DNA of 64,000 bases from Escherichia coli (GTDB taxonomy: Bacteria > Pseudomonadota > Gammaproteobacteria > Enterobacterales > Enterobacteriaceae), in the NCBI RefSeq assembly GCF_003334315.1, contig NZ_QOWR01000011.1; one strand, written 5' to 3'. The notes under the pieces were generated by a model. That model worked only from the letters and a program-made list of their open reading frames with translations, had not been told where the DNA came from and did no database searches. How positions within the stretch are numbered: position 1 is the stretch's first letter; each line of letters begins with the position of its first letter. A program made the position numbers and the translations under genes. Positions 1 through 64,000 of the stretch are shown here, one piece after another.

Positions 1-62
1 TTTTTCGTCTTGCGACGTTAAGAATCCGTATCTTCGAGTGCCCACACAGATTGTCTGATAAA

Positions 63-74
63 TTGTTAAAGAGC
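63..74 (-). promoter_or_regulatory. rrn leader boxA antitermination element (reverse complement reads GCTCTTTAACAA)
   Basis: Reverse complement of window 1-260 matches the canonical rrn P1-P2-leader sequence recalled from rrnB; boxA motif read directly. Confidence 0.75.
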
Positions 75-99
75 AGTGCCGCTTCGCTTTTTCTCAGCG

Positions 100-145
100 G
101 CGCGGGGTGTGCATAATACGCTTTCCCGCTACAGAGTCAAGCATT
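100..145 (-). promoter_or_regulatory. rrnC: rRNA operon P2 promoter (-35 TTGACT about 135-140, -10 TATTAT about 113-118), transcribing leftward out of the window
   Basis: Minus-strand sequence TTGACTCTGTAGCGGGAAAGCGTATTATGCACACC matches the rrn P2 promoter; operon identity inferred from adjacency to yieP. Confidence 0.8.
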
Positions 146-222
146 TATTTTTGCTTTCTCTGCCGGAGTTCTCAGGAGAACCCCGCTGACCCGGCGGCGT
201 GTTTGCCGTTGTTCCGTGTCAG

Positions 223-330
223 TGGTGGCGCATTATAGGGAGTTATTCCGGCCTGACAAGAGGAAATTTAAAATAATTTTCTGACCGCGCATTTTTTCAG
301 CAAAAGCCCCGTTAATGTGCCATAAAACAA
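223..330 (-). promoter_or_regulatory. rrnC: rRNA operon P1 promoter (-35 TTGTCA 254-259, -10 TATAAT 232-237, TSS near 223) with AT-rich UP element and upstream activating region
   Basis: Minus strand reads CCTCTTGTCAGGCCGGAATAACTCCCTATAATGCGCCACCACTGACACGG, the canonical rrn P1; AT-rich UP element directly upstream. Confidence 0.85.
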
Positions 331-411
331 GCAATTTGCCGTTTTTGCAACCGTAATCACACTTCCTGGTGGCATACTAAGGAGGAATAAAAAGAAAAAG
401 GAAGATTAGTA

Positions 412-1104
412 ATGCCTTTAAGCGCACAACAGTTAGCTGCACAGAAAAACCTTTCGTATGTTCTGGCTGAGAAGCTGGCGCAACGCATCTTAAAAGGTGA
501 ATATGAACCCGGCACCATTTTGCCTGGTGAGATTGAGCTGGGCGAGCAATTTGGAGTGAGTCGTACAGCGGTACGCGAAGCGGTCAAAACGTTAACGGCA
601 AAAGGGATGGTTTTACCGCGACCGCGAATTGGTACCCGGGTCATGCCACAATCAAACTGGAATTTTCTTGATCAGGAATTGCTTACCTGGTGGATGACAG
701 AAGAGAACTTTCATCAGGTCATCGATCACTTTCTGGTTATGCGTATCTGTCTGGAGCCGCAAGCTTGCCTACTGGCTGCAACGGTTGGCACCGCGGAACA
801 GAAGGCGCATCTCAATACGTTAATGGCCGAAATGGCGGCATTAAAAGAGAACTTTCGCCGTGAACGCTGGATCGAAGTCGATATGGCCTGGCATGAGCAT
901 ATCTATGAAATGAGCGCCAATCCGTTTTTGACCTCATTCGCCTCGCTATTCCATTCGGTTTATCACACTTACTTCACGTCAATTACCAGCGACACAGTGA
1001 TAAAGCTGGATCTGCACCAGGCGATTGTCGATGCGATTGTCCAAAGCGATGGCGACGCGGCATTTAAAGCTTGTCAGGCGCTGCTACGCTCACCTGATAA
1101 GTGA
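412..1104 (+). CDS. yieP: GntR/FadR-family transcriptional regulator YieP
   Basis: 230-aa ORF with N-terminal winged-HTH signature (GEQFGVSRTAVREAVKTL); length and position next to rrnC and hsrA match K-12. Confidence 0.9.
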   Translation: MPLSAQQLAAQKNLSYVLAEKLAQRILKGEYEPGTILPGEIELGEQFGVSRTAVREAVKTLTAKGMVLPRPRIGTRVMPQSNWNFLDQELLTWWMTEENFHQVIDHFLVMRICLEPQACLLAATVGTAEQKAHLNTLMAEMAALKENFRRERWIEVDMAWHEHIYEMSANPFLTSFASLFHSVYHTYFTSITSDTVIKLDLHQAIVDAIVQSDGDAAFKACQALLRSPDK

Positions 1105-1126
1105 CAACCCGATAACAGGACATTGA

Positions 1127-2554
1127 ATGAGCGATAAAAAGAAGCGCAGTATGGCGGGTTTGCCGTGGATCGCGGCGATGGCCTTCTTCATGCAGGCACT
1201 TGATGCCACTATTCTGAATACCGCCTTACCCGCAATCGCTCATAGCCTTAATCGTTCTCCTCTCGCGATGCAATCAGCCATCATCAGTTATACGCTGACG
1301 GTGGCGATGCTTATTCCGGTAAGCGGATGGCTAGCCGATCGCTTCGGTACGCGTCGCATTTTTACCCTTGCCGTGAGTCTGTTCACATTGGGTTCTCTGG
1401 CCTGCGCACTTTCTAATTCGCTACCACAGCTGGTTGTCTTCCGGGTTATTCAGGGGATAGGCGGCGCAATGATGATGCCTGTTGCTCGGCTGGCCTTACT
1501 GCGCGCTTATCCTCGTAATGAACTTCTTCCAGTATTGAATTTTGTCGCCATGCCGGGTCTGGTGGGGCCAATTTTAGGCCCCGTTCTTGGCGGCGTGCTG
1601 GTCACCTGGGCAACCTGGCACTGGATATTTTTAATCAATATCCCCATAGGTATTGCGGGCCTTCTTTACGCGCGCAAACATATGCCCAATTTCACCACCG
1701 CACGACGCAGATTCGATATCACTGGCTTTTTGCTGTTTGGCCTCAGCCTTGTTCTCTTCTCAAGCGGAATAGAGCTATTCGGGGAAAAGATTGTCGCCAG
1801 CTGGATTGCCTTGACGGTAATTGTCACCAGCATCGGGTTACTGCTTCTCTATATTCTCCATGCGCGACACACGCCAAACCCATTAATTTCATTAGATTTA
1901 TTTAAAACCCGCACTTTCTCAATCGGTATCGTAGGCAATATTGCAACCCGTCTGGGGACCGGTTGTGTACCGTTCCTTATGCCATTGATGTTACAGGTAG
2001 GATTTGGTTATCAGGCGTTTATTGCCGGCTGTATGATGGCACCGACAGCGTTAGGTTCCATTATTGCAAAATCGATGGTTACCCAAGTCTTACGTCGTCT
2101 GGGCTATCGCCATACGTTAGTGGGGATCACGGTGATTATTGGGCTAATGATCGCTCAGTTCTCTTTGCAATCACCGGCAATGGCGATATGGATGCTGATC
2201 TTGCCGTTGTTTATATTAGGGATGGCTATGTCGACGCAATTTACCGCGATGAATACCATCACACTTGCCGATCTGACCGATGACAACGCCAGCAGCGGTA
2301 ACAGTGTTCTGGCGGTCACGCAGCAACTGTCGATTAGTTTAGGCGTTGCTGTAAGTGCGGCCGTCCTTCGCGTTTATGAAGGGATGGAAGGCACAACGAC
2401 TGTCGAACAATTCCACTATACGTTTATCACGATGGGCATTATTACTGTTGCTTCAGCAGCAATGTTCATGCTTCTGAAAACAACCGATGGTAATAATTTG
2501 ATCAAAAGACAGCGTAAATCTAAGCCGAACCGCGTTCCATCAGAATCGGAGTAA
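1127..2554 (+). CDS. hsrA: MFS transporter HsrA (YieO), putative drug efflux
   Basis: 475-aa hydrophobic multi-TM ORF with MFS motifs; 3' end overlaps rbsR convergently. Confidence 0.88.
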
Positions 2555-3512
2555 GTTGTAATCGTTGTTGCTGAAGGGTCGGCTGGGTTATCCGATGGAT
2601 GAGTACATCAATCGCCAGCTCCCCCAGTTCATCTTTCGGTTGGTGGATAGTGGTTAATGGTGGCGTCATAAAGCTTGCCAGTTCGATATCGTCATAGCCA
2701 ATCACCGCGATATCCTGCGGAACCTGTAACTCTGCCTGATATAACGCCTGGTAAACGCCAACAGCCATAGCGTCATTTCCGGTAAAGACGGCCTGAGGAC
2801 GCAGCGGATGTGATAACAGTTGGCGCATGGCGTCAAACCCGCCGTTAAATTCAAAATCACCAGTGACTTCATAGCCATCAGGAATGTTGAGACCCGCACG
2901 TTTCATCGCCGCCCGATAACCTTCCAACCGCAGGCGCGCCGGAGTTTTATCCAGCGGACCGGTAATACAGGCGATACGGGTATGACCTTTATCGATCAGA
3001 TATTGCGTTGCTAAGTCTCCGCCCAGCAACGAGTTATCCTGAATAAGATCGCTGTCGCCATCGAACGGAGCCCAGTCCATCATCACAGTAGGCACTGTCG
3101 GATAACGTTGCATGATTTCACGCGAAGGTTGATGCGTTTCGGTGCACAGTAACAGCAAACCATCAACGCGTTTTTGCATCAGCGTTTCCAGATTGCGATT
3201 CATCCGCTGTTCATCGCCTTCGGTATTGCAAAGGACGAGACTATAACCGCGTTCGAAGCAGCTGCGTTCAACGCCACGCACCAGTTCTGAATAGAAAGGA
3301 TTGGTACTGGCAGTGATCAACATGCCAATGGTATGTGTTTGATTGAGTTTGAGGCTACGCGCCAGGGCTGATGGCGCGTAATTGAGTTCTTTAATCGCCG
3401 CTTCAACTTTGGCGGTAATCGCTTCACTGACGAAGCGATCTTTATTGATAACGTGAGAAACTGTTGAGGTAGAAACGCCCGCCAGGCGGGCAACATCTTT
3501 CATTGTAGCCAA
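2520..3512 (-). CDS. rbsR: Ribose operon repressor RbsR (LacI/GalR family)
   Basis: 330-aa ORF starting [24 protein letters not shown] (LacI-type HTH); last gene of rbs operon. Confidence 0.95.
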
Positions 3513-3515
3513 GCG

Positions 3516-4445
3516 TCACCTCTGCCTGTCTAAAAATGCGTCGATCTCTTCACGCCACGGTACGGAAGGTTGTGCGCCTTTACGTGTTACGGCAATCGCA
3601 GCGGCAGCATGGGCAAACCGAATCGCCTCTGGCAATGGTTTTTCTTCCAGCAACGCCGTGATTAACGCGCCGTTAAAGGTATCTCCGGCAGCAATGGTAT
3701 CGACAGCCTGCACCCGGAATCCAGGAACGCGCTGACCTTCACCATTCACGCTAGCCCATACACCACGACTTCCTAAAGTAATCAGTACAGTACGGATACC
3801 TTTTTCATGCAGTACCTGCGCCGCCTTCGCTGCATCTTCATCATTTTCAACACGAATACCGGTGAGCTTTTCTGCTTCCGTTTCGTTTGGCGTAATAATG
3901 TCCACCAGCGCCAGCAGTTCGTCAGGAAGTTCGCGAGCCGGAGCCGGGTTAAGCGCAACGATAGTCTTATTTTGATGGGCGATTTTCGCCGCTGCCATCA
4001 CACTTTCGAGTGGTGATTCCAGCTGCATTAATAATGCTGACGCGTTGGCAATACGCTCACGTTGCGCTTCCACCAGCGCCGGGGAAAGGGCAGCATTAGC
4101 GCCGGCATGAATACCGATGACATTCTCACCTTCGCCATTAACAAAAATCAGCGCCACACCTGTTGATTCGCCTTTGATCACGCTGACCGGAGTAATATCA
4201 ATGTTATCAGTGGCGAGCTGCTGGCGAACGCTCTCACCAATGCTGTCATCACCCGTACAGGCAATAAACGCGATATTCGCACCGCTACGCCCAGCAGCCA
4301 CAGCCTGATTCGCGCCTTTGCCGCCAAATGCAACCTGATAGTGGTTACCGGTTACGGTTTCGCCTGGAGTAGGAAAAGATTGAAGATTAAGAATGTGGTC
4401 AGCATTAATGCTGCCAAGAACAACGAGGCTGCCTGCGTTTTGCAT
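3516..4445 (-). CDS. rbsK: Ribokinase
   Basis: ORF matches RbsK; start trimmed to MQNAGSLVVLGSINADHIL giving 309 aa. Confidence 0.93.
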   Translation of the reverse strand: MQNAGSLVVLGSINADHILNLQSFPTPGETVTGNHYQVAFGGKGANQAVAAGRSGANIAFIACTGDDSIGESVRQQLATDNIDITPVSVIKGESTGVALIFVNGEGENVIGIHAGANAALSPALVEAQRERIANASALLMQLESPLESVMAAAKIAHQNKTIVALNPAPARELPDELLALVDIITPNETEAEKLTGIRVENDEDAAKAAQVLHEKGIRTVLITLGSRGVWASVNGEGQRVPGFRVQAVDTIAAGDTFNGALITALLEEKPLPEAIRFAHAAAAIAVTRKGAQPSVPWREEIDAFLDRQR

Positions 4446-4570
4446 ATTCGGGATGTCCATAAAATGCGCCACCGTGTTAGGGTGGCGCGTGCCCTGCTTT
4501 TCTTTATATTACACGTTCATCTGTCGATGACGTATTTATGTCACCATCAGGTCATACAACCTGATTAAAA

Positions 4571-5461
4571 CTACTGCTTAACAACCAGTTTCAGATCAAC
4601 CGGATACTTAGCCTGAACTTTCTCGCCTTTCAGCACTTTATCTGCGGTTTCGACGCCTTTCGCGCCAATCTGATCGGGTAGCTGAGCGATAGTCGCTGCT
4701 AGTTTGCCATCATTCACCGCTTTTTCGCCATCCGGTGTACCGTCAAATCCGACGACCATCACATCCGATTTACCGGCAGTTTGCAGTGCGCGCAGCGCGC
4801 CCAGCGCCATTTCATCATTCTGCGCGAATACAGCCTGAACATCCGGATGAGCGGTCAACAGGTTCTGCATTACGTTCAAACCTTTAGTGCGATCAAAATC
4901 TGCTGGCTGGCTGGCAAGAACATTAAACTTGTGAGCAGCAACGGCCTGCTGGAAGCCTTCGCCACGTTCACGGGCTGCGGATGTACCAGCAATGCCTTGC
5001 AGCTCGATAACTTTGGCACCTTCACCCGCTTTCTTCGCGATGTAATCACCAGCGATTTTGCCGCCCAGTACGTTATCAGAAGCAATGTGGCTCACCACTT
5101 CACCTTTCGTTGCCTGGCGGTCAAGAGTGATAACCGGGATGTTCGCCTGGTTAGCCATCTTCACAGCATTACCCACTGCGTCGGAGTCGGTCGGGTTAAT
5201 CAGCAGAATTTTTGTGCCGCGAACGGTTAAGTCCTGCACGTTCGCCAGCTCTTTCGCCGGGTTGTTCTGGGAGTCCAGCACCACCAGGTTATAGCCAAGT
5301 TTATCCGCCTCTTTCTGCGCGCCATCTTTCAGCGATACAAAGAACGGGTTGTTAAGCGTGGAGACCACCAGCGCGATGGTGTCTTTTGCCATCGCATTCG
5401 CACTGACGGTGGCGCTTAGCGCAACAGCGGAAACCAGGGTAGCCAGTTTTTTCATGTTCAT
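4571..5461 (-). CDS. rbsB: Ribose ABC transporter periplasmic binding protein
   Basis: Signal peptide [25 protein letters not shown] then periplasmic binding fold; 296 aa. Confidence 0.95.
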
Positions 5462-5485
5462 ATTCAAGATGTCCTGTAGTCGTTA

Positions 5486-6451
5486 TTACTGCTTTTTGTT
5501 GTCTACCAGCACCGCCAGCAAAATCACCACCGCTTTGACGATCATCTGGTAATAGGAGGAAACACCTAACAAATTCAATCCATTATTAAGGAAGCCAAGA
5601 ATTAATGCGCCGATCAACGTCCCAACAATGCGACCTTTTCCGCCCGCCAGACTCGTACCGCCCAGAACCACCGCAGCAATAGCATCCAGCTCATAGCCAG
5701 TCCCCGCCGTGGGTTGTGCGGAGGAGAGACGCGCCACTTCAATGATCCCGGCCAGCGATGCCAGCAGACCACAAAGAGAATAGACGATGATTTTGATTTT
5801 ATTGACGTTGATACCAGAAAGACGCGTTGCCGCTTCGTTGCCGCCCAGCGCGTAGATGTAACGCCCCAGACGCGTGTGATGCAGCATGTACCAGGCCGCG
5901 AGGAAGACAATCCCCATGATCCAGACTGGCGTCGGTACGCCCAGCGGACGACCAATACCAAACCAGCCAAACAGATCGGCGTTCTCAGTAAAGCCGGTAT
6001 TCACTGGGCTACCGTTGGTATAAACCATGGTCACGCCGCGCAGTAAAAGCATCATAACCAGCGTAGCGATAAACGCCTGGACGCGACCTTTCGCTACAAT
6101 CACCCCGGTTACCGCACCGATTGCGGCACCTAACGCGAGAGCAGCAGCGACAGCCACCAGCGCATTGACTTCAATGCCGACGATAGATGCAGCAACTGCG
6201 CCGGTCAGCGCCAACAGAGAACCTACCGATAAGTCGATGCCCGACGTCAGGATCACCAGCGTCATCCCGACCGCCATAATGGCGTTCACTGAGGTTTGCT
6301 GGAGAATATTGAATAAGTTATTGATGGTGAAAAAGTTCGGGCTTAACGTCGAGACAATCGCGATCAGCACCAGCAGAGCGATAAGCGATTTCTGCTCCAT
6401 CAGCCACGCTTTCGTGAAATAACGGCGACCAGAGACAGTCTGGGTTGTCAT
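5486..6451 (-). CDS. rbsC: Ribose ABC transporter permease
   Basis: 321-aa hydrophobic permease ORF in rbs operon order. Confidence 0.95.
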   Translation of the reverse strand: MTTQTVSGRRYFTKAWLMEQKSLIALLVLIAIVSTLSPNFFTINNLFNILQQTSVNAIMAVGMTLVILTSGIDLSVGSLLALTGAVAASIVGIEVNALVAVAAALALGAAIGAVTGVIVAKGRVQAFIATLVMMLLLRGVTMVYTNGSPVNTGFTENADLFGWFGIGRPLGVPTPVWIMGIVFLAAWYMLHHTRLGRYIYALGGNEAATRLSGINVNKIKIIVYSLCGLLASLAGIIEVARLSSAQPTAGTGYELDAIAAVVLGGTSLAGGKGRIVGTLIGALILGFLNNGLNLLGVSSYYQMIVKAVVILLAVLVDNKKQ

Positions 6452-6455
6452 TTTT

Positions 6456-7961
6456 TTACTCCTGATTCACGCGATTAAGCTTGCCCACAGCGGCAGCCAT
6501 TAACACTTCCTGGGTGGCCTGCTCACGAGTAAATTCCCCGCTGAGATGCCCTTCATGCATGACGATGATGCGATCGCTCATGCCTAATACTTCTGGCATC
6601 TCCGATGACACCAGAATGATGCTCAAGCCATCGGCTTTGAACTGGTTAATCAGTTGATAGATCTCTTTTTTCGCGCCGACATCTACGCCACGGGTAGGTT
6701 CATCAAGGATCAACACTTTGGGGCGTGTCATCAGACCGCGGGCAATCGCCACTTTTTGCTGATTGCCACCGGAAAGCAGACCAATTGCCTGTTCCATCGA
6801 CGGAGTTTTCACATTAAACAGACGAATGAAATCACTCACAGCCTGCTGTTCATCGGCATGCTTCAAACTGCCGCCAGCGCGGCTGAAGTAGCGCAGCGCT
6901 GTCAGCGACATGTTCTCTTTTACTGACATGCCCAACACTAAACCGTCACGTTTACGGTCTTCGGAGATATACACAATGCCGTTTGCCAGGCCATCCTGCG
7001 GTGAACGGGTAACGACTTCATGCCCATCCAGGGTGACGTAACCGCTGGTGCGCGGTAGTGCGCCGTAGAGCACTTTCATCAGTTCGGTACGACCTGCGCC
7101 CATCAAACCAGAGACGCCAAGAATTTCGCCTTTGCGTAAAGTAAAAGAGACATCGTTAACGCCAGGTCCGCAGAGATTATCGACTTTCAGGCGGATATCT
7201 CCCGGCGCTTTGTCCAGGTGCGGATATTGATCTTCCAGCTTGCGACCCACCATCATCTCAATCAGCGAATCTTCGGTCAGTGATGCCACTTCGCGCTCAG
7301 CAATAAATTGCCCATCACGAAAAACGGTAACGTCATCGCAAATCTCGAAGATTTCTTTCATGCGGTGGGAGATATAGACAATACCGCGGCCTTGCGATTT
7401 CAGCTCGCGGATGACGCGGAACAGGGATTCGGTTTCGGTATCGGTCAGCGCATCGGTCGGTTCATCCATAATGATGACTTTCGACTCAAAGCTCAGCACT
7501 TTGGCGATTTCAACCATTTGCTGGTCACCGATGGAAAGATCGCCCACCAGCTTGTCGCTTTTAAAGCGCAGGTTAAGTTTAGCCAGCAATTTATCCGCTT
7601 CGGCATACATGGTTTTCCAGTCAATTTTGCCAAAGCGATTAACAAACTCACGACCGAGGAAAATGTTTTCGGCAATGGTCAACTGCGGGATCAGGTTCAG
7701 TTCCTGATGGATAATCCCAATCCCGGCTTCCTGGGAAGATTTCGGCCCGGTAAATGTCGTTTCTTTCCCCAGCCATAAAAGCGTGCCGGCATCGCGAGCA
7801 TAGATACCAGTAAGCACTTTCATCATGGTGGATTTACCCGCGCCGTTTTCGCCCACCAGCGCCATCACGCGGCCCGGATAGACATTTAACGCTGCGCCCG
7901 AGAGGGCTTTTACGCCCGGGAAGGCTTTATCGATGCCTTTAAGCTGAAGTAATGCTTCCAT
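6456..7961 (-). CDS. rbsA: Ribose ABC transporter ATP-binding protein (tandem ABC domains)
   Basis: 501-aa ORF with two Walker A motifs ([18 protein letters not shown]). Confidence 0.95.
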
Positions 7962-7968
7962 GACGGCC

Positions 7969-8388
7969 TCAGAACGTCACGCCAGCACAGAGAATGATAT
8001 TCGCATACGGAGAACATTCTCCGCTGCGAATTACCGCCTGACTTTCTGCGGTTTGTTGTTTGAATTGTTCATGCGTGGTGTAACGAATTTCAATGGTATT
8101 TCCCTGGTGTTTTTGCAGCTGCTCAAGGTGAGTGAGCAACGTTTCGTGGAGTTGCGGATTATGTTGTTTGATCTCTTCCGCGATAATGGCAGCCTCGACC
8201 TGCATTTCATTTGTGACGACGCCCAGCACCTGCATAAAAGAAGGTACACCCTGGGTTAATGCCATATCGATACGCGTTGTACTTTTGGGGATGGGTAAAC
8301 CAGCATCACACACCACCAGCGTATCGGTATGTCCCAGACGGGAGATCACCGATGAAATATCAGAATTAAGAACGGTGCCTTTTTTCAT
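7969..8388 (-). CDS. rbsD: D-ribose pyranase
   Basis: ORF with native start [22 protein letters not shown], 139 aa; first gene of rbsDACBKR. Confidence 0.93.
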
Positions 8389-8401
8389 TTTTTTCTCCAT
8401 C

Positions 8402-8419
8402 AGCGAAACGTTTCGCTGA
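8402..8419. promoter_or_regulatory. Perfect palindrome AGCGAAACGTTTCGCT, RbsR operator at rbs promoter
   Basis: Palindrome read directly from sequence immediately upstream of rbsD; LacI/GalR-type operator architecture. Confidence 0.7.
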
Positions 8420-8554
8420 CCCGCAGTTTAATCCTGACTGAGTTGGGAAAACCATCGTGACGTTACGGAAATGTGATCAACCTCGAAACGTTTTACATGG
8501 TGATTAACCATGAAAACAAAAACGCCCCCTTATGGAGAAAGGAGGCGTCTGGCG

Positions 8555-10423
8555 TTAGATTTCGACCTGAGTACCCAGTTCGATAACCCTGTTTGGCGGA
8601 ATTTCAAATTGATCTGGTGCACGCAGCGCATTACGTTGCAGCAGCAAGTACAGCTTGCCGCGCAGACGCAAATACCACGGGCGTTTGCCGAGGATCAACG
8701 ACTCATGCGACATAAAGAAGGAGGTTTCCATCATCCGGCAACTTAATCCTTCCAGACCGCAGCGGTGGAAAACTTCTTCCACGTTTGGCGTTTCTCGCCA
8801 ACCATAACTTGCCACCACGCGCCAGAAAGTGGGCGACAGTTGTTCAATCTGTACCCGACGGACATTATGGACATATGGCGCGTCTTCGGTACGCAGAGTT
8901 AACAGAATCACCCGCTCATGCAATACCTTGTTATGTTTAAGGTTATGCATCAGCGCAAAGGGAATGACGTTGATTGCACGCGACATATACACCGCGGTCC
9001 CGGGCACGCGAACAGGCGGTGATTTCTCCAGCGAAGCAATCATCGCTTCCAGAGAGTTACCATGTTCATGCATCCGCCGCAGCAAGCGGAAACGCTCGCT
9101 CTTCCAGGTGGTCATCACGATAAACATCACAGTACCGAGGCTCAATGGCAACCAGCCGCCGGAGAGCAGTTTATCGAGGTTAGCGGTGAACAATGGAATA
9201 TCGACACAAAGGAAAGCAATCAGGATCAGCGCAACAAAATACTTATTCCAGTGCCAGTTCTGACGTGCCACGGTAGTCGAGAGAATAGACGTCAGCACCA
9301 TGGTTCCGGTCACCGCAATCCCGTACGCCGCCGCCAGGTTGCTGGAGTGCTCAAAGCTGACAATCACAATCACGACCGCGACATAGAGCATCCAGTTCAC
9401 AAACGGAATATAGATTTGCCCTGACTCCATTTCGGAGGTGTGAATAATGCGCATCGGCGACAAATATCCCAGACGTACCGCCTGACGCGTCAATGAAAAG
9501 ACGCCAGAGATAACCGCCTGCGAGGCGATTACCGTCGCCAGTGCGGCGATGATCAGCAGCGGGATCAGCGCCCAGTCCGGTGCCAAAAGGAAGAACGGGT
9601 TCTTAATCGCTTCCGGGTTCTTTAACAACAGCGCTCCCTGGCCGAAGTAATTAAGAGTTAAGGAAGGTAATACGACAGTGAACCACGCCAGACGAATAGG
9701 GAACTTACCAAAGTGTCCCATATCAGCATACAGCGCCTCGACCCCCGTAATCGACAGCACCACTGCCCCTAATGCAATAAAAGAAACCGTTTTGTATTCA
9801 AGGAAGAAATGCACCGCCCACATCGGATTCAGCGCATGCAGCACTTCCGGGTTAGCAATAATGCTACGTAACCCCAGTCCTGCCAGAATCAAAAACCAGG
9901 TCAGCATGATCGGCGCAAACAGCTTACCGACCATAGCCGTGCCATGCTTTTGAATCATAAATAATAAAGTGAGAACGATAATTGAGAGGGGAACTATCCA
10001 GGTATCCAGCTGCGGGGCGACGATTTCCAGACCTTCAATGGCTGACATCACCGAAATAGCGGGTGTTATGACGACTTCACCATAGAAAAAGCTGCCGCCG
10101 ATTAGCCCCATAATCACCAGCATTGATGTGGTTCGCGCCGACGTATTACGCCCGGCAAGCGACATCAACGTCAGGATCCCCCCCTCACCGGCGTTATCTG
10201 CCCGCATCACGAAGGTGAGATATTTAATGGAAACCACAAAGATTAGCAGCCAGAAGATCAGCGATAAAAAGCCAAACACGGCATCGCGTTCAACGCCAAA
10301 ACCAAACTGGCCGGACAAACATTCACGAAGTGTATATAACGGGCTGGTACCAATATCGCCGTAGACAACTCCAATCGCCGCGAGGGTAATCGCGGGCAAT
10401 GATTGCTTATTATCAGTGCTCAT
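8555..10423 (-). CDS. kup: Low-affinity K+ uptake transporter Kup (TrkD)
   Basis: 622-aa membrane ORF starting [32 protein letters not shown] (KUP/HAK family signature). Confidence 0.95.
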
Positions 10424-10645
10424 AGACTAGTCTTTCGTTGAAATATGAAATGTGTGCTTAGTCCCTTGGCCCACAAAAAAGCGCACAGTATGCACGATTA
10501 ACGGCAAAATCGTACTCCTAAATGCGGCCACATTAACCTGGCTCAAAGAAAAATACCCCCCCTTTGAGACTATTTTAGCCACCAGCAAGAAACGTCTATA
10601 CTCGCAATTTACGCAGAACTTTTGACGAAAGGACGCCACTTCATT

Positions 10646-12142
10646 ATGGCTCACCCTCATTTATTAGCGGAAAGAATTTCCCGCCTGAGCAGTTCGTTGG
10701 AAAAGGGGCTTTATGAACGTAGCCACGCCATCCGCTTGTGTTTATTAGCGGCATTAAGTGGTGAAAGTGTGTTCCTCCTTGGCCCGCCAGGTATTGCCAA
10801 AAGTTTGATCGCCCGGCGCTTAAAATTCGCCTTTCAGAATGCCCGCGCGTTTGAATATCTGATGACCCGCTTCTCCACGCCGGAAGAAGTTTTTGGTCCC
10901 CTTTCTATTCAGGCGCTAAAAGATGAAGGGCGCTATGAACGTTTAACCAGCGGTTACCTGCCGGAAGCAGAAATTGTCTTTCTGGATGAGATCTGGAAAG
11001 CGGGCCCGGCAATTCTTAATACCTTGCTCACCGCCATTAACGAGCGCCAGTTCCGCAACGGTGCACACGTAGAAAAAATCCCGATGCGCCTGCTGGTGGC
11101 GGCCTCCAACGAGCTGCCGGAAGCAGACAGCAGTCTGGAAGCGTTATATGACCGCATGCTGATTCGTCTGTGGTTAGATAAAGTGCAGGATAAAGCGAAT
11201 TTCCGCTCCATGCTGACCAGTCAACAGGATGAAAACGACAATCCGGTTCCTGATGCCTTGCAGGTCACAGATGAAGAATATGAACGCTGGCAGAAAGAGA
11301 TTGGTGAAATTACGCTGCCCGATCATGTATTTGAGCTGATTTTTATGCTGCGCCAGCAACTGGATAAATTACCGGATGCGCCTTATGTCTCGGATCGTCG
11401 CTGGAAAAAAGCGATCCGATTATTACAGGCCAGCGCCTTTTTTAGCGGTCGCAGTGCTGTTGCCCCGGTAGATCTCATTTTGCTGAAAGATTGCCTGTGG
11501 TATGACGCGCAAAGCCTGAATTTGATACAACAACAAATTGATGTATTGATGACCGGTCACGCCTGGCAACAGCAAGGGATGTTGACTCGCCTTGGCGCGA
11601 TTGTGCAACGTCACCTGCAACTCCAGCAGCAACAAAGCGATAAAACAGCCTTAACGGTAATTCGTCTGGGCGGCATTTTCAGCCGTCGTCAGCAGTATCA
11701 ACTTCCTGTTAACGTTACTGCTTCCACTCTGACTCTACTGCTGCAAAAACCGTTAAAACTGCATGATATGGAAGTGGTTCATATCTCCTTTGAGCGTAGC
11801 GCGCTGGAACAGTGGCTGAGCAAAGGTGGTGAAATTCGCGGTAAACTGAACGGTATCGGCTTTGCCCAGAAACTGAATCTGGAAGTTGATAGCGCCCAAC
11901 ATCTTGTCGTTCGCGATGTAAGTTTACAAGGCAGTACGCTGGCACTTCCCGGTTCATCGGCTGAAGGTCTGCCTGGTGAAATAAAACAACAACTGGAAGA
12001 GCTTGAAAGCGACTGGCGCAAGCAACACGCTTTATTCAGCGAACAGCAAAAATGTCTGTTTATCCCTGGCGACTGGTTAGGTCGCATTGAAGCCAGCCTA
12101 CAGGATGTCGGTGCACAGATTCGCCAGGCACAACAATGCTAA
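10646..12142 (+). CDS. ravA: MoxR-family AAA+ ATPase RavA
   Basis: ORF with native start [14 protein letters not shown], Walker A GPPGIAKS; 498 aa. Confidence 0.95.
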
Positions 12143-28070: not shown

Positions 28071-29900
28071 ATGTGTGGAATTGTTGGCGCGATCGCGCAA
28101 CGTGATGTAGCAGAAATCCTTCTTGAAGGTTTACGTCGTCTGGAATACCGCGGATATGACTCTGCCGGTCTGGCCGTTGTTGATGCAGAAGGTCATATGA
28201 CCCGCCTGCGTCGCCTCGGTAAAGTCCAGATGCTGGCACAGGCAGCGGAAGAACATCCTCTGCATGGCGGCACTGGTATTGCTCACACTCGCTGGGCGAC
28301 CCACGGTGAACCTTCAGAAGTGAATGCGCATCCGCATGTTTCTGAACACATTGTGGTGGTGCATAACGGCATCATCGAAAACCATGAACCGCTGCGTGAA
28401 GAGCTAAAAGCGCGTGGCTATACCTTCGTTTCTGAAACCGACACCGAAGTGATTGCCCATCTGGTGAACTGGGAGCTGAAACAAGGCGGGACTCTGCGTG
28501 AGGCCGTTCTGCGTGCTATCCCGCAGCTGCGTGGTGCGTACGGTACAGTGATCATGGACTCCCGTCACCCGGATACCCTGCTGGCGGCACGTTCTGGTAG
28601 TCCGCTGGTGATTGGCCTGGGGATGGGCGAAAACTTTATCGCTTCTGACCAGCTGGCGCTGTTGCCGGTGACCCGTCGCTTTATCTTCCTTGAAGAGGGC
28701 GATATTGCGGAAATCACTCGCCGTTCGGTAAACATCTTCGATAAAACTGGCGCGGAAGTAAAACGTCAGGATATCGAATCCAATCTGCAATATGACGCGG
28801 GCGATAAAGGCATTTACCGTCACTACATGCAGAAAGAGATCTACGAACAGCCGAACGCGATCAAAAACACCCTTACCGGACGCATCAGCCACGGTCAGGT
28901 TGATTTAAGCGAGCTGGGACCGAACGCCGACGAACTGCTGTCGAAGGTTGAGCATATTCAGATCCTCGCCTGTGGTACTTCTTATAACTCCGGTATGGTT
29001 TCCCGCTACTGGTTTGAATCGCTAGCAGGTATTCCGTGCGACGTCGAAATCGCCTCTGAATTCCGCTATCGCAAATCTGCCGTGCGTCGTAACAGCCTGA
29101 TGATCACCTTGTCACAGTCTGGCGAAACCGCGGATACCCTGGCTGGCCTGCGTCTGTCGAAAGAGCTGGGTTACCTTGGTTCACTGGCAATCTGTAACGT
29201 TCCGGGTTCTTCTCTGGTGCGCGAATCCGATCTGGCGCTAATGACCAACGCGGGTACAGAAATCGGCGTGGCATCCACTAAAGCATTCACCACTCAGTTA
29301 ACTGTGCTGTTGATGCTGGTGGCGAAGCTGTCTCGCCTGAAAGGTCTGGATGCCTCCATTGAACATGACATCGTGCATGGTCTGCAGGCGCTGCCGAGCC
29401 GTATTGAGCAGATGCTGTCTCAGGACAAACGCATTGAAGCGCTGGCAGAAGATTTCTCTGACAAACATCACGCGCTGTTCCTGGGCCGTGGCGATCAGTA
29501 CCCAATCGCGCTGGAAGGCGCATTGAAGTTGAAAGAGATCTCTTACATTCACGCTGAAGCCTACGCTGCTGGCGAACTGAAACACGGTCCGCTGGCGCTA
29601 ATTGATGCCGATATGCCGGTTATTGTTGTTGCACCGAACAACGAATTGCTGGAAAAACTGAAATCCAACATTGAAGAAGTTCGCGCGCGTGGCGGTCAGT
29701 TGTATGTCTTCGCCGATCAGGATGCGGGTTTTGTAAGTAGCGATAACATGCACATCATCGAGATGCCGCATGTGGAAGAGGTGATTGCACCGATCTTCTA
29801 CACCGTTCCGCTGCAGCTGCTGGCTTACCATGTCGCGCTGATCAAAGGCACCGACGTTGACCAGCCGCGTAACCTGGCAAAATCGGTTACGGTTGAGTAA
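28071..29900 (+). CDS. glmS: Glutamine--fructose-6-phosphate aminotransferase
   Basis: 609-aa [36 protein letters not shown] (N-terminal nucleophile Cys2). Confidence 0.98.
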
Positions 29901-29907
29901 TAAATGG

Positions 29908-29936
29908 ATGCCCTGCGTAAGCGGGGCATTTTTCTT
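29908..29936 (+). terminator. glmS rho-independent terminator; overlaps the canonical Tn7 attachment site (attTn7), unoccupied
   Basis: Hairpin ATGCCC-TGCGTAAGC-GGGCAT plus T-run directly after glmS stop; 313-bp glmS-pstS spacer contains no insertion. Confidence 0.8.
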
Positions 29937-30107
29937 CCTGTTATGTTTTTAATCAAACATCCTGCCAACTCCATGTGACAAACCGTCATCTTCGGCTACT
30001 TTTTCTCTGTCACAGAATGAAAATTTTTCTGTCATCTCTTCGTTATTAATGTTTGTAATTGACTGAATATCAACGCTTATTTAAATCAGACTGAAGACTT
30101 TATCTCT

Positions 30108-30150
30108 CTGTCATAAAACTGTCATATTCCTTACATATAACTGTCACCTG
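30108..30150 (+). promoter_or_regulatory. Tandem Pho boxes (PhoB binding sites) of pstS promoter
   Basis: Direct repeats CTGTCATAAAACTGTCATATTCC and TTACATATAACTGTCACCTG match the Pho-box consensus. Confidence 0.85.
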
Positions 30151-30195
30151 TTTGTCCTATTTTGCTTCTCGTAGCCAACAAACAATGCTTTATGA

Positions 30196-31254
<1,059 letters not shown>

Positions 31255-31270
31255 TAAAACTCCAGGCCGG

Positions 31271-31306
31271 GTACGGTGTTTTACGCCGCATCCGGCATTA
31301 CAAAAT
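31271..31306. repeat. REP (repetitive extragenic palindrome) element
   Basis: Reverse complement reads GCCGGATGCGGCGTAAAACACCGTACCCGGCCTGG, REP consensus-like. Confidence 0.7.
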
Positions 31307-31337
31307 GACTTTGTAAACGCGTTTAACTGAAGAGTAA

Positions 31338-33190
<1,853 letters not shown>

Positions 33191-33209
33191 TATTGCTGAC
33201 ACGGTTTTC

Positions 33210-33250
33210 CCCTCACCCTAACCCTCTCCCCAGAGGGGCGAGGGGACCGA
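33210..33250. repeat. GC-rich imperfect palindromic intergenic element (CCCCTCACCCTAACCCTCTCCCCAGAGGGGCGAGGGGAC)
   Basis: Read directly; resembles a recurrent E. coli intergenic repeat class but I cannot name the family with confidence. Confidence 0.4.
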
Positions 33251-33284
33251 CCGAGCGCCTTTTTGACTCTGTACACGGTTAACA

Positions 33285-33330
33285 CTTTGCCGGATGCGGC
33301 GTGAACGCCTGATCCGGCCTACGGTAAGCC
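33285..33330. repeat. REP element in pstA-pstB spacer
   Basis: GCCGGATGCGGCGTGAACGCCTGATCCGGCCTAC matches REP palindromic-unit consensus. Confidence 0.8.
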
Positions 33331-33333
33331 TGA

Positions 33334-34146
<813 letters not shown>

Positions 34147-34159
34147 TTCAGGAGTGCGT

Positions 34160-34886
34160 TATGGACAGTCTCAATCTTAATAAACATATTTCCGGCCAGT
34201 TCAACGCCGAACTGGAAAGTATCCGCACGCAGGTGATGACCATGGGCGGCATGGTGGAGCAGCAGCTTTCTGATGCAATCACCGCGATGCATAACCAGGA
34301 CAGCGATCTGGCGAAGCGCGTCATCGAAGGCGACAAGAACGTCAACATGATGGAAGTGGCGATCGATGAAGCCTGCGTGCGCATTATCGCCAAACGTCAG
34401 CCGACGGCGAGCGACCTGCGACTGGTTATGGTGATCAGTAAAACCATTGCCGAGCTGGAGCGTATTGGCGACGTGGCGGACAAAATCTGCCGTACTGCGC
34501 TGGAGAAATTCTCCCAGCAGCATCAGCCGTTGCTGGTAAGTCTGGAGTCGCTGGGCCGTCATACCATCCAGATGCTGCACGACGTGCTGGACGCGTTCGC
34601 GCGGATGGACATTGACGAAGCGGTACGTATTTATCGTGAAGATAAAAAAGTCGATCAGGAATACGAAGGTATTGTTCGTCAACTGATGACCTACATGATG
34701 GAAGATTCGCGTACCATTCCGAGCGTACTTACTGCGCTGTTCTGCGCGCGTTCTATCGAACGTATTGGCGACCGCTGCCAGAATATTTGTGAGTTTATCT
34801 TCTACTACGTGAAGGGGCAGGATTTCCGTCACGTCGGTGGCGATGAGCTGGATAAACTGCTGGCGGGGAAAGATAGCGACAAATAA
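34160..34886 (+). CDS. phoU: Phosphate signalling regulator PhoU
   Basis: ORF with native start [22 protein letters not shown], 241 aa. Confidence 0.96.
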
Positions 34887-34894
34887 TTCACCAG

Positions 34895-34927
34895 ACAAAT
34901 CCCAATAACTTAATTATTGGGATTTGT
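34895..34927 (+). terminator. Terminator hairpin after phoU
   Basis: Perfect about 14-bp stem ACAAATCCCAATAA / TTATTGGGATTTGT with 5-nt loop. Confidence 0.7.
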
Positions 34928-35081
34928 TATATATAACTTTATAAATTCCTAAAATTACACAAAGTTAATAACTGCGAGCATGGTCATATTTTTATCAATA
35001 GCGCATTGCTATTTTCTCTGCACGCAATTAAATTAATTTCCGAACCTGGATGTTCGTTATAAAAACCATTAATAAATGACT

Positions 35082-39431
<4,350 letters not shown>

Positions 39432-39435
39432 CCAA

Positions 39436-39481
<46 letters not shown>

Positions 39482-39482
39482 A

Positions 39483-42329
<2,847 letters not shown>

Positions 42330-42334
42330 AATAA

Positions 42335-43066
<732 letters not shown>

Positions 43067-43078
43067 GCTGAAGAAATA

Positions 43079-43763
<685 letters not shown>

Positions 43764-44237
43764 TTAACTTAAAGAGTCTGTTTCAGGACATGAAATATCC
43801 AATCCGGGCAGACGGGTAATGATTCTGCTCATCACCACACCTGCCAGCAATGCAGGAATGATGCGGACAACGAGACTGTCACCAGAAAGAATGTTTTCAA
43901 ACAACTCCGAGGAAGCCATGCCCTTAATATGTACAATAACTGCACAATAGATCTCGGTGATAACGACGCCACCTATGCCACCAGCCAGACAACGATAATT
44001 TTTCTGTGACCCGATCTTTTCCGGCAGACAGGCGACCATCACGCCGGTTAACAATGCAGGAATAGCTCCCGTAGTAATCGACAATAAGAGAAACAATGGA
44101 AGTACCTGTATTATTACCAAAAGAACCAGCGGTTCTTTTGCGAAGAATATGTAGAGGACAAGAAACAGAACACCAATTAACGGTCCTAAAACCGCAAAAT
44201 AAAGTCCGTGATGTATTACCCGACGTGAAACAGACAT
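43764..44237 (-). CDS. cbrB: Inner membrane protein CbrB (YieI)
   Basis: Hydrophobic ORF; start chosen at MSVSRRVIHHGLYFAVLGPL (157 aa), exact start uncertain. Confidence 0.8.
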   Translation of the reverse strand: MSVSRRVIHHGLYFAVLGPLIGVLFLVLYIFFAKEPLVLLVIIQVLPLFLLLSITTGAIPALLTGVMVACLPEKIGSQKNYRCLAGGIGGVVITEIYCAVIVHIKGMASSELFENILSGDSLVVRIIPALLAGVVMSRIITRLPGLDISCPETDSLS

Positions 44238-44303
44238 ATCAAACACCCTTAACTTACCTTTGAGCGCCAATTTAAGCGGGGTAAGTGAAGGGAGTGTGAA
44301 GAA

Positions 44304-44969
44304 CTATGCCGTAATATCCCAACCACGCGCTTTCCACAGTTCCGGTAACTGCGAAAGATGGGTAAAGGTGGTGACTTTCGGGTGAACGATCGGCTTATTG
44401 TGCGGGTCGGCGCAGAAGTAGAACACTTCCATACCTGCGTCGATACCAGATTGCGCACCGGCAACTGAGTCATCAACCAGAATGCAGTTTTCTACATTTA
44501 CATTCATCGCTTTTGCCGCATGGAACATTAACGCCGGGTCTGGCTTCCAGCGCTGAATATCGTAGCCGCTGAACAGTTTATCCGGGAAGTAGTGCAACAT
44601 ATTCAGCTTGCCCATAGAATGCTGCATTTTGTTATTTGGGCCGTTAGATACCACACACATTGGCGCAGTGATCGCTGACAGGAGCGCTCCAGCCCCTTCG
44701 ATGGCTTCCAGTTCTGAATCGAACAGCCGAGCGACTTCTGCACGGTAAACGTGTTCAGCTTCTGTTTTCGCTAACGTAACACCATGTTCAAGGGAAACAA
44801 TATCGATAATTTCGTACAGTTTTACACCTTTGAAACGTTTGAATACCTCTTCAGGATCGAGCGTAATACCAAATTCCTGAAACATCGTTACATATGCGCG
44901 AGAGCAAATGACTTCACTGTCGACCAGCGTACCGTCGCAGTCGAAAAATACCGCTTCTATCCGGGACAT
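44304..44969 (-). CDS. yieH: HAD-superfamily phosphatase YieH (6-phosphogluconate phosphatase)
   Basis: 221-aa ORF with HAD motif I FFDCDGTLVDSE. Confidence 0.9.
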   Translation of the reverse strand: MSRIEAVFFDCDGTLVDSEVICSRAYVTMFQEFGITLDPEEVFKRFKGVKLYEIIDIVSLEHGVTLAKTEAEHVYRAEVARLFDSELEAIEGAGALLSAITAPMCVVSNGPNNKMQHSMGKLNMLHYFPDKLFSGYDIQRWKPDPALMFHAAKAMNVNVENCILVDDSVAGAQSGIDAGMEVFYFCADPHNKPIVHPKVTTFTHLSQLPELWKARGWDITA

Positions 44970-45133
44970 GCCTTTCCTTTTTAATCAGTTTAACGTTTTC
45001 GTAGAGCCGATTTGCGCAACGCAATCGTTGCCGTATAAGTAAATCCAATAAAAAAGTCTCTCACAAACGCGCCTATTGTCGCATTTTGGTATACGATAGC
45101 GACGGATTTTCCCTCCTTGTTCGGAAATAGATA

Positions 45134-46471
45134 ATGAGTCAACAACACACAACCCAGGCTTCTGGCCAGGGGATGCTGGAACGCGTGTTTAAACTGCGCG
45201 AACATGGCACGACGGCACGGACCGAAGTGATCGCTGGTTTTACCACCTTCCTGACGATGGTTTACATCGTTTTTGTTAACCCGCAAATTCTTGGCGTTGC
45301 TGGCATGGATACCAGCGCCGTCTTCGTCACTACCTGTCTGATTGCTGCATTCGGCAGTATTATGATGGGACTGTTTGCTAACCTGCCAGTTGCACTGGCA
45401 CCCGCTATGGGCCTGAATGCGTTCTTCGCTTTTGTCGTTGTGCAGGCGATGGGCTTGCCGTGGCAGGTCGGGATGGGCGCAATCTTCTGGGGCGCGATAG
45501 GTCTGCTGTTACTGACGATTTTCCGCGTTCGCTACTGGATGATTGCCAACATTCCGGTGAGTCTGCGTGTGGGCATCACCAGCGGTATCGGTCTGTTCAT
45601 TGGTATGATGGGACTGAAGAATGCAGGTGTGATTGTCGCTAACCCGGAAACGCTGGTCAGCATCGGTAATCTGACTTCTCACAGCGTGCTGCTGGGGATC
45701 CTCGGCTTCTTCATCATCGCCATTCTGGCCTCGCGCAACATTCACGCGGCGGTGCTGGTTTCCATCGTGGTGACAACGCTGCTGGGCTGGATGCTGGGTG
45801 ATGTCCACTATAATGGCATCGTTTCTGCGCCGCCGAGCGTAATGACTGTCGTGGGTCATGTAGATTTAGCCGGTTCGTTTAACCTCGGCCTGGCAGGGGT
45901 GATTTTCTCTTTCATGCTGGTCAACCTGTTTGACTCCTCCGGTACGCTGATTGGCGTGACCGATAAAGCAGGTCTGGCGGATGAGAAGGGTAAATTCCCG
46001 CGCATGAAGCAGGCGCTATATGTCGACAGTATCTCTTCTGTTACCGGTTCGTTTATCGGTACTTCTTCTGTTACGGCGTATATCGAGTCTTCTTCCGGCG
46101 TTTCTGTTGGTGGTCGTACCGGTCTGACGGCAGTCGTTGTTGGTCTGCTGTTCCTGCTGGTTATCTTTCTGTCGCCGCTGGCGGGGATGGTGCCAGGCTA
46201 CGCTGCAGCTGGTGCGCTGATTTACGTTGGCGTGCTGATGACTTCCAGTCTGGCACGCGTGAACTGGCAGGATCTTACTGAATCTGTTCCGGCGTTTATT
46301 ACCGCCGTGATGATGCCGTTCAGCTTTTCGATTACCGAAGGTATTGCGCTGGGCTTTATCTCCTACTGCGTAATGAAAATCGGTACCGGACGTCTGCGTG
46401 ATCTAAGCCCGTGCGTAATCATCGTTGCGCTGCTGTTTATCCTGAAGATTGTGTTTATCGACGCTCACTAA
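45134..46471 (+). CDS. adeP: Adenine permease AdeP (PurP/YieG), NCS2 family
   Basis: 445-aa polytopic membrane ORF MSQQHTTQASGQGMLERVFKLREHGTTARTEV. Confidence 0.92.
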   Translation: MSQQHTTQASGQGMLERVFKLREHGTTARTEVIAGFTTFLTMVYIVFVNPQILGVAGMDTSAVFVTTCLIAAFGSIMMGLFANLPVALAPAMGLNAFFAFVVVQAMGLPWQVGMGAIFWGAIGLLLLTIFRVRYWMIANIPVSLRVGITSGIGLFIGMMGLKNAGVIVANPETLVSIGNLTSHSVLLGILGFFIIAILASRNIHAAVLVSIVVTTLLGWMLGDVHYNGIVSAPPSVMTVVGHVDLAGSFNLGLAGVIFSFMLVNLFDSSGTLIGVTDKAGLADEKGKFPRMKQALYVDSISSVTGSFIGTSSVTAYIESSSGVSVGGRTGLTAVVVGLLFLLVIFLSPLAGMVPGYAAAGALIYVGVLMTSSLARVNWQDLTESVPAFITAVMMPFSFSITEGIALGFISYCVMKIGTGRLRDLSPCVIIVALLFILKIVFIDAH

Positions 46472-46487
46472 AATCGATAGCGCGTTA

Positions 46488-46520
46488 AAAACCCGCCATG
46501 CATGATTGCTGGCGGGTTAT
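46488..46520. terminator. Bidirectional terminator between convergent adeP and chrR
   Basis: Stem ACCCGCCA / TGGCGGGT then TATTTATTT. Confidence 0.7.
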
Positions 46521-46524
46521 TTAT

Positions 46525-47091
46525 TTAGATCTTAACTCGCTGAATAAACTCACCAAATGCGGTCAATTGCCCGGTCAGGTGGTCCAGCGTACCCTGGTCA
46601 ATCACTTCTCCGGTTTGCGGATCAACTTTGTTCTGAATCACGCCGCCCATAAATTCCGGCTTGTTCATCACCATTGCATCGAGGAAAACCAGAATCTGGC
46701 GCAGGTGATACTGACAGCGCGCGCCGCCAATCACGCCCATTGAGCTGGTCTGAATCAATACCGGTTTACCGGCCAGCGGTTGATCCGGCAGGCGGGAAAG
46801 CCAGTCGATGGCATTTTTCAGCCCACCCGGTACCGAGTAGTTATATTCCGGCGTGACGATCACCACACCGTCAGCCTGACGGATCTGTTCCGCCAGAGCT
46901 TCAACCGTTGCTGGAAAACCGTCTTCCTGCTGTACGTCAGCGTCATACAAGGGAATGTCGGCAATGGAAGGTAACGCATTGACTTCCATGCTCGCCGGAG
47001 CAATTTTCGGCAGGGTACGTGCAACCATGCCATTAAATGAGCCTTTGCGCAGGCTCCCCAGTAACGTAACCACCTGCAATTTTTCAGACAT
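46525..47091 (-). CDS. chrR: NAD(P)H-dependent FMN reductase / chromate reductase ChrR (YieF)
   Basis: 188-aa ORF MSEKLQVVTLLGSLRKGSFN, NADPH-dependent FMN reductase motif. Confidence 0.92.
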   Translation of the reverse strand: MSEKLQVVTLLGSLRKGSFNGMVARTLPKIAPASMEVNALPSIADIPLYDADVQQEDGFPATVEALAEQIRQADGVVIVTPEYNYSVPGGLKNAIDWLSRLPDQPLAGKPVLIQTSSMGVIGGARCQYHLRQILVFLDAMVMNKPEFMGGVIQNKVDPQTGEVIDQGTLDHLTGQLTAFGEFIQRVKI

Positions 47092-47112
47092 GATGACTCC
47101 TGTGGTTGTCTA

Positions 47113-47874
47113 TCAATTTGGCGAAAAAGCCTTCACGGTAGAGAGTTGGGCAAAACGCATCATCCGGCTGGTAGGATTGTTGGCGCGGCTGTGAATATCC
47201 GGCAGGCTTTTCCAGCCGTGTTTGCCATCTAACTCCCAGACACTGAGCTTTTCAATCGTGGGCGTGACCGCCACGGACCACACCAGCACGTCTTCCGCGT
47301 CGCATAACGCTTCTACATGATTTACATGAGCACATTTCAGGCGTCCGGCAATGGGCAGCAGCTGCAGATCGCGCGGATCGTCATTCAAAACATCACCGGT
47401 TAGTTTTAGCACGCTTCGGCGCAGCGTGATGAGCTGCGCCCGCGCTTCGTTAGGATCGTTTTGTTTACTGATCCATAGCGATTCATTGCTGGAAAAGGTG
47501 TGGTTATCGGGCGCGTGTGGGCTATGAAACCCGCGCGTCGCACGCTGTAGTTCCATATCGAGACCACATTCACCTTCGGTTGTTAACGCCACGCCAACCA
47601 TATTCCCGGCATAGGAAATAGAAAACGAAGGCAAATTTTTATCACTGAAAACCGGTTTACCTTTCGGCAGGGTGACGATTTCCGGCAATTCGCCAATGCC
47701 ATACAGCATGAACATCAGTTCTGCGAGTAAACCTCTAGACGCCAGAAAACGGCTTTGACGATGAGGGGGAATGTTTCGGGCTTCTTGATGACACTGGGAG
47801 GGGAGACGAACAGAAATCAGATGTCCTTCCGTTAAAATCCCTCGGGCAAAGTGAGTCGCCATTTTTCGCTCCAT
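47113..47874 (-). CDS. yieE: Putative 4'-phosphopantetheinyl transferase YieE
   Basis: ORF matches YieE by length and context; annotated start may be the downstream Met at 47862 (MATHFARGIL). Confidence 0.82.
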   Translation of the reverse strand: MERKMATHFARGILTEGHLISVRLPSQCHQEARNIPPHRQSRFLASRGLLAELMFMLYGIGELPEIVTLPKGKPVFSDKNLPSFSISYAGNMVGVALTTEGECGLDMELQRATRGFHSPHAPDNHTFSSNESLWISKQNDPNEARAQLITLRRSVLKLTGDVLNDDPRDLQLLPIAGRLKCAHVNHVEALCDAEDVLVWSVAVTPTIEKLSVWELDGKHGWKSLPDIHSRANNPTSRMMRFAQLSTVKAFSPN

Positions 47875-48018
47875 GCTTAATGGTCCATTATGAATACAAG
47901 AGTAATCATTTACTGGAATGATGGACAGACTAAAGCGGCTAAAAGTTCGATTCAGACAAGCTTATTACAACTTTTTTACATTTTATTGTGAAATTGGGTC
48001 GCGTTTCATACGATTCGG

Positions 48019-48978
48019 TTATGCCATCGACGCGTAAAGGTTTTTAATGGTTTCCCGTAACCAGACGATCTTCGGATTATGGCTGTTCCGTTTATGCCAC
48101 AGCAGGGTAAAAGGAACTTCCAGCTTTTTTTGCTGGCTTTCGTCAAACGGGAGAGGAAGAGCAACCAACGGCAGTTGATGGAGTTGATTGTAGTACTGAC
48201 AGTAGCGCGGCGCGGTCGCCAGTAGCAGATTGTCGGGTTGCGCTGCCATAAACAGTGACTGCTCAAATTCCGGCAGGCTCATAGCAATCGTGCGTTCGCG
48301 CCCCAGCTCCTGTAACACATTGTCCAGCGCCCAGGTGTCGCTCTGTTCCCAGCAAATGCTGATATGCGGATAACGTAAAAAGGTGTCCAGATTCCACGTT
48401 TCATGCAGTGCCGGATGATCTTTGCGTAACCAGACGCAGGGTACATCACTAAACAGCACTTCATAATCAATGGCTAACGGTAGCGAGCTTAACAGCTCCC
48501 GCGAGCGAGGATGGCTTTCGCGACCGGAAAAACCAATATCCACTTCACCACGAGTAATGGCATCTAAGGAATCGTAATCCCAGTTACGTAGTTTGATGGT
48601 CGCCTGCGGGTAACGTTGGTAGATCCGTTTCGACAGCGCATTAAGCATGATCATCATCAGCGGCGATTCCGCCGCCAACTCAAACTTCAGGCCGCGCGGT
48701 GTCTGGTGGTGCGGTTTATCCAGCAGCAGATTGCTCATTTGCATCTATTCCGCCAGATTTTGCTCCATGCTGACCATCAGCGGTGTGGGCGACAGACCCA
48801 GCGGTGAGTTCACAAAGAGCGGGTCGTCAAACCACGCTCTTAACTTTGCCAGCGACTTACTCACCGCCGAAGGTGTCACGTTTATCCGCTTCGCCGCTTT
48901 GGTTACGCTGCGCTCCTGCATCAGCAGTTGCAGACAAAGCAGCAGATTGAGATCAAGCGTGGTGATGGATTTCTTCAT
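48019..48978 (-). pseudogene. yidZ: LysR-family regulator YidZ interrupted by an in-frame TAG stop (minus-strand codon at 48745-48747); 77-aa HTH N-terminal fragment and 241-aa C-terminal fragment
   Basis: Track ORFs 48745-48987 and 48019-48744 are in the same minus-strand frame separated only by TAG; fragments plus one codon give 319 aa, the K-12 YidZ length. Confidence 0.7.
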
Positions 48979-50128
48979 GAGCGGCAACGGGGCGTCCAGG
49001 CGCGACGAACATAATCAGCAACAGGCTCACTATGCTACAGGCAATCAGAATCCCGATCAGCATATTCCATGCGCCGATACCAACCACCGCTGCCAGCCAA
49101 ATCCACAGTGACGAACCGCAAACCTGCGCAATACCTAAGGTCGAGCTGGCTACGCCCGCGCGTAATGAAAACGGCCCTAACGCCTGACTCATCGCCACAC
49201 CAAAACCTACCGAGAAACCGGCGCAAATCAGCGTGATACCAAACAGAGAAACCGCATGGGAAGGTGAAACGGCAAGAGTGATCCCCGCCGCCAGGAATAA
49301 CACCTGCGAGGTGATCATCAACGTACGTGGCTTAAAAATTCCCAGCGCAAATGGCGTGGAGAATGAAACGGTCATGCTGACGCCAGCGGTCAGCGCCATA
49401 ATGGTGGCGTATTCACCGCGCTCAAACCCCATGATTTCCATCAGCAATACCGGTGACGTGTTGACGAAAGTGAGGATCACCGAAACGCTGAGGGTGGTGA
49501 TAACAACACGGCTGAGGAAAAAACGGTTAAGCAGCGACTCGCTATTTTCTCGTGGTTTATCCGAAGCTGCGGGGGCCGCTGGGCGCGTTTCTTTTAAAAT
49601 AAACAAAGACAACATCAGTACCGCGATGCCCATCATTGCCATCGCCCAGAACAGACTCTGCCACGGGAATTTAAGCATAATCAGATGTCCGAGCACTGGC
49701 GCTAACACCGGAATGATGCAGGTAATACCGTTGAGTAATGACAGCACTTTAGCCCGACGTCGATCATCCAGCGTGTCGCGCAAAATAGCGAACGCCACTA
49801 CGTAACAACAGCCTGCGCCCAACCCCTGTAGAAATCGGCCTGCAAGAAATAACGTGCTGGTTTCAGCCAGTGAACAGAACACCGAGGCAATAATAAATAG
49901 CGCCGCGCCGGGTATGGCGACCGGCTTTCTCCCTGAACGATCGGCCACTTTACCGGCAAATAACATCGCAGCTGCCATCCCCGCCAGATATACGGAGAAC
50001 GCAATATGCAACTGCGCTTCGCTGGCATTGAGATCGGCGGCGATGCGCGGTAAACCAACGAGGTACATATCAATCCCGGCGGGATAAAGTAAAACCAGGG
50101 CAAAACTACAAATCAAAAAGCGGGACAT
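48953..50128 (-). CDS. mdtL: MFS multidrug efflux transporter MdtL (YidY)
   Basis: 391-aa 12-[46 protein letters not shown]. Confidence 0.93.
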
Positions 50129-50259
50129 GGGCTAAAGCGTCCTGATAGTAAGGTGACGCAAAGCATACGTGGTGAAGGAGGATCAGGCGAGTTGCCATTT
50201 GGACATAAGTGATTTCCTGAGAGGCAAGAAGCCAGCGAATGGCTGGCTTCTTGAAGGAT

Positions 50260-51507
50260 TTAGCCAAATTTAGGTAACACGTTAAAGACGTTGCCGAACC
50301 AGCACAAAATCACGGTTATACCAAAGAGAATGACAATCGCCGGAATAAGATTGCCGCCCCAGACCGTGAACATCTGATTGGGAAACTTCTTGCGAGCTTT
50401 GATTGCAAGCACTGCGGGAATAATGACCGCCCAGATGGTGGCGCACAGCCCGGCACCGCCGATCCCGTAAATAAAGCCGTTCGGGAAGATCAGATACAAC
50501 AACGCAGGTGGCAGGAAGGTTAACAGCACGGTTTTGAAACGCCCGCCGTGGGAGTTATCAATCTTAAACAGGTCCGCCAGATAATCGAACAACCCCAGCG
50601 TGACACCAAAGAACGAACTGGCAACAGCTAAGTTAGAGAACACCAGCAGGCAAAACTCGATAATGCCGTGCTGTTTGGTGCCGAGGAACGATTTCACCAG
50701 CGAATCAACGTTGCCGCCTGAGGAGATAATCGCCTTAAAGCTTTCTCGCGGAATATTCCCCATGGTGCAATAGAGCCAGAAGAGATAAATCACCAGCGCC
50801 AGCAGCGAACCAAATACTACGCTTTTGATTAACTTATCTTTGCGTTTTCCATAGCAAATAATCAGGCTGGGAATATTGCCGTGGAAACCAAATGACGCCA
50901 GACACACCGGCAAAGCCATAAAGATATACGGGAAGTAAGACGTTCCCGCAGTGGAGCTGGTGGCGTCGCGCAGAATGGAGTAATCGACCTGGAAGAAAAA
51001 AGAACCAAACACGATCACAAAGGAGATAATCTTCAGCCCGAGGAACAATGAGGTAATACGACTGGCGGCTAACGAACTTAACCACAATACGCTGGCAACG
51101 AAAATGGCTGTGCAGATCCCGACAATACGTGGATTAGCGTGATAACCCAAATTCATTGATATCGTTTCACTAATGATCGCACCATTAGCAGAGATATAGG
51201 CATAAGTGAGGATATAGAGAACGAAGGCAACGGTAATACCGCTGATAATGTTCCAGGTGTTACCGATTAAATCTTTGGTGATGGTGTTAAAACTGGAGCC
51301 GACGGGATAATTTAAATTTGCTTCTAATAACAATAACCCGGAATGAAGCATTGAAAACCAGGCAATGATAAGGATAAAGGCACCCCAGAAAAACCAGGCA
51401 CCGGCAAGATCAACAGGTAAAGCAAACATACCTCCACCAATTACTGTACCTGCTATAACCATAACACCCCAAAATGCAGAGTGCTTTTTTTCAGCTTGAT
51501 CAGTCAT
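50260..51507 (-). CDS. tnaB: Low-affinity tryptophan permease TnaB
   Basis: 415-aa ORF MTDQAEKKHSAFWGVMVIAGTVIGGGMFALP, aromatic amino acid permease family. Confidence 0.96.
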   Translation of the reverse strand: MTDQAEKKHSAFWGVMVIAGTVIGGGMFALPVDLAGAWFFWGAFILIIAWFSMLHSGLLLLEANLNYPVGSSFNTITKDLIGNTWNIISGITVAFVLYILTYAYISANGAIISETISMNLGYHANPRIVGICTAIFVASVLWLSSLAASRITSLFLGLKIISFVIVFGSFFFQVDYSILRDATSSTAGTSYFPYIFMALPVCLASFGFHGNIPSLIICYGKRKDKLIKSVVFGSLLALVIYLFWLYCTMGNIPRESFKAIISSGGNVDSLVKSFLGTKQHGIIEFCLLVFSNLAVASSFFGVTLGLFDYLADLFKIDNSHGGRFKTVLLTFLPPALLYLIFPNGFIYGIGGAGLCATIWAVIIPAVLAIKARKKFPNQMFTVWGGNLIPAIVILFGITVILCWFGNVFNVLPKFG

Positions 51508-51597
51508 GATGCCACCTTTAGAGGAAGGCTATTTTTGTTATTGAGGATGTAGGGTAAGAGAGTGGCTAACATCCTTATAGCCACTCTGTAGTATTAA

Positions 51598-64000: not shown

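Follow-up and report, generated by a model that had tools for sequence, protein, structure and literature searches.

The 64,000-nucleotide stretch of Escherichia coli DNA considered here (the window) opens, on its minus strand, with what appears to be the leader of a ribosomal RNA (rrn) operon, placed back to back with the regulator gene yieP. Three questions follow from this arrangement: which of the seven rrn operons leaves the window at its left edge, whether the rRNA genes do lie just beyond that edge, and how the promoters of an rRNA operon and of a regulator gene share the short stretch between them. The answer to the first question is almost certain, in that positions 1-420, read on the minus strand, represent the rrnC control region of E. 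coli, exiting at the left edge and divergent to the yieP promoter. The back-to-back layout of the rrnC promoter-leader and yieP is already known and is textbook material, and few bacterial control elements have been studied as thoroughly as rrn P1, P2, and boxA. What is mildly new here is a quantified, family-wide conservation of the rrn P1/yieP arrangement, of its spacing, and of two Fis-like sequence blocks among the Enterobacteriaceae sampled.

Identity of the operon and its left flank

Alignment with complete genomes gives the clearest view of what the window holds. Positions 1-420 (minus strand) align without gaps to rrnC of strain MG1655, with two mismatches, and to rrnC of E. coli W, with a single mismatch, and this gap-free near-identity to both operons settles the matter against a chance origin of the P1, P2, and boxA motifs. 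Compared over 25 kb, the closest complete genome belongs to strain ET76, which differs at two positions across 1-1243 (168 and 181), both of them in the P1-P2 spacer. When a 1,200-base query was compared with complete E. coli genomes, matches were obtained in all of them (5,426 of 5,426), at a median of seven places per genome because of the seven rrn copies; in each genome, one place matched over the full length of the query, extending over yieP and mdtD/hsrA.

The rrn portion by itself is unable to separate rrnC from rrnA or rrnB, because the window is identical to MG1655 rrnA and rrnB from the leader to approximately -69/-75 of P1 (window ~292-297) and becomes operon-specific farther upstream. 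The locus is rrnC because of its unique flank, which bears out the operon name used in the preliminary description of this DNA. That flank consists of yieP (412..1104, plus strand; ORF list and annotation of identical loci), encoding a FadR/GntR-family regulator of 230 aa, followed by hsrA/mdtD (1127-2554), rbsR (2520-3512, minus strand), and rbsK (minus strand), the last three taken from the ORF list; the four ORFs together span 412-4472. In addition, an oriC-type 13-mer, GATCTATTTATTT, occurs at 15983-15995 on the minus strand and places the replication origin region within the window, ~16 kb from rrnC. This position agrees with the published distance of ~16 kb between rrnC and oriC (PMC5110994).

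The same locus and gene order are found in MG1655, where rrnC comprises rrsC-gltU-rrlC-rrfC-aspT-trpT with a divergent yieP-hsrA, and the 480-bp rrsC-yieP intergenic region of that strain has the same length as at the window locus, with no indels. The two SNPs that distinguish the window from MG1655 within 1-420 lie at positions 85 and 407. At position 85, in the boxB loop, the odd base is that of K-12 rrnC, and W shares the base of the window. At position 407, which is +23 of the yieP 5' UTR, a T is present in the window, W, and ET76, and an A in K-12; this position lies between the Shine-Dalgarno sequence and the start codon, and pairing of FnrS has been reported for this translation initiation region. 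The lineage of the window is thus non-K-12 and closest to strain ET76. As a separate observation on the flank, the rbs operon beside yieP-mdtD is disrupted in E. coli W (L001:9520-10453), where partial rbsR-like and rbsC pseudogenes occur without rbsK or rbsB; the rbsR and rbsK ORFs of the window are intact.

With the operon identified, expectations for the sequence beyond the left edge become specific. An rrn operon of any kind implies AAATTGAAGAGTTTGATC ~70 nt beyond position 1, and a canonical rrnC in the source strain implies AAATTGAAGAGTTTGATCATGGCTCAG from 70 nt to the left of position 1. Inspection of three genomes (W, MG1655, and ET76) consistently placed the 5' end of mature 16S rRNA 70 bp to the left of the point matching position 1, well inside the ~200 bp within which the preliminary description had expected a 16S gene to begin. 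Farther left in each of the three, the 16S gene is followed by tRNA-Glu, 23S, 5S, tRNA-Asp, tRNA-Trp, and then hdfR, which is the composition of rrnC, and ET76 has ...TGAATACC...AAATTGAAGAGTTTGATCATG to the left of the matching point. On a larger scale, the junction was searched with a query that joined the 480-bp intergenic region to 389 nt of the 16S gene on one side and to 332 nt of yieP on the other, and was counted if one place covered at least 80% of it. By this measure, 16S, leader, and yieP form an unbroken junction in 99.3% of complete E. coli genomes (5,386 of 5,426), and the remaining 40 lack a contiguous one. While the flank of the source genome itself lies outside the window, this frequency makes the absence of a 16S gene within ~200 bp very unlikely in the source strain, and the earlier placement of the 16S-23S-5S genes just past the left edge is well supported.

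Promoters and leader elements on the minus strand

A consensus scan of positions 1-700 returned two sigma-70-type sites in all, each of them on the minus strand, against 0.6 +/- 0.9 sites in the shuffled region. The upstream one, rrnC P1 (core at 259..232), combines a -35 element TTGTCA (259..254), a 16-bp spacer, and a -10 element TATAAT (237..232), for 11 of 12 consensus matches. Its core is identical to that of MG1655 rrnB and rrnA P1, and both hexamers are invariant in 57 distinct enterobacterial sequences. The -10 element is followed by a GC-rich discriminator, GCGC at 231..228, which opens the stretch GCGCCACC at 231..224; in the form TATAATGCGCC, the discriminator is invariant in all seven rrn operons of MG1655. 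Transcription from P1 presumably starts at A223, a position taken over by identity with rrnB P1, in which the start lies 9 nt past the -10 hexamer. The leader transcribed from this start occupies 1..223 (minus strand), representing the first 223 of its 292 nt, with the last 69 nt and the 16S gene beyond the left edge. Upstream of the -35 element, an A+T-rich UP element, AGAAAATTATTTTAAATTTCC, extends over approximately 263..283 (-40 to -60; minus strand) and is identical to the rrnB P1 UP region; binding of the RNA polymerase alpha C-terminal domain would be expected, and a role for UP elements at rrn promoters has been described (PMC4696680).

The second site, rrnC P2 (core at 140..113, minus strand), consists of a -35 element TTGACT (140..135), a 16-bp spacer, and a -10 element TATTAT (118..113), with 10 of 12 consensus matches, and is identical to rrnB P2 save for one base of the spacer. 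Its start falls at ~103-106, and the -10 elements of P1 and P2 are 119 bp apart. Both the spacing of the two promoters, ~120 bp, and the general organization of P1, P2, UP element, and Fis sites at rrn promoters have been described previously (PMC4696680). A 43-aa ORF on the plus strand at 107-238, antisense to the leader, was also encountered in this segment and was treated as chance.

In rrn operons generally, the UP element and Fis drive P1, its discriminator keeps it in check through ppGpp/DksA and iNTP control, and P2 provides basal expression. By analogy, transcription of the operon in the window would start at a strong, growth-rate-regulated P1 with near-consensus -35 and -10 elements, a 16-bp spacer, a GC-rich discriminator, an UP element, and upstream Fis sites, and a second start would occur at a basal P2 ~120 bp downstream.

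Downstream of P2, three leader elements can be recognized on the minus strand. A boxB-type hairpin (GCCGCU...AGCGGC) occupies 78..101, where the centroid fold pairs 101-96 with 83-78 in a 6-bp, GC-rich stem. Its fold energy (z = -1.19) is not better than that of shuffled sequences, and because the fold is weak on its own, the boxB assignment follows from identity with the rrnB leader. An exact match to boxA, TGCTCTTTAACAA, is present at 75..63, in a block (63..75) that is invariant across the seven MG1655 rrn leaders, and boxA was recovered by exact search in other genera wherever the contig extends far enough. Finally, a UG-rich, boxC-like element, TGTGTGGG, lies at 41..48, likewise in a block invariant in all seven MG1655 operons; this element is taken to be boxC and to lie in the part of the leader from which the RNase III processing stem of 16S is formed.

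The boxB, boxA, and boxC elements of rrn leaders serve to recruit a Nus-factor complex that renders RNA polymerase antitermination-proficient, and part of the rrn leader enters an RNase III processing stem. The nascent leader encoded here would accordingly be predicted to assemble a Nus-factor antitermination complex on its boxB, boxA, and boxC elements and to contribute a portion to the RNase III stem, with mature 16S rRNA beginning ~70 nt past position 1. A scan of the whole 64-kb window at Rfam gathering thresholds returned no family for the leader; its matches were limited to the sRNA STnc410 at 26298-26455 (-), with 188 bits, and AsdA, an antisense RNA of the dnaA mRNA, at 58524-58604 (-), with 102 bits.

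The canonical P1, P2, and boxA elements that the preliminary description had read on the minus strand are therefore all present, as judged by the promoter scan, by reading of the sequence, and by the rrnC alignment, and the window belongs to the rrn P1/P2/boxA family by all features accessible to sequence analysis. A comparison with rrnB is instructive in this regard. From ~-69 of P1 through boxC, the rrnB P1-P2 leader is base-for-base the same as the window, apart from one or two SNPs. The two operons differ in what lies upstream: rrnB is preceded by the co-directional murI, whereas rrnC is preceded by a divergent yieP promoter 162 bp away.

The yieP promoter and the conserved spacer

The preliminary description had placed the yieP promoter in the same short divergent region and had proposed mapping of its start site as a check. 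Such a mapping was in fact already published: in 2024, template-switching 5' RACE in K-12 located the yieP start 27 nt upstream of the ATG (PMC11340327). Since the window and MG1655 align without indels, the coordinate is transferable and corresponds to ~G385 (+/-1) of the window, 162 bp from the rrnC P1 start. The resulting 5' UTR of 27 nt (385..411, plus strand), with a Shine-Dalgarno sequence AAGGAAG at 398-404, is supported by 5' RACE and by FnrS genetics (PMC11340327).

A generic -35/-10 scan of positions 1-700 detected no plus-strand promoter for yieP, and the reason is to be found in its architecture, an extended -10 promoter without a -35 element. The candidate element lies at 370..378 on the plus strand, 7 nt upstream of the published start, and reads TGg followed by CATACT (TGGCATACT), with no recognizable -35 hexamer; its role as the yieP promoter is putative. 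From this element, the yieP-hsrA operon would be transcribed in the direction opposite to rrnC. The published start together with the invariance of TGGCATACT supports the placement of the promoter within the shared region. The related claim that the distance from the P1 upstream region to the yieP start is under 150 bp holds in part. Measured from the distal edge of the UP element (~283), there are 129 bp to the ATG at 412 and 102 bp to the start at ~385, which agrees with the claim; measured from the -35 element (259), there are 153 bp to the ATG, which does not.

The extent to which this arrangement is conserved was examined with 80 yieP loci drawn from one-genome-per-species assemblies that span Escherichia, Citrobacter, Salmonella, Enterobacter, Leclercia, Lelliottia, Kosakonia, Klebsiella, Raoultella, Trabulsiella, Yokenella, Pluralibacter, Atlantibacter, and others. 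The yieP -10 element reads TGGCATACT in 76 of the 80 loci and TGGCATAAT in the other 4, such that TGGCATA[C/A]T is found in 80 of 80, and the -10 block is invariant in an 18-genus alignment. Across ~20 enterobacterial genera, a divergent rrn P1 is present in every yieP locus with at least 200 nt of upstream sequence (57 of 57). Exact search located TATAATGCGCC in 56 of these 57, at 170-177 nt from the ATG, and the remaining locus (L056) carries the variant TATACTGCGCC at the matching place. The distance between the -10 elements of rrn P1 and yieP is 131-133 bp in all 58 sequences. Two non-consensus bases of TGGCATACT deserve mention, since they too are kept: C373 in 57 of 57 and C377 in 56 of 57 distinct sequences from ~20 genera. 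Their retention suggests that selection has favoured either low promoter strength or a binding site that overlaps the element.

Most of the draft contigs stop 110-600 bp upstream of yieP, which is the signature of a repeated rrn operon, and the same repeat explains assembly breaks just to the left of windows such as this one. In longer contigs, boxA and then the 5' end of 16S occur at the expected distances. Among non-E. coli loci with long upstream sequence, Rfam identified a minus-strand 16S gene in five of five, with its 5' end 458-491 nt upstream of yieP in four. The fifth, from a draft of Trabulsiella odontotermitis (L075), has its 16S 5' end ~558 nt upstream of yieP by Rfam. In this draft, the 16S 5'-end motif occurs twice, 97 bp apart (L075:1066-1190), and the Rfam match is ~100 nt longer than the model span; the doubled motif is due either to an artefact of the assembly or to duplication of a short segment at the 5' end of 16S. 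Another unusual locus consists of a whole contig of 756 bp labelled Marinomonas sp. TW1 (L028), whose YieP is 89% identical to the E. coli protein, and this contig most likely reflects enterobacterial contamination of the Marinomonas assembly.

Between the two promoters, candidate Fis sites were called by a G-N13-C scan, which is a crude and unspecific heuristic. Two 15-mers stand out by their conservation. The first, Fis-like site I (GCGCATTTTTTCAGC, 287..301), is centred at -71 of rrnC P1 and -91 of the yieP start and straddles the end of the seven-copy rrn repeat; G287, T293-T297, and C301 are invariant in 57 of 57 sequences, and positions 288-291 and 300 vary. The second (GCCGTTTTTGCAACC, 338..352) has its midpoint at -122 relative to rrnC P1 and at -40 relative to the yieP start; G338 and C352 are each retained in 56 of 57 sequences and G341 and T342 in 55 of 57, around a T-rich centre. 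A third candidate 15-mer, at 306-320 (-90), was dropped after proving not to be conserved across genera. The same scan applied to rrnB returned 15-mers at -71, -102, and -143, plus a few extra matches. These three positions are those of the rrnB Fis sites, and the extra matches fall outside them. Site I therefore occupies the same position in rrnC and rrnB, while the conserved rrnC 15-mers at -71 and -122 depart from the rrnB set of -71, -102, and -143 in the region upstream of -69, where rrnC is operon-specific.

The primary Fis footprinting paper covering all seven rrn P1 promoters is reportedly that of Hirvonen 2001. For each rrn P1, including that of rrnC, three to five Fis sites have been proposed (PMC4696680). 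Gel shifts with a 500-bp rrnC promoter fragment covering this region also detected Fis binding sites, in agreement with the earlier count (PMC4696680). Taken together with their conservation and position, the two 15-mers at 287-301 and 338-352 are probably Fis sites, as we infer from the sequence.

The geometry of the spacer is notable in that the second block spans -33 to -47 of the yieP promoter, i.e., its -35 region, and the yieP core promoter in turn occupies -127 to -162 of rrnC P1. An overlap of rrn upstream activating sequences with yieP regulatory sequences, which the preliminary description had considered probable, is therefore well supported in geometric terms, with the conserved -122 block covering the yieP -35 region; functional cross-talk between the two promoters is hypothetical. 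Both the Fis-dependent activating region of rrnC P1 and the control of yieP, including positive autoregulation by YieP, have to be accommodated in the ~100 bp that separate the UP element from the yieP -10. As far as alignments can tell, the whole P1-yieP spacer is under constraint.

YieP has been shown to activate its own transcription, and a ChIP signal was reported upstream of yieP (PMC11340327). A scan with the published YieP palindrome, atTTGTaTGAcaAAT, gave no convincing operator in 260-411, where the best match scored 17 of 25, a level reached 63 times in the window. The -10 sequence TGGCATACT was likewise rejected as a YieP half-site, as only 8 of 15 positions match sdaC site 2. Elsewhere, the best match to the YieP consensus in the 64-kb window lies within the rrn leader at 49-63 (GATTGTCTGATAAAT), with a crude weighted score of 21 of 25, and is the sole site scoring at least 21. 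It reads ATTTATCAGACAATC on the rrn strand, directly 3' of boxA, is invariant in the seven MG1655 rrn leaders, and sits ~330 bp upstream of the yieP start. This match could be due to chance, or it could be the source of the YieP ChIP signal attributed to the region upstream of yieP.

Alternative readings and possible coupling of the two promoters

Two other accounts of this region merit consideration, one concerning the conserved blocks and the other the body of the operon. It is conceivable, though rather unlikely, that 287-301 and 338-352 are operators of YieP or of another regulator of yieP-hsrA instead of rrn activating sites, and that the two promoters are mere neighbours in a crowded intergenic region. 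The self-activation by YieP and its ChIP signal would fit such operators, and 338-352 in particular, at -33 to -47 of the yieP start, occupies a typical activator position and could be a YieP or other operator. The low specificity of the Fis heuristic and the departure of the conserved rrnC sites from the -102 and -143 positions of rrnB point the same way. However, neither block resembles the YieP palindrome, as the modest scores obtained in 260-411 indicate, and 287-301 coincides in position with the site I 15-mer of rrnB and displays a Fis-type pattern of invariant G/C ends, an A/T tract, and free flanks. The gel shifts, which reported Fis sites on a fragment including this region, also argue for Fis.

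The identification of the operon body faces a different alternative, namely that recombination between rrn copies (inversion, a hybrid operon, or deletion) has joined the rrnC promoter and leader to the body of another rrn operon or has removed the rRNA genes. Because the leader and P1 are identical in rrnA, rrnB, and rrnC up to -69/-75, an exchange between copies would leave no mark in the window. At 168 and 181, moreover, the window carries the base of MG1655 rrnA, rrnB, and rrnC, unlike ET76, which is compatible with gene conversion among rrn leaders. The number of matching places ranges from 5 to 17 per E. coli genome, the 40 genomes mentioned above have no contiguous junction, and strain W3110 is listed with an rrnD-rrnE inversion (PMC4696680, strain table). 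Against this stand the contiguity of 16S and yieP in nearly all complete genomes and the full, canonical rrnC, with its tRNA-Glu, tRNA-Asp, and tRNA-Trp genes, in W, MG1655, and the near-identical ET76, and such a rearrangement in the source strain is accordingly highly improbable.

Whether rrnC P1 and the yieP promoter go beyond adjacency and form one conserved regulatory unit, through shared Fis sites, P1-generated supercoiling, and a YieP input to rrnC, is doubtful at present, and several means of coupling can nonetheless be envisioned. The two promoters may share their Fis sites, as -71 and -122 of P1 equate to -91 and -40 of yieP. Growth rate could also come to bear on yieP-hsrA expression by way of the negative supercoiling that a very active P1 produces. 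Conversely, rrnC might receive an input that none of the other six operons has, from YieP occupying the DNA upstream of yieP, and the YieP-like sequence in the rrn leader (49-63) is another place where YieP might bind. Such coupling would fit the conserved distance of 131-133 bp between the -10 elements in ~20 genera, and also the non-consensus bases that TGGCATACT keeps unchanged, but neither of these demonstrates it.

The arrangement resembles that of back-to-back divergent promoters with a shared activator region, in that the starts are 162 bp apart on opposite strands, conserved blocks resembling protein-binding sites lie between them, and the spacing varies by no more than 1 bp either way among genera. 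Unlike such shared-activator pairs, the functional link between rrnC P1 and yieP is one that we infer, by way of shared Fis sites or transcription-driven supercoiling. The pair is also an uneven one, with rrnC P1 among the strongest promoters in the cell and its yieP partner a weak extended -10 promoter. In the literature accessible to this study, no test was found of the 15-mers as Fis sites or of a mutual influence between yieP and P1.

As a discovery, the region carries little weight; its value is in annotation of the window, which it identifies as E. coli DNA of known orientation, mapped to rrnC, ~16 kb from oriC. Across the Enterobacteriaceae sampled, the conservation of this divergent arrangement means that shared control of one rRNA operon and a GntR-type regulator would be easy to test.

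Follow-up and report, generated by a model that had tools for sequence, protein, structure and literature searches.

A K-12-type, unoccupied attTn7 downstream of glmS in an Escherichia coli chromosome

Introduction

Does the short spacer between glmS and pstS in this E. coli chromosome contain a vacant attachment site for Tn7, and if so, what does the vacancy tell us about the strain? The site, attTn7, is one that we take to have been experimentally defined in E. coli K-12; Gay and colleagues in 1986 and Kuduvalli and colleagues in 2001 are reportedly the sources for the K-12 attTn7, a TnsD-dependent site downstream of glmS. A sequence-only reading of a 64,000-nucleotide stretch of DNA (hereafter the window) had proposed that such a site lies, unoccupied, at the glmS terminator. 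We compared the window with K-12, with a genome in which Tn7 is resident, and with the complete genomes available for the species.

Results and Discussion

The genes and the terminator at the glmS-pstS spacer

The window is a segment of E. coli chromosome and aligns over its whole length to K-12 AB1157, with 99.96% identity over 11 kb and 99.35% over the 51 kb surrounding the site, the latter value pointing to a strain distinct from AB1157. Genes are arranged in the order yieP-rbs-kup-ravA-asnA-mioC-oriC-mnmG-atp-glmUS-pstSCAB-phoU-bgl-tna-mnmE-yidC-rpmH-dnaA-dnaN-recF-gyrB. Three features lie in the spacer or on either side of it:

28071-29900, + strand: glmS (glutamine--fructose-6-phosphate transaminase), 609 aa, with a TAA stop codon at 29898-29900; open reading frame and NCBIfam equivalog TIGR01135 (898 bits; cut-off, 418)
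29908-29936, + strand: intrinsic terminator of glmS, with stem ATGCCCTGC / GCGGGGCAT (29908-29916 / 29921-29929), loop GTAA and then TTTTCTT; terminator scan and inverted-repeat search
30214-31254, + strand: pstS (phosphate-binding protein), the first gene of pstSCAB-phoU; open reading frame and NCBIfam NF008171 (747 bits; cut-off, 339)

Both gene identities proposed earlier are borne out, each protein scoring well above its NCBIfam cut-off, and the spacer measures 313 bp (29901-30213), as had been claimed. Immediately after the glmS stop codon, the predicted terminator combines a stem of 9 bp, counted as 11 pairs by the terminator scan, with a T-run, and its RNA has a predicted folding energy of -19.1 kcal/mol (z = -4.1 relative to shuffled sequences).

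The 3' end of glmS and the spacer match attTn7

We located the site by mapping from an occupied copy. A 171-bp query spanning the terminator gave a match in APEC E19019 (NZ_CP126937.1, locus L004) that was split at query base 81, and in that genome tnsA, tnsB, tnsC, tnsD and tnsE, together with the class 2 integron intI2-dfrA1-sat2-aadA1, lie between glmS and pstS. The inserted Tn7 is 14,067 bp long (L004 5935-20001), is bounded by TGTGG...CCACA, and has GCGGG on both flanks; with a slash marking the boundary, its junctions read ...GCGTAAGCGGG/TGTGGACGGACAATAAAG... and ...TTTTGTCCGCCCACA/GCGGGGCATTTTT... Removal of Tn7 and one GCGGG from the APEC E19019 sequence yields the junction found in the window, the right flank resuming at 29926. 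In the same element (L004 5930-5942), the right-end terminus reads TGTGGACGG and the left end TGTGGGCGG.

The mapping defines two further features in the window:

29865-29900, + strand: TnsD recognition sequence of attTn7 (published +58 to +23), CCGCGTAACCTGGCAAAATCGGTTACGGTTGAGTAA, consisting of the last 11 glmS codons and the stop codon
29921-29925, no strand assigned: Tn7 insertion point, the 5 bp GCGGG (attTn7 +2 to -2) that are duplicated on insertion, centred on 29923 and present once

The first of these follows from the second. Position 0 of attTn7 is the middle of the duplication, and the minimal TnsD-binding site extends from +23 to +58 towards glmS (Mitra et al. 2010, PMC2918618), a region described in the Figure 1 legend of that paper as one of 11 residues. 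With 0 set at 29923, the published footprint runs from 29900 down to 29865 and hence ends exactly on the stop codon. An independent check came from the four bases that the same paper names: reading the complementary strand, we found +31 C, +42 T, +43 T and +51 T each where the numbering predicts. The insertion centre falls 23 bp beyond the final base of the glmS stop codon, within the terminator hairpin and on its 3' arm, and this geometry agrees with the 23-bp offset, and with GCGGG as the duplication of canonical Tn7, described by Peters et al. (2017, doi 10.1101/154229).

Comparison with K-12 gave the same picture. The 349 bp that begin with the TnsD site and run up to the pstS start codon match K-12 AB1157 exactly. 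Thus, the two are identical across the 36-bp TnsD site, GCGGG, the glmS terminator and the 313-bp spacer in its entirety, the insertion centre is 23 bp after the stop codon in both, and we found no difference at the site itself. Judged by this identity to the K-12 reference site, the site in the window should be competent for Tn7.

These coordinates refine the original proposal in two respects. The range proposed earlier, 29880-29960, does cover the insertion point and the terminator; however, it begins 15 bp late and takes in only 21 of the 36 recognition bases. Similarly, the earlier description of the glmS 3' end and terminator together as the attachment site is right for the last 36 bp of glmS, which are the part recognised, but the terminator is the landing place: the TnsD site alone specifies the target, and the sequence at the insertion point is not required (PMC2918618).

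The site holds no Tn7 DNA

We searched the window for any trace of the element. The Tn7 terminal sequence TGTGGGCGGACAA had no match in the 64 kb at up to 2 mismatches in a pattern search, and BLAST of the full 14,067-bp Tn7 against the 64 kb returned chance-level matches only. A very permissive BLAST of the 64 kb with the Tn7R and Tn7L ends (150 and 170 bp) likewise returned only chance matches of at most 13 nt. By tblastn, TnsA-E had no match in the whole window at E <= 1, and pstS comes 313 bp after glmS. Neither TGTGG nor CCACA occurs in 29850-30213, and the GCGGG at 29921-29925 is the sole copy in 29880-30213. The sequence-only reading had itself named the finding that would overturn it, namely Tn7 repeats or a 5-bp duplication within 29900-30213; that test was run and was negative, and the comparison of the spacer with a reference strain that it had also suggested gave identity to K-12 AB1157. 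Hence, none of the marks of a resident Tn7 or Tn7-like transposon is present in the window, whether 8-bp TGT.../...ACA termini with their arrays of 22-bp TnsB-binding repeats, tnsA, tnsB, tnsC and tnsD/tniQ beside glmS, or a duplicated pentamer.

Since these element searches rely on similarity to canonical Tn7, a highly divergent element could escape them; the spacer, however, leaves no space for such an element, all 313 bp being accounted for and identical to K-12. A repeat search of 29850-30230 recovered only the terminator stem, the Pho-box repeats described below and short chance pairs. One of these pairs, GCGTAACCTGG / GCGTAAGCGGG (29867 / 29915, 82%), might have been a duplication, but with only two short copies we attribute it to chance.

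With a site identical to that of K-12, a single GCGGG, no Tn7 DNA, and an occupied genome that places Tn7 at the same position, the central claim of the earlier reading stands: we consider it nearly certain that 29865-29925 is a wild-type, unoccupied E. coli attTn7. APEC E19019 and ~100 other complete genomes with attTn7::Tn7 have the flanking genes, the spacer allele and the target pentamer in common with the window. They differ from it in carrying the 14,067-bp Tn7 (tnsABCDE, dfrA1-sat2-aadA1) between two copies of GCGGG, whereas the window has a single GCGGG and is without the element; in addition, the left flank of APEC E19019, which is otherwise the same as that of the window, differs at one wobble base in the TnsD site (+35 T>A).

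An empty attTn7 is the normal state in E. coli

We determined how often the site is occupied in 5,426 complete E. coli genomes, a sample biased to clinical and laboratory isolates, such that the percentages given here and below are descriptive only. A 1.1-kb query comprising the glmS end, the K-12-type spacer and the pstS start was found uninterrupted in 3,007 of the 5,426 genomes, and the K-12-type segment 29926-30107 was present at all in 3,066. The junction of glmS with Tn7R was detected in 102 of the 5,426 (1.9%), and Tn7L was joined to K-12-type spacer in 55. The K-12-type spacer is interrupted in 59 genomes, and ~98% of genomes with this allele are empty at attTn7. We considered whether the interruptions represent elements other than Tn7; 55 of the 59 are explained by the canonical Tn7L junction, and another, in VE-F5 (NZ_AP027953.1, locus L008 ~5500-6110), is Tn7 combined with a deletion in the spacer. 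In VE-F5, Tn7 is at the site and the spacer resumes at the equivalent of 30000 rather than 29926, with ~74 bp beside Tn7L apparently missing.

We conclude that an empty attTn7 is the normal and unremarkable state, seen in ~98% of the complete E. coli genomes in this sample. The suggestion that the emptiness is worth recording is therefore one that we do not share, since the default state, with a Tn7R junction in only 102 of 5,426 genomes, carries little information. The accompanying description of the locus as a standard place for cargo or defence islands fits Tn7-like elements in general, but the sole cargo seen in the E. coli set was the class 2 integron of Tn7.

The remark that the site also serves Tn7-like CRISPR-associated transposons was similarly too broad. 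Type I-F CRISPR-associated transposons use IMPDH, yciA or SRP-RNA sites (Peters et al. 2017, doi 10.1101/154229), whereas a type I-B subgroup is reported downstream of glmS (doi 10.1101/154229; PMC13251919), and for that subgroup the remark is correct. As described in the literature, the glmS-homing type I-B transposons (e.g. that of Anabaena variabilis) resemble the system considered here in having a TnsD-clade protein and a glmS-downstream site (doi 10.1101/154229; PMC13251919). They differ in that none was present in the window or in the sampled E. coli loci, where interruptions were almost all canonical Tn7.

The main variation in the spacer is an lpf operon

About 2,400 genomes split the 1.1-kb query, and we considered these as candidates for Tn7-like islands. 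Inspection showed instead that the insert is the lpf (long polar fimbriae) operon, a chaperone-usher operon of lpfABCD(-like) genes. Junction alignment defined the segment that differs:

29902-30107, no strand assigned: K-12-type spacer allele, 206 bp including the terminator, replaced by the 5.4-kb lpfO113/lpf2 operon in ~43% of E. coli

Using an island query, we detected the lpf island (lpfO113/lpf2, O-island 154) in 2,350 of the 5,426 genomes. Together with the 3,066 genomes of K-12 type, this accounts for 5,416 of the 5,426, and the spacer is thus biallelic. The lpf allele diverges 1-2 nt past the glmS stop codon and rejoins the K-12-type sequence just ahead of the first Pho box. Annotated O113-type lpfA-D genes are present in FORC_041, GPEC1209 and N4220121 (in locus L001 the island spans 582-5990), and O157:H7 has a divergent lpf2 in the same glmS-pstS slot; versions of the O113 type are 82-100% identical, and the O157 lpf2 is barely alignable. 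These observations agree with published descriptions of an lpf locus between glmS and pstS, there designated O-island 154 (PMC6033998), and of its absence from MG1655 (PMC2608844).

The lpf locus thus occupies the same intergenic slot as the K-12-type segment, with the glmS end and the Pho boxes conserved on either side. It differs in that it replaces 29902-30107 and has no Tn7 ends at the sampled junctions, and it is absent from the window, which has the 313-bp K-12-type spacer instead. The lpf allele has its own, different terminator-like hairpin next to glmS. In GPEC1209, Tn7 has inserted into an lpf-type allele (locus L002 590-600), and the flank on the Tn7L side is GGGCT, corresponding to bases 21-25 after the stop codon and hence to the same 23-bp distance. 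The occurrence of GGGCT in one allele and GCGGG in the other at equal distance agrees with the TnsD site alone specifying the target.

We conclude that the main variation between glmS and pstS in E. coli is the presence or absence of lpf, which is unrelated to Tn7, and that the lack of lpf is a more informative statement about the window strain than its Tn7 vacancy. At the level of the population, canonical Tn7 is found at ~2% of sites in the sample, and the spacer varies chiefly by lpf and not by Tn7-borne cargo or defence islands.

Pho boxes and the remainder of the spacer

A Pho box is the PhoB-binding site upstream of a Pho-regulon gene and replaces the -35 element. We searched the window for the 18-bp consensus CTGTCATA(A/T)A(T/A)CTGTCA(C/T) and obtained the following feature:

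30108-30147, + strand: two tandem Pho boxes in the pstS promoter, CTGTCATAAAACTGTCAT at 30108-30125 (0 mismatches) and CTTACATATAACTGTCAC at 30130-30147 (2 mismatches)

These two are the only matches in the 64 kb, against 0.23 expected by chance, and are predicted PhoB sites. They form a direct repeat (D2) with 22-bp spacing and are conserved in both the K-12-type and the lpf spacer alleles. A promoter scan of the + strand returned nothing meaningful; no call is expected there, because a PhoB-dependent promoter lacks a -35 element.

The earlier statement that the spacer holds only the terminator and Pho boxes is correct as to both of these features, which are real, but leaves out ~175 bp of AT-rich sequence between them. 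Within that sequence are two additional Pho-box-like heptamers, CTGTCAC at 30008-30014 and CTGTCAT at 30029-30035, which are 21 bp apart and lie 75-100 bp upstream of the canonical boxes. Both fall in the K-12-allele-specific segment that is missing from lpf strains.

Alternative explanations

The reading of 29865-29925 as a wild-type, unoccupied attTn7 has to be weighed against other accounts of why the spacer is short and what it contains. A Tn7 or Tn7-like element might once have been present and been excised, the sequence we see being a repaired scar. Tn7 does circulate at this site in E. coli, as the 102 genomes with a Tn7R junction demonstrate; however, the window has no duplicated pentamer, end remnant or indel, 349 bp are exact to K-12, and 3,007 genomes share the arrangement. 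Although perfect repair would be traceless, and so would be indistinguishable from a site that was never occupied, we regard past excision as extremely improbable. An account that we also think unlikely, while giving it serious consideration, is that the short spacer is secondary: an ancestor would have carried the lpf operon, which was later lost or replaced, so that the emptiness would mark a lost island and not a site unused throughout. The biallelic distribution of the spacer (3,066 K-12-type and 2,350 lpf genomes among 5,426), with shared boundaries, is consistent with this, and the presence of divergent lpf versions in one slot suggests long residence. Against it, the alignment reveals no evident similarity between the 206-bp K-12-type segment and the lpf allele; the difference is therefore a replacement and not a simple deletion, and the direction of the replacement is not readable from E. 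coli alone. Whichever allele came first, attTn7 is empty, and this account concerns the history of the spacer and not the attTn7 call.

The spacer could instead conceal an element of another kind, for instance a small protein, an sRNA derived from the glmS 3'UTR or an additional PhoB-regulated site. The ~175 bp at 29932-30107 have no assigned role, and the heptamers at 30008 and 30029 lie within them. On the other hand, we found no open reading frame of at least 60 aa within 29901-30143 and no Rfam family in the spacer at gathering thresholds in a search of the whole window; a search of 29800-30300 at E <= 1 gave best values of 0.11-0.68, all to irrelevant families, and the RefSeq annotation of K-12 has nothing in the segment 29932-30107. 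A hidden element is, in our judgement, improbable. Furthermore, the segment is dispensable, because ~43% of the E. coli sampled are without the whole of it. We hold it very doubtful that the 206-bp K-12-type segment at 29902-30107 has a regulatory function, for instance as an upstream PhoB/IHF-binding region built on the heptamers at 30008 and 30029 or by giving rise to RNA derived from the glmS 3' end; if it had, the two alleles would wire the expression of pstS or glmS differently. We therefore retain the reading of an unoccupied, wild-type attTn7 in a K-12-type spacer.

Expected behaviour of the site

The feature is already known: it is the textbook attTn7 in its commonest, empty state. At present, the DNA serves only its host: it encodes the last 11 residues of GlmS, its 29908-29929 hairpin would end transcription of glmS, and the predicted PhoB-dependent promoter of pstS lies further downstream. 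From the Tn7 literature, TnsD would be expected to bind the 36 bp at 29865-29900 and to recruit TnsC, and the TnsAB transposase would then join the ends of the element at staggered positions around 29923. An inserted Tn7 would have a copy of GCGGG (29921-29925) on each side, and its right end, the one nearest tnsA, would face glmS; insertion would split the terminator stem and leave the glmS reading frame intact. With the exact coordinates of the TnsD site (29865-29900) and the insertion point (29921-29925) in hand, the strain should accept mini-Tn7 at a predictable, neutral position.

Other features of the window

The origin of replication, oriC, lies at 15750-16000 in the mioC-mnmG interval, where one 250-bp bin contains 11 GATC sites (mean, 1.3). 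DnaA boxes are found at 15750, 15824 and 15930, and cumulative GC skew is lowest at ~14-18 kb. The position of oriC places attTn7 ~14 kb away from it, and glmS runs in the same direction as replication.

Two RNAs gave full-length Rfam matches, both on the - strand: the enterobacterial sRNA STnc410 at 26298-26455 (188 bits), which is in the atpC-glmU spacer and antisense to the direction of atp and glmU, and AsdA, the antisense RNA of dnaA mRNA, at 58524-58604 (102 bits). Within the pst operon, the pstA-pstB spacer (33191-33372) is 182 bp long and contains REP-like (GCCGGATGCGGCGTGAACGCCTGATCCGGCCTAC) and boxC-like (CCCTCTCCCCAGAGGGGCGAGGGGA) repeats; the corresponding spacer is 90 bp in FORC_041. 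In the tnaA region, ~2 kb of the window (51029-53002) are without a counterpart in K-12 AB1157, which has IS1 and a truncated tnaB there; the arrangement in the window is intact.

Follow-up and report, generated by a model that had tools for sequence, protein, structure and literature searches.

A premature amber codon at Trp78 of yidZ, probably a recent null allele of a LysR-type regulator in Escherichia coli

Background

The closest described counterparts of the locus studied here are the intact yidZ genes of Escherichia coli, such as K-12 b3711 and the allele WP_001460148.1, with which it shares its location and synteny (tnaB-mdtL-yidZ-yieE-yieF). The intact WP_001460148.1 alleles of its nearest relatives are identical to it in DNA apart from one base and encode the same two Pfam domains. 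That base makes codon 78 TAG rather than TGG so that, unlike intact YidZ, the locus encodes no single 319-aa chain. In K-12, ChIP-exo identified 118 binding sites for YidZ and the protein was classed as a global regulator; the K-12 yidZ knockout is viable and has 74 differentially expressed genes, with gadA, gadBC, hdeD and hdeAB-yhiD down and rbsD, malM, malE and malX up (PMC8464067). The 118-site binding profile and the regulon of K-12 YidZ (PMC8464067) are expected to be lost in the strain described here.

Other null alleles of yidZ in E. coli and Shigella resemble this one in being rare, lineage-restricted and located early in the gene, often on otherwise intact haplotypes, but they differ from it in codon or in mechanism (W78 TGA, E72 TAG, Q80 TAA, Q92 TAG, deletions and a fusion). 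Translational restart fragments were reportedly obtained from the early lacI amber mutants of Miller and colleagues, in which, as here, a nonsense codon lies just past an N-terminal DNA-binding domain and in-frame ATGs follow immediately downstream. From those ATGs a core lacking the DNA-binding headpiece could be made, as is conceivable for yidZ. LacI belongs to another regulator family, however, and restart was demonstrated there whereas for yidZ it is conjectured; nor is there a wild-type yidZ copy here on which a dominant-negative effect could act. In what follows, the window is the whole 64,000-nucleotide stretch of E. coli DNA that we analysed.

Results and discussion

The interrupted yidZ frame

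Translated from 48978 to 48019 on the minus strand, the yidZ frame reads as 77 residues, a stop, 241 residues and a terminal stop. The TAG at 48747-48745 (minus strand; coding context AAT CTG GCG GAA TAG ATG CAA ATG AGC) is the sole interruption of the 319-codon gene (48019-48978, minus strand), which consists of 319 sense-codon positions (77 + 1 + 241) followed by TAA and otherwise equals the intact allele WP_001460148.1. Two listed open reading frames, at 48745-48987 and 48019-48744 (both minus strand), lie in a common frame one codon apart. The upstream one was listed from a TTG at 48987 and so as 80 aa, but homologues begin at the position of the ATG at 48978, from which the fragment is 77 aa long. 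A reading made earlier from the sequence only had described two same-frame minus-strand ORFs that are split only by a TAG and that, with this one codon, add up to the 319 aa of intact YidZ, and both the ORF list and the translation bear it out. We suggest that annotation merge the ORFs at 48019-48987 into a single yidZ pseudogene containing an internal stop instead of listing two genes.

The gene immediately upstream, mdtL (48953-50128, minus strand), encodes an intact MFS efflux pump of 391 aa. Its TGA (48955-48953) falls 26 nt inside the yidZ frame, so that yidZ stands directly behind mdtL on the same strand, and the gene order mdtL-yidZ-yieE is the same as in CP53, S171-1, 027_SK3 and MG1655. 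Shine-Dalgarno (SD) pairing at the native yidZ start is weak (-3.0 kcal/mol), and yidZ translation may therefore normally be coupled to that of mdtL. A promoter and terminator scan of 46900-50500 gave hits that were not above those in shuffled sequence, with no terminator 3' of yidZ, and the scan is therefore uninformative about polarity.

The ancestral codon

We used megablast to compare positions 47900-49150 with 5,426 complete E. coli genomes. The yidZ region was present in 5,424 of them, with top matches at 99.9% identity, and none of the 5,426 matched the query at 100%. Compared base by base, CP53 differs from the window at a single position in 1,251 nt, namely 48746, where its codon is TGG (Trp78), and many other E. 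coli genomes are likewise identical over the 1,251 bases except at 48746. Codon 78 is TGG in K-12 as well. Among 20 aligned YidZ orthologues, drawn from Escherichia, Citrobacter, Klebsiella, Enterobacter, Pectobacterium, Vibrio, Photobacterium, Psychromonas and Shewanella, Trp78 is an invariant column (20/20). Because tryptophan has a single codon and Trp78 is invariant, the ancestor was TGG and the event a G-to-A transition on the coding strand. Judged by these alignments, the change is G to A (C to T on the plus strand) at 48746, turning Trp78 from TGG into TAG; the derived base at the premature amber stop (48745-48747, minus strand) is T on the plus strand and A on the coding strand. The sequence-only reading had favoured a TGG ancestor and a single G-to-A step and had proposed alignment to reference yidZ as a check; that alignment gave the expected result, with TGG in K-12 and in the closest relatives and Trp in all 20 orthologues.

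The same reading had allowed that intact homologues might naturally be two separate genes. They are not, since in every genus sampled from a large protein database YidZ is one polypeptide of about 319 aa that carries PF00126 as well as PF03466, and the relatives that we fetched have one annotated gene. Neither a natural split nor stop-codon recoding was indicated: a split is not conserved among relatives, and the stop is restricted to rare lineages.

Where the break falls in the protein

Against the NCBIfam YidZ equivalog NF007581, whose cutoff is 314 bits, the repaired protein reaches 685.8 bits. As encoded, the 77-aa piece scores 152.9 bits, which is below the cutoff, and the 241-aa piece 513 bits. 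The two pieces tile profile positions 1-77 and 79-318, so this is not a chance ORF pattern. The Pfam winged helix-turn-helix (HTH) domain HTH_1 (PF00126; residues 10-66, E=1.7e-13) lies wholly within the 77-codon ORF (48748-48978, minus strand), and LysR_substrate (PF03466; residues 101-313, E=1.8e-16) lies wholly within the 241-codon ORF (48019-48744, minus strand, including its stop), which also encodes the remainder of the linker and would be translated only by restart. In an AlphaFold model built from the orthologue alignment (mean pLDDT 81.1), three helices and a wing occupy residues 10-64, a linker helix spans 66-85, residues 83-95 are of low confidence and an effector-domain strand begins at 98. 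The full-length LTTR structures 2esn and 2uyf align with YidZ straight through position 78.

Since the stop falls inside the modelled linker helix at 66-85, the 77-aa fragment is predicted to retain the winged HTH together with about 12 of the 20 residues of that helix. The earlier description of a detached 77-aa HTH fragment stands as regards the winged HTH, which is retained from ATG 48978, with the refinement that the break falls within the linker helix. A single uninterrupted chain of about 300-330 aa with both domains and the linker helix is what a functional member would have, and the TAG at codon 78 leaves none. By these sequence features, the locus is a disrupted member of the YidZ family (a pseudogene or null allele) and not a functional one.

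We propose that a recent, spontaneous G-to-A transition at the invariant Trp78 codon produced the TAG. Translation from ATG 48978 would stop 77 residues in, within the helix linking the winged HTH to the effector-binding domain; the full-length LysR-type regulator would not be made, and the strain would effectively be a yidZ null. Very probably, a nonsense change at Trp78 has recently made a null allele of a regulator that the cell can do without, and the allele persists under weak selection. Such persistence would most likely reflect weak selection on yidZ, not a functional split of the protein. Having neither the oligomerising effector domain nor the distal part of the linker helix, the 77-aa fragment should bind DNA poorly. 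In other LTTRs, a DNA-binding domain with the full linker helix can bind DNA, and the 77-aa fragment may have some residual activity. The strain should behave like the K-12 yidZ deletion mutant, which is viable, with lower expression of the acid-resistance genes (gad/hde) and higher expression of mal/rbs genes. As a natural knockout of a regulator termed global, the strain could differ from its relatives in the expression of gad/hde, maltose and ribose genes.

Frequency of the allele and of other yidZ lesions

An initial 71-nt probe around the stop proved ambiguous, as GAG-TAG scores one mismatch just like GAA-TGG; a second haplotype probe was also tried. The replacement probes were 31-mers in which every 28-nt seed contains the stop, made for both codon-77 backgrounds and accompanied by a TGG positive control. 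The GAA-TAG and GAG-TAG 31-mers matched 0 of the 5,426 complete E. coli genomes, with the proviso that an allele carrying an extra SNP within 14 nt of the stop would escape them. The GAA-TGG control matched exactly in 2,120 of the same 5,426 genomes.

In public assemblies we counted as stops only those places where the stop lies inside a long contig. Most exact matches to the 241-aa and 77-aa fragments (for example, loci L004-L013 and L017-L023) proved to be truncations at contig ends or scaffold gaps and were set aside. The window's own haplotype (GAA-TAG) was seen only in the lineage of SRR1122540. Codon 78 is also TAG in ERR4027834 and SRR33896483, where yidZ is of the K-12 haplotype apart from the stop and the flanks are non-K-12, and in L065, which has a Met32 haplotype with 35 differences from the window in 2.7 kb. 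In two further backgrounds (L025 and L061) codon 78 is TGA. Since alleles could pass between backgrounds by recombination, these codon-78 stops require at least two events (one TAG and one TGA), but four or five are likelier.

We considered whether codon 78 is a mutational or selective hotspot and rejected this, as neighbouring codons have similar numbers of stops. A control look-up in public assemblies, made for the neighbouring codons Q73, Q80 and Q92, each one transition away from a stop, gave no internal stops at Q73, but Q80 is TAA in L040 (K-12-like haplotype) and L069 (Met32 haplotype), Q92 is TAG on two haplotypes (L050 and L052; L051) and E72 is TAG in L066 and L067. Given these comparable neighbours, and the two mutational paths by which codon 78 can become a stop, it is no outlier. 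Lesions of other kinds were also encountered: an mdtL-yidZ fusion ORF (L063), a rearrangement that places rtcB beside a truncated gene (L060), a frameshift (L064) and a scaffold that spans a gap (L068). The protein database holds shortened 'YidZ' forms of 279-292 aa with internal deletions as well as truncated forms from Shigella flexneri.

As far as these sequences go, loss-of-function alleles that are rare and arose independently seem to be scattered through the species, which is the pattern to be expected where purifying selection is weak. Between genera the protein is strongly conserved, yet within E. coli this scatter suggests weak purifying selection on the 'global' regulator. The window's allele is a loss-of-function mutation of an ordinary sort, recent and confined to its lineage, in a gene that is not essential, and it does not challenge current understanding. 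It is mildly notable only because YidZ has been described as a global regulator and because the stop replaces an invariant Trp and is directly followed by two in-frame ATGs.

Translational restart and a split YidZ

An alternative is that the interruption is functional, with termination at TAG and restart at ATG79 or ATG81 yielding a free HTH peptide and a separate effector protein whose regulatory role is altered (it might, for example, sequester ligand), or that loss of YidZ is adaptive and has been repeatedly selected. ATG79 (48742-48744, minus strand) abuts the stop (TAGATG), and ATG81 (48736-48738, minus strand) lies 6 nt past it and is the start chosen by gene callers in public assemblies, giving a 239-aa product. 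The 241-aa part could be made only by restart at one of these codons, and any 241- or 239-aa restart product would be without the DNA-binding domain.

A weak SD-like GGCGGA (48749-48754, minus strand) stands 4 nt before ATG79 and 10 nt before ATG81. Predicted to pair with the 3' end of the 16S rRNA at -4.8 kcal/mol, this element ranks among the strongest 12% of yidZ positions, which average -2.2 +/- 2.2 kcal/mol, and falls within the range of 15 real starts in the window (-5.9 +/- 2.2 kcal/mol). Reinitiation without an SD is still significant at short distances (PMC3592434), which together with the adjacency of the two ATGs favours restart, but juxtaposed stop-start pairs are unusually SD-dependent, with a 42-fold drop when the SD is removed (PMC3592434), and the SD here is weak. 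Moreover, the predicted local mRNA fold pairs and buries the restart codons, and ribosome-profiling work argues against re-initiation as a dominant mechanism in E. coli (PMC7538156).

Codon 78 has become TAG on at least three haplotypes and TGA on at least two, which might be taken as a sign of repeated selection. Against this stand the comparable stops nearby (Q92 TAG on two haplotypes, Q80 TAA on two and E72 TAG, with none at Q73), the absence of the allele from all 5,426 complete genomes and the invariance of both Trp78 and the single-chain architecture in orthologues. We therefore regard a functional split or adaptive loss as improbable. More improbable still is the specific proposal that Trp78 stops, ATG79/ATG81 and the weak SD together reflect repeated selection for a 'split YidZ' whose restarted effector domain rewires the regulon of the 118-site regulator.

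Amber suppression

A recent null allele is also preferred over the reading, raised as a question in the sequence-only reading, in which an amber-suppressor tRNA reads through the TAG, so that full-length YidZ with residue 78 substituted or restored is still made in useful amounts. The 64-kb window contains no tRNA genes, and the literature, searched for amber suppressors of natural isolates, gave no useful information. With 146 mismatches to MG1655 over 19.6 kb, the strain is not K-12, which makes a laboratory supE or supF background unlikely; its nearest relatives are animal and environmental isolates, and suppressors are uncommon in natural isolates. Since Trp78 is invariant, Gln, Tyr or another replacement might not be tolerated. 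Suppression to a useful level thus seems very unlikely.

Recovery of the stop in a second assembly

Exact look-ups located the 77-aa product within long contigs in which the C-terminal part had been called next to it as an ORF of its own. In the Logan assembly of SRR1122540, contig 42 (30.9 kb) matches the window over 20,234 nt at 100% identity and has both the TAG and the remaining changes private to the window; the same contig is recorded for three samples, and there are further similar places. A literature search on this run found no mention of it. SRR1122540 possibly represents the window's own reads, in which case it is an independent assembly but not necessarily independent sequencing. 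Because this assembly reproduces the TAG, the same base has been recovered by an independent pipeline, and to the extent that the two sequences can tell, the stop is not an artefact of one assembly; nor do they show a sense codon at 48745-48747, which in reads would have refuted the sequence-only reading. That the TAG is a sequencing or assembly error in a strain that truly has TGG is very improbable: the stop is a single-base difference from all 5,426 complete genomes and the same strain has a 1-bp deletion in a G4 run of bglB, potentially an error type, but the differently assembled SRR1122540 shows the TAG and all other private changes across the 20,234 nt, and substitution errors are rare at the consensus level.

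Age of the mutation and other strain-specific changes

The stop is the only difference from the intact yidZ allele over 960 nt, and the frame shows no further decay. As yidZ has no other change, the nonsense mutation appears to be recent; an in-frame stop at a codon that is sense in relatives and orthologues, with no decay beyond it, is what a recent pseudogene should look like.

S171-1, the nearest complete genome, differs from positions 24000-64000 of the window by five single-base differences and one 1-bp indel. Five changes in this interval, the TAG among them, are private to the window in a comparison with S171-1, 027_SK3 and three other lineages, and all five lie within 39246-48746. This might suggest local clustering of private changes, but the first 24 kb of the window has 7 more differences from S171-1, which are not polarised, and their presence weakens the idea.

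The other private changes are in bglB, bglH and yieL. In bglB (plus strand), a change from GGGG to GGG at 39246 shifts the frame at codon 405, so that the product has 412 aa where 464 would be expected; the SRR1122540 assembly shows this deletion too. This lesion, within the bgl operon, is the second disrupted gene of the strain. The remaining three are bglH D451G (40868), yieL Y178D (41691) and the synonymous yieL N320N (42119).

Elsewhere in the window, the site at 53425-53432, between tnaC and mnmE, is empty, with no IS1; in the closest complete genomes (S171-1 and several others) it carries an IS1 (768 bp), on either side of which the 8-bp site is duplicated. The replication origin oriC is expected at about 15728-16105, between mioC and mnmG, and three DnaA-box matches (TTATCCACA twice and TTATACACA once) are clustered at 15750-15938. 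Another consensus DnaA box lies at 57796, near dnaA.
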